Under the pieces are notes generated by a model, which was given only the letters and a program-made list of their open reading frames with translations, was not told the origin of the DNA and did no database searches. A program made the position numbers and the translations under genes. 64,000 bases of DNA, from assembly GCA_036626195.1 (NCBI GenBank), contig JAZKSH010000001.1, positions 9,334 through 73,333 on the forward strand. Reading direction: 5' to 3'. Positions 1 through 64,000 of the stretch are shown here, in pieces. The first letter of the stretch is position 1; every line of letters begins with the position of its first letter. The stretch comes from Thermoplasmatota archaeon (GTDB lineage: Archaea > Thermoplasmatota > Thermoplasmata > Halarchaeoplasmatales > Halarchaeoplasmataceae).

Positions 1-4
1 GAAG

Positions 5-709
5 ATGTTCAGTGAAAAAAGGACACAGCGGAAGATCTTTTTGCCCATCTCTCTAGCACTTTTGGTCTACGGTTTCTTCCAGATGGTAGCTCTGTTGAGC
101 GATCTACTCATAGAAGGGATTTCCGCACTCGGCGGTCTGCCGAGTTTTGGTGTAGGATCCATATTTTTCGTCATCGGACTTTATATCATAATAAGGATCT
201 ATGAATTGGACAGGAAGGCCTTGGATCTGTATAAGAGGTTGAGCAGTGCTGTGAGAGAAGGTGCGGTCTGGTTACCCTTCGCAGTTGTAGCCATACTAAT
301 AGTGATAGGCAGTTCTATCCAAGGATGGAATGTGATAGTCGAGCAGGAGATCACCACCCCACTCCACATAGCTTTAAGTTTCGCCACCACGGTGATATGG
401 TGGTGGATAGGTGCAGTGTTCTTGTATGAATTGGGCAGACTGTTAGACACCTATATCACTCAGGGAAGAGTGAAATTATCCTTCTGGGCAATATTTTTAA
501 CTCTGTTCGCTCTGACGTTCATATTCTGGGGCGCTTTAGATTATATTCGGAGTATTGTCGGGATGGAAAAGGGCAGTATGATCCCCGTCGCTATAAACAT
601 AACCTTAGGTCTACTGATCGGTGTTTTGGCAGGATTGACACAGCGAAGTTTCAAAGAACGACAGCAGCAGGAAGAAAATGAGATGGGGGAATCCCTACCC
701 GATGGCTAG
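5..709 (+). CDS. Polytopic membrane protein of unknown function. The ATG is at nt 5, so the N-terminus may start upstream of the window.
   Basis: 234-aa ORF with several hydrophobic helices and an acidic/Q-rich C-terminal tail. No recognisable catalytic motif. Confidence 0.35.
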   Translation: MFSEKRTQRKIFLPISLALLVYGFFQMVALLSDLLIEGISALGGLPSFGVGSIFFVIGLYIIIRIYELDRKALDLYKRLSSAVREGAVWLPFAVVAILIVIGSSIQGWNVIVEQEITTPLHIALSFATTVIWWWIGAVFLYELGRLLDTYITQGRVKLSFWAIFLTLFALTFIFWGALDYIRSIVGMEKGSMIPVAINITLGLLIGVLAGLTQRSFKERQQQEENEMGESLPDG

Positions 710-734
710 ATAATTTGATCGGGAGGTCTTAAAG

Positions 735-1355
735 TTGGAGTTTGAAGATTGGAAACCTCTCTACAAAGAGATAATCTCAGAATTTGGATACTCTGAAGAA
801 GAGGACAGAAAAGCTGCAAAAATTTTGGCCAAGGAGAGAGAGAGCGACGGAGTGACACCTTTGAGAGAAATGAACGGCCGGGAAATCGAGATCAGCGGTC
901 CCTATTATTCCAAGCGGGAGAGCGAATTTACAATAGCGGCAGGAAGCTCTTTGGAACAGATGATAGATCAGGGCGTCGAGCCCGAACTCATCGTCACTGA
1001 CCTTGATGGGGATACGTCTCTACAATCGGAGATGAACACGAATGGGATCCCAGTAATGATGCATGCCCACGGTGATAATATAAAATTGCTCAGAAAATGG
1101 GCTGAGAGATTTAAGGGGCATGTGATACCTACATGCCAGTGTGAGCCTCCTGAGAAAAGCATATACAACTTCGGTGGGTTCACTGACGGTGATAGAGCTG
1201 CTTTCGTGGCTGAACATTTCGGTGCGAAAAAGATAATATTGAATGGCTGGGATTTTGAGGAAGCCCATGACGGCGGGAAAATCAAACAGAAAAAACTCCG
1301 TTGGGCGAAGAGGTTATTAAAGAAAATAGATGTCCCGATAGGACCCTATCCCTAA
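735..1355 (+). CDS. MptE-like 6-hydroxymethyl-7,8-dihydropterin diphosphokinase (DUF115 family), tentative
   Basis: The N-terminus W-x2-Y-x2-I-x3-FGYS-x3-D-x2-AA-x2-L resembles the start of archaeal DUF115/MptE proteins. Size (206 aa) fits. Confidence 0.4.
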   Translation: MEFEDWKPLYKEIISEFGYSEEEDRKAAKILAKERESDGVTPLREMNGREIEISGPYYSKRESEFTIAAGSSLEQMIDQGVEPELIVTDLDGDTSLQSEMNTNGIPVMMHAHGDNIKLLRKWAERFKGHVIPTCQCEPPEKSIYNFGGFTDGDRAAFVAEHFGAKKIILNGWDFEEAHDGGKIKQKKLRWAKRLLKKIDVPIGPYP

Positions 1356-1498
1356 AAACTGAAATAATCGATATAGAGAATTCGATATCCGCAGTGGGGA
1401 AGATTTATTTATTTTCATTCGTATTGCTACCCGGATTGTAAGTAGTGGGAACGATAGAGAGACGTTTAGGGGCAAAAATAATAGAAAAGTGATGCACC

Positions 1499-1876
1499 GT
1501 GTCTAGGATTACCTTAGATGAGATGAAAGAGGCTATCGAAATAGTATTTGAAGAGAATGATATAGACCAATATCGTGCTGAAGATATGGCAGAGACGGTG
1601 ATGAACCTTTTCGGATATGACAAAGCGATAACCGACAACCTTTTGTCCTCTGAAGAGAGAGATATTTTCTATAAATTAGAAGACGTTGGTCTCCTCTCTA
1701 CAGAAGAAGAAAGTACTAACCTGCCTAGCGGAAAAAAATGGAGGATCCATTATTGGATTTTGAACGAAAGGAAGATAAGAAAGATTTTAGATAGGAAAGA
1801 AAAGGAAGAGGAAAACGAAGAAGAATCCATTTATAACGACATCTCGGATAAGGTATGGGAGCGGACCGCCGAGTGA
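1499..1876 (+). CDS. Small acidic hypothetical protein
   Basis: 125-aa ORF with coding-like composition. No motif recognised. Confidence 0.3.
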   Translation: MSRITLDEMKEAIEIVFEENDIDQYRAEDMAETVMNLFGYDKAITDNLLSSEERDIFYKLEDVGLLSTEEESTNLPSGKKWRIHYWILNERKIRKILDRKEKEEENEEESIYNDISDKVWERTAE

Positions 1877-1937
1877 TATTTTTAAGAAGGGTATATGGGT
1901 ATATTATACTGATCTTCTCCTATGATGTGTGTTAACG

Positions 1938-2558
1938 ATGGCGGGAATAAAGAAAAAGGAATTAGAGATCAAATTGGAGGAAATCCCTTCCCATCCCGAT
2001 CCATCTCCTGATTTGGAACAGTACACGACTCCCGCTCATATCGCTGCAGACATCCTTTTCGCGGCCTACGGGAACAGACATGTGGCGAACAGAGTGATCG
2101 CTGATCTGGGATGTGGAACGGGGGTCTTTGCATTAGGATGCGTATATCTTGGTGCTGAAAGAGTTAAGGCTGTAGACCTTGACGAAGAGGCGGTAGAATT
2201 AGCGGCGGACACAGCTGAAGATTGGTCTTTTTCTGAAGTTATAGATTTCCAGGTGAAAGACATAAAAGAGTTTCAAGCGGAGGTAGACACAGTGATAATG
2301 AATCCGCCGTTTGGATCACAGAATAAGGGAGCCGATCTTCCTTTTTTAAAGAAAGCCTTCAAGTCAAGCGAGACGGTGTATTCCCTTCACAATGCAAAAA
2401 CCGTTGACTTTTTGGAAAAGTTTATCAAAGACCGAGGACACTGCATATTTTGGGAAAAAAGATATATGTTTGAAATTAATAGGCAGTTCGATTATCACGA
2501 AAAAGAGAAGGAAAATTTTGAAGTGGTATTATTAGGGATAAATATTGAGAGGGAATAA
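1938..2558 (+). CDS. METTL5-like SAM-dependent (N6-adenine) RNA methyltransferase, COG2263 type
   Basis: SAM motif I DLGCGTGVF and the catalytic NPPFG motif are present. In archaea this gene typically sits upstream of csl4, as here. Confidence 0.7.
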   Translation: MAGIKKKELEIKLEEIPSHPDPSPDLEQYTTPAHIAADILFAAYGNRHVANRVIADLGCGTGVFALGCVYLGAERVKAVDLDEEAVELAADTAEDWSFSEVIDFQVKDIKEFQAEVDTVIMNPPFGSQNKGADLPFLKKAFKSSETVYSLHNAKTVDFLEKFIKDRGHCIFWEKRYMFEINRQFDYHEKEKENFEVVLLGINIERE

Positions 2559-2559
2559 A

Positions 2560-3138
2560 ATGGCAGGTAATGAAGAAGAATTGGTTTTTCCAGGTGACAA
2601 AGTCGGGACCTCCGAAGAATGGATGGCCGGTAAAGGCACGTTCGAAGACGAAGGAAATATCTACGCTGCTCAGTTCGGTAAACTCATCTTCGACGAGGAT
2701 TCTTTGGAAGCAAAAGTCGATGCTGTTAACCCCATCGTAGAGGTGCAGGAAGGTGATGTCATTTATGGGAGTGTATTCATGAGAAAAGAGGCGATGGTGG
2801 TGATTATGATCGAAAAAATAGAAGGTGTTTCTAGAGATGTCAAAGAAGATGTCGAAGGAACCCTGCACATCTCAGAAGTCTCGGAAGATTACACAGAGGA
2901 GCTAGAAGAAGAATTTCTCGTTGGAGATATAGTAAGAGCAAAAGTGACCGAGACGGAACCCGCTATAAAATTATCTACAGCGGGGAAAAAGTTCGGTGTC
3001 GTTAGAGGTTACTGCCCCGATTGTAGAAAAGCGATGAAGTTTGAAAGAAAAAATGATAAGTTGTATTGTGAAAACTGTGATATCCAATCGGATAGGAACA
3101 TATCTAGGGTATATGGGAAAATAAAGCTGAAGAGGTAA
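2560..3138 (+). CDS. csl4: Exosome RNA-binding subunit Csl4
   Basis: N-terminal domain, then a central S1-like fold, then a C-terminal zinc ribbon CPDC-x11-CENC. The ORF overlaps the methylase stop, and an internal Met at 2560 is the likely start. Confidence 0.7.
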   Translation: MAGNEEELVFPGDKVGTSEEWMAGKGTFEDEGNIYAAQFGKLIFDEDSLEAKVDAVNPIVEVQEGDVIYGSVFMRKEAMVVIMIEKIEGVSRDVKEDVEGTLHISEVSEDYTEELEEEFLVGDIVRAKVTETEPAIKLSTAGKKFGVVRGYCPDCRKAMKFERKNDKLYCENCDIQSDRNISRVYGKIKLKR

Positions 3139-3165
3139 AGAATTACATGTGGAGGTATCATAGCC

Positions 3166-3408
3166 GTGGTTGACGTTGAAAAAGCGTTGATGGCTATAGA
3201 AGAAAAAAAAAGGTGGGAAAAAAGGGAGGAAGAGATATTAGAGGAGTTAAAGGAAGTTAGGTCTAAGAAGAAAAAGTTGAAAAAAGAGGCTAAAGAATTG
3301 AAAAATAAGATAAACGAGGCTGAGAGTGCTATCAAATCTGTAAATAATAAGAGAAGGGAGGTCCCGAACTTCTCTCTAGACCTAGGCGAGGAAATAAAGA
3401 GGATGTAA
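3166..3408 (+). CDS. Small K/E-rich coiled-coil protein
   Basis: 80-aa ORF, heptad-like charged sequence, immediately downstream of csl4. Confidence 0.3.
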   Translation: MVDVEKALMAIEEKKRWEKREEEILEELKEVRSKKKKLKKEAKELKNKINEAESAIKSVNNKRREVPNFSLDLGEEIKRM

Positions 3409-3429
3409 TACCACATAGAGTGATAAGAC

Positions 3430-3660
3430 ATGGCTGACAAGGAAGAAAATATCAAACATCTGCGGGAGGAAATCATGAGATATAAGAAAGAGTACTGGAA
3501 AATAAAAGGCAGGATCGAGGAACTGGACCAACAAGAAGAAGATCTAAAGGAAGAGTTGGAAAGAGTAAGAGATCATCTCTCATATTATCAATCACTCGTA
3601 TCTGATATGAAGAAAAAAATGGAGGGAAGAAAAATCGTAGATGTGTTTGAGAAACTCTAA
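3430..3660 (+). CDS. Small coiled-coil protein
   Basis: 76-aa ORF in the same frame as the previous small ORF, separated from it by stop codons. Confidence 0.3.
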   Translation: MADKEENIKHLREEIMRYKKEYWKIKGRIEELDQQEEDLKEELERVRDHLSYYQSLVSDMKKKMEGRKIVDVFEKL

Positions 3661-3835
3661 TCACAGAAAGTTAGCTTTTTAAGTTCATTGAGATCGGCTG
3701 AGAAAATTTAAATATGGAAAGGTTAATAGCGGTCATGTATTCGCTTTATAGAAAACCGCATTGTAGGAGCGTGTTACCATAAAAGCCAAAGGAGAAGTCG
3801 AAGAGATATTTAAGGAATACTGTGATAAAACCGGG

Positions 3836-4171
3836 ATGAAGGCCATTTCATTGACATCCAAGAACGGGGTGCCCATAGCTTTCCATCTGGAAAACGAGGA
3901 AGAAAACGAAAGCTTCAGCACTCTGTCAGCGACTATACTCGGCGCGAGTGAGGTCATCTTTTCAAGTTTTGAAAAGGAAAACCCCGAACTCATCGTGTGT
4001 AATTCTGATGACTCCACCCTTCTTATCAGTGAGGTAGGAACCAATGCAGTTCTCTCAGTACTCGGTGATTCTGATAGGAAGGAAGAGATGATCGAAGATA
4101 TGAAGGAAATGGTTTCTGAAATAGAAACCGCTGAAAAAGGTTCTGAAATGAAAGAGGTGCTTAAAAAATGA
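3836..4171 (+). CDS. Roadblock/LC7 (MglB-like) domain protein
   Basis: The 111-aa alpha-beta pattern (ATILGASE; LLISEVGTNAVLSVLG) is typical of Roadblock/LC7. Its stop overlaps the start of the next gene (ATGA). Confidence 0.6.
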   Translation: MKAISLTSKNGVPIAFHLENEEENESFSTLSATILGASEVIFSSFEKENPELIVCNSDDSTLLISEVGTNAVLSVLGDSDRKEEMIEDMKEMVSEIETAEKGSEMKEVLKK

Positions 4172-5682
4172 AAATGATCAAAAGTATACCACCAGAGATC
4201 AAAGAGTTTTTGGAAAAAGAAGGCGGTTCGTCCGTGTTCTTTGAAGGTTCTTCCGGTACGGGTAAAACGACTATAGCTCTTCAAATAATCGAAGAGCTTG
4301 CCGATCCTGAAAAAAGTTTTTATTTATCTACCCGGGTATCCGACGAAGCACTTTACACCCAGTTCCCATGGCTGGAAGACAAAGAGATGCGTTCTCAGAT
4401 AACTGATGCCAGTAAAGTCTTCCTCGAAACTCTGTATGGAGAAGAAGAGGAAGAAAAGGAACAGGTGATTGACGAGGAGAAAAAGAAGATCAAAGGAGCT
4501 AAGGAATTTTTAGACACGATACGAGAAGAAGGGCCTCCCGAGAACGTTGATAGGACTAGACTAAATCAGCTTGACAAGAGTATACCGGGCTTGGAAAGGA
4601 TCTACGATCGGATAGATAACGTACTTCCAGAACGATCCTTGCTTGTGATAGACAGTATCGAAGGTATCACACATAAGTACGATATAGACATGGAAACCTT
4701 CGTCATGACCATCCAAAAGGACCTTGTGGAAAATTCGAACACCAACTTGATAATGGTATTGGAAAAAGAGGAAGCACCGGACCTCGAATATCTTGGAGAC
4801 GGGGTAGTCCAGATGAACAGATATCAACTTGAGGGTAGAGACGTCCGTACCATAAAGCTGAAAAAACTGAGGGCTATCAGGATCAAGCAGCCTTCCTATC
4901 TTATGTCACTAGAAGGCGGTAGGTTCAAATGCTTTGAACCTTATGAACTGGACATCTCAGGCGGCCATGAATGGAAACCTGTGAAGGCACCGGAAGGGAA
5001 ATACAGCACTGGAACTGAAGATATCGACAGTCTTCTAGATGGCGGATTTGATGCGGGAAGCTACAACATCTTCGAAGTCAAAGAAAACGTCAGTAACGAA
5101 GAGTTCTTTTCGGTAATAAGGCCCATATTCTTGAATTTCCTATCACAGAATAGGGGAATCATAACGGTCCTCTCTGGTGGAACCCATCCTGAAAATCTTA
5201 AAGACGATCTTACAAGGTTCATATCGGAAAACGTTTTCAATGAAAAGTTCCGTATCGTCGACTATTTCTCCTCGAGGACAAACAAACCTTATAAGATGGC
5301 CCTCGCGGGGAAAAACCAGAGTCAATACAGGGAGATCTACAATGAAACGATGAAAGAATTGAGGGGAGACGAAGATCAGGGGATACTGGATTACACCGGT
5401 TTGGACACCATGGAGTACATGCAGGGTGGTGAGGTCGCCGTTAAACAACTTCTGAGCGGCGTAGCTAACACTAAAAATTCTGACGACCTCGGATTGGGGA
5501 TCGTAAAACCGGGCCTCAACCTCTCCCAAGAGATCAAAAATATGGCGGACAATTACTTCGTGATACTAAGTATCAACAAAACGCCCTGCCTGTATGGAGT
5601 GAAACCAAAAACAGGTCTATATGCCATAGTGACAGATGAAGAAAAGGGATTGCCGTATATAAGATTAGATCCAATAGTCTAA
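4168..5682 (+). CDS. KaiC/RecA-superfamily ATPase with tandem KaiC-like domains, the second degenerate
   Basis: Domain 1 has a Walker A motif, GSSGTGKTT. Domain 2 keeps the KaiC-like opening (IDSLLDGGFDAGSYNIF) but lacks a P-loop. Confidence 0.6.
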   Translation: MKMIKSIPPEIKEFLEKEGGSSVFFEGSSGTGKTTIALQIIEELADPEKSFYLSTRVSDEALYTQFPWLEDKEMRSQITDASKVFLETLYGEEEEEKEQVIDEEKKKIKGAKEFLDTIREEGPPENVDRTRLNQLDKSIPGLERIYDRIDNVLPERSLLVIDSIEGITHKYDIDMETFVMTIQKDLVENSNTNLIMVLEKEEAPDLEYLGDGVVQMNRYQLEGRDVRTIKLKKLRAIRIKQPSYLMSLEGGRFKCFEPYELDISGGHEWKPVKAPEGKYSTGTEDIDSLLDGGFDAGSYNIFEVKENVSNEEFFSVIRPIFLNFLSQNRGIITVLSGGTHPENLKDDLTRFISENVFNEKFRIVDYFSSRTNKPYKMALAGKNQSQYREIYNETMKELRGDEDQGILDYTGLDTMEYMQGGEVAVKQLLSGVANTKNSDDLGLGIVKPGLNLSQEIKNMADNYFVILSINKTPCLYGVKPKTGLYAIVTDEEKGLPYIRLDPIV

Positions 5683-5691
5683 AAAAAGGTC

Positions 5692-6345
5692 TCAAAACCC
5701 ATATTCGCCTTTCAGGGGAACGAAACGAACCCCTCCCAAATTTTCTTTCTTTATTTCGTATTCATCTATTTTGGTTGCTTTTACTAGTTTTTGAAAGAAT
5801 CTGCTTCCAAGCGGTAGCAGTATCTTACCTCCCACTTTTAACTGTTTTACCATCGGATCGGGTATCTTCGAGGCTCCGCAGGCGACAGAGATACGATCGT
5901 ATGGAGCTTTCTCTTGATAACCTGAAGAACCGTCTCCGTGGACCACCCTGACGTTTTGATAGCCGCATCCTTCCAATCTTTTCTGAGCCGATCTAGCCAA
6001 TGTTTCTATGAATTCGATGGTATATACCTCGCCATTTTCCCCTACTAGTTCCGCTATCACTGCGGCGTGATAACCTCGGCCGCCGCCGACCTCTAACACT
6101 CTCTGCCCTTCCTCTATATCGAGGTTCTCAACCATCATGGCCACCATATGCGGCGCAGATATGGTCTGGCCTTCACCAATAGGTTGGGGTCTATCCGTGT
6201 AAGCTCTGTCCTTTATGTTGGATGGAACGAACTCATGCCGGGGTACTTTTTTCATGGCCTCTTCTACAAGAGAGGTCTCTATATAACCGCGGTCTACGAG
6301 ACTTTTGACCATCTTTTCTCTTTTTTTCTTGTATTCGTTTTTCAT
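5692..6345 (-). CDS. pcm: Protein-L-isoaspartate O-methyltransferase
   Basis: Canonical PIMT motifs: VPRHEFVP, ISAPHMVA, LEVGGGRGYHAA, VVHGDG. Confidence 0.9.
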   Translation of the reverse strand: MKNEYKKKREKMVKSLVDRGYIETSLVEEAMKKVPRHEFVPSNIKDRAYTDRPQPIGEGQTISAPHMVAMMVENLDIEEGQRVLEVGGGRGYHAAVIAELVGENGEVYTIEFIETLARSAQKRLEGCGYQNVRVVHGDGSSGYQEKAPYDRISVACGASKIPDPMVKQLKVGGKILLPLGSRFFQKLVKATKIDEYEIKKENLGGVRFVPLKGEYGF

Positions 6346-6474
6346 ATTCTACCCTAAATGCTCCGTTTTATTATTTTGTTGGTCTATTATATTTTTTCTG
6401 GTCTCTGCCTTCCCTCCATCCATCGGTTTTTTATATCTCTCATACTTGTGTGAGAGAAATAAGAGTTCGATATT

Positions 6475-7203
6475 ATGGTTGAAGTACCCGAATCTCATCC
6501 TAGATATGAATCGTTAAAGACTAGGGAGTCGCTGGTGGAAGGGGTCGAGAAGGGGATAACATCCAAGGCCGGATTGATCGCTCACGGGCGTGGAGAGATG
6601 TTCGATTATCTGATCGGCGAGGAGACCGTCAAGCCGGCTGAAAAAGCTGAAAGAAAGGCCGTGGCTGAGATGCTGGAAGCAAAGAAGCCGGTCATCTCGG
6701 TTAACGGCAACGTTGCCGCGCTCGTCCCCGCAGGCATTGTTTCGCTCGCTCAAAGATTGGATGCAAAGCTGGAAGTCAATCTTTTTCATAGGACCGATGA
6801 GAGGATAAAAAAAATAGAAAAAGAACTGAAAGAAAACGGGGCGGAAAAAGTTTATGGAAAAAAGGCTGACGCTAAGATACCGGGGTTGGATCATGATAGA
6901 GCTCTGTGTGACAGGGAAGGGATTTTTTCAGCCGATGCAGTCTTCGTTCCTCTAGAGGACGGTGACAGAACTAAAGCCCTTAAGGATATGGGAAAAAAGA
7001 CCATAGCTATCGATCTGAATCCACTTTCTAGGACCGCTGAAACTGCGGATATAACCATAGTGGATAATATAATAAGGGGGGTTCCGAACATGATCGAGTG
7101 TGAACCTTTTTATGGCGATTTCGATAATGCTGAGAATCTAAGTTCAACCTTAGATCTTATGTGCAAAAGACTAGAATCTTTATCTGAGGAAGTGAGAACA
7201 TGA
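6475..7203 (+). CDS. Archaeal 4-phosphopantoate--beta-alanine ligase (phosphopantothenate synthetase, COG1701/DUF137)
   Basis: N-terminal HPRYESL...GLIAHGRGEMFDYLIGE matches the archaeal PPS family. It is divergent from pcm and overlaps ahcY. Confidence 0.65.
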   Translation: MVEVPESHPRYESLKTRESLVEGVEKGITSKAGLIAHGRGEMFDYLIGEETVKPAEKAERKAVAEMLEAKKPVISVNGNVAALVPAGIVSLAQRLDAKLEVNLFHRTDERIKKIEKELKENGAEKVYGKKADAKIPGLDHDRALCDREGIFSADAVFVPLEDGDRTKALKDMGKKTIAIDLNPLSRTAETADITIVDNIIRGVPNMIECEPFYGDFDNAENLSSTLDLMCKRLESLSEEVRT

Positions 7204-8435
7204 ATGATTTAGTGGTAAAGGGTAAGAAAAGATTAGAATGGGCACGCGAACATATGAAAGTTATAGAGAAAGTTAAAACGGAGATATCGGAGAGAGGTAC
7301 TCTAGAGGATAAAAATGTATCTATGGCACTTCATGTGGAAGCAAAAACGGGTATCCTCGCTCTTTCGCTGCGCGAGGCCGGGGCTAACGTGAAGATGGCA
7401 TCCTGCAATCCTCTTTCGACCGACAATTCTGTCGCCGAGGCACTGAGAGAAGAGCATGGGATGGACGTTTTCGCTAAAAGAGGACAGAACGATGAAGAAT
7501 ACTATAAGAATCTCAACTTAACCCTCGAACATGACCCCGACGTGGTTATAGACGACGGAGGCGACCTGATATCATTGATACATAAAGAGAGAGATGATCT
7601 GATCGAGAGTATAGCTGGAGGAGCCGAAGAAACGACCACTGGCATCGTTAGACTGAGAGCAATGGAAGAAGACGGAGTCTTACGTTTCCCGGTAATGTCA
7701 GTGAACGACGCCTATATGAAACACCTTTTCGACAATAGATATGGTACAGGTCAATCGACTATAGACGGCATATTGAAAGCGACCAATCTTCAGCTCAGCG
7801 GGAAAAACTTTCTCGTAGGTGGTTACGGATGGTGTGGAAGAGGTATAGCCATGCGTGCAAAAGGTATGGGTGCCGACGTCATGGTGGCAGAGGTGGATCC
7901 GATAAAGGCGGTGGAAGCCAAGATGGACGGATTTGAAGTTCTTCCTGCCGAAAAAGGGATAAAAAAAGCTGATTTCGTCGTCACAGCGACCGGATGCAAA
8001 GACGTGATAGGCGAAAAGGAGTTAGAGGTTGCGAAAGACGGCTGCGTTTTAGCCAACTCAGGTCATTTCAACAACGAGATATCTATAGAGAAGTTGGAAA
8101 AAATGGCTGTTTCTAAAAGAGAAGTGAGGGAGGATGTAACAGGATATGAGATGAAAGACGGCAGGAAGCTTTATCTGCTGTCTGAAGGACGATTGGTCAA
8201 TCTCGCCGCCGGACAGGGACATCCCGCAGAGATAATGGATATGAGTTTTTCACTGCAGATGATGGCCGCCGAATATGTAGTTGAGAACGAGGATCTAACC
8301 CCTAAAGTTCACGAGATACCGAGAAGAATAGACGAGAAGGTAGCTAACCTCAGATTGAAATCTGATAACGTAAAAATAGATAGACTCACCGATGAACAAA
8401 AAGAATATTTAGAGGGTTGGGAAGAAGGTACTTGA
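7200..8435 (+). CDS. ahcY: S-adenosyl-L-homocysteine hydrolase (short archaeal type)
   Basis: NAD-binding GYGWCGRG is present. The conserved N-terminal block and the HPAEIMD/SF motif are also present. Confidence 0.9.
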   Translation: MNDLVVKGKKRLEWAREHMKVIEKVKTEISERGTLEDKNVSMALHVEAKTGILALSLREAGANVKMASCNPLSTDNSVAEALREEHGMDVFAKRGQNDEEYYKNLNLTLEHDPDVVIDDGGDLISLIHKERDDLIESIAGGAEETTTGIVRLRAMEEDGVLRFPVMSVNDAYMKHLFDNRYGTGQSTIDGILKATNLQLSGKNFLVGGYGWCGRGIAMRAKGMGADVMVAEVDPIKAVEAKMDGFEVLPAEKGIKKADFVVTATGCKDVIGEKELEVAKDGCVLANSGHFNNEISIEKLEKMAVSKREVREDVTGYEMKDGRKLYLLSEGRLVNLAAGQGHPAEIMDMSFSLQMMAAEYVVENEDLTPKVHEIPRRIDEKVANLRLKSDNVKIDRLTDEQKEYLEGWEEGT

Positions 8436-8465
8436 CGTAGCGGTTGGAAATAACCGCTTAATAAA

Positions 8466-8735
8466 TCAGTCTATAAGAGTGATGTCCTCGGATTCCGCAC
8501 TTTGAATGTTCTCTATATTGTTCAATTTTTCTTCCATCTCATCCACGATTCCGCCTTCGTCAGGGATGACTATCTTCGCAACTATGGCCTTGAGGCCGAA
8601 GGCTACTTTCTCTTCCTTTGATCCTTTGAATGTACCGTATTCCTCGGCGATTTCTTTGATATCCTCTTTTATCCGGTCGAGGCCCGTTTCCGGTCCCTCG
8701 GGCATCACTTTGTAAACTATCATCACGTCGCCCAT
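8466..8735 (-). CDS. ef1b: Translation elongation factor 1-beta
   Basis: 89 aa, MGDV..VYKVMPEG...LKAIVAKIVIPDEGG, typical of aEF-1beta. Confidence 0.85.
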   Translation of the reverse strand: MGDVMIVYKVMPEGPETGLDRIKEDIKEIAEEYGTFKGSKEEKVAFGLKAIVAKIVIPDEGGIVDEMEEKLNNIENIQSAESEDITLID

Positions 8736-8736
8736 C

Positions 8737-8904
8737 TTAAGGCCCCCTGAAACCGCACTCAGGACATTCGTATTCCTCGCTCTGGTCTCGACATTTTTCG
8801 CATCTGCCTATGTCGGCCTCTCCACATTCAGGGCAAGGAAACACGGTGTTCTTTAGACCGACCAATGTTATTCCGCAGGATGTGCAGTTGTAATCTTCCT
8901 TCAT
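8737..8904 (-). CDS. Small zinc-ribbon protein (COG2888-type) co-transcribed with EF-1beta
   Basis: Hand translation gives [55 protein letters not shown]. It has two CxxC pairs plus extra Cys. Its stop lies 1 nt before the EF-1beta start. It is absent from the ORF track because it is under 60 aa. Confidence 0.6.
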
Positions 8905-9101
8905 GGTGATCGGACTTCGAAGAAAGGGGCGATTATTTAATTCTGTCGGAGTCTACACCACAAAATATGTTTGAATAATACGTAAACGAAAATATTATAT
9001 ACTTATGCTTTTTCCTTAAGCCTGTATGTCTCTTACAGCCAGTCAAGGAGCGATAAAAGGTAGCTCGTCGAATTTTTTATCATCGCATTTGGAGGGGTAT
9101 C

Positions 9102-9635
9102 ATGAAAAGAGGTAAAGCATTTGTATCGACTTTTCTGCTGGCCCTTTTTACGTATCTGTTATTGACATTAGCTGCTGGCCAGTCCTTGGCACAGGAAGCT
9201 CCCTGGAGTCAGATAATTTGGAGTTTTGAAGAAATAGTGATCGGTATCTCGATGAGCTTGATAGCTGCTGCGGTAGCTGATCACATTCTCTGTAGGAAGG
9301 GAGATTTCAGGATGTTGAATCCTATCCGCTGGTTGATAATGTTGGTTTACACGATTCCGCTCTTCATAGAGATGGCAAAGGCGAACTTCGATGTTGCTTA
9401 CAGGGTCATAACGGGCAAGATAGAACCCGGGATTGTAAAGATAGACCCGGGCCTCGAAACGGACCTAGGGATAACCTTCCTGGCAAATTCGATAACCCTA
9501 ACTCCAGGAACTTTGACCGTGGACGTAGACGACGAAAGGAGCGAAATGTACATACACTGGATAAAAGTTGGGGAGGATCCAACTGAAAATATAGCTGGAA
9601 GATTCGTTAGATGGATAAGGAGGTTTGCAGAATGA
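9102..9635 (+). CDS. mbhA: Mbh/Mrp subunit MrpE-like (MbhA)
   Basis: MnhE-like membrane protein. It is the first gene of the 14-gene cluster. Confidence 0.65.
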   Translation: MKRGKAFVSTFLLALFTYLLLTLAAGQSLAQEAPWSQIIWSFEEIVIGISMSLIAAAVADHILCRKGDFRMLNPIRWLIMLVYTIPLFIEMAKANFDVAYRVITGKIEPGIVKIDPGLETDLGITFLANSITLTPGTLTVDVDDERSEMYIHWIKVGEDPTENIAGRFVRWIRRFAE

Positions 9636-9901
9636 TCGATCTTACCACGCTTTTCTACGGTGCGGCACTTCTCTTTGGAATCTCTATCATCGTGTGTGTT
9701 TTCAGGATTTTTTTAGGCCCTACCGCAGCGGATAGAAATGTCGGATTGGACACTATCAACACTCTTGTAGTAGCAATCATGATTACGATGGGTGCTGCGA
9801 TGTGGGAAACGCTTTTCATTGATATAGCCATCGTATACGCCATACTTTCGTTTATAACTACGCTTTTCATCGCCAAATATCTGGAAGGAGGTGTAGATTG
9901 A
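9632..9901 (+). CDS. mbhB: MrpF-like (MbhB)
   Basis: Small three-helix membrane protein with an ATGA overlap onto the previous gene. Confidence 0.6.
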   Translation: MIDLTTLFYGAALLFGISIIVCVFRIFLGPTAADRNVGLDTINTLVVAIMITMGAAMWETLFIDIAIVYAILSFITTLFIAKYLEGGVD

Positions 9902-10330
9902 ATGGCTTTTAGTTGGCCTATCATTTTGATTGTCATACTACTGATCATTGCACAGGTATTCAATGTATTAGGCGCCATAGGCCTACATCGATTTCCCGAC
10001 GTTTATACTAGACTTCACGCCGCCACGAAATGCACTACATTTGGAACCATCTTCGTGACTTTTACCGTCATAGCTTATAGTGTTAGACAGTACATCCTTA
10101 CCGACGAAGGGAAATTCATCAATATGGCCATCCATACTCTGATCGCTTTGATAGCCCTCCTAGCAACGAATCCAACAGGTGCTCACGCCATCGCAAGGGC
10201 CGCCCACAAGATGGGGGTCAAGCCCGAAAAAGCTGTAAAAGACGATCTAAAAGGCGCTGATCTTCACCAGAAAAAAAGGTCGAAGAAGATGATGAAAAAA
10301 AAGGTTGATGAGTCGACGGAGGTGAACTGA
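9902..10330 (+). CDS. mbhC: MrpG-like (MbhC)
   Basis: MnhG signature HRFPDVYTRLHAATK. Confidence 0.65.
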   Translation: MAFSWPIILIVILLIIAQVFNVLGAIGLHRFPDVYTRLHAATKCTTFGTIFVTFTVIAYSVRQYILTDEGKFINMAIHTLIALIALLATNPTGAHAIARAAHKMGVKPEKAVKDDLKGADLHQKKRSKKMMKKKVDESTEVN

Positions 10331-10588
10331 ATGACTTTGATCGTTCAGATAATACAATTCTTATTGTTAATCGGATTGATTATAACGGCCTTAGCGGTTG
10401 TGATGTTCAAGGACCTCATTTCCGCGGCTATCGCTCTTGGGGCGAGTAGTTTACTTTTATCCCTGCAGTTTTACCTGTTGAGAGCCCCCGACGTGGCGAT
10501 CGCTGAAGCCGCAGTGGGTGCAGCACTGACCACCGCCATATTCATATTCGCGATAAAGTCTACAGAAAGAAAGGAGGGATACAGATGA
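10331..10588 (+). CDS. mbhD: MbhD (DUF4040, MrpA C-terminal-like)
   Basis: 85-aa membrane protein in its expected position. Confidence 0.55.
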   Translation: MTLIVQIIQFLLLIGLIITALAVVMFKDLISAAIALGASSLLLSLQFYLLRAPDVAIAEAAVGAALTTAIFIFAIKSTERKEGYR

Positions 10589-10872
10589 GAAAGGCAGTTG
10601 CGCTCATCGCATTCTTCGTAATATTCGCCTTTTTAGTTGTAGGGGTCGTCCAGATGAGACCCTTCGGTGAGCCGGAAAATGAGGAGATGGACGATCACTT
10701 CTTGGGGGATAGCCAGCAAAGACATCAGGTAAATAACGTGGTCACTGCAGTGCTCTTCGATTACAGAGGCCTTGATACGTTGGGAGAAGCTACGATTCTT
10801 TTTTCAGCCGTGTCCGGTGTTTTGACCGTGCTCCGCAAGGTCAAAGATGAAAAAGAGGGGGTGGAAGATTGA
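10585..10872 (+). CDS. mbhE: MbhE-like small membrane subunit
   Basis: 95 aa with one TM helix, overlapping the neighbouring genes. Confidence 0.5.
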   Translation: MRKAVALIAFFVIFAFLVVGVVQMRPFGEPENEEMDDHFLGDSQQRHQVNNVVTAVLFDYRGLDTLGEATILFSAVSGVLTVLRKVKDEKEGVED

Positions 10873-11360
10873 ATTGGGGGATGTCTAGAGTCGTCAGAAC
10901 CGTCGCCGATATCCTTGTAGTCCCTATAATCATATTTGGTATATACTTGGTGCTTCACGGACATCTCACCCCTGGTGGAGGATTTCAAGGTGGTGCGGTT
11001 ATAGCTTCGGCTACCGCTCTTCTAATAATTTCCTACGGATCATTGGGAAAGCACAAGAAAGATCTTTCATCCATGGAAGCGATCGGTTTAACGCTGTTCA
11101 TCCTGATCGCTTTCTTCGGAATCGGGTACACGATGTTCTATAATTACCTAGCCGGTACTGGTGGGATCTTCGGTGGAACGGTCCCGGTGGGGCCAAACCC
11201 CGGATCCATTAATACGGGAGGAACCGTGACGCTCATGAATCTAATGGTCGGAGTAGAAGTCTCCGCAGCCCTCAGCTTGATCCTTTGGATGATGTCCCGA
11301 GAGAGCGGTGTTATGGAACCGATGAAAGAAAGTTCTGATGAAACGGAGGTGGAAGATTGA
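10869..11360 (+). CDS. mbhF: MrpB-like (MbhF)
   Basis: Contains the MnhB-domain GGGFQGG motif. Confidence 0.6.
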   Translation: MNWGMSRVVRTVADILVVPIIIFGIYLVLHGHLTPGGGFQGGAVIASATALLIISYGSLGKHKKDLSSMEAIGLTLFILIAFFGIGYTMFYNYLAGTGGIFGGTVPVGPNPGSINTGGTVTLMNLMVGVEVSAALSLILWMMSRESGVMEPMKESSDETEVED

Positions 11361-11716
11361 CATGGGAGACATTTTTCCTAACGATGCCTTATTTGGCCGT
11401 GGTTATACTTTTCTCCATAGGGCTTTACGTCGTCCTTTTCAAGAAAAATTTGATCAAGATCATCATGGGGATAATGATAATGCAGAACGGCGCTAATCTG
11501 TTCCTAGTCTCTCTAGCCTACAGAGACGGTTACTACGCGCCGATATTCACTAGTGCCGAATCCGCTGATATGGTGATGCCGACTCCTCACGCGCTCACAT
11601 TGACCAGCATCGTGATCGGGTTGGCCACCACAGCTCTCATGCTCTCTTTCACTATAATGATCAAAAGGCACTACGGGAGCATCAACACTGAAGATGTCCG
11701 GAGGTGTAAAGAATGA
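11357..11716 (+). CDS. mbhG: MrpC/NuoK-like (MbhG)
   Basis: 119-aa three-helix membrane protein. Confidence 0.6.
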   Translation: MTWETFFLTMPYLAVVILFSIGLYVVLFKKNLIKIIMGIMIMQNGANLFLVSLAYRDGYYAPIFTSAESADMVMPTPHALTLTSIVIGLATTALMLSFTIMIKRHYGSINTEDVRRCKE

Positions 11717-13251
11717 CATGGGATACTATCGTTACGAGCAGCCCCACGTTCATCTTGGGATTACCCCTTCTCTTCGCATTTTTAACCACTTTAGCGGGAA
11801 AATTCTCCAAGAAGTTAGGGAAGATACTGTTTGGTATAGGGTTACTCCTAACAGCTTTCTTCGTGGGCGTGATGTCCTATCAAGTTCTTACTGTAGACTC
11901 CTGGTTCTATGTCTTTGGAGCCGACCAGCCCACTCCTGAGAATCTACTGTCTTTCTTTAGGATCACTTTTGTTGCTGACGGATTCGCTGTTTTGGCGACC
12001 GTAACGATAGCTATAACTGCCGTGGCCGCAGGGATATATTCCTACAGCTTCATGAAAGGTGAAAGCGGGTTGAATAAGTTCTATACCTTGTTCCTGTTGA
12101 CCCTCGCGGGAGTCAACGGGATGGTGCTGACTGGTGATCTATTCAACCTTTTCGTCTGGTTCGAAGTCACATCGGTGGCGTCTTGTGCCCTTGTCGCGTT
12201 CCAAAACTACAGAGGAAGAAGCATCGAGGCCGCGTTAAAATACATGGTCCTCAGCACTGTGGGAGGTCTATTCGTTTTATTCTCTATCGGTCTATTATAT
12301 GGGCAATATGGTGTGCTGAACTACGCTCTATTGAGAGAAGGTATAACTGGAACTTTCATAGACAAACTCGCCTTGGGAATCTTAGCGGTCGTATTGGCGA
12401 TGAAATCCAGCAGTGCACCGATGCACATGTGGGCACCCGACGCTTACGGAGAAGCGCCGGGTTCCGTTACGCCTTTCATCGCCGTGACGAGCATGGGATC
12501 ACTTTTCGTACTGTTTAGGCTGCTTTTCGGTGTGTTCTCAGTGAGCATCGATCCTGCAGTCTCGGGCTCTATCTTGATTATCCTCGGCGTACTCTCTATG
12601 ATCGTCGGGGTTACGATGGCCCTCGTACAGAGCGATCTGAAACGTTTGATCGCCTACCTTTCAGTTTCACAGATCGGTTATATGATGATGGCCGTTGGTG
12701 TCGGCCTGGCCACTTTGAACACTGGAGACTATGAGAGCTTTGGAGAACTGGCGATGCGTGGTGGGCTTTTCCACATGATAAACGACGGTGTCTACAAGGC
12801 TCTGCTGTTCCTCTCCGCCGTGGCGGTGGTCCATTCTACAGGCATAAGGAGTCTGAACGAGCTCGGCGGAGTCGCCCACCAGATGCCCTACACCACTTTC
12901 TTCTTTTTACTGGGAGGTTTATCCATAGCCGGGATACCTCCACTTTCTGGCTTCAGTTCAAAACTGCTCATATACCAATCTGTATATCGTTACAGTCCCA
13001 TCTTGGCTATCATCGCTTTAGTGGTCAGCATAATCACCCTGGCGATAATCGGAAAGGCATTTTTCAACGCTTTCCTGGGACCAGACCAGGGATTGGTCAA
13101 CAAAAAGGTATCCAAGACCATGCTGCTGGGGATGGGTATTTTGGCCGCAGTTTTGGTAATATTCACCCTGTTCCCGAACCTCGTTGTAACAGAGATCGTC
13201 TCTCCGGCCATCGACGGCTTGATCGGATCCTTTGAAGGGGTGTTACCATGA
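11713..13251 (+). CDS. mbhH: MrpD/NuoN-like proton-translocating antiporter subunit (MbhH)
   Basis: 512 aa and polytopic, with the proton-pumping-membrane-protein fold signature. Confidence 0.75.
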   Translation: MTWDTIVTSSPTFILGLPLLFAFLTTLAGKFSKKLGKILFGIGLLLTAFFVGVMSYQVLTVDSWFYVFGADQPTPENLLSFFRITFVADGFAVLATVTIAITAVAAGIYSYSFMKGESGLNKFYTLFLLTLAGVNGMVLTGDLFNLFVWFEVTSVASCALVAFQNYRGRSIEAALKYMVLSTVGGLFVLFSIGLLYGQYGVLNYALLREGITGTFIDKLALGILAVVLAMKSSSAPMHMWAPDAYGEAPGSVTPFIAVTSMGSLFVLFRLLFGVFSVSIDPAVSGSILIILGVLSMIVGVTMALVQSDLKRLIAYLSVSQIGYMMMAVGVGLATLNTGDYESFGELAMRGGLFHMINDGVYKALLFLSAVAVVHSTGIRSLNELGGVAHQMPYTTFFFLLGGLSIAGIPPLSGFSSKLLIYQSVYRYSPILAIIALVVSIITLAIIGKAFFNAFLGPDQGLVNKKVSKTMLLGMGILAAVLVIFTLFPNLVVTEIVSPAIDGLIGSFEGVLP

Positions 13252-13592
13252 TCGATATAAGTATAGTCCTGGAGAATATGTGGAGTCCCGTCATATTTAT
13301 CTTGGTAGTGCTGGTAAATCTTGCTATAGCATACTGGCTCTACAGGATGGGGAATCCTGAGTACAAGAAGACGGAACACAGTGGAGAGCCTTTCATCTCC
13401 GGTAATCGACCACCTGGAGATGTGAAGAAGATACATGTTGCTGGAGATAACTTGTTCTGGGGATTCCAGGACGCGTTGAAGCGGTACTTCGAACCGCTGA
13501 TTGAGGGACATACGGGAAAGCTCAATGATTACATGTATTGGGTCGTGATCACTTTAGCCGTGGTTTTGGTTTATATCTATCTGGTGGTGTAA
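13248..13592 (+). CDS. mbhI: MbhI small membrane subunit
   Basis: 114 aa, in its expected position. Confidence 0.5.
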   Translation: MIDISIVLENMWSPVIFILVVLVNLAIAYWLYRMGNPEYKKTEHSGEPFISGNRPPGDVKKIHVAGDNLFWGFQDALKRYFEPLIEGHTGKLNDYMYWVVITLAVVLVYIYLVV

Positions 13593-14038
13593 AGATGAAG
13601 TTATCTAAAACTTTCGATAAAGCCCTCTGGGTCTTTCACGTGAACAGCGGTTCATGCAACGGATGCGATATCGAGATAGTCGCAGCCGTAACCCCTAGAT
13701 ATGATACGGAGAGATTCGGAATCAAACTCGTAGGTTCTCCGAGGCACGCCGACGTACTGTTGTTTACGGGTCCAGTCACTAAAAGGATGAAGGACAGGGT
13801 CCTACGAGTTTATGAGCAGACCCCTAATCCAAAGGCTGTACTTGTGATAGGAAATTGTGCAAATACTACCGGGGTTTATTACGACAGCTACGCGGTGGAG
13901 GGCCCTATAGATAGGATACTCCCCGAAGATGCGCACATCATTTACGTTAACGGATGTCCCGTCAGACCGGAGAACGTGATAAACGGCGTAAAAGAAGCCT
14001 GGCTACACCTAGAGAAACTTAGAGGTGATGACAAATGA
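13593..14038 (+). CDS. mbhJ: [NiFe]-hydrogenase small subunit, NuoB-like (MbhJ)
   Basis: CNGCDIE...GNCAN...NGCPVRP, the proximal [4Fe-4S] cysteine pattern of NuoB-type subunits. Confidence 0.8.
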
Positions 14039-14625
14039 ATCAAGAGTTACCGCTCAGCGTCGAAGAAGTCGAAGATCATTTTAAAGAGAAATTGGGGGAG
14101 AACGTCAAGGATAGCGAAAAGGAGGAATTCAAAAAAGGTGTGGAAGAAACCGAAATGAAATGGATATGGATGACCGTTGAAAGAGAAAAATTCAGGGAAG
14201 CGGTCAAAGCTCTAGCGGAACTGCAGATACCACACCTTTCGGTCACTTCCGGTTCGGATATGGGAGAATTCGTTGAACTCATCTATCACTTCCAGATCAA
14301 TTACAGTCATCCAAGCGAGGAGATCTCGGTGAATATAAAAGTCCATCTACCCAAAGATGACCTGACGATCCCGACTATAACGGATATCGTCCCGGGAGCC
14401 TTGACCACGGAGAGAGAAAAACAGGAATTTTTAGGTGTTGAGGTAACAGATATACCCGATTCCCGGAAATTGTGGCTGGATGAAGAATTTCCTGACGACA
14501 GATATCCATGGCGCTGGGATGAAAAGGGGATGGAAGAGATGTCGAGATATGTTCATGATTCCGAGGAGGCGTCTGATAAGCCCACCTCTCAAAAGGCGAA
14601 AGAAAGGAAAGGAGGTGAAGATTGA
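14035..14625 (+). CDS. mbhK: NuoC-like subunit (MbhK)
   Basis: 30-kDa-subunit-like sequence sitting between the NuoB-like and NuoD-like genes. Confidence 0.65.
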   Translation: MNQELPLSVEEVEDHFKEKLGENVKDSEKEEFKKGVEETEMKWIWMTVEREKFREAVKALAELQIPHLSVTSGSDMGEFVELIYHFQINYSHPSEEISVNIKVHLPKDDLTIPTITDIVPGALTTEREKQEFLGVEVTDIPDSRKLWLDEEFPDDRYPWRWDEKGMEEMSRYVHDSEEASDKPTSQKAKERKGGED

Positions 14626-15872
14626 TGGCTGAAGAAGAGGAAACAACCTATGAGGTCCCGATCGGGCCCATACATCCGGCTCTGAAGGAACCCTTCCTGA
14701 TCCAATTCAAATTGGATGGTGAAGAGATAGTCGACGCAGACCCTCATCCAGGGATGAACCACCGTGGGATAGAATTCATGGGGATGCATAGAAATCCGAT
14801 GAAAGTGATACCTCTGTCCGAAAGAATATGCGGTATATGCTCTATAGTACATCAGCACATGTACACCACTGCAACTGAACACGCTGCGGGTATCGTACCC
14901 ACCAATAGATCTAGGTATATCAGGGCAATACTGTGCGAACTGGAGCGAATCCATTCACACATATTATGGGCGGGAGTTGCGGCCCACGAGATCGGTTTCG
15001 ATACCCATTTACATTTCACCTGGAAGATACGGGAGAAAGTGATGGACCTTTTAGAATACATCACTGGAAATCGGGTCAACTATTCGATGTGGACCTTTGG
15101 AGGCGTGAGAAGAGATATAACTGAGGATATGCATCCGAAAATCTTTGAGACGTTGGAGTATTATGAGGAGTTATACGAAAAATTAGAAGACATATTTTTA
15201 AACGACCCGAGCATAAAGATGAGGACTAAAGACGTTGGTATACTCACTAAAGAAGATGCGCTCAAACTCTGTGGTGTCGGTCCCACCGTTCGCGCATCGG
15301 GTGTGAAGAAGGACGTTAGGATAGACCAGCCTTATGCGGCTTATGGGGATTTAGATATAGATTATGTCGTGCCGTCACGGTACGGTTACGAAGACAAGGG
15401 CGACGTTTTCTGTAAAACGCTGGTGAGGTTGAAGGAGGTCCTTCAATCGATCGATATCATAAAACAATGTGTGGAACATATGCCTGAAGGTGAAATAACC
15501 AGCGAACAGAACAAAGCAGCTCTTTTGAACAAGCTGAAGGGGATGGACGGGGAAGGTATAGGGAGGATCGAAGCTCCCCGTGGTGAAGCAATACATTACG
15601 TGAGACTCAAAGGCGGAAAGAAAGAAGTGGATGCCTGGAAAGTGAGAGCCTCAACTTACAACAATCTAGCTACGTACGGACCCATGTTTATGGGCGAGCA
15701 GATAGCTGATATACCTATCATAGCAGCTTCGATAGATCCATGTATAGGATGCATGGACAGAGCGGAGATAACTGATGTAAATACCGGCGAAACTGAATCA
15801 TATTCGAAGGAAGAACTCCATGAATTGTCCGTTAAGAAGACGGAAGAGATAACAGACGGAGGGATAGAATGA
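14622..15872 (+). CDS. mbhL: [NiFe]-hydrogenase large subunit, NuoD-like (MbhL)
   Basis: N-terminal RICGICSIVH and C-terminal DPCIGCMDR are present. All four Ni-Fe ligand cysteines are retained. Confidence 0.8.
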   Translation: MMAEEEETTYEVPIGPIHPALKEPFLIQFKLDGEEIVDADPHPGMNHRGIEFMGMHRNPMKVIPLSERICGICSIVHQHMYTTATEHAAGIVPTNRSRYIRAILCELERIHSHILWAGVAAHEIGFDTHLHFTWKIREKVMDLLEYITGNRVNYSMWTFGGVRRDITEDMHPKIFETLEYYEELYEKLEDIFLNDPSIKMRTKDVGILTKEDALKLCGVGPTVRASGVKKDVRIDQPYAAYGDLDIDYVVPSRYGYEDKGDVFCKTLVRLKEVLQSIDIIKQCVEHMPEGEITSEQNKAALLNKLKGMDGEGIGRIEAPRGEAIHYVRLKGGKKEVDAWKVRASTYNNLATYGPMFMGEQIADIPIIAASIDPCIGCMDRAEITDVNTGETESYSKEELHELSVKKTEEITDGGIE

Positions 15873-16876
15873 ATTTCGTGGTAGACTGGGGGATAAAGTT
15901 CCTTCTGGTCATAGTTATATCTTTGATAGGGATTTTTTTAGGGCTGCTCTATAAGGGATTTGACAGAAAGATTACAGCAATGATGCAGGCGAGGATCGGA
16001 CCGCCGTGGAGGCAGCCTTTCCGTGATGTTAAGAAACTTTTCATGAAAGAGACCATCGTTCCGGACTCCGCCGTACCTTGGCTTTTCCATACCGCACCGA
16101 TCTTCGCCCTAGTTGCTCCTCTAGTGGCTCTAGCTTACTTACCTCTTGGACCCTTTGAGCCCCTGATGGAAGGTTACGGCAACCTGATACTTATTCTTTA
16201 TTTGCTGGCTATCCCCGCTGTTGCCATGGCCATGGGGGGATTGGCTAGTGGGTCGCCCTACGCTACTGTCGGTTCTCAACGTGAACTAGTACTTATGATG
16301 AGCTATGAGCTTCCTCTCGCGATAGCTGCAGTAACGCTGGCATACAATTACAATACGTTTTCCCTAGCGGTCATCTCCTCCGACCCCGTTTGGAATACCG
16401 TGGGCGCGATGGGTATCCTCGGTTTTGCATTGATACTCGCAGCTCTGATCGCCGTGATGCCTGGCGAGTTATCCAAGGTTCCTTTCGATCAGGCGGAAGC
16501 TGAAACGGAACTAGCTGAAGGGCTGTTCGTGGAATATTCCGGTAGAAATCTAGGGGTCTTTTACATAGCAGAAGTCGTTAAGATGATCTTTGTCGGGGCA
16601 TTATTGATCGCTCTATTCTTTCCTTACAACCTTTCAAATTGGTATTCCTTCGGAGGCCCAGAAGTGGTAAACGGTATGTTATTGGGAAACTTGATAGCGG
16701 ACGTACTGTTTTTCTTGCTTAAGTTGTTAGTGATCATATACGTAGGTGTCTCCGTGATAAGAGTCGCTTTTGCTAGGTTCCAGATCAACAAAGCAAGTTA
16801 TTTCTACTGGGTACCGATGACGGTCGTTGGTCTGCTAGGAACGCTTCTTGTAGTATTGGAGAATGGTGGATTATGA
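15869..16876 (+). CDS. mbhM: NuoH-like membrane subunit (MbhM)
   Basis: 335 aa, polytopic. Confidence 0.7.
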   Translation: MNFVVDWGIKFLLVIVISLIGIFLGLLYKGFDRKITAMMQARIGPPWRQPFRDVKKLFMKETIVPDSAVPWLFHTAPIFALVAPLVALAYLPLGPFEPLMEGYGNLILILYLLAIPAVAMAMGGLASGSPYATVGSQRELVLMMSYELPLAIAAVTLAYNYNTFSLAVISSDPVWNTVGAMGILGFALILAALIAVMPGELSKVPFDQAEAETELAEGLFVEYSGRNLGVFYIAEVVKMIFVGALLIALFFPYNLSNWYSFGGPEVVNGMLLGNLIADVLFFLLKLLVIIYVGVSVIRVAFARFQINKASYFYWVPMTVVGLLGTLLVVLENGGL

Positions 16877-16887
16877 GGTGATAAAAA

Positions 16888-17292
16888 ATGCCGACACAAA
16901 CCATCTACACGCTCATCAAGCAGCTCTTAACCGAGAAAGCAACGAATCCTTTCCCTGTAAAGTACACTCCCGACAATATGCACGATGCCGCTGAGTTGAT
17001 AGAAAAAGGAAAGTTGGAAATCAATCCTCCAGTGGAAGTTCCGTCGGATTTTAGAGGAAAGCTGGAGTATGATAAGGAATCCTGTATCGGGTGTAAGTTG
17101 TGCGTAAGAGTTTGCCCGTCCGAAGCCCTGATATTCAAAGAGGATGAGGAGAAAATCAAACATTATGTGGCAAGATGTACCTTCTGCGGTCAATGCGTGA
17201 ACATCTGTCCTCAGAATTGCTTCAAGTTCAGCGAAGAGTTCCTCATAGCAGGTCCGGAAAAAGAATCTGAAGATCTAGTCATAAACCCGTGA
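16888..17292 (+). CDS. mbhN: NuoI-like 2x[4Fe-4S] ferredoxin subunit (MbhN)
   Basis: Two clusters, CIGCKLCVRVCP and CTFCGQCVNICP. Confidence 0.8.
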   Translation: MPTQTIYTLIKQLLTEKATNPFPVKYTPDNMHDAAELIEKGKLEINPPVEVPSDFRGKLEYDKESCIGCKLCVRVCPSEALIFKEDEEKIKHYVARCTFCGQCVNICPQNCFKFSEEFLIAGPEKESEDLVINP

Positions 17293-17352
17293 GATGGTTT
17301 TAGGGGTTGATCGGTGGTAGGCTCGTAGGGGCCTAGAGCTCGTACACCTTGA

Positions 17353-17808
17353 TCATTTTTTCTTTTTGAGTTCCGGTATTTCTCTCCATTCTCCAGATTT
17401 CAAAAGTTCTATCATCCTGTTTTTTGCTTCCTCGAGCTCGGGTGTCATCCCTTCTTTCAAACTCATATCCTTTGGTTGGATACCTATCAAGATTACTTCA
17501 TCGACCTTTTTGTCTAAAAAACCCATAACGGTAGAAAGCGGCATCGCGTGAGTGCTCATCGTGAACACGCCTAGATGCTCCCTCGGCACGATCCTCAGCT
17601 CTCCAGGCTCTAATCCCATTTTAGCAGCATCTATTATAACTACAAGTTCGTACTGGTCATCTTCGATCAGAGTTATATGGTTCTCCGGGACCGAGCCACA
17701 GTCCACTGTCTCCCACTCCTCGCTTTCGAATTCCCTAGCGACGATCTCCCCGGCCGCATCGTCTCCTCTGATGTCGTTCCCAACGCCCATCAAAAGTTTT
17801 TTTGCCAT
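17353..17808 (-). CDS. hycI: Hydrogenase maturation endopeptidase (HycI/HybD family)
   Basis: GVGNDIRGDDAAG, then a D-x-A region, then an H-containing block. It is divergent from the mbh cluster. Confidence 0.75.
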   Translation of the reverse strand: MAKKLLMGVGNDIRGDDAAGEIVAREFESEEWETVDCGSVPENHITLIEDDQYELVVIIDAAKMGLEPGELRIVPREHLGVFTMSTHAMPLSTVMGFLDKKVDEVILIGIQPKDMSLKEGMTPELEEAKNRMIELLKSGEWREIPELKKKK

Positions 17809-17908
17809 ATCTATCGCAACATGATTGGGTATTTACAATTTTTGCGGGTGTAAATTTTCACTCGGTCAAAAACAGAAAAATATTTTAGAGGTCAGACAAT
17901 TTCTGCCG

Positions 17909-18832
17909 CAGATGGAAGAGGAACTAGAAAGAGCAGAGAGATTTCTAGAACTCGCTCCTGAGTCCGAAGTCGACGAATATGCGCTGGATAAATTGAAGAA
18001 TCGCATCTATAGGTGGAAAAATGCCGATGTAGAATATCTAGCGGACTTGGAGTATTTTATAAATGGGAAAAGGTATGACGACCTGTTGAATGCCTTCTCC
18101 GAAATAGAAGATCTAAAAAAAATTAAGATTAAATTTTTGAAGCCTAATGTAGACGGGGAATGGAATTTTTCTAAACCTACGAAGGAGGTAAAAGAAAAAG
18201 ATGGGAAGGGTGTATGTAAGACCTTCGACTACGATCCGAAATCTCTAGATAGCTGGATAGATGCTGAATATTCTAATTTTGAAAAAGTGATGATTAGAGC
18301 TTTTATATCAGACTTTTTTGTACCAATCTCCATCCAAAAAAAGTCAGAGTATCATCGCGCTGAAGAGGTACCTAGGCAGTATGATCCTCGATTGAAAAAA
18401 CTACAGGGATTATGGTCAGATATTAGGTCGGGAGTCCTCCCGTTATGCATCCGACTTTGTCTTTACACTAAAACCCAGAGATACCCGATCTTGATCGACC
18501 CCATGAATAACAAGGTTAAACCGCATCCTCTCAGTTTCATAACCATGGTGGATACTGTGGATAAGGAGCCATTGGAGTACATGAATTTCGATAAAGTTTT
18601 AGCTGCGATTGAATTTCCTAAGTTGGTAAAGAATATATTTGAGCTTTTGTTCATGACCGGTAGAACTTCGATATTCGATATAGCTGGACAGTTGAACATG
18701 GATCGAAACGTGGCTAAAAACAACATCAAGAGTCTAGAAAGTGAAGGTCTAGTAAAAAGGGAGAAAGACATATACTATAAGATAAATAAAGATAAACTGA
18801 AAAAGATGGCTGAAGATTTATCGGTTGATTGA
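17909..18832 (+). CDS. Hypothetical protein with a C-terminal winged-helix-like region
   Basis: The ORF is open from 17825 and Met 17909 is the likely start. The C-terminus IFDIAGQLNMDRNVAKNNIKSLESEGLVKRE looks wHTH-like. Confidence 0.35.
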   Translation, partial: QMEEELERAERFLELAPESEVDEYALDKLKNRIYRWKNADVEYLADLEYFINGKRYDDLLNAFSEIEDLKKIKIKFLKPNVDGEWNFSKPTKEVKEKDGKGVCKTFDYDPKSLDSWIDAEYSNFEKVMIRAFISDFFVPISIQKKSEYHRAEEVPRQYDPRLKKLQGLWSDIRSGVLPLCIRLCLYTKTQRYPILIDPMNNKVKPHPLSFITMVDTVDKEPLEYMNFDKVLAAIEFPKLVKNIFELLFMTGRTSIFDIAGQLNMDRNVAKNNIKSLESEGLVKREKDIYYKINKDKLKKMAEDLSVD

Positions 18833-18862
18833 GGGGTGAAATCAGAAACGTCTGTGAGTGTG

Positions 18863-19345
18863 TCAGGACTTTTCCTCTATCAGATCACCGATTGTTAGCC
18901 CATCCGATCCCTCAGACCTTTTGGTAGAAGTGCTTTCTATCTTTTCCATCAACTCGATATTCAACGTGTTTTCTAACTTATTTCTCAGATCATCACTCGG
19001 TCTCATATCGCTTCTCTCGAGTTTTGCGATGACGGACTTTTTCTCGTTTAACTTTTTAGCTAGCTCTTCCTGCGTGAAGTCCTTTTCTATCCTCCCGCGT
19101 TCTATCCTCTCAGAGTAATCTAGTGCAAGCTCTTTTTTATCTCCCTTGTCTAGACCGGTTGTTTGACCTGTCCTTTTCTTATCTTTTATCCTCTGTAGGA
19201 TTTCTTTTTGGGAGGAATCAGATTTATCGCCTGAAAATATCTCTTTTCCGTAGCTTTTACAGGATTCACACACTTCTATCTCAGAGTTATCTATACTTAC
19301 CGTTGTAGTGTGAGACGTTTCCTTGCCGCAGATCTCGCAGTTCAT
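18863..19345 (-). CDS. mbf1: Archaeal multiprotein bridging factor 1 (aMBF1)
   Basis: N-terminal zinc ribbon CEICG...CESC plus a C-terminal XRE-type HTH, TQEELAKKLNEKKSVIAKLE. Confidence 0.75.
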   Translation of the reverse strand: MNCEICGKETSHTTTVSIDNSEIEVCESCKSYGKEIFSGDKSDSSQKEILQRIKDKKRTGQTTGLDKGDKKELALDYSERIERGRIEKDFTQEELAKKLNEKKSVIAKLERSDMRPSDDLRNKLENTLNIELMEKIESTSTKRSEGSDGLTIGDLIEEKS

Positions 19346-19527
19346 ACAACACACCCGCAATTCTCGTACTTTTTCACTCGATTACTAAATCAGTCAAATG
19401 ATTTAAAGATTGCCTATCTTTTCTTATATTTTCCTATGATTTGATAATTTTCATTGAGAAAACTTTTATATCCCTACTCTAATTACAGGGACGATTAAGG
19501 TAGTCTGAAAATCGAGAATGATATGGC

Positions 19528-20163
19528 GTGATATTCATGGCTTCAGAAGATAAGTCTAAAGAAGATGCGGGAGATTGGTTCGACGAATTAGATGCCGAAT
19601 TAGAAGAGAAAACATCGGAAGTATTTAGAGACCTAGGAGAGCGGAATTCCAAGATGGCGGAGCTCAATCGACAATTCGTGAAGGACTTCTGGCGCATATG
19701 GATAAGGTTTGAAAAATTGAACGTGCATTTCAGCATGAAGCCTGATCACAGTTCTTTTGCTCGATTTAACGAATTCCCGGAAGATTGGGAGCTCAGAGAG
19801 GATTTTGACTTTTCCAACTTGAATAAAATTGAATTGATGGACAAGACCCAAGAAGACAACAGAACCGGAGATAGCATTGTACTCGAGTATTATTCTGAGG
19901 AGGACACTTTGAAGATAGGACTTTTCTTCGAATACTGCGAGGGGGAACAATATTACAAATACAGCGGTTGGAAGAGGATATTTGCAAGATACTCGCTTTT
20001 CGACGCCGAATTCCCCCTTGATGACGACAAGATGGACGAGTTCCATAATAAATTGAAGAGCGTCGTCAAAAGATGGTACGAATCACATCTGAAGCGGGAT
20101 AGAGACATAGTCCTCCAATATATCGAAGATGAGTTTGAGAAGATAGAGGAATATCCCGAGTAA
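19528..20163 (+). CDS. Hypothetical protein: a stand-alone copy of the C-terminal domain of the giant coiled-coil protein downstream
   Basis: About 50% identical to residues ~1545-1736 of ORF 20418..25628. Shared blocks are FPEDW, FDFS-L, LFFEYCE, RYSLF, KWYESHL. Confidence 0.55.
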   Translation: MIFMASEDKSKEDAGDWFDELDAELEEKTSEVFRDLGERNSKMAELNRQFVKDFWRIWIRFEKLNVHFSMKPDHSSFARFNEFPEDWELREDFDFSNLNKIELMDKTQEDNRTGDSIVLEYYSEEDTLKIGLFFEYCEGEQYYKYSGWKRIFARYSLFDAEFPLDDDKMDEFHNKLKSVVKRWYESHLKRDRDIVLQYIEDEFEKIEEYPE

Positions 20164-20417
20164 AAATACCTTTTTTCCACCTTATATTTAGTTGGCTTTG
20201 TTCATAGAATGCTACCTTTCATCAAGTAGAGTGATCGTTTTTAATCGAAAAATTTTATATCATGATGAAGGTATTATCAAAATAGATGAGACAAAAAGTC
20301 AACAGTCTTGAAGTTTTCACGCTTAGGAGGAGATTTAGAAGAACCTGTGTCGCTTCTAAAAATATACCAAGCTTTTGAAAAGTAATCATCCATAAAAAAC
20401 AGGATGCTAAGATAAAG

Positions 20418-23400
20418 ATGAGTGATGGAAAACAAAGTAAAGATGAATCAATCGACGAGTTAACCCAGATATCCGAGATAGAAGCCGAAAGAGCCAAAGA
20501 GCTCTGCGAAAATGGTTGTGAATCAATAGATGATCTCATAGACGAAGGGATTGAAGGACTGGTAGATAACTACCAATTTGAGGAAAAAAGGGCATCTGAA
20601 ATATTTAAAGAGGCTAAAGAACTGGAAAAAAAGAGGGTTGAGGAAGAGGAGGGAGGAGAAGTAGGTGAATTGCTAGATGAGATCGATGAGCTCGAGCAGT
20701 CCCTACCAGATTCGGATACCTCTGAAGAAGAAAAAGAATCTAGCGAAGAGAAAAAAGACGAAAAAGAAGGCAAGGGAGATCTGTCAACCCAGATCGAGGA
20801 ACTCGAGAAAGCACTTTCGGAGTCAGATATCGCGGAAGAATCGATAGAAAAAGAGATCGTAGAAAGAAAAAAAGAGAAAGAAAAATTGGAAAAGGAACTA
20901 GAAGAGTTGAAAAAAGAGAGAGACAAGGTCGAAGAAAGGGTTGAGGAATCTTCTGATCAGATATCTAGTCTAAAGGAGAAAAGAGATGAACTTGAAGGAG
21001 AAATAGATGACCTAGAAGAGAAAAAAGAAAAATTGGAAGAAGTCAAGGAAGAACTCAATGACATAGAGAAAGAGATCGACGAAAAGAAAGAGGAAAAAGA
21101 AAGTCTAGAGGAAGAACTCGAAAATTTGAAAGAGGAAAGAGAAGCTCTAGAAGAGAGGGAAAAAGAGTTAGAAAATTACGAAGAAGAATTGGAAGAGAAA
21201 AAGAAAAAAATTAGCGAAAAGGAAAAAGAACTAGAAGATAAAAAAAGTGAACTCGATGAACACGAAAGTGAACTTGAAGAACTAAAAAGCGAAAAAGAGG
21301 AGCTTGAAGATGAAATAGATGAACTGGAAACTACAAAAGATGACCTAGAAGAACTCGAAGAAGAAAAGGAAAATTTGGAAGACGAAATCGAAAGCCTGAA
21401 AGAAAGTAAGGAAAGATTGGCGGAAAAAGAAGACCAACTTGAAGAGTATGAAAATGAACTGGAGAAGAAAAAGGAAAAAATAAGCGAAAAAGAAAAAGAA
21501 CTAGATGACAAAAAAAACGAAATCGATGATTACGAAAGCGAGCTTGAAGAACTAAAAGATGAAAAACAACAGCTCGAAGATGACGTCAATCAATTCTCTG
21601 AGCAGATCTCCGACCTAGAAGACGAAAAAGAGGAGCTTGAAGATAAAATAGATGAACTGGAAACTACAAAAGATGATCTAGAAGAACTCGAAGAAGAGAA
21701 GGAAAATTTGGAAGACGAAATCGAAAGCCTGAAAGAAAGTAAGGAAAGACTGGCTGAAAAAGAAGATCAACTGGAAGAGTACGAAGGTAAATTAGAGGAG
21801 AAAAAAAGTGAACTTAATGAACTAAAAGAGGAAAAACAACAGCTCAAAGACGACGTCAACCAATTCCATGAGGAGATTTCTAAGCTGGAAGACGAAAAGG
21901 AAGAACTTGAAAAGGAGGTCAACGAAAGGAAAGAAGAAAAAGAAAGTTTGAAAGAAGAACTAGAAAGCAAGGAAGACCAAAAAGATAAGTTAGAACGTCA
22001 GGAAAAAAAATTGAAAGAATATAATCAGAAATTAAAAGATAAAAAGGAGAAAATAAGCGAAAAAGAAAAAGAACTGGAAGATAAAAAAAGCGAACTAGAG
22101 GAACACGAAAATGAACTACAAGAACTAAAAGAGGAAAAACAACAGCTCAAAGGCGAGATCAACCAATTTTCTGGACGGGTATCTGATCTGGAAGAGAAAA
22201 AAGAAGGACTTGAAGACAAAATAGAGGAACTAGAAAGGAAAAAAGAAGAGTTAGAAGGACTCGATGAGAAACTCCAGCAGATAGAAAAGAAGATCGATGA
22301 AAAAACAGAAGAGAAGAAAAACCTAGAAGAAGAATTAAAGGATCTGAAAGAGCAGAAAAAGAGATTAAAAGAACGGAAAAAAGAACTGGAAGAATATGAA
22401 GAAGAGTTGGAAGATAAAGAGGAAAAAATAAACGAAAAAGAAAAGGAACTAGAGGGGAAAAGAGAGAAGATCGAGCACCGAGTCGAAGAATTAGAGAAGA
22501 ATAAAACCAAACTTGAGAAGAAAAAAGAGCGACTAGAGGAAAAGAAGGAGGAACTGGATAAGAAAGAGGGTGAGTTAAAAAAGGAAGAAAAAAGGCTAGG
22601 ATCGTGGGAAGATGAGCTTGCAGATAAAAAAAAGAAGTTAGATGAAAAGGAAAAAAAACTAGGAGAGGAAAAAGAAAATCTTAAAGGAAAAGGAAACAGG
22701 CTAGATCTGTGGGAGGTCAAACTCGAAGGGTGGGAAAAGCAGTTGGAAGATAGGTTAGAAAAAATAAAGGAGAAAGAAGAAGAGATCGAAACTCGAGAGG
22801 AAACCCTCACATCAACAGAAGAGGAATTGGAAGAGAAAGATGGAAAACTTCAGGACAAGGAAAAAGAACTCCAGTCTAAAGAGGATTCTCTAGAGAACTT
22901 AAAGAAAAATCTGGAAGAAAAAGAAGAGAGGCTGGAAAAAAGGAAAGAATCCCTAGAAGAGTTAGAAGATGAACTTGAAGAAAAAGAGGATGACTTGGAG
23001 AATTTCGAGGAAAAACTTGAAAACAAGAAGAAAGAACAGGACATAAGAGAGGTGAAATTAGAAGGGTGGGAAAGCCAGCTGGAAGAAAGGGATAATAACC
23101 TATCGGAAAAAGCTGATGCCCTAGAGGGGGAAGAAGAAGAACTTGAAGAAACTAGAGTGCAGCTATCCCAAAAAGAAGAGGAACTTGATGAGTTAGAGAG
23201 TGAACTGAGAGATAAAGAAAAATCATTAGAGGATTTAGAAGAAGAGCTAGAAGAGCGGAAAGAAAGATTGGAAAATTACGATAAAGAGCTACAAGAGAAA
23301 GAGGGCGAATTGGAAGAACGGGAGGAACTATTGGACGAAAAAGAGGAAAAATTGGAAAACAAGGAGGATGAACTAGAAAATTGGGATGGAGAGCTGAAGG

Positions 23401-25628
23401 AGAAAAAAGAAAATCTAGATGAACTGAAAAACGAGCTGGACGAGAGAGAAAAAGAAATAGAAAGCGAGAATCAGAAACTCCAGGAGAGGGAAGAAGAGCT
23501 CGATAAATTAGAGGATGGGTTGGAGTCTAGAGAGGAGGAATTGAATAGCTTTGAAGAAGAGCTAGACGGGAGAGAAGAGGAATTAAAAACCTGGAAATCT
23601 GAACTGGAAGAGAGAGAAGGAAAGCAGGAAGAATTTGAAGAAGAATTAGAAAAACGGGAGAGACGGTTGATAGAACAGCAGAAAAATCTCGACCTCCAGG
23701 AAGTCAAATTGGAGGGATGGGAATCTACTCTAGATGAAAGAGAAAATTCCTTGGACCAAAGAGAAGCAGAGTTAAAGGAAAGAAAAAACGACCTTATCGA
23801 AACTAAAGATGAAGTCAACCAGAGAAAGAAAGAGCTGGATGAATATAGTGATGAACTAGAAGAAAAAGAGGAATCTTTGGAAGAATTTGAAGAGACATTG
23901 GGTGAACGTGAGAGAGAACTTGACGAGAGCCAAAAATCCATCGAAAAAAAGGAGTCTGAATTGAGCCAAAGGGAAGAGGAACTCGATGATTTGAAAGAAA
24001 AATTGGACACAAGGAGAGAAGATATTTCAGAAAAAGAAGATGAGTTACAAAGCTGGGAAAGCGAGCTGGAAGATAAGGAAGCCTCCCTAAAAGAAAAAGA
24101 AAGCAAATTAAATAGAAAAGAAAAAGAGATCGAAGAAGAAAAAAGCGTGCTTGATGAGCGGAAAGAGAAGTTGGAAGAAATAAAAGATGATCTAGATGGT
24201 CGAGAAAAGGAGTTGGACGAGGTCGAGAAAAAATTAGAGAAAAGGGACGGAGAATTGAGATCTTGGGAGGAAGAGTTAGAAGAAAGGGAAAAAATACTCG
24301 ATAAGGAGAGAAACGATCTTGAGGAAATGAGAGACGAATTGGAAAGAAAAGAAAAGAGACTACAGGATAAAGAGAACGAGGTCGACTTTAGAGAAGTTAA
24401 GGTCGAGGGTTGGGAACGGGAGATGGAACAGAGAGCGCAAAAACTCTCTGACAAATCAAAAAGTCTAGACGAAAGGGAAGAGATATTGGCCAAAACTAAA
24501 AATGACCTCGATAAAAGAGAGGAAGAACTTTTAGACCTTGAAGAAGAATTCAGAGAGAAGCAAAAGTCCTTAGAAGCCTTTGAAGAAAAACTTCAGAAGA
24601 ATGAAACCGAACTCGAGGATTATAGAAGCCGATTGGAAAGAAAAGAGGCTGAGATCAAGGAGAAGGATAGAAATCTAGATCAACGTGAGAAAGAGATCGA
24701 TTCCTGGAGAGAGGACTTGGAAGAAAGGGAAGAAAAAATAGAGGAAAAATCTGATGAACTGGATGAAAGGATGGAAAGCCTGAATAAAAAGGAAGATGAA
24801 TTGACAGAGATGAAGGAAGAGTTAGAAGAAAGAGAAAAGAGTTTAGAAGAGGAAAGAGAAAAAATAAGGAAAGACGGGGAAGAATTAGAAAAGGAAAAAA
24901 GCAGGATATCCGAGATGGAAGCGGATTTAGAATCTGAAAAGGAAAAGGTAGAAGAAAAGAAAGCCGAGCTAAAGAGGGAGGAAAAAGAACTCAAAGAGAG
25001 AAAACAAGAGGTTAAGATGAAAAAGGAGGAACTGCTCGAAGTCTCAGAAGATACGGAGGAGAAAGCGAAAAAGATCTGGGAGCATTTCCAGAATGATGAA
25101 AAAATAGACGTGAATATGAAGGAACTGAACAAACAGTTGATAAGAGACTTTATTAGGATATGGAGCAGGTTCCAAAAAGCCGATGCCCACATAGGGATGC
25201 ATCCTGAGCCGAGCTCTTTCGCTGAGTTCATCAGCTTCCCCGAGGATTGGAAGTTCAAAGACGAATTCGATTTCTCTAAATTGAAGATGATCAGGTTGAC
25301 CAAGAAAACCCAATATGAAAATGGAGCTGAAGATGGTTTAATTTTAGATTACCATCTTGACAGTGATAAAGATCTTGTTATGGAATTATTTTTCGAATAT
25401 TGTGAAGAGAACACATACTCACGATCTTGGGGATGGGGGCGAAGCGTGACTAGATATTCTCTGTTTTCTGAAAAGCTCCCCCTTGAAGACGATAGGATGG
25501 GGGTATTCCATGAAGAATTAAAGGATTTTGTTAAAAAATGGTACGAATCTCATCTGACAAAGCATAGGGATCTGATACTCGATTACGTAGAGGACGAATA
25601 CGAGAGGGTGGAAAGTCGCCTTGAGTAG
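20418..25628 (+). CDS. Giant (1736 aa) coiled-coil protein: HhH-like N-terminus, ~1450 aa E/K-rich repetitive coiled coil, conserved C-terminal globular domain
   Basis: A single uninterrupted ORF. The reverse-strand Ser-rich ORFs inside it are frame artefacts. 333-nt tandem repeat units and a recurring EVKLEGWE motif are present. Confidence 0.7.
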   Translation: MSDGKQSKDESIDELTQISEIEAERAKELCENGCESIDDLIDEGIEGLVDNYQFEEKRASEIFKEAKELEKKRVEEEEGGEVGELLDEIDELEQSLPDSDTSEEEKESSEEKKDEKEGKGDLSTQIEELEKALSESDIAEESIEKEIVERKKEKEKLEKELEELKKERDKVEERVEESSDQISSLKEKRDELEGEIDDLEEKKEKLEEVKEELNDIEKEIDEKKEEKESLEEELENLKEEREALEEREKELENYEEELEEKKKKISEKEKELEDKKSELDEHESELEELKSEKEELEDEIDELETTKDDLEELEEEKENLEDEIESLKESKERLAEKEDQLEEYENELEKKKEKISEKEKELDDKKNEIDDYESELEELKDEKQQLEDDVNQFSEQISDLEDEKEELEDKIDELETTKDDLEELEEEKENLEDEIESLKESKERLAEKEDQLEEYEGKLEEKKSELNELKEEKQQLKDDVNQFHEEISKLEDEKEELEKEVNERKEEKESLKEELESKEDQKDKLERQEKKLKEYNQKLKDKKEKISEKEKELEDKKSELEEHENELQELKEEKQQLKGEINQFSGRVSDLEEKKEGLEDKIEELERKKEELEGLDEKLQQIEKKIDEKTEEKKNLEEELKDLKEQKKRLKERKKELEEYEEELEDKEEKINEKEKELEGKREKIEHRVEELEKNKTKLEKKKERLEEKKEELDKKEGELKKEEKRLGSWEDELADKKKKLDEKEKKLGEEKENLKGKGNRLDLWEVKLEGWEKQLEDRLEKIKEKEEEIETREETLTSTEEELEEKDGKLQDKEKELQSKEDSLENLKKNLEEKEERLEKRKESLEELEDELEEKEDDLENFEEKLENKKKEQDIREVKLEGWESQLEERDNNLSEKADALEGEEEELEETRVQLSQKEEELDELESELRDKEKSLEDLEEELEERKERLENYDKELQEKEGELEEREELLDEKEEKLENKEDELENWDGELKEKKENLDELKNELDEREKEIESENQKLQEREEELDKLEDGLESREEELNSFEEELDGREEELKTWKSELEEREGKQEEFEEELEKRERRLIEQQKNLDLQEVKLEGWESTLDERENSLDQREAELKERKNDLIETKDEVNQRKKELDEYSDELEEKEESLEEFEETLGERERELDESQKSIEKKESELSQREEELDDLKEKLDTRREDISEKEDELQSWESELEDKEASLKEKESKLNRKEKEIEEEKSVLDERKEKLEEIKDDLDGREKELDEVEKKLEKRDGELRSWEEELEEREKILDKERNDLEEMRDELERKEKRLQDKENEVDFREVKVEGWEREMEQRAQKLSDKSKSLDEREEILAKTKNDLDKREEELLDLEEEFREKQKSLEAFEEKLQKNETELEDYRSRLERKEAEIKEKDRNLDQREKEIDSWREDLEEREEKIEEKSDELDERMESLNKKEDELTEMKEELEEREKSLEEEREKIRKDGEELEKEKSRISEMEADLESEKEKVEEKKAELKREEKELKERKQEVKMKKEELLEVSEDTEEKAKKIWEHFQNDEKIDVNMKELNKQLIRDFIRIWSRFQKADAHIGMHPEPSSFAEFISFPEDWKFKDEFDFSKLKMIRLTKKTQYENGAEDGLILDYHLDSDKDLVMELFFEYCEENTYSRSWGWGRSVTRYSLFSEKLPLEDDRMGVFHEELKDFVKKWYESHLTKHRDLILDYVEDEYERVESRLE

Positions 25629-25747
25629 AAAAAATGCAATAATACCGAAAGCAACTTTCACTTACCCCTCCCCTGCTAAATATTAAATAAGAGCGGCTCC
25701 TCTACTAATAGCGGTCCAAAAAACAAGACGGACCATGAAGTGATAAA

Positions 25748-27061
25748 ATGCAAGAAAAAGAAAAATTCGCGCCCCACATAGAAGATATAAACCGGGCGTT
25801 AAACGGAAAGTTGAGCGAAGATCAGATCGAAGAGGAACTCCGTACCTATACGGAAAGATACGGAGTGCCCTTGGGAAGTGCAAAAAGATCTATCGTCAAG
25901 AAGTACGAGGGAGATCCTCAGGAACTCTATGTCAGTACAGAGAAAGCTATAGAGGATATAGAGGGTAACGAACAGGGTCTTAACCTCAAATGCAGGATCG
26001 TCTCGATAAACGAGAAAGAGATCGAAGTCGACGAGGAACCGAAGCAGATATGGTACGGTATACTCGGAGACGAGACTGGGACAATCCCTTTCACGCTTTG
26101 GGAAGAACCGTCTATCGAACTGGATAAAGGAGATACTATTAAGATAGAGAACGGCTACGCTAACACATGGAACGAGAAACCGCAGGTGAACATCGGTTCC
26201 AAGGCGAGCATAAAGGAAATAGAAAGCGAAGAGGTACCAGATTTCGATAGAGAACCGCAGAAGCTGGATCTGAAAGATATCAGGGAGAACATGAGGAACC
26301 TCGATGTGACCGCGAGAGTAACGTCCATCGAGAAGAAGATAGTTAACGGTCAGGATGACGAGGAAAAAGAACTCTATTCTGGTATCATTGCGGACGAATC
26401 AGGAAAGGCACAGTTCAGCGCGTGGCACGACTTCGGTATAGAACAGGACGACGTGATCAGAGTTAAAGGCGGTTATGTAAGATCCTGGAGAGGTATACCT
26501 CAGTACAGCTTCGACGATAGTGCCGAAGTTGAGTTTTTAGATGACGACGAGTTACCCCCTTCCGAGGAGCTTGATGAGATTTCAGTTTACACCATCTCCG
26601 ACCTCGCTAAAAGAGGCGGGGCCGTAGACGCTATAGTTGACGCGGTAATGATCGATATAAAGAGCGGCAGCGGTCTCATATTTAGATGCCCCGAGTGTAG
26701 AAGAGTTATACAGAAAGGGGCATGCAGGGTACATGGAAAAGTCGACGGTGAACCGGATCTAAGGGTCAAAGGCATCCTGGATGACGGAACAGGCGCATTG
26801 ACGGTGGTAATCAATAAAGAATTGACGGAAGAAGTGCTCGGTTATGACCTTGAGGAAGCCATGGATGCAGCAAAAGACGCCATGAATCAAGAAGTGATCA
26901 GAGATGAAGTGGAAGAGAAGTTGATCGCTCAGCCGTTGCGAGTCAAAGGCAACATCACCAGCGATGACTACGGATTGATGCTGATAGCGGACGAAGTCGA
27001 CTACAAGAGTATAGACGTGGAAGAAGAAGCTAGAAAGATGTTAGATGAGGTGAGAGTATGA
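25748..27061 (+). CDS. rpa: Replication protein A (multi-OB-fold ssDNA-binding protein with zinc ribbon)
   Basis: Repeated OB-fold blocks and a CPECRRV...CRVHGK zinc ribbon. Confidence 0.8.
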   Translation: MQEKEKFAPHIEDINRALNGKLSEDQIEEELRTYTERYGVPLGSAKRSIVKKYEGDPQELYVSTEKAIEDIEGNEQGLNLKCRIVSINEKEIEVDEEPKQIWYGILGDETGTIPFTLWEEPSIELDKGDTIKIENGYANTWNEKPQVNIGSKASIKEIESEEVPDFDREPQKLDLKDIRENMRNLDVTARVTSIEKKIVNGQDDEEKELYSGIIADESGKAQFSAWHDFGIEQDDVIRVKGGYVRSWRGIPQYSFDDSAEVEFLDDDELPPSEELDEISVYTISDLAKRGGAVDAIVDAVMIDIKSGSGLIFRCPECRRVIQKGACRVHGKVDGEPDLRVKGILDDGTGALTVVINKELTEEVLGYDLEEAMDAAKDAMNQEVIRDEVEEKLIAQPLRVKGNITSDDYGLMLIADEVDYKSIDVEEEARKMLDEVRV

Positions 27062-27118
27062 GGGTAAACACCACTCCCTCATCCTTTTTATCGTTAAAAT
27101 CAAACAGGAGGTTTTAAG

Positions 27119-28012
27119 ATGAGTATGATAAATAGAGAAGTAGCTTGGAGAGTGTTCGCTAGAGAGTTCAACGACTCTGACCTGATGTTAGAAGGGGACG
27201 AGGAAAGAGCCCCGAGCTACTTGGTAACGCCGTTAGGAGCCAAGATTAATCGGATATATCTAGTAGGTGTTTTGACAGAATGTGAAAACATAGGGACGGA
27301 GGAAGAACCCATGTGGCGAGCAAGGATTACCGATCCTACCGGAACTTTCTTCGTGTCGGCCGGTCAGTATCAACCCGGTGTAGCGACTGCCTTGGCAAAC
27401 ATGGAGCCTCCTCTTTTTGTGTCTGTGGTCGGAAAGGCCAGCACGTATCAACCTGACGAGGAGACTTTCCTGACCTCTATAAGGGCGGAGATGATCAAAG
27501 AAGTAGATGAGGAACAGCGTGATATCTGGATATTGGAAGCGGCGAGATCCTTAAAAGATAGACTAGAGATCGGCATAGAGGCTTCTAAGATGGAAGAGGT
27601 ATCCGTAGAAGAACTGGTCGATCTCGGTTTTGAAGAAAAATTGGCGGAAGGTTTCAAAAAGGCGTCGGAGCACTACGAATCATCCTCTTTTGAGAATTAC
27701 GAGCGGATGCTGGAGGATTCACTTAGATACGTTCTCCCAGAATACGAGAGTCAATCCATTGAAGATATAGAGAAGGAGGAGAAAGAAGACGAAGATAGAG
27801 ACGAGGAACTCGAAGAATTGATAATCGGCATCGTTTCAGACATCGAAGAAAAAGAGGATCTAGAAAACGGTGTGGAATACGAGAGGGTAAAAAGTGAAGT
27901 CATGGACGAGGAAGATATCAATCAGGATAAATTTGAAGAAGTAGTGAACGACCTGAGATCCGACGGAAGGCTCTACGAACCCGTTTTAGGGAACTTAAAA
28001 GTGATCGGGTAG
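27119..28012 (+). CDS. RPA-associated OB-fold protein (RPA32/RPAP-like)
   Basis: Single OB-fold N-terminal region with an acidic C-terminal tail, immediately downstream of rpa. Confidence 0.45.
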   Translation: MSMINREVAWRVFAREFNDSDLMLEGDEERAPSYLVTPLGAKINRIYLVGVLTECENIGTEEEPMWRARITDPTGTFFVSAGQYQPGVATALANMEPPLFVSVVGKASTYQPDEETFLTSIRAEMIKEVDEEQRDIWILEAARSLKDRLEIGIEASKMEEVSVEELVDLGFEEKLAEGFKKASEHYESSSFENYERMLEDSLRYVLPEYESQSIEDIEKEEKEDEDRDEELEELIIGIVSDIEEKEDLENGVEYERVKSEVMDEEDINQDKFEEVVNDLRSDGRLYEPVLGNLKVIG

Positions 28013-28017
28013 CCTCT

Positions 28018-28785
28018 TCAACTTTTTTCTTCTCCCTCTTCGTCCTTTTCATTTTCCTTCTGTTCGCTTATCGCCTCTTTCATCTTAAGGTCTCCCTCTA
28101 CAACTTTTTTGGCGAGATCCTTTGAGATGGTTATATCTCCACTCTCTATCCGGCTCCTTCTCTGCATCTCCCTCATCTCGCCTTCTGTCGCGTTGACATC
28201 ATAATCCCCTAAAGCCAATTCACCTTCACTGAGAGCGATCTTTTTAGCCGCCTCTATATCGGGAGAATCGGTCAGTTTTGTGGTGCCCTCTTCATTCACG
28301 ATCTCTATCCTCACCGCTAGCCCCTCTAGGGAATTTATAGTCCTGTTCCGGTTGGTTTTATCCCCGTGGCCTATCCTGATAGTCATCCTCTGGAAATCGT
28401 AACCCTCTATGAACCCTTCGACTTTCTTTCTCACCTCTTCAGGTGACTCCGCATGCAGGGTCTCTAGAACCTTCCCGTCACCTACGAGAGCTATCCCTGG
28501 TTGGGTTCCCGGATCGATGCCTACGATCATGCTTTGATATGATAATTTTCCCTTTATCATGGAAAGCGCTTTTCGAACACCTTTCCTTATATCGTCGTCA
28601 ACAGCTACTACATTCTGAAAATCTATCCCTTCGGCTTCATGCTCAGTGGTTAAGATAACCTCGACATTAGAGGGAACGGGATCGGAAGGGGATAAACTGA
28701 TAAACGGGATGTTCCTCTGTTTCAACTCCCTTACCATCTCGTAGTAGAATTCGAAATTCTCCGTCGCTATCGCTAGTATCTTCAC
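28018..28785 (-). CDS. RNase H-fold (YqgF/RuvC-like, DUF460-like) nuclease-domain protein, tentative
   Basis: The MIVGIDPGTQPGIALVGDGKV motif is typical of YqgF/RuvC-fold nucleases. Confidence 0.35.
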   Translation of the reverse strand: MKILAIATENFEFYYEMVRELKQRNIPFISLSPSDPVPSNVEVILTTEHEAEGIDFQNVVAVDDDIRKGVRKALSMIKGKLSYQSMIVGIDPGTQPGIALVGDGKVLETLHAESPEEVRKKVEGFIEGYDFQRMTIRIGHGDKTNRNRTINSLEGLAVRIEIVNEEGTTKLTDSPDIEAAKKIALSEGELALGDYDVNATEGEMREMQRRSRIESGDITISKDLAKKVVEGDLKMKEAISEQKENEKDEEGEEKS

Positions 28786-28844
28786 AGATATAGAAATATG
28801 TTAAGGAATATAGAGTTTTTGAATTTAGAAAAAAGAAAAAGGGT

Positions 28845-30209
28845 TTAGCTGAGGTCCACATCTGGAGCGTCTTCTATGTATCCCGCTTCCATCATGTGTT
28901 GGGTTTTATCCCTGCTGGACTGGATAGCTTTCTCAGCTTTCTCTCGCAGCTGCTCTTCTGAGAGATCTTTTTTCGCCAGCCCCTGTTCTATTGCTTTTCG
29001 ACCAACACGAACAGCCTGCCGGATGTAGACTTCCGTATTTTCCATAGTAGGAACGAGGCTTTCCTCGTCAAGTCCTTTCTCTTCCGCCACTTCGGCGATG
29101 GCATAAGCGGCCTCGATGTGCATTTCGTCACTTATGGTTTCTGCCCTGACGTCTAGGGTGCCTCTGAAAATGCCCGGGAAGCCTATCGAATTGTTCACCT
29201 GGTTGGGGAAGTCTGAACGGCCGGTACCTACGATCCTAACCCCGGCGTCTTTAGCATCCCAGGGCCAAATTTCAGGTATAGGATTGGCCTCAGCGAAGAG
29301 TATACCGTCGTCGTTCATCCCCCCTAACCATTCTTTTTTGATCGTATCAGGACCAGGAGCCGAGGCAGCGACCACAACATCTTTACCTTCTATCAACTCG
29401 GGAATGCCACCTTCTTTTTCTTCCTTGTTCGTCTTCTGGGCGAATTTCCACTTTTCAGGCGTAGTTTCTTCATCTAGATCCTCTCTCCCGGGGTGCAGAA
29501 GACCTGTCGAATCACAGAGATACAGGTTCTCCTCAGGTAATCCCGCCTTGAGGAGTGTTCTCGCTAGACAGAGGTTGGCGGCACCAGCACCTATTAGTCC
29601 GACTTCCACTTTGTCTAATTCTTTATCTACAACTTTCAGTCCGTTGATTATGCCTGCTAGGGTGATCGCCGCGGTTCCCTGCTGGTCGTCGTGCCATACG
29701 GGTATGTCCAATTCCTCTCTAAGTCTATCTAGAACCTCGAAACACTTGGGTGTAGCTATATCTTCTAGATTGATACCGCCGAAGGAAGGAGCTATCCACT
29801 TGACCGCTTGAACTATCTCATCGGGTTCGTGTGCATTTAAACAAATCGGGAAGGCATCTACTCCCCCTAGGTATTTGAACAATAAACCTTTACCTTCCAT
29901 CACGGGCATCCCTGCTTCAGGTCCTATATCTCCAAGACCTAGGACTCTACTTCCATCGCTGACTACAGCTACGTTATTCCATTTGTTCGTATGTTCATAC
30001 ACCATCTCGGGATTTTTAGATATGTCTTCACACGGTTCTGCTACTCCCGGGGTGTACCAAACTCCGAAGTCGTCGAAACTTTTGATCTGTACCTTTGGAG
30101 ATACATCTATCTTTCCCCTGTAGAATGGATGCCACTCCATGGCTTTCTTAGCCGGTTCCTTCGCCTTTTCCAATAATTCTTCCTTGGTGACCTTTTCTTT
30201 TTCTCCCAT
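28845..30209 (-). CDS. NAD(P)-dependent malic enzyme
   Basis: Malic-enzyme blocks [20 protein letters not shown] and GAGAAN are present. The ORF extends to 30305, but Met 30209 is the likely start. Confidence 0.85.
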
Positions 30210-30295
30210 TTTATCCTCATAATTGGGAGGGAAATAGGGTATAAATAAATAATGGAAAGAACAGAGAAAGGATTTGTGAGATTTCAGATGACAAC

Positions 30296-31264
30296 TCAGC
30301 GCCAAGTGACTTCCACTTCGTCGGTCCTGAATTTTTGCTTGATATGGCTATCTTCTACAGGGGTAGAGATGCCCGACTCGTGCATCAGATAGCCCGTCCA
30401 GGCTATCATAGCGGCGTTGTCGACACAGAATTCAGGTTCAGGCACGTGATAGCTTGCGTCCCTCTCTTCCGTCATCTTTTCGATCATCTCCTGGAGTCTT
30501 TTGTTTTGGACAACTCCGCCGCCTAAGAGGACTTCCTCTCTCTTCGTATGTGCCAATGCGCGCTCAGTGACTTCCGTCAACATGGCAAAAGTCGTCTCCT
30601 GGAGTGAAAAGCATATATCTTCTAAAGGAGCATCTTTATTCAATGCGGAAGTCATTATACCGGAAAATTCTACGTCCATCCCTTTTACGCTGTAGGGAAG
30701 ATCTAGTAATTTTTCGCCTTTTTTTGCCTTCTCCTCTATAGTGGGGCCCGCAGGAAAAGGCATATCCCTTTCTCGGCCGAACTTATCAAGCATATTACCG
30801 AGACCTATATCCAGCGTTTCTCCGAAGACCCTGTACCTCCCCTTTTTGAAGGCGATCACCTGAGTGTTTCCACCGGAAGCGTACAGCAGGACCGGATTTT
30901 GTGCTCTAGTACTCAACCTTCCTATCTCAAGGTGCGCTATACAGTGGTTCACACCGACTAACGGTACCTCAAGAGACAATGACAGACTCCTAGCCGCTGT
31001 AGCTACAGTGCGGAGACAGGGGCCTAAACCGGGCCCTTGGGAAAATGCTACTAGCTCGATGTCACTTTTCTTTATACCAGCTTCATCCACCGAGTCTTCG
31101 AGAAGTTGAACGATCTCCGCAGCATGGTGGTTAGCTGCTTCCCGTGGGTGTATCCCCTCCTTCTCCTTGTAAGTCTTAAAAACATTTGAAAGTACTTCGC
31201 CCTCCCCACTAATTACACTGGCACCAACAGTATGGGCCGTCCCTTCAATTCCTAAAACTAACAT
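30296..31264 (-). CDS. kae1: tRNA N6-adenosine threonylcarbamoyltransferase Kae1
   Basis: N-terminal MLVLGIEGTAHTVGASV plus the metal-binding His/Tyr blocks. There is no fused Bud32 domain. Confidence 0.9.
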   Translation of the reverse strand: MLVLGIEGTAHTVGASVISGEGEVLSNVFKTYKEKEGIHPREAANHHAAEIVQLLEDSVDEAGIKKSDIELVAFSQGPGLGPCLRTVATAARSLSLSLEVPLVGVNHCIAHLEIGRLSTRAQNPVLLYASGGNTQVIAFKKGRYRVFGETLDIGLGNMLDKFGRERDMPFPAGPTIEEKAKKGEKLLDLPYSVKGMDVEFSGIMTSALNKDAPLEDICFSLQETTFAMLTEVTERALAHTKREEVLLGGGVVQNKRLQEMIEKMTEERDASYHVPEPEFCVDNAAMIAWTGYLMHESGISTPVEDSHIKQKFRTDEVEVTWR

Positions 31265-31314
31265 AGAATTAGAAGATTAAACCTTTATATTTCTAGACCT
31301 AGATAAAGAAGGAT

Positions 31315-31478
31315 TTAGTCCGAACTGAGTATTCTGTAAACGCCGGTGCCACAGTCCGGGCATTCGCCTTTCATCGCCGGCCTTCCGTTCTTCATCTCAG
31401 TCTTTTCTGCATTTTTTATCTCCACTTTCTCGCCGCATTTTACACAATATGCTTTAGCCATGATTTTCACTTCGGACA
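31315..31478 (-). CDS. Small zinc-ribbon protein (DUF5679-like)
   Basis: Hand translation gives MSEVKIMAKAYCVKCGEKVEIKNAEKTEMKNGRPAMKGECPDCGTGVYRILSSD, with two CxxC pairs. It is under 60 aa, so it is absent from the ORF track. Confidence 0.45.
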
Positions 31479-31524
31479 TACAAGTAAACAGAGGTATTAA
31501 TATTTTGCTTCCTTAAAAAGGAAG

Positions 31525-31866
31525 GGGTGTCAGGTGACCGATGTAAGCCCCTTTCTGTTTGGTATCAGCCGACATTCACCTGCGCGTCCTACCTGCCGGT
31601 CCCGGAAAAGTCATCCCGGCTTTTTTGGACTTGCTCCAGTGGGGTAAAGTGGCCGTTTCATCGCTCCCTCTAGTTCTCAGCTCCGCAGATTAACTCACCT
31701 CCCTTGCGAGAGGTTTCGCACGCTTCACAGCTCTCTAGAGGACGTGTCGTTTCTGCGCCCTGAACCGTGGCTCTCACCACACCAGCTTGCACTGATCCAC
31801 CTTTCCTGTGGAGAGGGGACTTTCCTCAGGTTGCGACCCGTCAGTCAGCCACGGTCTCCTGACAGT
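31525..31866 (-). ncRNA. rnpB: RNase P RNA (archaeal), on the minus strand
   Basis: The minus strand carries GAGGAAAGUCCCC (the P4 5' strand) and ACAGAAAGGGGCUUAC (the P4 3' strand, CR-IV-like). A terminal ~12-bp P1 helix (GUCAGGAGACCG/CGGUCACCUGAC) closes the molecule. The region is GC-rich and ORF-free. Confidence 0.65.
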
Positions 31867-31914
31867 ATATGGATTGTAAGAGGTTGATATTTAACTTTTC
31901 CTTCTGAAAATTTT

Positions 31915-32613
31915 TCATCCTGCAGTCTTCACATCAGGAGGGCGAGAGGCTTTCAATACCCATCTACCTTCCGTGTTCTCGTATCTCCACTCACCTTTCA
32001 CTACGGCGGGCTTTCCGAGTATGTCCCCTTCTTCCTCCCATGGCCTCATTGTACAGGTGAGCTCATACCTATCTTCACCCTCATCAATACTCGAAAGAAT
32101 CAACTCAGTTTGCTGAGACGAGTTCTTCTTCTCAACCACGTCCCCTCTAACTTTCAGTTCCATACCTTCATACCATCTAGGGTCCTCGAGGAGAGAAGAA
32201 ATTTTGGTAAAACTACTGTGCGCCTTTTCTAAAACTGATAGATAGCCGAGTTCATCCACTCTAAGATTCAGGTCACCCTCATATTCTTCTAAAACCCCTT
32301 CCACCTCTACGACGGCTCCAGCCTTCAGGTCTCTTTTATCTTCCTCCTGAACCCTCTCGATTTCTTTGTCAACAGCTACGGTCAGTGATTTCTGGTGGTC
32401 CTCCTCCTTTAGTTCCAACAGAACTGTATTTGGTAACCTGGTTATCCCGGAAACCGTACCTTCAGTGACTACTCGGGAACCTATCATGCCTTCATCGATC
32501 TCCGATATATTGGCCCGGACGGTGGACCGCTGGGATGACAACAGATACAGGGCGGATATCCCGCAGATGGATATTACCACGGCGAGCGTCAAAAGTTGTT
32601 CTCTCGTCAACAT
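31915..32613 (-). CDS. Membrane-anchored protein with two OB-fold-like (tRNA_anti/BOF-like) domains
   Basis: N-terminal TM helix followed by two beta-rich modules. Confidence 0.4.
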   Translation of the reverse strand: MLTREQLLTLAVVISICGISALYLLSSQRSTVRANISEIDEGMIGSRVVTEGTVSGITRLPNTVLLELKEEDHQKSLTVAVDKEIERVQEEDKRDLKAGAVVEVEGVLEEYEGDLNLRVDELGYLSVLEKAHSSFTKISSLLEDPRWYEGMELKVRGDVVEKKNSSQQTELILSSIDEGEDRYELTCTMRPWEEEGDILGKPAVVKGEWRYENTEGRWVLKASRPPDVKTAG

Positions 32614-32634
32614 CTGAGGATCTCCTCCATCGTA

Positions 32635-33804
32635 TCATATCATGGTCTCTATCTTTTTTTCGAGTTCCTCCGCTGTGATGTCAGAAAGAGATATCTTGGT
32701 CGTTCTTCCCGACCCGTCCGCAAATGTCCTAGTATTCAATATCCCTTCGTCGGAGAGGGACTGCAGATAGTTCCAAAATTGAGTGTGACCTAGTTTCTTA
32801 TTATCCTTTTCTTCACAAACCACCTTATATATCTCCTCTATATCACCCGTAGTGGTATAGGTGGTATTTTTTAAAGCTCTAGTCGCCGCAAGCAGTATCA
32901 TCTTCTCCTGTTCCTTGAGATCCCTCAGTTTCCTCTCGGTTATATGGGGATTGACTTCAGCTTTCGCCGACCTTACATCCTCCGTTGTGACCTCATTTTT
33001 CCCGTTCATCTCAGCGATCAGGCACGATTTCTCCAGCAGCTCTATCCCAAACCTAGCGTCTCCTCTTCCGTCTCCACCTTTGCCGGAAACGTCGGACAAA
33101 AGCCGTATCTTTTCCTCGTCTATCGAGCCGGGATGTAGTGCGATTTCGACCCTCTGTTGGAGTATCGGTAAGAGCTCTTCATTTGTGTACTTGGGAAACT
33201 TCACTCGATTGCTTCTTTTAAATGAACTTCTCGCGCTTTCCTCTAGAAGTTGAAATGCGTTCTTTTGGGATATGAGCAGGATAGATATATTTCCTGCAGG
33301 TTTTAACCTCTCTTCATCGAACCTCGAGAGCAAGTAGATCAGATCCGACCCGTTATTTTGGATGAGATAATCCACCTCGTCCAGTACGATGATAAGATGG
33401 AGATTTTTCTCCTCTATCTTTTTCTTTATGACCTCCATCATCTCCTCTGTAGAGAAGCCCCTATCCGGAAAGCCTTTATCGAAGTGATGGACAACTTTCC
33501 ACATCACTGAGCTGTCCTTTTTCCTTCTCCTGCAGTTCACGAAAACATAATCTATCGTTTTTCCTTTATCTTTAGCCCAATCTTCGAAATCCATACAAAA
33601 TCTTTTGGCGGTTGCTGTCTTTCCTGTGCCGACTGGGCCGTGAAGGAATACGTTCTGAGATACGTCCGAAGAAACGATCCCTCTGAACAAACCGAAGAGT
33701 TTCTGCATCTGGTCTTCTCTATTTGGAAGGTCTTCAGGTATATAGTCGAACGATAGTTTTTCTTGATCTTTGATTATCTTTCCAGTAGATCCTTCAAAGT
33801 TCAT
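32635..33804 (-). CDS. orc1: Orc1/Cdc6 replication initiator
   Basis: AAA+ Walker A LHGPVGTGKTATAKRF plus a C-terminal winged helix. Confidence 0.9.
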   Translation of the reverse strand: MNFEGSTGKIIKDQEKLSFDYIPEDLPNREDQMQKLFGLFRGIVSSDVSQNVFLHGPVGTGKTATAKRFCMDFEDWAKDKGKTIDYVFVNCRRRKKDSSVMWKVVHHFDKGFPDRGFSTEEMMEVIKKKIEEKNLHLIIVLDEVDYLIQNNGSDLIYLLSRFDEERLKPAGNISILLISQKNAFQLLEESARSSFKRSNRVKFPKYTNEELLPILQQRVEIALHPGSIDEEKIRLLSDVSGKGGDGRGDARFGIELLEKSCLIAEMNGKNEVTTEDVRSAKAEVNPHITERKLRDLKEQEKMILLAATRALKNTTYTTTGDIEEIYKVVCEEKDNKKLGHTQFWNYLQSLSDEGILNTRTFADGSGRTTKISLSDITAEELEKKIETMI

Positions 33805-33855
33805 GATAGCTCACTTCGCTTTGGTTGACTATCTACATCTAAAACAATTATAAAA

Positions 33856-34956
33856 TTATACCGTTAGATCGGCCTCACAGACTTCACAGGATTCCGCACC
33901 TTTATCGTTCATATGTTGACAGATAGGACACTCTATCTTATCTTTTTCCTCATCTCTCTCCTTATCTACATTTTCCTCCTCGATATCGTCTTTTTTGGAG
34001 TTGATGCTCTCTAGTCCTTCCTGGATATTTTTACTCAAGTCTTCTACCTCGCTCATGTCTCTCTCCTCTTCTTCTAATTCTCTTTCAGCCTTTATTTTTT
34101 CCTGTTCCATCTCTTCTTTAGAACGTGGTAAGACCGATTCCTTAATGGTTACGTGTTCTCCTGTACTTAGTGAACCCACATATTCCACACTACCTTTCAC
34201 GTCGACGCCGTCCGCTAGGGTTACGCTTCCTCCTGCAGAGATATCCATGACTTCTGAGCTCTTACCTATATCCAGTTCGGAATCACTCTCTAAGGCTCTC
34301 GCGCTGACTTCCTCTCCCATCTGAATTTTTTTAGCGCTTATCAATCCTTTAATCTCGCTGTTGTCCCCTATCTTCACTTCCCCTAGAGGGGATATCACAT
34401 CTCCATCTACTTCGGTGTTTGCTCCCAGCCTTATATCCCCACCGGCCTCCACAGATCCTCTTATCCTGACATTCTCTTCGCCTTCTATCATACCGCTGCA
34501 TTCTATGCTTCCAGAGACAACTGTATCGGGTGAAAGGGCGATGTCCGTACCAGATAATACCGGACCGTTGTTGGACCCTTCTCCTTTATTCTTCATCTTC
34601 CTCATCAGATTTTCGTTCTCCCGGTTCAGCTCTTCCACCTGTTTTTCTAACTCCTGATTTTCATTCTCCAACTCCTGGATTATCTTGTCTTTCCCCGGGT
34701 CCTCTTCTTTCTTTAACTCCTCTTCCATCTCTTCGATCCTTCTTTCTTTCTCCTCCAGCATCTTCTTCTTTTTGTCCTGTATTGCTCTATTCTCCCCTTC
34801 CAACTGCTCGATCTCCTCTTCAAGGCTCTCCTTCTCCTCCCTCAACCGACGTATCTGATCGCGATATTTCTTGAGCTTTGTACGGATATAATCTTTCTCA
34901 TCATCCATAATCTGCACTTCCACATTGATTTTTTTAAAGGTTTCTATAATATACAA
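33856..34956 (-). CDS. Bactofilin-like (beta-helical polymer domain) protein with N-terminal coiled coil and C-terminal zinc ribbon
   Basis: The central region carries hexapeptide-like repeats (VRIRGSVEAGGDIRLGANTEVDGDVISPLGEVKIGDNSEIKG...). The C-terminus is CPICQ...CEVC. Confidence 0.5.
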   Translation of the reverse strand: MYIIETFKKINVEVQIMDDEKDYIRTKLKKYRDQIRRLREEKESLEEEIEQLEGENRAIQDKKKKMLEEKERRIEEMEEELKKEEDPGKDKIIQELENENQELEKQVEELNRENENLMRKMKNKGEGSNNGPVLSGTDIALSPDTVVSGSIECSGMIEGEENVRIRGSVEAGGDIRLGANTEVDGDVISPLGEVKIGDNSEIKGLISAKKIQMGEEVSARALESDSELDIGKSSEVMDISAGGSVTLADGVDVKGSVEYVGSLSTGEHVTIKESVLPRSKEEMEQEKIKAERELEEEERDMSEVEDLSKNIQEGLESINSKKDDIEEENVDKERDEEKDKIECPICQHMNDKGAESCEVCEADLTV

Positions 34957-35004
34957 TGTTGTCTTACATTATTTAAGATTTGTTTTGACTGAAAAAGGCA
35001 GAGG

Positions 35005-35661
35005 TTACAGTTCTTTTTCCAAGGTCTCGCTTAAGATGTCCACCACTCCCTCCATCCTCTCTTCCTCTATTAAACCTATCAGAGCTCCTCTTTTAGAGAG
35101 GCGTTTTATGTTCTTCGCCATCACCTTTTCTCTATGGTTTTCCAGCTCCTGAAAGCCGGTCAGCTTGTTTATAATCTTGTCCCACTTTAGGGCGAATTCC
35201 TCAGGGGTTTCGGCATCCACATTTTTTCTCCGCAGGGTTTTTTCTCTCAAAGCCTGTCTAAGCCACTGTGTTCCGGTGACGTGATCGCAGTAGGCCATGG
35301 TGTAGTGTTCTTCATCCATGTCAAAAGCTTCTATATCTATATCACGTTCTTTACAATAATCGAGAAAAAAGGTATAGGAGGGTGGGGGTAAACTCACTTC
35401 GCCGAATTGACTCAGTTTTTCGGCATATATCCTTTCTGGGGTGGACGGTTCAACTTCTATCTCGTCGTCCGCACCGCTTTTTTCTACAAAATCTTTCAAC
35501 CCCTTGACCTCTTCCTTCGAGATCGGGAGTCCTCCCACATCGAAATCCGGTTTTAATCGCTCTATATCCTCTTTCAATCTATCTCCTTCAGAAACCAGCC
35601 CCTTTACCACACCTAAAAGATAGACTTCAGAACCATCAATATTTAATTTGTATTTGCTCAT
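35005..35661 (-). CDS. TraB/PrgY-like family protein, tentative
   Basis: N-terminal LLGVVKG...PDFD resembles the start of TraB/GumN proteins. The assignment is weak. Confidence 0.3.
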   Translation of the reverse strand: MSKYKLNIDGSEVYLLGVVKGLVSEGDRLKEDIERLKPDFDVGGLPISKEEVKGLKDFVEKSGADDEIEVEPSTPERIYAEKLSQFGEVSLPPPSYTFFLDYCKERDIDIEAFDMDEEHYTMAYCDHVTGTQWLRQALREKTLRRKNVDAETPEEFALKWDKIINKLTGFQELENHREKVMAKNIKRLSKRGALIGLIEEERMEGVVDILSETLEKEL

Positions 35662-36614
35662 TTTCTATCATCCAAAAGTTCTGTCACCTTTTCTCTATCC
35701 TTTATTTTCGACAGTTCCTTCTTCTCTATTAGCGGTATGCCTTCTATGTTACTCCTGCTGTAACTTTTCCGCAGGAATATGACCGAGTCTTTTTCGGCGA
35801 TGTTCGACAGATTCGAAACCACCTTAGCTTTTTCCTTTAAGTCCTTGTTTTCTTGAGAACTGATGCCGCTGATAAGGACCGTCTCGTCGTCTTCAGTTAT
35901 AGCTTCAAACGGACACTTGCAGGTGGGAACTATCTTGTATCCTATCGACCTTAGAGATTTGAAGATGCTCCGTTCCAACCCGGAGTACTGGTCTAGTTCT
36001 ACTGATTCCGAGTATTCCCTGTCTTCGGATTCCGTTTCCTCTTTTTCGAAGGGGTTGATAGGGAGTATGAGATCCTCTCCCAAAAATTCTTCCAGCTTCA
36101 AAGCCACATCCAAATCGGCACCCATGCCGTTCTCGTACTTCTGTATGGACTTGCGAGAGACTCCTGCGACTTCTGCAAGTCTGCTGAGCGAGATCTTCTT
36201 TTCCTTCCTCGCTTCCTTTAAAATCTCTGAATCCATCTTCACGTAGAATCCACCCGGGGCAGAAAAGACATAAGGGGGTACGCCTTCCAAGACCATATCT
36301 TTCAAAGTGTCAGGGTTGAGCAATGGGATCCCGTTCCTCGAGTATACAACACCGGGCTTCAACTTTCTCTGTCCACCCACCAACGAGACGTAAAGAGGGG
36401 TGGCATCTATAGCTTCACAAAGTACTTTCATCTCCTTAGCATCTCCAGGGCGAGAGCTATCGGCGTTGACCGTGGCTCTGATGACGTATAGCTGTTCATC
36501 TTTCCTGGCGATTATATCGAATATCGTCCCGGGCTGATACTGTCTCTGGGATAGGTAAAACCCTCCTTTTGATAGAATTTCCCGGACTTCTTCTATCAGT
36601 TGAAGTCGGTTCAT
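35658..36614 (-). CDS. Archaeal COG1395-type HTH (XRE-like) transcriptional regulator
   Basis: Central HTH ISLSRLAEVAGVSRKSIQKYENG. The N-terminal domain is of the kind conserved in archaea. Confidence 0.5.
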   Translation of the reverse strand: MNRLQLIEEVREILSKGGFYLSQRQYQPGTIFDIIARKDEQLYVIRATVNADSSRPGDAKEMKVLCEAIDATPLYVSLVGGQRKLKPGVVYSRNGIPLLNPDTLKDMVLEGVPPYVFSAPGGFYVKMDSEILKEARKEKKISLSRLAEVAGVSRKSIQKYENGMGADLDVALKLEEFLGEDLILPINPFEKEETESEDREYSESVELDQYSGLERSIFKSLRSIGYKIVPTCKCPFEAITEDDETVLISGISSQENKDLKEKAKVVSNLSNIAEKDSVIFLRKSYSRSNIEGIPLIEKKELSKIKDREKVTELLDDRK

Positions 36615-36664
36615 CAGTACTTTATTTAGTCTGAGGTTCTATATAAAGGTAAGGTCAGATTTAG

Positions 36665-39004
36665 TCAATCGCCCATCTCTTTTCCGAGAGTTTCCTTCCA
36701 AGATCTTCTTATCTCCTCTAAACTTAAATCTATCTTCTCTTTTTCGTTCACTTCGACTTTGACTTTACCTTTCACTTCGGAGACGGATCCTATCCTCTGG
36801 ATTGGTACGGAGAAGTTTTTCTCGAATTCTTCAATATTTTTCTCCTCTACCTCCACGATCCACCTCGTGTTGCTCTCGGAGAAGAGGAATTTATCCGGTC
36901 GTAAATCCGTCTGTAGATCGACTTTTACACCTAGATCGCCGGCCAAACACATCTCCGCTAGAGCCACACCGAAACCGCCCAGAGATACATCGTGACAGCT
37001 CCTTATCAACCCTTTCGAGTGAGCACTCAACATCTCGTCTTTGCTCTTCTGTAGAATATTCACGTCGACTTGGGGCACCTTCCTGCTCGAGCAATCTTCC
37101 ATCTGGTAGTACTCGGAACCTCCCATCTCTTCTTTTGTCTTTCCAACCAGGTAAAGGACGTTACCTTCCTCTTTCAGGTCCATGGTCTCCGCTTCTCTCA
37201 CGTCATCTATCAGACCGCTGGCTAGTATGGAAGGCGTTGGCTTGACAGGTCCCTCTTCTGTCTCGTTGTAGAAACTGACGTTTCCCGAAACGAACGGTAT
37301 CCCCATCGGTCTCGCGACCGCTTCTAGACCTTCCGCGACCCTTTCAAAGTCTCCGAGTCTTTCCGGCTTCTCAGGGTTGCCGAAATTAAGACAGTCCGCG
37401 AAGGAATGAGGTTCGGCTCCTACCGCAACCAGGTTGCGGACAGCTTCGTCAAGGACGGACATAGCCCCGGCCTTCGGATCTAAAGCAGTCAACTTCGGGA
37501 TAACGTCCGTCGTGATCGCAACACCTTTGAACGAATCTTCGAGAGGTTTGATCAGAGAAGCATCTCCTGGACCTTGCTTTCCCAGTACGCCCTGTAAAGG
37601 CTTCAAAACAGTATTTTCTCTGACCTCGTGATCGTACTGCCTGATCACCCACTCCTTGCTGTTGATATTGTCTCTCTGGAGGAGTGTAAGAAGAACGTCC
37701 CCATAATCTTCGGGTTCTTCCGGCTCTTTCTCTTCTATCTTTCTTACATGCTCTACGGATTCTGTAGGTCTGCAGTATGTAGGTCCGCCAGTCTGAAATT
37801 CTAAGTCTAGATCCATTATCTTTTCATCTTCGTAGTAAACTTTCATCCTTTTCTCGTCGATAACCTTTCCTATCCTTGTCGCCTCAACGTCCCATTTTTC
37901 GCAGATTTGCATCACTTCTTCAACATCTTTCTCTTTGACGGCGTACATCATCCTTTCCTGGCTTTCAGAGACCCAGATCTCCCAGGGAGCCATGTCTTCT
38001 TCTTTGAGCGGAACTTTATCCAGTTGCACTTCCGCACCGTAACCCGCATCGAGACCCATCTCGCCGGCTACACAGGACAGTCCTCCACCGCCGAAGTCCT
38101 TCATACCTTGTAACAAACCTTTCCTGTTCAACTCCAAGCTCGTATGTATCAGTGGCTCCTTCGTTATCGGGTCGCCGACCTGTACCGCTCCGATATCTTC
38201 CTCTTCGGAATCTTCATGTAATTCGTCAGAAGCGAAAGTGACTCCATGGATTCCGTCTCTACCGGTCTTCCCTCCCGCCATGATGAAGACGTCGCCGGGT
38301 TCTTTGACCCTGCTGCGTATCAATTCCTCCTTTTTTGCTATCCCTACGCAGCCGACGTTGACGAGACAGTTAGAGGTATAACAATCGTCGAAGTAAACCA
38401 TCCCCGCTACCGTAGGGATCCCGAGCCTGTTTCCGTAATCGCTTATGCCGTGGACCACGCCGTCGAAGAGATATCTTGGATGCTTGGTACCGGAAGGAAG
38501 ATCATCATAGTCTATATCCAAAGGTCCGAAGAACAGCGGATCGACAAAAGCTAAAGGTTGAGCGCCCATACAGGTCACATCTCTAACGATGCCTCCTATC
38601 CCGGTAGCTGCTCCTCCATAAGGTTCTATGGCGGAGGGATGATTGTGACTCTCCAATGCGACAACGTAAGCGTGATCGTCGTCGAACTCTACCACGCCGG
38701 CGTCTTCTTCGACCACGTAGATGTTCTGGGGCGCCTCTATATCGAATACAGTATCTTTCAATATAGGTTTAGAGGATTTGTAGCAGCAGTGCTCGGACCA
38801 GGCCTGTCCTATGGCCTCCAACTCGAGGTCCGTGGGATTCCGCCCGATCTTTTCAAAATGTTCCTTCACCATCTTCATCTCGTCGAGACTCAGGCCGACC
38901 CCGCTTTCCCTGCTGATCTCTTCCAAGTCTTTTTCATCCGCATCTAGGACGTTCACTTCGTGCAGTTCGAAAGGAACTTCTCTCTCGATGTAATGTTTCA
39001 TCAT
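36665..39004 (-). CDS. purL: Phosphoribosylformylglycinamidine synthase subunit PurL
   Basis: 779 aa with PurM-like tandem domains and conserved GGLS/GDA blocks. Confidence 0.9.
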   Translation of the reverse strand: MMKHYIEREVPFELHEVNVLDADEKDLEEISRESGVGLSLDEMKMVKEHFEKIGRNPTDLELEAIGQAWSEHCCYKSSKPILKDTVFDIEAPQNIYVVEEDAGVVEFDDDHAYVVALESHNHPSAIEPYGGAATGIGGIVRDVTCMGAQPLAFVDPLFFGPLDIDYDDLPSGTKHPRYLFDGVVHGISDYGNRLGIPTVAGMVYFDDCYTSNCLVNVGCVGIAKKEELIRSRVKEPGDVFIMAGGKTGRDGIHGVTFASDELHEDSEEEDIGAVQVGDPITKEPLIHTSLELNRKGLLQGMKDFGGGGLSCVAGEMGLDAGYGAEVQLDKVPLKEEDMAPWEIWVSESQERMMYAVKEKDVEEVMQICEKWDVEATRIGKVIDEKRMKVYYEDEKIMDLDLEFQTGGPTYCRPTESVEHVRKIEEKEPEEPEDYGDVLLTLLQRDNINSKEWVIRQYDHEVRENTVLKPLQGVLGKQGPGDASLIKPLEDSFKGVAITTDVIPKLTALDPKAGAMSVLDEAVRNLVAVGAEPHSFADCLNFGNPEKPERLGDFERVAEGLEAVARPMGIPFVSGNVSFYNETEEGPVKPTPSILASGLIDDVREAETMDLKEEGNVLYLVGKTKEEMGGSEYYQMEDCSSRKVPQVDVNILQKSKDEMLSAHSKGLIRSCHDVSLGGFGVALAEMCLAGDLGVKVDLQTDLRPDKFLFSESNTRWIVEVEEKNIEEFEKNFSVPIQRIGSVSEVKGKVKVEVNEKEKIDLSLEEIRRSWKETLGKEMGD

Positions 39005-39010
39005 ATCCCT

Positions 39011-39256
39011 CTAATCTGTTATCTCTATGTCGTAAGTTTGGATCACTGGATTCGCGAGCAGTTTCCTACACATCTCCTCTACTTCGTCTTTAGCGTCTTC
39101 TTTCGAGATATCATCTCCGAGGTCTATCTCGAAGATCTTGCCCGTTTCGACCTTCTCGACGTCCCAGCCCAGGAGTTTCAAAGTCTTCTTCGTGTTCATA
39201 CCTTCTGGATCTGCGACGCCTTCTTTGAGCTCAATAACGACTTCAGCGACTACCAT
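39011..39256 (-). CDS. purS: PurS subunit of FGAM synthase
   Basis: About 81 aa, starting at the internal Met MVVAEVVIELKEGVADPEG. It sits immediately upstream of purL. Confidence 0.7.
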   Translation of the reverse strand: MVVAEVVIELKEGVADPEGMNTKKTLKLLGWDVEKVETGKIFEIDLGDDISKEDAKDEVEEMCRKLLANPVIQTYDIEITD

Positions 39257-39329
39257 CTGACCACGGATGTAAATTGGAAGGTTGTTTAATAGGTTTTCTA
39301 ATCCAAAATTTCGCATGTAGATATCTTCG

Positions 39330-40145
39330 ATGAGAGTTAAATACACGCTCTATAATTATGTAGTGATGAGTCTCCCGCTAAAATGGATTATAGTTTTGGC
39401 CGTTTCACTCCTACCGTCTTTAGGATACTCGATCTACATAAGAAATATAGAGGAATATAAGAAAGAGCCCTGGAGATACGTCGCTCTGGCTTATCTGTGG
39501 GGTGCCGTCGCGGCGGGCATCTTCGTGCTCATCTCCTTTCTCATATACGGCCAGATAGAAAGGGAGCATGAGTACTTCCAGTTCTTCCGTTCTTTCTCCA
39601 ATGCGTTCATAATAGTCATATTCTTCCCGCTCTTGGGTGAAGGTCTGAAGGCCGTAGGTTTGCTCTTAGTAAAAAAAGAGCTGGACGAGGTGGAGGACGG
39701 TCTCATACACGGAGCTATTCTAGGGCTAGGATTCGGTGGATTCGCCAATATAGCTTACTTTTACACGGCCTTCACCTGGCAGTCCGAGATGATAGGTGGT
39801 TATGAGGTGCCAACTCTCCTCTTTCTCATCATGGCTAGTGTCTCCACCATACTCCTTCACGGCAGTTCCACCGCAGCTGCGGGCTATGGAGTTTCCAGCG
39901 CCCTTGTAGATTTTGATTATACTCATCTGGTAATGTACTTCTTTGCCGGTGTTTCCATCCATCTATTCTTCAATCTCCTGAATACCATAACAATATACTT
40001 AGAAGTGCAGTCCGGCCTTTACTATCTTATCGGACTAGCCGGTGTACTTCTCATATCCAACCTAGTCTTCAGAACGATAAGGACTAGGCTGCTCAAATTG
40101 ATCGAGATCTTGGATCTGGAGACGCATGAAGAAAGGACTAAATGA
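39330..40145 (+). CDS. PrsW-family-like intramembrane protease homolog
   Basis: Polytopic membrane protein with a GEGLKAV and GLGFGGFANIAY pattern. Confidence 0.4.
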   Translation: MRVKYTLYNYVVMSLPLKWIIVLAVSLLPSLGYSIYIRNIEEYKKEPWRYVALAYLWGAVAAGIFVLISFLIYGQIEREHEYFQFFRSFSNAFIIVIFFPLLGEGLKAVGLLLVKKELDEVEDGLIHGAILGLGFGGFANIAYFYTAFTWQSEMIGGYEVPTLLFLIMASVSTILLHGSSTAAAGYGVSSALVDFDYTHLVMYFFAGVSIHLFFNLLNTITIYLEVQSGLYYLIGLAGVLLISNLVFRTIRTRLLKLIEILDLETHEERTK

Positions 40146-40734
40146 AAGGCGAAACGATGAACCACACACCGAAAATCAACATTATCGCTCCGCATACCGC
40201 AAAGACCTTTCTCCTGTGTTTATGCCAGTAATCCAGAGTGCTGTGTGAAGAAAAGGTCAGGAATGAATCCCACATCAGGTCGCAGGACCAGTGAACGACT
40301 GCGAACACTACCAAAAAAAGAACACTATACTCGAGAGCTCGAGTGATCAGCGCCGCTCCGACGGTGGCCCACCAGATGAAGAAGTATGGATTCGCCGCGC
40401 TGGTTATTACTCCGACCATAGTGGGTTTATATGGAAACCTTTTCTCCTCCTCATCAATAGGCCTAAAAAGTTGAATTCCCAGGTAGATCAATAAAATACC
40501 GCCCACTACGCCGATAACGGCTTTAGCTTCCCAAGAAGCTATGAACGTCAACCCTAGAGCCACTAAAGCGATGATAGGGAACTCGATCAGGGCGTGACCG
40601 AGTGCTATTCTGATCCCAGCTTTCTTATCTTCCGCTCCCTTCGCGATCGCACCGGCGGTGACCGGTCCGGGCATCATGACCCCACTGAGGGAGATGACCA
40701 CCGTCGCTCCGAGGAGAGCTAATGCTTCCCACAT
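40138..40734 (-). CDS. LysE/RhtB-family amino-acid exporter
   Basis: 198 aa with six TM helices. The N-terminal architecture is LysE-like. Confidence 0.5.
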   Translation of the reverse strand: MWEALALLGATVVISLSGVMMPGPVTAGAIAKGAEDKKAGIRIALGHALIEFPIIALVALGLTFIASWEAKAVIGVVGGILLIYLGIQLFRPIDEEEKRFPYKPTMVGVITSAANPYFFIWWATVGAALITRALEYSVLFLVVFAVVHWSCDLMWDSFLTFSSHSTLDYWHKHRRKVFAVCGAIMLIFGVWFIVSPFI

Positions 40735-40738
40735 CTTC

Positions 40739-41893
40739 TTATCCGACCACGCCGCCCTCTTCCTCTATATCCATCTCTTCGAACCTTTCTACGCTCAATC
40801 TTTCTATGTCTATAGAGGGCTCTTCTCCTATGACCAGTTCAGCGGTCACCTTATCCACCATCGGTGAGACCATGAACCCGTGCCCGCTGAATCCGTTGAC
40901 CTGGTAGAATCGCTCGACCTCCGGAACCGAACCTAAGATCGGCTGAGCGTCCGGTGTGGTGTCGTAAAGACCGGCCCACTGCCTTATCATGTTGACGCCG
41001 CTGAACCTGGGTATGAAATCTAAAAGGGTGTCTGAAAACTTCTTCAAAAACCATAGACTCCCCTTCTGGTTGATACCGGGTTCTTCGTCCGGGTTTCCTA
41101 TACCCCCAACTATGTTCCCGTGTTCACTCTGGCTGAAGTATATACCGTGGGAAAATGAGATGACCATGGGTTCCAAGAAACGCTGATAGGGCTCCGTCAC
41201 CATGATCTCGTGTCTTACGGGCACGTTAGGAATCTGGGCGCCGGCCATCTTCGCTATTTCTTTAGACCAACCTCCGGCGGCGTTCACCACCGTATCTGTT
41301 TTTATTTCTCCCTCATCAGTCTTCACTTTCTTTATCTCATCACCTTCGGTTTCGATATCTAGAACTTCGGTATGCTCTTTCACGTCGATTCCCATCTCCC
41401 TGACTCTATTGGCGTAACCGTGGATGACTTTGAACGGATAGATCGTGCCGTCGCTCTGGTTGAAAGTGGCGGCGACTACGTCCGAGATGTTCAACTCCGG
41501 TACGATCTCTTTCGCCTCTTCGGGGCTCAAAAATTCACTCTCTACACCCAGTCTATTCTGAAGTTTGACGTTCTCCCTGAACTCCTCGGCTTCTTCCTCG
41601 TCGAAGGATAAAACGAGGTAACCTCCCTGGTAGAATTCAAGGTCTTCCTCTAACTCTTCATCAAGGTCCTCAAACATCTTCCTGCTTTCTCTAGCCAGTT
41701 TGATATTCTCTTCGGAGGTCCACTGCTGTCTTATCCCGCCTCCGTTCCTGCCGCTGGCTCCGTAGCCAAGGTAAGACTTATCCACGACAGCAACATCGGT
41801 AAAACCTTTCTTCCCGAGGTGGTAAGCGGTACCGAGACCGTTCACCCCTCCGCCCACTATCACCGCGTCGTACTCTTCACTCATCGTCTTCAA
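40739..41893 (-). CDS. FAD-dependent amino-acid dehydrogenase beta subunit (proline dehydrogenase / sarcosine oxidase beta-like)
   Basis: DAVIVGGGVNGLGTAYHL FAD-binding fold. Operonic with three partner subunits. Confidence 0.7.
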   Translation of the reverse strand: MKTMSEEYDAVIVGGGVNGLGTAYHLGKKGFTDVAVVDKSYLGYGASGRNGGGIRQQWTSEENIKLARESRKMFEDLDEELEEDLEFYQGGYLVLSFDEEEAEEFRENVKLQNRLGVESEFLSPEEAKEIVPELNISDVVAATFNQSDGTIYPFKVIHGYANRVREMGIDVKEHTEVLDIETEGDEIKKVKTDEGEIKTDTVVNAAGGWSKEIAKMAGAQIPNVPVRHEIMVTEPYQRFLEPMVISFSHGIYFSQSEHGNIVGGIGNPDEEPGINQKGSLWFLKKFSDTLLDFIPRFSGVNMIRQWAGLYDTTPDAQPILGSVPEVERFYQVNGFSGHGFMVSPMVDKVTAELVIGEEPSIDIERLSVERFEEMDIEEEGGVVG

Positions 41894-42185
41894 CCTCCTC
41901 TGGAGAAGCTAGTAAACTGAAGGATACGGGCTGCGAAGGGGGTCTTGAAGTGGGATTATCCATCTCTTCCACGCTCTTGCCCGTTTCTCTACTCAATATC
42001 CTTCTCGTTAAAAGCATACATGTTTTACCCTGGCAGGGCCCCATTCCAAGCCTTAAATGCCTCTTCAACTTTTCAAGTTCGTCGTAACCTTCCTCTATCG
42101 CTTCGACTATATCTTCTTCAGTGATATCTTCACACCTGCAGACCACGGTGGTCATTCTATCACCTCCAACCCTCTCACGTTCCAA
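41877..42185 (-). CDS. BFD-like [2Fe-2S]-binding small subunit
   Basis: Cysteine pattern VVCRCE...GPCQGKTC. Confidence 0.5.
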   Translation of the reverse strand: MERERVGGDRMTTVVCRCEDITEEDIVEAIEEGYDELEKLKRHLRLGMGPCQGKTCMLLTRRILSRETGKSVEEMDNPTSRPPSQPVSFSLLASPEEVEDDE

Positions 42186-42628
42186 ACGTTCTCTTTGTCC
42201 ACTTCTAAAGTCACCGCGTAGGTCTTTCCGGATTTCCTTATATTGGCCACTTCCGCTTTTTCGACCTTTTCACCTTTCTTATCTAATGCTATGACTTCTT
42301 CGCCTTCATCTGGAACGGGCAAATACTCGTACGGGACCGTCACCTCACACTTCTCTTCGCTGTAACTGCAGTCGATAACGAAGATGGCTAGACCGGGACA
42401 TTCGGTAACGCAGAAACCGCAGCCCGTGCAGGTATCGAAATCTACATCCGGCGTCTCGGTGAGCTCGTCCATCTCCACTGCTCCGAAGGAGCAGGCGGCG
42501 ACACAGGGATCGCAAGGAATATTCTCGACGCACTCCATTACCACCACGGGGCCCTCTTGGAGTCTCTCATCGTCGGGAATTTGAAGATCTTCTTTTTTGA
42601 CCACACCTGTTTTCTCATAATCGCTCAT
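42152..42628 (-). CDS. 2x[4Fe-4S] ferredoxin-domain subunit
   Basis: CDPCVAACS and CTGCGFCVTECP motifs. Confidence 0.6.
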   Translation of the reverse strand: MSDYEKTGVVKKEDLQIPDDERLQEGPVVVMECVENIPCDPCVAACSFGAVEMDELTETPDVDFDTCTGCGFCVTECPGLAIFVIDCSYSEEKCEVTVPYEYLPVPDEGEEVIALDKKGEKVEKAEVANIRKSGKTYAVTLEVDKENVWNVRGLEVIE

Positions 42629-42703
42629 CCGCAGTTCACCCCCTTTGTGATCATCCGCAGATCACCTCTTTTGTGATCGAGGAGGATGGGACGAAGTCCC
42701 CAA

Positions 42704-44140
42704 TCATCCGCACACCTCCTCGTCGACAGTACAGCTTTTGACGCCTTGTCTGGGCACTTCTCCATAAGGCCCTTTTCTCATCTGTTCGAGCCCTTCTTCA
42801 GCCTCTCTTTTCAGCCTTTCCGTATCTTCATCTTCTCCTCTCAGCTCTTCATGAAGGGCGGCACCAGCCAATTTTCCTTCCAAAGCCGCCACGGTAGCCT
42901 CTTCTATCCCTGCGGAGTCGCCGGCTACGTAGATACCTTTTGCGGTAGTCCTCATCTCCTCGGTCCTGAGAGGAACGAAACCACCTAATTCGGCAACATA
43001 TTCCATTTCGCAGTCCGCCTGTCTCAGAAAATCCGTATCTGGTCTCAGCCCGACGGCCAAGCAGATGATATCACAATCTATCTGCCTTTCGGTCCCCTCG
43101 ACTTTGTTCCAATTTTCATCCACCTGGTGAACCACCGCGCCTTCGACTTCCTCTTCACCGAGCGCTTTCACTATGGTATGGCTGGTTTGGATAGGCACGC
43201 CTTTCCTTCTGATCTTCGAAGCGTGGACCTGGTATCCGCCTATATTAGGTAGGGCTTCGATGACTTCGACGACGTCGACTCCCGCCTGGAGTAACTGGTA
43301 ACTTACTATCAATCCCACGTTACCCGAACCCACCATGAGTACTTTTTCTCCTGGAATTACCCCCTCTTCATTCATCAGGGTCTGCACCCCCCCTGCACCG
43401 TAAACCCCTGGGAGGTCGTTATTTTCGAAACCTAGATAATTTTCTATGGCTCCCCCTGCATACACTATCCCCTCCGTATCATATATCTCCAAACGACCGT
43501 TCCTCTCAACGGTTATTTTATTCTCTTCATAATAGCCGAGTACCTTCGTGTTCGGATGTAGATTCACGCCCAACTTTTTCGCCTCTTCGACCAGATCTTC
43601 ACCGATATCGATCCCTCTAGTTCCTGCGTCCTCCTCGTGGCTGCCGAAGAACTGGTGGGTCTGTTTTACAAGCTGCCCTCCAAGATCGGCTCCTTCATCG
43701 AAAAGATGGACTTCACTTCCGAGTTCAGCGGCGGTTATAGCCGCCATCAGACCTGCCGGTCCTCCACCGATCACCGCTATCTCTACATCTTTCTCTCTTC
43801 TCTCCTTTCCTCTACCTATGTCTACATCTGGAAATTTCGGCTTGGAGCCGTGCCTTTCGACTTTCATACCCGGTTCGGCTGGAGTTACACACGTCCTAAC
43901 GTGAGGTCTTCCATCCACCGACATTATGCATGACGAGCATTTACCTATGGCGCAGAAGAATCCTCTAGGTCGTTCCAATTTTTTACTCTCTGTGAATTTT
44001 CTGAGAGCATCGGCGTAAAGCGCTGAAGCAACGGTCTCCCCCTCATAAGCTTTTACTTTTTCACCTTCAAAATCGAAATAGAACTCTTCTCCTCTGTCGA
44101 AATCTAAAACGGGGTGGTCAAAGATCCTTCTTTCCTTCAT
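42704..44140 (-). CDS. FAD/NAD(P)-binding oxidoreductase alpha subunit with N-terminal 2Fe-2S ferredoxin-like domain
   Basis: Cluster motif CAIGKCSSC, then two Rossmann motifs, IAVIGGGPAGLMAA and MVGSGNVGL. Confidence 0.65.
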   Translation of the reverse strand: MKERRIFDHPVLDFDRGEEFYFDFEGEKVKAYEGETVASALYADALRKFTESKKLERPRGFFCAIGKCSSCIMSVDGRPHVRTCVTPAEPGMKVERHGSKPKFPDVDIGRGKERREKDVEIAVIGGGPAGLMAAITAAELGSEVHLFDEGADLGGQLVKQTHQFFGSHEEDAGTRGIDIGEDLVEEAKKLGVNLHPNTKVLGYYEENKITVERNGRLEIYDTEGIVYAGGAIENYLGFENNDLPGVYGAGGVQTLMNEEGVIPGEKVLMVGSGNVGLIVSYQLLQAGVDVVEVIEALPNIGGYQVHASKIRRKGVPIQTSHTIVKALGEEEVEGAVVHQVDENWNKVEGTERQIDCDIICLAVGLRPDTDFLRQADCEMEYVAELGGFVPLRTEEMRTTAKGIYVAGDSAGIEEATVAALEGKLAGAALHEELRGEDEDTERLKREAEEGLEQMRKGPYGEVPRQGVKSCTVDEEVCG

Positions 44141-44262
44141 CCGAGCACCGCAATCTCCAACTTGACCAGACCAATAAAAATATTTCCTTTGTGCTAATCC
44201 GAAGCTTTAATATACCTATATTCGATATCAAATTGGATGCCTTCAAAATTGGAAGGGATATC

Positions 44263-47200
44263 ATGAAAGCGGGGCTAAAATCGTGTATTTTCGTTCTTAC
44301 AGCCGTTTTGTTGGTAAGCAATTTTTCTGCTGCAGCACAAGCTTTTTCTGGATCGGTCGAGAGCTCTCCTGATAGTATTGATATGCCTGAAGAATCTGCA
44401 AGTACAGCAGAGGAAGTTGAGATACCAGATAAGAGCGGACCCGATCACGAATCTATCTCCCAAAATATAGAAGTGTTAAGGAAACAATACGAGGCGATAA
44501 AGGAAAGAGCGGAGGAAGTGAGAGAGTCCAAAGAATATTATTTCGATCAAGATGAGAGTTCTGAACAGAGAGACCTTGTGATCCCCGAGGACAGGGAAAA
44601 GCGGGACCCTATCAGGATTGAGTCTAACGAGGAGTTCTCAGAGAAGGCAGAAAATAACAACTGGTCTGGAGATGGTTCTGAAGATGATCCTTATACCATC
44701 GAAGGATACGAGATCAACGGGAATGAGACCGGGTATGGTATATATATAAGAAACGTGACGGATCACTTCGTAGTGAAAGATTGCTCCATATACAATGCTA
44801 CCAATGCTAGCGGTGTAAACTTAGATCCCAATGAGAACAGCGGCATATATCTACAAAACACGTGGAACGGTCATCTAGAGAATAATACTGTTTTCCGGAA
44901 TCATCAGGGCATATATTTGGTTTCTAGCTCAGGCAATACTATATCCAAGAATAACGCTTCTAACAATGCAGCAACCGGTATAAATCTCAGCGAGTCTTAT
45001 GACAATACGCTCGAAGACAACATTGTAGGATGGAACGAAATAGGTATCCAGATATGGCAATCTATCAATAATGAGATAGTAGAAAACATCGTGAAAGGCA
45101 ACGAAGCGAGAGGGATCTCTCTAGACACACAGCTTCTTTCTTTCCCTGGAGCTATTAATAACCAGGTGATCGGCAATGAAATATCCGGGGATGGGTCCGG
45201 TCTCAACCTCGACATTGATTATGGCATCTATATCGGCGCCTTTTCCAATGAGAACCTTATCAGGTCCAATGATATATCCGGGTATTTCTTTGGTATCTAT
45301 GTAGGCCTGCCCTTAAATCAGATCGATCTTCCAACGCCTTCTCCCAGCGGGCTTTTCCCCATATCTCCACAGGATAACACTATCACTGATAACGTAATCC
45401 AGAGCGGTCAAAATCTACTCAATTTCAACCCCTACAGCATCGGGCTCTTCTTTACGGAGAACAATCTCATCGATAACAATACCATGCAGAATGGAGGTAT
45501 CATGATATTGGGTTTGATATTATCGCACTGGAACACCCACACGATCACCGAGGAAAATACTGTCAACGATAGACCTGTGCGTTACTGGAAAGATAGAGAG
45601 GGGGGTGTTGTCCCCGAGGGTTCTGGCCAAGTGCTACTTGGCAATTGTAGTGATGTAGTGATAGAAGAGCATGAGTTGACAGAAGCCTCTGTAGGGATTC
45701 AACTGGGATTCTCAGACGAGAACATCATCCGGAACAACACGTTAGCTGGCGGTGTGCAGGCCATGGGTGTACAGAGTTCGTCGAACAATCTCATCTACCG
45801 TAACGAGTATGAAGAAAATTTTGTAGGTCTTGTGATGTTGTTATCTACCGAGAACGAAATTTATCACAACAATTTCCTCGAAAACATGCTGACCAATGCC
45901 ATGGACTTAGGGATGAATCAGTGGGACAACGGTTATCCTTCTGGAGGTAACTACTGGTCCGATCATGAAGGAAGTGATGAATACCACGGCCCGGAGCAGA
46001 ACACGTCAGGCAGTGACGGCATCATTGACGAACCATATGGAGAAAATTTTACTGACGAGTATCCTCTTAAGGAACCGGTACCTACACCTCATGTGAGGAT
46101 AGAACATCCCCTAGACGGCTCAGCTGTATCGGAAAAGGATGTGACGGCAAGGTGGACTGGCATTTATCGTTTTACAGATTATTTGGAATACGAGATAAGA
46201 TTGGATAGTGGTAATTGGATAGATATGGGGGAGGAAAAAAATTATGATTTCATGGGTCTAGAGGAGGGCCCTCACGATCTTTACGTGAGAGTTGCCGACG
46301 AGGAGGGGAATACTTTCACCAACCGGGCGTCCTTTATCGTAGATGTAACTTGTCCTGATGTACATATAACCGCACCAGAGGAGGATAAGATATTCGAAAC
46401 GGAGAATGTGACGGTGGAATGGGAAGGTATCGACGAGGGCAGCGGTATCGACTTTTATGAGTTGATTCTCGATGGAGAGCTAGAATACCAGGGTAGTAAG
46501 GAACGATATAATTTGACCGGCGTAGAGGACGGAAATCACGAGATAGAAATACGGGCCGTGGATAGAGCCGGTAACGAGGATATCGATGATTTATCTTTCT
46601 CAGTAGATACTACACCCCCAAATATACAGATAGTATCGCCGGAGGAAGGAGAAAAAATCGGTAATGAATCGGTGATAGTTGAGTGGGAAGCTAGCGACCC
46701 GATAGCCGGTGTAAATTCCTTCGAAATCAGGATAGAAGAAGAGGATTGGAGAGATGTAGGATCCTCTTTGAATTATGAATTCACAGGTCTTGAAGATAGA
46801 GAATATACGGTAGAGGTGAGAGCTCTCGATGAAGTAGGGAACAGCGGCATAGATGAGGTGAGTTTTACTGTGAACACCGTTCCTCCGGTCGTAGATATAT
46901 TGCAACCTAGTGAGAGGGAATTGATTGGTGAAGAATCCATAACTATCCTCTGGGAAGGTGAAGGGGAAGGGACGGAAATAGAGTATTATGAAGTCCGAAT
47001 TGATGAAGGTCCCTGGATCGAAGTTGGAATGGATACATCCTATACTTTTGATAATATTGAAGATGGAGAACATACCGTTGGAGTTCAAGCTACTAATGGA
47101 TTGGGGAACGCTGCCATCGACAGGACTACTTTGAAAGTCGATACAACTCCGCCTGAAGTAGGGATTACCACTCCTGAGGAGGACGAAGTGAGGCATACGA

Positions 47201-47823
47201 GTGATGTCGATATCCGCTGGGACGGGAGCGATGAAATCGGCGGTATAGATCATTATGAGGTACGTTTAGAAGGAGATGATTGGATAGATGTGGGAGGTTC
47301 CGAGAGTTATGTATTCTCCGATCTCCAAGACGGGGAGTATACCGCTGAGGTCAGAGCATGGGACAATGCGGGAAACGCTCGGACGGAAAGTGTCAGTTTT
47401 CTTATCGATCTGCCTGAAGAATATACTATAACCGTCGGACCGGTTAGAGATGTGAAAGGGGAGTTCATCGATGATCTAACAGTCACTTTGTTGGTGGACG
47501 GTGAAGAGAAATTGACCTTCGGAGGAGAGAACGGACGTTACAATTTCACCGTGGAGTTGATTTCACCTCCAGACGAGGTCGAATTTGAATATAAGATCGA
47601 ACATGAAGAGCTTGAAGAGGACAAAACGGGATCGTTCTATGGTAAGAATTCCGGCGAAGTGATAATAGACATGCACGGGGCAGACCCGTCCGCTCTCTTA
47701 TTTGCTATAGCTGTAGGGACGATCACGGCTATAATTTTGGGGGCGATAGTTGTTAAAAAGAGAGGAAATTCATCTTCGAAGGAAAGGAAGAATCTTGTAA
47801 AGTTGAAAAAGAGAGATAGATAA
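44263..47823 (+). CDS. Secreted, C-terminally membrane-anchored surface protein with an N-terminal right-handed beta-helix (NosD/pectate-lyase-like) region and six ~85-aa Y_Y_Y/Ig-like repeats
   Basis: Met 44263 is followed by a signal-peptide-like stretch. Many N-x-S/T sequons are present. The repeat unit is W-EG-DE-SGI--YE-RLD---W-------Y-F-GLEDGEH---V-A-D--GN. A C-terminal TM helix is followed by a basic tail. Confidence 0.6.
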   Translation: MKAGLKSCIFVLTAVLLVSNFSAAAQAFSGSVESSPDSIDMPEESASTAEEVEIPDKSGPDHESISQNIEVLRKQYEAIKERAEEVRESKEYYFDQDESSEQRDLVIPEDREKRDPIRIESNEEFSEKAENNNWSGDGSEDDPYTIEGYEINGNETGYGIYIRNVTDHFVVKDCSIYNATNASGVNLDPNENSGIYLQNTWNGHLENNTVFRNHQGIYLVSSSGNTISKNNASNNAATGINLSESYDNTLEDNIVGWNEIGIQIWQSINNEIVENIVKGNEARGISLDTQLLSFPGAINNQVIGNEISGDGSGLNLDIDYGIYIGAFSNENLIRSNDISGYFFGIYVGLPLNQIDLPTPSPSGLFPISPQDNTITDNVIQSGQNLLNFNPYSIGLFFTENNLIDNNTMQNGGIMILGLILSHWNTHTITEENTVNDRPVRYWKDREGGVVPEGSGQVLLGNCSDVVIEEHELTEASVGIQLGFSDENIIRNNTLAGGVQAMGVQSSSNNLIYRNEYEENFVGLVMLLSTENEIYHNNFLENMLTNAMDLGMNQWDNGYPSGGNYWSDHEGSDEYHGPEQNTSGSDGIIDEPYGENFTDEYPLKEPVPTPHVRIEHPLDGSAVSEKDVTARWTGIYRFTDYLEYEIRLDSGNWIDMGEEKNYDFMGLEEGPHDLYVRVADEEGNTFTNRASFIVDVTCPDVHITAPEEDKIFETENVTVEWEGIDEGSGIDFYELILDGELEYQGSKERYNLTGVEDGNHEIEIRAVDRAGNEDIDDLSFSVDTTPPNIQIVSPEEGEKIGNESVIVEWEASDPIAGVNSFEIRIEEEDWRDVGSSLNYEFTGLEDREYTVEVRALDEVGNSGIDEVSFTVNTVPPVVDILQPSERELIGEESITILWEGEGEGTEIEYYEVRIDEGPWIEVGMDTSYTFDNIEDGEHTVGVQATNGLGNAAIDRTTLKVDTTPPEVGITTPEEDEVRHTSDVDIRWDGSDEIGGIDHYEVRLEGDDWIDVGGSESYVFSDLQDGEYTAEVRAWDNAGNARTESVSFLIDLPEEYTITVGPVRDVKGEFIDDLTVTLLVDGEEKLTFGGENGRYNFTVELISPPDEVEFEYKIEHEELEEDKTGSFYGKNSGEVIIDMHGADPSALLFAIAVGTITAIILGAIVVKKRGNSSSKERKNLVKLKKRDR

Positions 47824-47840
47824 ACGGGTTCGAGGAGACC

Positions 47841-48122
47841 ATGACTAAGCGATATATCTGTCCCAAATGCAAAGAAATCTCGAGTAAAAAAAAGAAATGC
47901 CCTATCTGTGAGAATCGGATGAGGGAAGTCACTCTTGATTTCGGCTTCGAAAGGTGGTTCCCTTACGTGACGGCCGTGTTAGCCGCTTTATTGTTGCTGC
48001 TCGGATTCGTATTCGACGAACCAATCTTGACATGGCTTACTTTCCCTCTTATAGGTGTGGGTCTTCTCTTTGACCATCTCTATCAAAAACAGGTAGATGA
48101 AGCGATCAAGGACATGATATAG
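47841..48122 (+). CDS. Zinc-ribbon plus two-TM small membrane protein
   Basis: CPKC...CPIC followed by hydrophobic helices. Confidence 0.4.
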   Translation: MTKRYICPKCKEISSKKKKCPICENRMREVTLDFGFERWFPYVTAVLAALLLLLGFVFDEPILTWLTFPLIGVGLLFDHLYQKQVDEAIKDMI

Positions 48123-48351
48123 GAGACAAAAATGACACCTTTCCTAAGAAGTTAAATCCTCTTATTATCCTTTTTATACCCAGGGGTGGAAAGATTAATA
48201 TAGCCCGAAACCATGTGATATATTGTCCCTAAGAAGTCGTTTCAAAGTCGTAGGGATGCACTCAAAATCTGCAAAGATCAAGTCGAAAAAATTAGGAAGT
48301 TATAGGTCCTTTCAAACGGTTTGTAAGAGAGATATATGGATTTAAAGGTAG

Positions 48352-50298
<1,947 letters not shown>

Positions 50299-50299
50299 G

Positions 50300-52807
50300 G
50301 TGAGAGAGATGGAAGAATCTACAGAGGAAACTAAAATGGCGGACGAAGTCTACACCAAACATCTAGAAGAGGAGATGGAAGATTCTTACATCAATTATGC
50401 CATGAGCGTGATAGTAGGGAGGGCTTTACCCGACGTTAAGGATGGATTGAAACCCGTCCACAGGAGAATACTTTACTCGATGAAGCAGGAAGGTTTGTCT
50501 TCGGACAAATCCCATAAAAAGTCTGCAAGAGTGGTCGGTGACGTTCTCGGTAAGTACCATCCTCACGGCGATCAGGCCGTCTATGACGCTTTGGTTAGGA
50601 TGTCCCAGGACTTTTCTTTACGCTATCCTCTAGTCGATGGGCAGGGTAATTTCGGTTCGTTGGACGGCGACGAGCCCGCGGCGATGAGGTACACCGAGGC
50701 CCGCTTGGAGAAGATAGCCGAGGAGATGATGGAAGACCTTAAAAAAAATACTGTGGGGTTTAGGGATAACTATGACGGTACTTTAGAGGAACCTGAGGTT
50801 TTACCGGCGAAACTACCCAATCTATTGCTGAACGGCGCGAGCGGCATAGCGGTCGGGATGTCTACCAACATACCTCCTCATAATCTGAACGAACTCGTTG
50901 GTGCGATAAAGTTGCTTATCGATGAACCCGATGCCGAGATAGTAGATCTGATGGAGGAATTACCGGCACCGGACTTTCCCACCGGAGGCATAATCCATGG
51001 GTATAACGGGGTGTACAACGCTTACAAAGAAGGTAGAGGGAAGATAAAGATAAGAGCTAAAACTGAGATCAAAGATCTGGGAGGAAACCGAAGCAGAATA
51101 ATAATCACAGAGATGCCCTATCAGGTCAATAAAGCGAAACTGGTAGAGAGCATCGCAAAGCTGGTTAATGACGACGTGATAACCGAAATATCTAACCTAA
51201 GAGACGAGTCGGATAGAGAGGGAGTCAGAGTGGTGATCGACCTGAAAAGAGGGGTGATCCCTGATGTGGCGCTGAATAAACTGTTCAAGCACACCCAGAT
51301 GGAAGTCACTTTCGGCGTCATAAATCTCGCCCTGGTCGATGACGAGCCGAAGATTCTGGATTTGAAAGAGACTCTCCAGCACTATATCGACCACCGGATT
51401 GACGTGATAACCCGCAGAACAAAATACGATCTGGACAAGGCACAGGACAGGGCTCATATACTCGAGGGTTTGCTGACTGCTTTAGACAATCTGGATAAAG
51501 TGATAAAGATAATCCGTTCTTCGGAAGAGGATTCGGAAGCAAAGGGTAGGCTGACCTCGGAATTTTTATTGAGCGATAAACAAGCTGCCGCGATCCTTGA
51601 CATGCGGTTGAGAAGATTGACCGGGTTAGAAAGAAAAAAACTGCAGGACGAGTACGAGGAGATACAGGAGAAGATAGAGAATTACAAGGAGATACTCGGC
51701 GACGAGGAGAAGGTTCTCAACATAATAAAGGATGAGCTGGACGAACTTGTAGAGAAGTACGGCGACGAGAGAAGGACGGAGATAAACAGAGATGCGGTCG
51801 ATGTTGAAACCGAGGATCTCATCCCTGAAGAGGATCTAGTTATCACGCTTACCCATAAAGGGTATATCAAGAGATTACCTGTGGAAACTTACAGGAAACA
51901 GAGGAGAGGCGGAGTCGGTCTAATAGGTATGGATACCAAGGAAGAAGATCATGTAGTGGATCTCTTCATCTCAAATTCACACGATTACCTCCTGTTCTTT
52001 ACCAACAAGGGGAGAGTCTACTGGTTGAAGGCATATAAACTGCCGAAGGGAAGCAGGCGTTCCAAGGGTAGGCCTATCGTCAATATGCTGCCCCGGCTGG
52101 ACGATGACGAGAAGATAGAGGATCTGATACCGGTCAGCGACTTCTCCGAGGACAAGTATCTGCTGTTCTCGACCAAGAAAGGCAAGATAAAGAGGACCCA
52201 ACTCTCAGAATACAGTAATCCGAGAGTTACCGGGATCTGGGCGATCAAACTGCGTGAAGGAGACGAACTTGTAGATACGAAACTCTCCGACGGCTCTAAA
52301 GAGGTGATGCTGGCGACAAAGAACGGCCAGGCGATTAGATTCGATGAAGAAGATGTGAGAGCTACTGGCCGATACACCATGGGTGTGAAAGGTGCTCGAT
52401 TGGAAAAAAACGACAAGGTTGTCAGTATGACGCTGGTAGATGAGGACGACACTGTATTGACACTTACCGAAAAGGGATACGGCAAACGCTGTGATGTCGA
52501 GAACTACAGGAAGACTAACCGCGGAGCTAAAGGTGTCATAACGATGAATATCAGGGAGAGGAACGGTAAAGTGGTCTGCACGCGCAAAGTGGAAGAGGAG
52601 AAAGGTCAGGAGCTAATCTTGGTCAGCAAAGAAGGCATGATCATCAGGACTGTTGTAGACGATATAAGTAAACAGGGGAGGAACACAATGGGCGTAAAAG
52701 TGATGGAACTGAAAGAGGACGATAGATTGAATGCTATGTCCAAGGTGATCGGTGAAAAGGAAGAGAAGGAGATCATCGAAGGTGAAGAGGAAGAGGAGGA
52801 GGAGTGA
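50300..52807 (+). CDS. gyrA: DNA gyrase subunit A
   Basis: [26 protein letters not shown] active-site region with the catalytic Tyr. Beta-pinwheel repeats in the C-terminal domain. Confidence 0.95.
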
Positions 52808-52976
52808 ATCGAAAAACTCTTATTTTCCTATGGATTGAGCTATCATCGAATTTAGATTAGCGCATGGGCGCGTGGCCTAGCGGGGAAGATGAAAAATAAC
52901 ATCCTCCCCTCACATTCAAGGCCATCAAGATGCCCTTGAATATAGCCCGGACATAAACCTATTCAAAACTTTAATT

Positions 52977-53051
52977 GGGCGCGTGGCCTAGCCTGGACAT
53001 GGCGCTGCCCTTCTAAGGCAGACAGCACGGGTTCGAATCCCGTCGCGTCCG
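52977..53051 (+). tRNA. tRNA-Arg (anticodon TCT)
   Basis: Acceptor helix GGGCGCG/CGCGUCC with a G3:U70 pair. Anticodon stem CUGCC/GGCAG, loop CUUCUAA. T arm ACGGG-UUCGAAU-CCCGU. Confidence 0.75.
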
Positions 53052-53178
53052 TTTTTCTGTGAAAAACGGGCAAGGCGAGTGCGTCGGCACTCGTCGGCGT
53101 CCGCTTTTCTGTGAAAAGCGGTAAGTTAGAAATCTTTGATTTCTGACACGTCCGTTAAACTTGCTTTAACGGGCAAGG
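53035..53178 (+). repeat. Direct repeat copy 1 (144 nt): the tRNA 3' terminus plus three downstream stem-loops
   Basis: Identical to 53349..53492. It begins inside the tRNA T-loop (GAATCCCGTCGCGTCCG). Confidence 0.85.
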
Positions 53179-53348
53179 CGAGTGCGGCAGCATTCGCCGG
53201 CGTCCGCTTTTATTTTTTTAGCAAGGGATGAGAACCCTTGGGTTCTAAAGGAATGAATTCCTTATCATCCTCACCAAGTATGCCTCGGGTTCGTGAACAA
53301 ATCTACGGTTTCGTATGATTTGTGAGCGTTTGGAACTTGTTCCGATCA

Positions 53349-53492
53349 GAATCCCGTCGCGTCCGTTTTTCTGTGAAAAACGGGCAAGGCGAGTGCGTCG
53401 GCACTCGTCGGCGTCCGCTTTTCTGTGAAAAGCGGTAAGTTAGAAATCTTTGATTTCTGACACGTCCGTTAAACTTGCTTTAACGGGCAAGG
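53349..53492 (+). repeat. Direct repeat copy 2 (144 nt, exact)
   Basis: Exact match to 53035..53178 at an offset of 314 nt. It is preceded by GGGTTCG plus a ~57-nt insert, which looks like a T-arm split by an insertion. Confidence 0.85.
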
Positions 53493-53544
53493 TGAATGCA
53501 TGAGCATTCTTTAGCGTCCGCTGACCTCATTTTAATCATTTATT

Positions 53545-53982
53545 CTAATCCGCTTTCACCACTGCTACGGTAGTCTCTGTGTGTTTGAGTACTCTTGTGG
53601 TAGTGCTTCCTATGAAAAATGACTTCAGCCCGGATCTCCCGTGAGAACATATATAGATTATATCATTTGGATTCGCTACAGCAGAGATCTCTTCATAAGG
53701 TTCCCCATCTCTTATCTCCGTTTCGAGCTCTACTCCGGCTTCGTCAGCCATTTTCTTGACTTTATCAAGCACCTTTTGCCCTTTATCCTTCTGTTGTTTC
53801 CTGAACTGATTTATCAGGTTCATCCCGGACTCTTCAAGTCTATGTCCTGATATAGCACTCGGTGGGATGACATAGACAGCTACAGCGGAAATTCCATAAG
53901 CCTTTGCAGCCTCTAACCCCTCTTCGACCCCATGAAAAGAAAGATCGGAGCCATCGGTGGGTAGGACGACTTTGTCGTACAT
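53545..53982 (-). CDS. Universal stress protein (UspA family)
   Basis: VLPTDGSD...IIYICSHGRSGL...GSTTTRVLKHT. Confidence 0.75.
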   Translation of the reverse strand: MYDKVVLPTDGSDLSFHGVEEGLEAAKAYGISAVAVYVIPPSAISGHRLEESGMNLINQFRKQQKDKGQKVLDKVKKMADEAGVELETEIRDGEPYEEISAVANPNDIIYICSHGRSGLKSFFIGSTTTRVLKHTETTVAVVKAD

Positions 53983-54071
53983 ATATACTACAATATAAAA
54001 CATGATAGTAAATATTTGTGGTCTGAAAAATGAGAGTTAATTTTATTAATACACCCATTTTTCCCTTAGCC

Positions 54072-55568
54072 ATGTCGCCTTTTGAAGAATTATTGGAGAT
54101 CTCCAACCGGCTTCGAAATATACAGCGAGCTCTATACCTTTTGGCTTGGGATGAAAGAACATATATGCCAAAGGGAGCAGTAGAGGGTCGATCCGAAAGC
54201 AAGGCAGAACTTTCTCGGCTATATCACGAGAGACTCACTTCTGAAAAAACGAAAAGGTGTATAAAGAAACTTAACAAAGAATCAAAGCAGGCAGAATTGG
54301 ACAAAGTACAGAAAGCCGCGGTAAGAGAGATGACGAGAGATTTTGAAAGGAAGTACAAGGTGCCGGATGAACTCATAGAGAAGATGTCGAAGGCTTCGAC
54401 GAAGGCTCAATCTGCCTGGGAGGTGGCTAGAGAAAAATCAGATTTTGAACACTTCCTGCCGCACCTGGAAAAGCTGGTCGAACTGAAAAAGGAAGCTGCA
54501 GAATATATAGGATACGAAAACGAACCTTATGACGCCCATATAGATGAATTCGAACCTGGATTTACCGCCGAAAAGATAAATAATATTTTCGAACCGATGA
54601 AAAATGAGCTGAGTTCTATTGTTTCAGAAATCCTCTCGACAGAGGTGAAACCTGGAGAAGGAGCCTTTGAAGGAAAAAAGTTCTCCATCGAGAAACAGAG
54701 AGATTTCTGTCATAGATTAGCCGAGGAACTTGGGTACGATTATGACCACGGTAGACTCGATAAAGCGGTGCATCCCTTCACCATGGGGATGGATGACGAT
54801 GTGAGGATCACCAACAGATATTCTGAAGAGAATATAACCTCCATCTTCAGCTTGATGCACGAAACAGGCCACGCACTTTATGAACAGGGACTTCCATCCG
54901 ATTGGTACGGTCATCCTTTGGGCAGAAGGATATCTATGGGATATCACGAGTCACAATCCAGGATGTGGGAGAACTTTGTCGGAAGGAGCAGAGAATTCTT
55001 GGACTATGTGTTTCCGAAACTCTGCGAAGAATTCCCTAAATTGGAGGATGTTTCCAAGGAAGAATTTTATCGGAGAGTCAATAGAGTCAAACCCACGTTC
55101 GTCAGGGTGGAAGCGGACGAAGTGACCTACAATCTTCACATCGCACTCAGGTACGACATAGAGCTCGGGCTCTTCAGAGGTGAGATCGAACCGGAAGAGA
55201 CTAAGGTGGTATGGGAGAACAAGATGGAAGAGTACCTCGATGTTAGGCCTGAAGATCCTTCTAAAGGTGTCCTTCAAGATGTGCACTGGTCTACTGGTCA
55301 ATTCGGTTACTTCCCGAGTTATGCTTTGGGCAATCTCTACGCTGCTCAGATATTCCATACTGCTGAAAAAGAGATCGACGGCCTGAAGGAAAAGATCGCT
55401 GAAGGAGATTTCGAGAGTTTGAGAAATTGGTCAAGAGAAAATATACACAAGCAAGGAAGGATGTACAAAGCTGAAGAGATGACCAAAAATCTGACGGGAG
55501 AAGAACTTAACGAAGAATATCATATCGAGCATCTAGAAGAGAAATATAAACCGATATACGGGCTGTGA
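54072..55568 (+). CDS. M32 carboxypeptidase (Taq-type)
   Basis: LAWDERTYMP near the N-terminus, a HETGHALYE zinc motif, and the expected size. Confidence 0.85.
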   Translation: MSPFEELLEISNRLRNIQRALYLLAWDERTYMPKGAVEGRSESKAELSRLYHERLTSEKTKRCIKKLNKESKQAELDKVQKAAVREMTRDFERKYKVPDELIEKMSKASTKAQSAWEVAREKSDFEHFLPHLEKLVELKKEAAEYIGYENEPYDAHIDEFEPGFTAEKINNIFEPMKNELSSIVSEILSTEVKPGEGAFEGKKFSIEKQRDFCHRLAEELGYDYDHGRLDKAVHPFTMGMDDDVRITNRYSEENITSIFSLMHETGHALYEQGLPSDWYGHPLGRRISMGYHESQSRMWENFVGRSREFLDYVFPKLCEEFPKLEDVSKEEFYRRVNRVKPTFVRVEADEVTYNLHIALRYDIELGLFRGEIEPEETKVVWENKMEEYLDVRPEDPSKGVLQDVHWSTGQFGYFPSYALGNLYAAQIFHTAEKEIDGLKEKIAEGDFESLRNWSRENIHKQGRMYKAEEMTKNLTGEELNEEYHIEHLEEKYKPIYGL

Positions 55569-55583
55569 TTTTAACCATCGAAA

Positions 55584-55988
55584 TCAGAAGACGGGTATCT
55601 TCCTTCTGCTGAGTTCATCCGCCCTTTTGTTCCTGTCTCTTTCTATCCATTCGAAGGAGACGTTCATCTTGTTCGCCACTTTTGAAGCTTTCTTCCAAAG
55701 GTCGAAGAGGTTGTCGCTGTTCACGCTGAACTCACCGGTCATCTGATTTATCACCAGCTTTGAATCTCCTCTACATATGATCGATTGTTCCGGATAATGT
55801 GTTTTGACATATTTTAGCCCGATTATAAGAGCTATGTACTCCACCCTATTGTTGGTGATATCGTTCATATTTTTTATGCTGCCCGCCAACTCGTCTATGA
55901 CTCTACCATCCTTTTTGATCACCACCCCATATCCGCCAGAAGGTGTAGGAGTCTCTCTACAAGCACCGTCGAATTCCACTATCAGCAT
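55584..55988 (-). CDS. rnhA: RNase HI (type 1, archaeal RNase H)
   Basis: DGACRETPTPSGGYGVV...NNRVEYIALIIGL...DSKLVINQM, a DEDD-type fold. Confidence 0.7.
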   Translation of the reverse strand: MLIVEFDGACRETPTPSGGYGVVIKKDGRVIDELAGSIKNMNDITNNRVEYIALIIGLKYVKTHYPEQSIICRGDSKLVINQMTGEFSVNSDNLFDLWKKASKVANKMNVSFEWIERDRNKRADELSRRKIPVF

Positions 55989-56554
55989 GTTTTTAGCTCC
56001 ATTTGATCCGATTCGATTTTCTTCTAATTCTTCTCAGAGAAATACCATCATCTCCAATTGAGGAATATATAGCGTACCTTTTCCGCAATACCTGATCGTC
56101 CAGAGTATCCGCTAGGTGATGCCTCCTCTGGATAAGTATCATCCATCCCTATAGATTTTGTCCTCTCATCAACCTTATCCCCTTTTTCCTTTGGGATCGG
56201 CGTAAAGTTTCACATTCATCTTATCCAACCTTTTCAATTAATCGATATACCTCCCGTCCTTTAGGATTATTATATCTCCTCTCAATACTTCGTGATATTC
56301 ATCTTCGAATATAATATTTTCAAGCCCATGGATATCTTCCACCTAGATCTTCATACTTTTCTGGTACATCTTCCCTCTCTATCCGTAGTTCATCCATATC
56401 TACACTCAATATCTTTTCGCTCATAGAATCATCATTTTTCTAACTACTCAATATACTCGAAGACATATATCTCTTGCCCTTGATATAATAGGGGCTTAGA
56501 AACAAAATAATTTATAAAGAAGTTGGTAATCTGAAAAGAACAGGTGTTGAGCAG

Positions 56555-57460
56555 TTGAGGATAAAGATCGAGGAAAAACCTTGGGATTTGTTGTTCGTAG
56601 CCGTAGTGACGGCTTTACTTATACTTGCCATAGCAGTCATCCCTGACAGCGCCCTCCGCACGATCCTCGGCCTGCCGTTCATACTGTTCTTTCCAGGCTA
56701 CGTACTGATCTCTTTTTTGTTCCCGGAGGACGAACCTTTAGATAAAATAGAAAGGATCGCCCTCTCCTTCGGTTTGAGCATCGCGATCACACCTTTAATC
56801 GGTCTTCTTTTGAACTACATCTGGGAGATCAGCCTCGTTCCCATATTATATTCACAATCTCTGTTCATATTCACATTTTCTTTACTCGCCTTTCTGCGCC
56901 GGAGGGCGATCCCGACGGAGGAAATGTTCAGTATAGAGTTCGAGATAAATCCGCCGGACTGGGAAAACTATGATATCATCGACAAAGCGTTGGTGGTAGC
57001 TACTGTTGGATTACTGATAGCGTCAGGATCACTAGCTTACCATATAGCTACAACCCCAAGAACAGGGGAAAGATTCACCGAGTTCGGGGTTCTTGGTCCG
57101 GAAGGGATGGCCGATGATTACCCCACTAACCTGACGGTTAATGAAACCGGGACAGTCATAGTCATGGTTACCAATCGTGAGCATGCCTCGGTAAATTACA
57201 CCTTGGTGATAGGTGTAGGGCATTCCTACGATAATATGAGCGATGAAGGGGATATACCGGAGGATTTCAACGTCACACTCCCATCGAACAATACCTATAA
57301 AGAAACCAGTGTCAGATTAAGGCACAGTGAAAAATGGAATAGGACCGTCAACTTTTCGATAGGAGAAGAAGATAGAGCTCTTAAACTCAATTTCTTCCTG
57401 CTGAAAGATGGAGACGTTTACAGGCAGCTCCATCTGTGGGTTGATGTATTGGAGGGATGA
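56555..57460 (+). CDS. DUF1616-family archaeal membrane protein
   Basis: N-terminal pair of TM helices with DSALRTILGLPFILFFPGY, then an extracellular beta-rich region carrying N-glycosylation sequons. Confidence 0.5.
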   Translation: MRIKIEEKPWDLLFVAVVTALLILAIAVIPDSALRTILGLPFILFFPGYVLISFLFPEDEPLDKIERIALSFGLSIAITPLIGLLLNYIWEISLVPILYSQSLFIFTFSLLAFLRRRAIPTEEMFSIEFEINPPDWENYDIIDKALVVATVGLLIASGSLAYHIATTPRTGERFTEFGVLGPEGMADDYPTNLTVNETGTVIVMVTNREHASVNYTLVIGVGHSYDNMSDEGDIPEDFNVTLPSNNTYKETSVRLRHSEKWNRTVNFSIGEEDRALKLNFFLLKDGDVYRQLHLWVDVLEG

Positions 57461-58853
57461 TTTGATAGAAGTGAAACTCAGTAGAAGGGGCAAGATATTG
57501 CTCTTACTACCTATCTTTCTAGTAGCTATCTCGATGTATTTCAGTGAGCCCTACTTGGCGGTGACCGCCGCATTGTTGTTTTCTCTATTTTTCTATTCAA
57601 GGGCTGAGATCGCCAACTGTTCTGTAGATATCGAAGACAACTTACCTGAGGGAAATAAAACGGTCGGCGAAGCCTTCAAGGTCCAACATAAGGTGAAAGG
57701 CAGTAGAGTTTTAGACCTAAAATTCTCAAAGAAGATGAACGACGAATTCGAGTTGAAAGGAAAAGATGAAGAAGAACAGGTAAGAACGGGTTCTCGATTT
57801 TCATATAAAGTTATGCCTCAAAGCAGAGGATATCACAGGTTGGGGAAGATAGAGGGCTGGCTCTACGATCCTCTGAGGATATATAAGAAGCAGATAGAGC
57901 ACGATATCGAGGAGGAAGTGGTCGTACGGAGTTCGAAGGAAGCGATAAAAAGAGCTAAAACGTACTCGAAGAGAAAACATGCGGAGGAGTTCGTTGAGGA
58001 TCCTTTCGCTTTCACACAGCGCTCTAATGAATTCGAGGGGATTAGAGAGTTCCACCCGGGAGATTCACTGAGAGATATACACTGGAAGTCGTTTTCCAAG
58101 TTCCAGAAATTGATGACCAGGATTTACGAAAGGGTTTCCCCCATCGGTGCCCAGATACTGCTCGATTGCTCCCCGTCTATGAGAAGAAGACTGCCGGATG
58201 GCACAACCAAACTCGACCATACCATATACGTCTCACTTCAGATATTGAAGAACTTCGAAGTCTTAGGTCACGCGATAGGCATGACCGCCTATGATCACAA
58301 AAAAGTGATCTTTCATAAAAGTCCAGATCTGGAAAGTACGGCCTTTAGAAGGTTGTATGAGAAGGTCAGTGATCTCCCTAGGGCCATCGAGCCTAAAGAC
58401 ATCTCTATAGATAGGTACGACGATTCTCTAGATTTCTCCGATCTAGATTCAGATGAAAAGCGTTTTTCTAAAAAGATCGGACAATTCATTTCTAAGAATG
58501 GACGCCAGAATATCGCAGGTGTACTTTCTTCCGTCGACCAGATGAAGGCGAGAGAGGAAAAAAGAAAATTGGTTATCATAATCTCGGACCTCGAGATGCA
58601 GGCTAAGGCGACATTGAAGGCCGTGGAGCATCTAAAAGAGATGAAACATGAAGTCTGGATTATAGTTCCTTTTAGTCCCTGGTACGACGTAGAAGATGTT
58701 GATGAAAAAACGCTTGAGAAGGCTTACCAAGAGTATGAAAAGTTGGAGAATATTTTAGGTTATATGGAACGCTTAGGCTGTCCTATATTCGAACTCTATC
58801 CGGATAGAGAAGGTTTCACTATACTGGAGGAATGGGGTGAGAGAAAGATATGA
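57408..58853 (+). CDS. DUF58-family protein (partner of MoxR ATPases)
   Basis: REFHPGDSLRDIHWKSFSK motif. The ORF overlaps the previous gene, and the true start is probably an internal Met. Confidence 0.6.
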   Translation: METFTGSSICGLMYWRDDLIEVKLSRRGKILLLLPIFLVAISMYFSEPYLAVTAALLFSLFFYSRAEIANCSVDIEDNLPEGNKTVGEAFKVQHKVKGSRVLDLKFSKKMNDEFELKGKDEEEQVRTGSRFSYKVMPQSRGYHRLGKIEGWLYDPLRIYKKQIEHDIEEEVVVRSSKEAIKRAKTYSKRKHAEEFVEDPFAFTQRSNEFEGIREFHPGDSLRDIHWKSFSKFQKLMTRIYERVSPIGAQILLDCSPSMRRRLPDGTTKLDHTIYVSLQILKNFEVLGHAIGMTAYDHKKVIFHKSPDLESTAFRRLYEKVSDLPRAIEPKDISIDRYDDSLDFSDLDSDEKRFSKKIGQFISKNGRQNIAGVLSSVDQMKAREEKRKLVIIISDLEMQAKATLKAVEHLKEMKHEVWIIVPFSPWYDVEDVDEKTLEKAYQEYEKLENILGYMERLGCPIFELYPDREGFTILEEWGERKI

Positions 58854-59347
58854 AAGGGAAAAAATTTGCCACGCACCTTCTCGGCTCTCTACTCGTCCTG
58901 TCTACCCTATACCATTCAGATACATTATATTCGCTTTTAGTAGTTATACCCTTTTTATCAGTCTCTTACTTCGTCTATCGAGAAAAAAATCGATTGGTCT
59001 TCCCTTCACTGCTTTTTGTCACTTTATCCACATCTTTCTTCATCTCCGGTGGCTCGATGAACGAACTATTTTCCTTGTTCATCTTCCTCATAAGTTTTGC
59101 CGGCCCTCTATTAATATACTGGTTAATCGTACTTTTAGACGAACCGAAAATAAGATTGAGACCTCTCGGTGTCGCTCTCTCTTACGTCTTTATGACCGGT
59201 TTGCTGTTCTACCTACTTCCGGCTCTATTAGGTATTTCTGGTTTTATCATATCAGCGGAAAATAGAGGCCCTCAGACTCTCCTGTTTTTTGGCGCCGGGG
59301 TGCTGATTGCGGTACCTTATCAAATGATACTAGAGATGAAAGGCTAG
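58850..59347 (+). CDS. Small polytopic membrane protein
   Basis: 165 aa, four to five hydrophobic helices, ATGA overlap with the DUF58 gene. Confidence 0.4.
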   Translation: MKGKKFATHLLGSLLVLSTLYHSDTLYSLLVVIPFLSVSYFVYREKNRLVFPSLLFVTLSTSFFISGGSMNELFSLFIFLISFAGPLLIYWLIVLLDEPKIRLRPLGVALSYVFMTGLLFYLLPALLGISGFIISAENRGPQTLLFFGAGVLIAVPYQMILEMKG

Positions 59348-60313
59348 TTTCTAGAAAGGTTCCCTTTCGGAGCCTCCACTCTCTCACCTAGGATATCATC
59401 TAAAATATGGTGTTCATCTATATCTTCCAATTCGGCCTCTACTGAGACAATCAACCTGTGGGGTAATACTCTTCTTGCCATCTCCTTAACGTGATCAGGT
59501 ATCACATAATCCTTTTCATTTATAAGAGCAAAAGCTTTCGATGCATAGAGCAGCTGCTCACCGGCCCTCGGGGAAGCCCCTACTACCAGTTCTTCGACAT
59601 TCCTAGTCTCGAAGATTATGTCTCTTATGTAACTTAACACGCTGTCTGAAACGAAAACGTTTTCATGAAGATTACGGATCTGCAATCCGAAGTCGTCTTC
59701 CACCTTGTTCACTTTTTTAACGTCCCAATCACCGTTCTTGCTTCAGCATATCCAACTCGTCTTCCCGACCGAGATAACCCATGTCGCTCTTTATCATGAA
59801 CCTGTCAAGTTGGGCTTCGGGTAGGGGGTAAACTCCCTCGGTCTCGATCGGATTCCTAGTGGCTATTACGAAAAATGGTTCGGGAAGCCCTAACGTTTTA
59901 CCTTCTATGGTCACTTGGTTCTCCTGCATCGCCTCTATGAGCGCCGACTGAGTTTTGGGCGGAGCCCTGTTTATCTCGTCCGCCATCAGCACCTGAGCGA
60001 AGACCGGTCCTTTTCTCAACTCGAATTCGCTGCTTTTCTGATCATAATAGTAATGCCCAGAGATATCCGCAGGCAGCATATCCTGGGTGAACTGTATCCT
60101 CTCGTAGTCGAGATCGACGGCCTTAGTAAAGACTTTTATCATGGTGGTCTTGGCTATCCCGGGAACCCCTTCCAGTAAGAGGTGTCCACCGGTCATCAAG
60201 CACACCAAAAAATCATCTATCACATCTTCATAGCCGATGATGACCTTGCTCACTTCTTTTTTGACCCGGTCGAACTTATTTTTGTAGAGTTCATGATCCT
60301 CCAAATTCTTCAT
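59344..60313 (-). pseudogene. moxR: MoxR-type AAA+ ATPase split into two frames (N-terminal ATPase 59729..60313; C-terminal lid 59344..59712)
   Basis: The Walker A GVPGIAKTT and sensor regions lie in ORF A. VFVSDSVLSYIRDIIFETR lies in ORF B. Frame B is open upstream to 59742 and frame A stops at 59729..59731. A 1-nt indel in 59732..59742 would fuse them into ~316 aa. Confidence 0.6.
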
Positions 60314-61412
60314 CTCCTTTATCGACTTTGATGAATCGGTCGTTTATCATCTCAAGTTTGTCTTTATCCCAATCGGGATGATTATTTAACACTTTTGCGA
60401 TAGGTTCTTCTTCCTTTTCTTCACCGATTAAATAGAACAAAAATTGCTTCAACTTCTTCAAAATAGTATCTCCGCTCTCGGTCCAGGTATGATATACACC
60501 TACACCTATACCGAAGAACAGGAGTAGAACGGCCGCGATCAGGTTGGGGACGGCCCCCGTATATATCATCCTATTGACAAAGCTCATCTCCCTGTGACTT
60601 TCGTCGAATATCAAATTGGATCTTCCCCGGGAAAGGTAATCCAATATGTTAACGCTCAGAGCTCGATTATCCATCTTGTTCAACATCGAGTTGATGAATA
60701 TACTCGGATCAGAAACTAATATGAGTTCGCCTTCCCCGTAACTTTCCGCGGTAATCAATGGATACTGTTTAAAAGATTCGTCATCATCCTTCATCTTATT
60801 TTCGTTTTCATCCAGCCAAGAGGCTCTCGAGCTCGTCAAGAGAGTGGTCGCATTTTCGTCCTTATCGATAGCCGTAGGTGCGTTGAGCATCACGTGAGAT
60901 ATGTTATCTGTGATGTGGTGTTCAGTAGTATTGTAGGCTACTCCAAATTTTGGTTTTTTCTCAAAAGACAGGTCTAAAAGAGGAGAGGTGCGAAAGGACG
61001 AGTTAGTATCGAGTCCCTCTAAAAGGGAGTTTCCGCTTCCCCGATCATCCGCTAACACCACTTTTCCTCCATCTTGAAGAAAATCGTGGACAAAATCCTT
61101 GCTTTCACCGCTGAATTCCTGCCTAGGACCTATAATCATAATACCGGTCTTTTCCGGTTCTGCATCATATTCAGTCAGCTCTTTTTGGGTCACTTCGGTT
61201 CTTTTCCCTTCTGCAAGTTCGATATTGGGAGTAAAACTTCCCATCTCCCGGGTTTTGACGGCTAGATCGCTGCAGCCGTTCCAGCCCGGATTGTAGATAC
61301 TGAAATCACTATCGTTGACCACGAGAGGTGCCGATATCGCTAGAAAAAATATCAAAAAGAACACGGCGATAGCGATTATGTATATGGTGACCCTCCTCAT
61401 CTTCTCTTTCAA
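60291..61412 (-). CDS. Membrane protein with a large extracytoplasmic domain (DUF4350-like), tentative
   Basis: TM helices at both the N- and C-termini. It sits within the MoxR/DUF58 cluster. Confidence 0.35.
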   Translation of the reverse strand: MKEKMRRVTIYIIAIAVFFLIFFLAISAPLVVNDSDFSIYNPGWNGCSDLAVKTREMGSFTPNIELAEGKRTEVTQKELTEYDAEPEKTGIMIIGPRQEFSGESKDFVHDFLQDGGKVVLADDRGSGNSLLEGLDTNSSFRTSPLLDLSFEKKPKFGVAYNTTEHHITDNISHVMLNAPTAIDKDENATTLLTSSRASWLDENENKMKDDDESFKQYPLITAESYGEGELILVSDPSIFINSMLNKMDNRALSVNILDYLSRGRSNLIFDESHREMSFVNRMIYTGAVPNLIAAVLLLFFGIGVGVYHTWTESGDTILKKLKQFLFYLIGEEKEEEPIAKVLNNHPDWDKDKLEMINDRFIKVDKGDEEFGGS

Positions 61413-63409
61413 GGCGATACCTCCTCGGTCAGCCTAGAAATGGATGAATTGAACTTTTCGATCTCAGAAGAGGAGATACTTTTGTCCGTGAAGAGCACCT
61501 TTTCGAATCGATCTGTTACGTACCTGACGTGGTTTTCTAGATCCTTCAGTTTGGGGTGAGAACTAATTTCACGCTCGAGCTCTTGATGGGTCTTACCCTT
61601 AGAAAAATCGATGAATCCAGAACTCTGCAGTATATCTAGAAAATTTCGATAGGCTGCGGGGATATCCTCGCTAGAACTCGCACTCGGTATGGAAATCTTC
61701 GAGGAAGGTTCTCTTATCTTCTCTTTCACACCCTCTTCCTCTTCTTTTTCTTCTTCACCTGTGAGTACATATAACAGGATCAATGCCACTGCGATCAATA
61801 CCGCTATCATACTGATAAATGTATAACTCTTCCAAAACGGTTCTTCTTCCTCTACGTCGATCTGAATATCTTCAGTTCTTACATCTCTAAACTTTTCCGT
61901 TCCTTCGAAATAAACGTTCAGTACGTGGTGGCCGCTCTCAAGTTCCTGATCAGCGGAAAAGACGAAAGTGAAATTCCCTCCGGCTCCCGTTTCTACCGAT
62001 CCCACCACCTCACCATTTAGACTTATACTCAGATTCTGCCCCTCTATACCTTCTCCGGACAAGGCGTTCAAGAGTTTACCGTTTAAAGCAAATTCATCGG
62101 TTCGGTCTTTCCTTATAACTTCTGGATGAGTTAAATCCACTATTTCTGTAGGTATGCTGACCTCGAAACTTATGGTTTTTGAGACCGGTGAGATAGTCCT
62201 GTTTCCCGGGTATTTTAAACTAAGTTCTGTTCTACCCCACCTGAATTCTTTCGAATTGTTTTTCAGCTCGAAAAATCCATCGGATGTAAGATTTGTTATC
62301 CCGGCAAAAGTGTCATTTTTATAGATACTCAGATCTATCTCAGATAGATTCACATCCGCAGGTGTTTTAAAAACTCCAAAAATCTCGACGGTCTCGTTAT
62401 AATACAAGTCTTTTTCTTTCTCCAATTCCAAGCTGGAAGTATAAGGAACTATATCTATCGTCAGGTTTCTCGAACGGATCTTTTTCCCTTCAAGTTCGAC
62501 CTCCGCCCTAAAGGTTAGAGTTTTATTTAGGTCCCGGTCCCAACTGATATTATACGTATATTCGTAAGACCCGTTATCTGTTAAAACTTTATCTATTTCC
62601 TCTTCATTCTTAAAAATCTGGATCTCAGCACCCGTGGTTTCATTTCCTTCGTGGATATGATATCCACTTATATCTATACCAGCGCCGGGATGTCCTACCT
62701 CTAGACCGTAGATCGTCAAAGCTGTAGGTTCCTCGTTTTCCTTAAGCTGACCTAAAAGGATCTCATACTTCGAGATTAAATCCTCATTTTCTTCAACCGA
62801 AGTCTCCAATCGGTCCAAGTCAAGAAAATCGATCTCCCTTACGATTTCATCCATGCTCTTTAAAGTATTATTCATAAGTTCTAAATGATTAAGAGAGTTA
62901 GCGATCAAACCCCCCATGGTTTCTCCCCCATAATCTGACTCGTTCAAACTTCCTTCGATCATCCGGCCGATGAGGGTTAAATTGGAGACCATATAAGAAT
63001 GACTTTTGGCATACCTGGTCAGATTGGCAGAGGTACTCTGGAAAGGAACAAAATATTCGTCAAGGTACTCGGCGCTTTCGACTTCGCCTCTTATATCTTC
63101 TAATACTGAATCCGGCCCCGATAGATTCTCTTCAATATCAACAGCTATCTCTTCAGAGCGTTTAAGAGACTCATGATCGGCAAAGGTATCCTCTTCCTTT
63201 CTTTCTAGGGTATAGTTCACCTCTAAAGCTCGTTCGAGAGATCTGTTCATCTGTTCTTTTGTTGTTTCTAGGATGTCAAAAAGCGACTCCAGATCCCCCT
63301 CAGCCTCATCCGGGTCTTCATGACCAGCTAGAACCGTATTTAACAGCAAGGTGGATAGAAGGATAATCAGGACCACGAATACTGAGTTGAAGTACTTTGA
63401 ATTTAGCAT
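61409..63409 (-). CDS. Large secreted/membrane-anchored protein with an N-terminal signal, a beta-rich ectodomain, a C-terminal TM helix and a cytoplasmic DUF4129-like tail, tentative
   Basis: MLNSKYFNSVFVVLIILL signal/anchor. A TM helix occurs near residue 540. Many N-x-T sequons. Confidence 0.4.
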   Translation of the reverse strand: MLNSKYFNSVFVVLIILLSTLLLNTVLAGHEDPDEAEGDLESLFDILETTKEQMNRSLERALEVNYTLERKEEDTFADHESLKRSEEIAVDIEENLSGPDSVLEDIRGEVESAEYLDEYFVPFQSTSANLTRYAKSHSYMVSNLTLIGRMIEGSLNESDYGGETMGGLIANSLNHLELMNNTLKSMDEIVREIDFLDLDRLETSVEENEDLISKYEILLGQLKENEEPTALTIYGLEVGHPGAGIDISGYHIHEGNETTGAEIQIFKNEEEIDKVLTDNGSYEYTYNISWDRDLNKTLTFRAEVELEGKKIRSRNLTIDIVPYTSSLELEKEKDLYYNETVEIFGVFKTPADVNLSEIDLSIYKNDTFAGITNLTSDGFFELKNNSKEFRWGRTELSLKYPGNRTISPVSKTISFEVSIPTEIVDLTHPEVIRKDRTDEFALNGKLLNALSGEGIEGQNLSISLNGEVVGSVETGAGGNFTFVFSADQELESGHHVLNVYFEGTEKFRDVRTEDIQIDVEEEEPFWKSYTFISMIAVLIAVALILLYVLTGEEEKEEEEGVKEKIREPSSKISIPSASSSEDIPAAYRNFLDILQSSGFIDFSKGKTHQELEREISSHPKLKDLENHVRYVTDRFEKVLFTDKSISSSEIEKFNSSISRLTEEVSP

Positions 63410-63471
63410 TTAAATAATCAACTTAAAGGTTCCAATTAAAACTTTTCTGTTACTAAGTCAGAAATCATATT

Positions 63472-64000
63472 TTATCCAATAACATCTTCTAGTGCATCCA
63501 TGGTTCTCTTCACTTTTTCTCTCTTAGCGTTAAATCCCATGTGACCAACTCTTATGATATCATCTTCCATTTCTCCGAGACCAGTAGCTAAAAGTATATC
63601 GTGCTCTTCTTTCATCTCTTTTTGTATCCGGAGAGCTTCGCCCTCCACTTCAAAGGCGGTGACAGTATCCGAAGAGATACCCTCTATTTCTGGGTAGAGG
63701 GAGAGGCCTATCTCCTTCCCTCTTTTTCTACATATGCTGGCAACCTCTTCATGCCGGGCATAGATATACGGGATACCCTCCTCAAGAAGGGTTTTCACCG
63801 ATTCGTCAAGAGCGTAAAGGTTAGAGACGAGATGAGTATATGGAAATCGGCCTTCTTCTAACCACATCTCTTTCCAAACTTTCAAGCTGGTATAGTAATG
63901 ATGGTTCTCTTTCTCATCATCCATGATCACGTCCCAGGCGTCATCGCTTACGGACATGGGTGCCAAGCCAGGAGGGGAACTAAAACACTTTTGAGACCCG
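63472..64000 (-). CDS. Class V aminotransferase (AGXT/serine-pyruvate aminotransferase family), C-terminal part; the gene continues beyond the window
   Basis: The reading frame stays open upstream of the listed start. A GSQKCFSSPPGLAP block and a C-terminal HMGF block are present. Confidence 0.75.
   Translation of the reverse strand, partial: GSQKCFSSPPGLAPMSVSDDAWDVIMDDEKENHHYYTSLKVWKEMWLEEGRFPYTHLVSNLYALDESVKTLLEEGIPYIYARHEEVASICRKRGKEIGLSLYPEIEGISSDTVTAFEVEGEALRIQKEMKEEHDILLATGLGEMEDDIIRVGHMGFNAKREKVKRTMDALEDVIG

Follow-up and report, generated by a model that had tools for sequence, protein, structure and literature searches.

Partial tRNA copies beside tRNA genes are usually dismissed as integration scars. 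The window analysed here, a 64,000-nt stretch of a Thermoplasmatota archaeon genome, contains a tRNA-Arg(UCU) gene surrounded by such copies and by numerous hairpins, and the locus raises the question of whether these copies are scars or the boundaries of something else. A preliminary description proposed stacked att-site scars left by repeated integration and excision or, alternatively, a tandem family of small structured RNAs or terminator hairpins. The unusual character of the locus is confirmed and lies well beyond chance: within 440 nt there are 6 different perfect hairpins with stems of 8 bp or more, against 3 in the other 63.5 kb of the window, all of the latter in coding sequence, and the fold z-score at the locus is -9.9.

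The tRNA-Arg gene of the preliminary description is single-copy and is called by both ARAGORN and Rfam. The gene and the features upstream of it are the following, in window coordinates.

52810-52823, plus strand: box CGAAAAACTCTTAT, directly 3' of the gyrA stop codon; nearly invariant
52866-52881, plus strand: 5' tRNA copy GGGCGCGTGGCCTAGC, identical to tRNA nt 1-16 (acceptor 5' strand, D-stem 5' strand and start of the D-loop)
52882-52941, no strand assigned: two-hairpin insert (hp1 52882-52909, spacer TCAC, hp2 52914-52941), with a TAGC direct repeat on its flanks
52942-52954, plus strand: D-loop copy ATAGCCCGGACAT, tRNA nt ~13-24
52977-53051, plus strand: tRNA-Arg(UCU) (Rfam, 60.9 bits; ARAGORN, 52976-53052), with the G73 discriminator at 53051 and CCA not encoded

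The box CGAAAAACTCTTAT is present in 12 of 12 genomes with at most 1-2 substitutions. It lies ~45 nt 5' of the tRNA in genomes free of the insert and ~45 nt 5' of the 5' tRNA fragment in those that carry it, and it is probably a BRE/TATA promoter that would drive the tRNA transcript. The 16-nt 5' fragment is exact, as reported, has a chance expectation of 0, and occupies the position at which the tRNA starts in relatives without the insert. Both upstream hairpins of the preliminary description are also there, hp1 forming 10 bp with one A.C mismatch. The two-hairpin insert is conserved across 7 genomes, hp1 showing compensatory changes, and occurs twice in L012; the 5' fragment and insert are found in L004 and not in its close relative L005, and L003, L009, L011 and L013 also have no upstream insert. 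The hairpins of the insert are more stable on the minus strand in 16 of 16 cases, and this better folding on the opposite strand does not fit a simple leader or trailer reading.

Downstream of the tRNA are six tandem units of 51-52 nt, with a larger unit between the third and the fourth. In each small unit, an AT-rich hairpin with a T-tract pairs with the final three bases of the tRNA; a brief linker, a tetraloop hairpin of 7-9 bp and a (G)CGTCCG core follow. The core is the acceptor 3' strand plus discriminator of the tRNA.

53035-53208 and 53349-53522, plus strand: copies 1 and 2 of a direct repeat with a period of 314 nt
53052-53103, plus strand: unit 1, with T-tract hairpin 53049-53069 (taking in tRNA bases 53049-53051), linker GCAAG, hairpin 53075-53094 and core GCGTCCG at 53097-53103
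53104-53154, plus strand: unit 2, with hairpin 53101-53121, linker TAAG, hairpin TTAGAAATC..GATTTCTGA at 53126-53146 and core ACGTCCG
53155-53206, plus strand: unit 3, with hairpin 53152-53172, linker GCAAG, hairpin 53177-53198 and core GCGTCCG
53207-53365, plus strand: large unit containing an interrupted T-arm copy, with the strong T-tract CTTTTATTTTTTT at 53207-53219 and GGGATGAGAACCCTTGGGTTC at 53225-53245
53246-53286, plus strand: insert 1 of the large unit, 41 nt with a hairpin and a GGGTTC repeat on its flanks, followed by GGGTTCG at 53287-53293
53294-53348, plus strand: insert 2 of the large unit, 55 nt with two hairpins, followed by a 17-nt copy of the tRNA 3' end at 53349-53365
53366-53520, plus strand: units 4-6, of which 4 and 5 are exact copies of 1 and 2; last core at 53514-53520

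The 144-nt duplication noted previously (53035-53178 and 53349-53492) is indeed exact, and it extends to 174 nt at 95% identity (165/174). All 9 differences fall within one hairpin, which stays paired. Unit 6 shares its first hairpin with unit 3; its second hairpin (53491-53512) has diverged with its pairing intact. The recurrence of tRNA 3'-end segments likewise holds, with (G/A)CGTCCG occurring 8 times at 53045-53520 when the tRNA's own 3' end is counted. Some details of the preliminary description require correction. The period of the units is 52/51/52 nt rather than ~48 nt, and the insert that splits the T-arm copy measures 55 nt (53294-53348), not ~57 nt. Of the three YTTTTC-TGTG-GAAAAR stem-loops said to be present in each copy, two units bear this form and the third has TTAAACTTGCTTTAA, a hairpin type with T3 only. 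The second hairpin in each unit (53075-53094, 53126-53146, 53177-53198 and their copies) had been missed. The intervals between tRNA-end repeats are 45-300 nt long with no ORF inside, and the next gene in the window is a convergent universal-stress-like ORF.

The window is apparently metagenome-assembled and an exact repeat of 144 nt exceeds common k-mers, so the duplication could be an artefact of assembly. However, the copies are 140 nt of unique sequence apart and diverge in an orderly manner past 144 nt, and assemblers usually collapse repeats rather than create them. Similar exact tandem copies are, moreover, present in the independent assemblies of relatives (59 nt in L003, 121 nt in L006). 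We therefore consider an artefact very improbable.

Another reading is a split or multi-intron tRNA, a second gene whose spliced exons would be supplied by the 5' fragment and the interrupted T-arm copy. The inserts do lie in the D-loop and T-loop, which are sites of known non-canonical archaeal introns, and the fragments retain the variant bases of the resident tRNA: the D-loop copy tracks the resident D-loop variants in L001 and L007, and the homologues of the interrupted T-arm unit, one in L004 and two exact 121-nt copies in L006, have T-stem bases that match those of their own tRNA. However, the fragments span only nt 1-24 and ~49-73, the anticodon arm being absent, and they do not consistently occur together: the 5' fragment is known from 7 genomes, the interrupted T-arm copy from 3. 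ARAGORN with introns allowed and Rfam scans give one tRNA only, and nothing else at the locus matches Rfam at E<=10 except noise. The consensus fold of three interrupted T-arm units is an extended irregular stem in which no bulge-helix-bulge geometry, with 3-nt bulges flanking a 4-bp helix, is seen at the insert borders. A split or multi-intron tRNA gene is extremely improbable.

The downstream units are conserved as structures on one strand. Pairing holds in 94% of the cells of the unit alignment (74.5% in shuffles), changes on both sides are seen in 12 of 17 pairs, and the covariation score of 0.452 (0.175 in shuffles) is reached by 0 of 500 shuffles, with slid controls far lower; these statistics overstate independence, since the units arose from one another by duplication and the covariance-model alignment was itself made to fit the structure. 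In 9 of 9 genomes the sense strand of the array gives the better fold (total -796 vs -629 kcal/mol), and G.T pairs outnumber A.C mismatches by 25 to 5 in the unit hairpins (p = 3e-4), which points to folding of the tRNA-sense strand. TTTT, a T-tract of the archaeal oligo-T terminator type, follows the core within 22 nt on the sense strand in 31 of 36 copies, against a background of 13% (p ~5e-23, calculated for units that are not independent), and on the other strand in 13 of 36. The closing pairs of the first hairpin covary with the discriminator, being CCG..CGG for G73 (Arg) and CCA..TGG for A73 (Ala, Trp). The acceptor-like helix in the window clade has only 3-5 bp and no covariation, and is broken by the linkers TAAG, TTAG and TCAAG.

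The tRNA-Arg gene lies 3' of gyrA at 11 related MAG loci, and the unit family directly follows tRNA-Arg(UCU), with 1-6 units, in 9 of the 11 Thermoplasmata MAGs, members of a soda-lake clade. A comparison with related genomes, which the preliminary description had suggested, reveals that array size (0 to 8 units) and the upstream insert both vary between them, while unit size is uniform at 51-65 nt. The array is missing or decayed in L005, L011 and L012 and must therefore be dispensable. A covariance model of the unit recovered 20 full units at E<1e-4 in 736 kb, each of them immediately 3' of a tRNA gene and in its sense orientation; in this search no unit was found away from tRNA flanks, and BLAST with the unit types over 975 kb gave no match elsewhere. 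The units are hosted by tRNA-Arg-UCU in the clade, by tRNA-Ala in L104 (three units) and, with a weaker match (E ~1e-3), by tRNA-Trp in L007, the tRNA-Ala and tRNA-Trp units also coming from soda-lake contigs. The context is chromosomal: the tRNA-plus-TTTTC..GAAAA pattern occurs in 81 metagenome stretches, against 0 of 2.9 million viral contigs. On other archaeal contigs (L100, L133, L143, L152) the DNA after a tRNA shows an A-tract and a hairpin and then repeats the tRNA's own acceptor 3' strand, often with a T-tract behind it. L143 has two such modules, and L152 has no T-tract directly after the acceptor-strand copy. The own-acceptor-copy pattern is present at 12 of 67 loci, compared with 2.8 expected from shuffled 8-mers. 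Our search of the literature found no description of such arrays.

Sense-strand structure with covariation would also be expected if the units were small structured RNAs or mimics of the tRNA end, for example acceptor-end decoys, that tRNase Z and RNase P cut from a tRNA-led polycistronic transcript. Each unit terminates in an exact acceptor 3' strand and discriminator, and the units of L133, L143 and L152 each form a single long hairpin, which at its base recreates the acceptor stem and leaves a short 3' overhang. There is also a precedent for tRNA-like processing signals in archaea, namely the tRNA-like element upstream of the 5S rRNA in Haloferax. Nevertheless, with only 3-5 bp pairing, no covariation and linkers that break the helix, a true acceptor minihelix finds no support in the units of the window clade. 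The units also have no T-loop-like sequence and match no Rfam family, and their dosage is not conserved. We consider processed RNA mimics to be a doubtful explanation.

In relatives, the same tRNA is a target for integration. In L012, where the array is missing, the gene for a 333-aa tyrosine integrase terminates precisely at the discriminator base of the tRNA, and L011 retains a remnant of an L012-type element. Integrase homologues adjoin tRNA-Arg(CCU) and tRNA-Met, and the 3' end of the integrase gene faces the tRNA end in L012 and L171. Gene content downstream of the tRNA is hypervariable between relatives. In the window, the tRNA-derived direct repeats include the 16-nt 5' and 17-nt 3' exact copies; an integrase and element genes between such repeats are seen only in L012. 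The earlier statement that the window has no integrase gene agrees with a tblastn search, which found no homologue of the clade's tRNA-associated integrase.

These findings uphold one half of the proposal of stacked att-site scars, in that the tRNA is a hot spot of recombination and integration. The other half, that the ~52-nt units are functionless remnants of successive elements that each decayed to ~50 nt, fares less well. Partial tRNA copies are a classic trace of integration (PMC9897764, PMC5861418), and the integrase at the tRNA in L012, its remnant in L011, the hypervariable downstream genes and the degeneracy of some distal cores (GCATCTG, GAGTCCA, GCGTCTG) are all consistent with decay. 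However, the units are uniform in size, both of their hairpins are kept by compensatory changes across ~25% gyrA nucleotide divergence, and the sense-strand G.T bias, the T-tract enrichment and the covariation of the first hairpin with the discriminator likewise argue against neutral scars. The units hold neither element genes nor the arm motifs found beside the integrases of the clade, no element-derived coding remnants lie between the cores and, because precise excision is scarless, regular 52-nt remnants would require a special mechanism. Neutral scars are thus improbable, and the alternative of terminator hairpins or small structured RNAs fits the features of the units better.

Some units are 95-100% identical between genomes in which gyrA is ~76% identical, and their order and number form a mosaic, with unit 6 of the window being the orthologue of the first unit in L002. 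This pattern looks like horizontal cassette exchange and not like vertical conservation of a host function. The units could accordingly be non-autonomous mini-elements, bounded by the tRNA-end heptamer, that an integrase acting in trans inserts and shuffles, possibly by recognising folded single-stranded hairpins in the way that integron integrases recognise attC. New units appear to be added at the tRNA-proximal side, and each insert that bears a hairpin has a brief tRNA-derived direct repeat on its flanks (TAGC, GGGTTC, GAAT or GCGTCCG). The integrases of the clade join elements exactly at the tRNA end, and a putative free attP (L170), proposed from one contig, shares only ~7 nt with the tRNA end. 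Strand-specific folding is equally expected of single-stranded DNA substrates, and the unit family is found at both tRNA-Arg and tRNA-Ala with its core adapted by one base. Against this, a 52-bp unit is too small for circularisation, the units have none of the palindromic arm motifs (GTACGAAnTTCGTAC) present beside the integrases of the clade, and the flanking repeats are not constant in length. Viral contigs searched with the tRNA 3' end, two unit motifs and the tRNA-plus-hairpin pattern gave only chance matches or unrelated phages, and phage and plasmid collections searched with the whole locus gave nothing relevant. Mobile cassettes are on balance unlikely. An equally unlikely extension of this reading would be a previously undescribed class, comprising tRNA-anchored arrays of ~52-nt double-hairpin cassettes, folded on the sense strand, that a site-specific recombinase would insert and shuffle at the terminal heptamer, an ORF-less analogue of a mini-integron with related modules in several archaeal lineages.

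The explanation that we favour, with somewhat less than even confidence, is that the units are repeated tRNA-end/terminator modules at the flank of the tRNA gene that are reshuffled by recombination at the tRNA-end copies, a function that we infer from their sequence features. Each module would repeat the end of the tRNA gene, with a stable stem-loop in place of the T-arm/acceptor helix, then the terminal 6-7 nt of the tRNA, which comprise its acceptor 3' strand and discriminator, and a T-tract within the AT-rich hairpin that is predicted to pair with the three final bases of the tRNA. On read-through by RNA polymerase, the modules would be transcribed on the tRNA strand and could act as repeated fail-safe oligo-T termination or 3'-end elements. 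The array would gain units at its tRNA-proximal side, and would lose and swap them by recombination, presumably between tRNA-end copies. The clade's tyrosine integrases, which join elements to tRNA genes exactly at the tRNA 3' end, may also have produced the longer partial copies, both the interrupted T-arm copy and the 5' fragment that precedes the upstream insert. For the duplication with its 314-nt period, the best reading is a fusion of two arrays at the 17 nt of tRNA-end identity, as integration at the tRNA end could bring about. In archaeal intrinsic termination an oligo-T tract is sufficient and hairpins are not required, so that termination alone leaves the second hairpin and the conserved heptamer unexplained.

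Other candidates were considered and rejected. For C/D-box or H/ACA guide RNAs, inspection by eye of the GGGATGAGA-12 nt-GTGA spacing and of the ACA after hp1 gives no canonical boxes or pocket, and there is no Rfam match; the geometry is unsuited to a K-turn or K-loop. In a CRISPR array near-identical repeats would alternate with unique, similarly long spacers, but neighbouring repeat candidates differ (TTTTTCTGTGAAAAA vs TTAAACTTGCTTTAA) and the segments between them are conserved palindromes common to several genomes. REP/BIME or MITE sequences are rejected on the lack of any copy outside tRNA flanks in the 64-kb window or the 736-975 kb of incomplete genomes searched. The repeats of a type III toxin-antitoxin system, which an endoribonuclease toxin gene should follow on the same strand, do not fit a next gene that is convergent and universal-stress-like, or downstream genes that differ between relatives. 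The units have two separate, mostly perfect hairpins and the core GCGTCCG, unlike integron attC sites. Casposon insertion is expected to leave 14-15 bp target duplications and terminal inverted repeats, neither of which was found, and IS200/IS605 hairpin elements should have a constant target, whereas the core here follows each tRNA (GTCCG, GTCCA, CCCCCA). General gene-end terminators are not a match either, as no such perfect hairpins occur at the other gene ends of the window.

The tRNA copies at this locus delimit a conserved, structured and strand-specific module that is found behind at least three different tRNA genes of the clade and has analogues elsewhere among archaea. Should the modules prove to be terminators or 3'-end elements, archaeal tRNA genes can carry elaborate, evolvable fail-safe termination arrays made from copies of their own 3' ends. 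If they are instead cassettes driven by a recombinase, tRNA genes anchor a new type of miniature mobile unit. In both cases such arrays can mislead the annotation of tRNA fragments and att sites, and in uncultured Thermoplasmata they flag plasticity hot spots of the genome.

The arrays share features with several known systems. REP/BIME elements comprise a few hairpin types in modular mosaics with short linkers, at extragenic gene ends and in variable copy number, and the array resembles them in all of these respects; REP elements are, however, dispersed at hundreds of sites, whereas the units here are found only directly downstream of tRNA genes and have a tRNA-specific core. The attC sites of integrons form a single imperfect hairpin from R and L boxes (R''/L'', L'/R') and have a GTTRRRY core. 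Like integron arrays, the present ones have units bounded by a short conserved core, structure that is better conserved than sequence, strand-specific folding and polar addition at the anchor; they differ in having no ORFs, two separate perfect hairpins per unit and no GTTRRRY core. At tycheposon-type islands a tRNA gene is said to be the hot spot, with repeated integration leaving a series of partial tRNA copies, and the resulting arrays reportedly separate kilobase-sized cargo, whereas the intervals here are ~50-nt hairpin modules. Tycheposon-type islands with arrays of partial tRNA repeats are the subject of bioRxiv 10.1101/2020.12.28.424599.

Tyrosine-integrase elements at archaeal tRNA 3' ends are known from SNJ2-type integrases (PMC5861418) and from partial tRNA gene fragments (PMC9897764). 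The present repeats resemble att repeats in being direct repeats identical to the 3'-distal part of the tRNA, in their variable presence and in their hypervariable neighbourhood. They differ in that the window has no element or integrase between the repeats, which are 45-300 nt apart and bound uniform double-hairpin units with covariation, strand bias and T-tracts, and in that the repeated core is 6-7 nt long, as against at least 14 bp in the described att systems. Consecutive oligo-dT terminators are known in archaea from a Pyrococcus histone gene with four T-tracts (PMC2253867). The arrays likewise place serial sense-strand T-tracts right after a highly expressed gene in DNA of no coding potential. 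Unlike the Pyrococcus terminators, they are candidate terminators, each T-tract is accompanied by a copy of the last 7 nt of the tRNA and by two conserved hairpins, and the modules are tandem duplicates whose number varies between relatives.

The tRNA-Arg(UCU) gene of the window (52977-53051) begins about 170 nt downstream of a gyrB-gyrA pair and is convergent with a universal-stress-like ORF (53545-53983, minus strand), next after which comes a gene for an M32 carboxypeptidase. ARAGORN and Rfam both place this one tRNA-Arg(UCU) only, and a split tRNA was rejected. Upstream of the gene, the first 16 nt of the tRNA are repeated exactly at 52866-52881, with zero such copies expected by chance, and this 5′ copy is followed by the two hairpins already noticed there (the upstream insert, 52882-52941) and then by a second D-loop copy (ATAGCCCGGACAT); because the 5′ copy stands before this insert and the D-loop copy after it, the insert is bracketed by the short repeat TAGC. 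Downstream, the preliminary description had reported an exact duplication and an array of similar stem-loops. The segments 53035-53178 and 53349-53492 are indeed identical, and their similarity extends to 174 nt at 95%, with all nine differences lying in one hairpin and preserving its pairing. The stem-loops are also real, but their spacing and anatomy are more regular than had been noted: when the sequence is cut after every copy of the last bases of the tRNA, it resolves into six units of 51-52 nt (u1-u6) and one larger unit. The features are as follows.

52810-52823: promoter-like box CGAAAAACTCTTAT, immediately 3′ of the gyrA stop codon, found in 12 of 12 genomes with at most 1-2 substitutions.
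Unit, part 1: AT-rich hairpin, the first three pairs of which use the terminal CCG of the tRNA or of the previous copy.
Unit, part 2: linker, GCAAG or TAAG.
Unit, part 3: 7-9-bp hairpin with a tetraloop.
Unit, part 4: 2-3 bases, then the core (G/A)CGTCCG, which is the acceptor 3′ strand plus discriminator.
53207-53365: larger unit, opening with a strong T-tract (CTTTTATTTTTTT) and closing with 17 nt copied from the tRNA 3′ end.

The larger unit holds the T-arm copy thought to be split by an insertion, and the two-hairpin insert within it measures 55 nt. Other inserts are bracketed by GGGTTC and by GAAT/GAAC; each insert that carries hairpins has a short repeat derived from the tRNA on either side, and the length of this repeat differs from insert to insert. 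Six distinct perfect hairpins of at least 8 bp fall in 440 nt at the locus, against three in the remaining 63.5 kb, all within coding sequence, and the region folds far better than shuffled sequence (z = -9.9).

The box lies about 45 nt upstream of the tRNA or, where the upstream insert is present, of the 5′ tRNA fragment, and is probably a BRE/TATA promoter. The adjacent GyrA (50300-52807) ends in an acidic tail (…EGEEEEEEE) whose length and sequence differ strongly from one related MAG to another; in L003-L007 it has long extensions rich in Glu, Asp and Ser. The window also carries an archaeal RNase P RNA gene (31532-31860, minus strand; Rfam RF00373, 201 bits). The acceptor stem of the tRNA-Arg(UCU) has a G3.U70 wobble in 12 of 12 genomes (the window, relatives' loci L001-L013 and soda-lake contig L104 were compared). 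G3.U70 is the universal identity element of alanyl-tRNA synthetase, and this tRNA has its first four acceptor pairs in common with the clade's tRNA-Ala, their discriminators being G73 and A73, respectively. This raises the question of how mischarging is kept away.

Relatives retrieved with the C-terminal half of GyrA, all Thermoplasmata MAGs from soda-lake and hypersaline sediments, comprise eleven in which the same tRNA lies 3′ of gyrA (gyrA DNA 72-91% identical to one another). The array varies among them: in nine of the eleven the tRNA is immediately followed by 1-6 units built to the same plan from a few hairpin types in differing order. Exact tandem copies of 59 nt (L003) and 121 nt (L006) occur in these independent assemblies, which counts against an assembly artefact. 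At E<1e-4, a covariance model of the unit picked out 20 full units, every one of them directly 3′ of a tRNA gene and in the sense of that tRNA, including three behind the tRNA-Ala of L104; no further units were found elsewhere with the model over 736 kb or with BLAST over 975 kb. A weaker match (E ~1e-3) lies behind the tRNA-Trp of L007, and L109 shows the same by eye. Units behind tRNA-Ala and tRNA-Trp end in copies of those tRNAs' own ends (GGGTCCA, CCCCGTGCCCCCA), and their first hairpin closes with CCA..TGG, not CCG..CGG. The tRNA-Trp(CCA) genes themselves (L007 8130-8500; L109 5023-5300), missed by the Rfam tRNA model at its gathering threshold, contain an intron of about 100 nt with C/D boxes, a known archaeal arrangement. 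They are followed by a T-tract hairpin, two more hairpins that differ between L007 and L109 by compensatory changes, and 13 nt copied from the tRNA's own 3′ end.

The suggestion that integration or recombination has acted at this tRNA is borne out by the relatives. In L012, a gene for a 333-aa tyrosine integrase (Pfam PF00589; 7525-8526, minus strand) ends exactly at the tRNA discriminator and stands where the array is absent; L011 retains a remnant of the same integrase end. L004 and L005 (gyrA 90.6% identical) do not differ up to tRNA base 13, past which L004 alone has the upstream insert and an interrupted T-arm unit, and the tRNA bodies differ. Across relatives, the set of genes downstream of the tRNA is hypervariable. 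Some units are 95-100% identical where gyrA is only ~76% identical, and their order and number differ. The last unit of the window is orthologous to the first unit of L002, which places the additional material on the tRNA side, and the window array is most simply read as two arrays fused at the 17 nt of tRNA end that they share:

tRNA-u1-u2-(first hairpin of u3)-[variant second hairpin, core, T-tract, interrupted T-arm copy, 17 nt, u1, u2, first hairpin of u3]-second hairpin of u6-core.

The integrase belongs to a family in soda-lake Thermoplasmata (L012, L171, L172, L170), whose 3′ ends face those of tRNA-Arg(UCU), tRNA-Arg(CCU) and tRNA-Met in the same orientation. Palindromes (GTACGAAnTTCGTAC) and a long hairpin adjoin the core beside these integrases. 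L170, with only ~7 nt in common with a tRNA end, may be a free attP. An MNT-like nucleotidyltransferase ORF beside the integrase remnant (L011 7426-7761, minus strand) and a HEPN_LA2681-domain protein near an integrase (L172 230-1825) are defence or toxin-antitoxin-type cargo at tRNA hot spots.

The units had been likened to stacked att-site scars, but they are not inert, as judged from pairing and covariation, sense-strand bias and T-tract enrichment. Paired cells make up 94% of the model alignment (74.5% in shuffles), with double-sided changes in 12 of 17 pairs. The covariation score of 0.452 (against 0.175) was matched in 0 of 500 shuffles and collapses in slid controls, on an alignment that is fitted to the model and on units related by duplication. 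The sense strand gives the more stable fold of the arrays in 9 of 9 genomes. G.T pairs number 25 and A.C pairs 5, and TTTT follows within 22 nt of 31 of 36 core copies on the sense strand, tRNA ends included (background 13%). The upstream insert behaves oppositely: 16 of 16 hairpins fold better on the minus strand (A.C 6, G.T 1), although the position of the box at 52810-52823 should place it in a plus-sense leader.

The most economical reading is that the units are back-up termination or 3′-end modules, a function that we infer; consecutive oligo-dT terminators have archaeal precedent (PMC2253867). Each unit would copy the end of the tRNA gene as a structured RNA, a terminal heptamer and an oligo-T tract, and would be transcribed in the same sense as the tRNA. 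The array would grow, shrink and be exchanged by recombination among the repeated tRNA-end copies, either homologous or catalysed by integrases using the tRNA site, and the longer partial tRNA copies could stem from the same recombination. The conservation of the heptamer, the second hairpin, the mosaic of highly conserved cassettes and the strand bias of the upstream insert are not accounted for by termination alone. These features keep two other readings alive: that the units are cassettes driven by a recombinase, which we consider unlikely, and that they are processed mimics of tRNA ends, which seems slightly less likely still.

A generic scan for tRNA T-loops with TTTTC..GAAAA at the correct distance behind them yielded 81 metagenome stretches and no match in viral contigs. 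The final 8 nt of the tRNA reappear 20-160 nt downstream, with no more than one mismatch, at 12 of 67 distinct loci, where shuffled 8-mers predict 2.8 and an upstream control gave 5; the enrichment is real but modest, in a biased sample. The tRNA-end copy provides the 3′ strand of a single long hairpin, preceded by an A-tract, in L133, L143 (two units) and L152; a T-tract follows the copy in L133 and in the first unit of L143. RAATC-N3-GATTY hairpins are enriched behind tRNAs (13 of 43 matches in 3.6% of the bases searched); such hairpins (for example, AGAAATCTTTGATTTCT) occur in the unrelated archaeal contigs L100, L104, L131 and L155 and in the clade's arrays.

The locus matches no Rfam family beyond the tRNA. 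CRISPR arrays, dispersed palindromic elements, integron attC arrays and type III antitoxin arrays were all ruled out. Literature searches gave no description of such tRNA-flanking arrays. We rate the locus as a recombination hot spot at a tRNA gene, with att-like repeats, its function being the part that we infer. It resembles classical att sites in its tRNA-derived direct repeats, in the integrase association seen in relatives and in the existence of empty sites, but in the window there is no element between the repeats. In SNJ2-type systems, the att core is the 3′-distal part of a tRNA gene and the 3′ end of int lies close by (PMC5861418), an arrangement that resembles that of the integrases and tRNA ends in this clade (L012 and its homologues).
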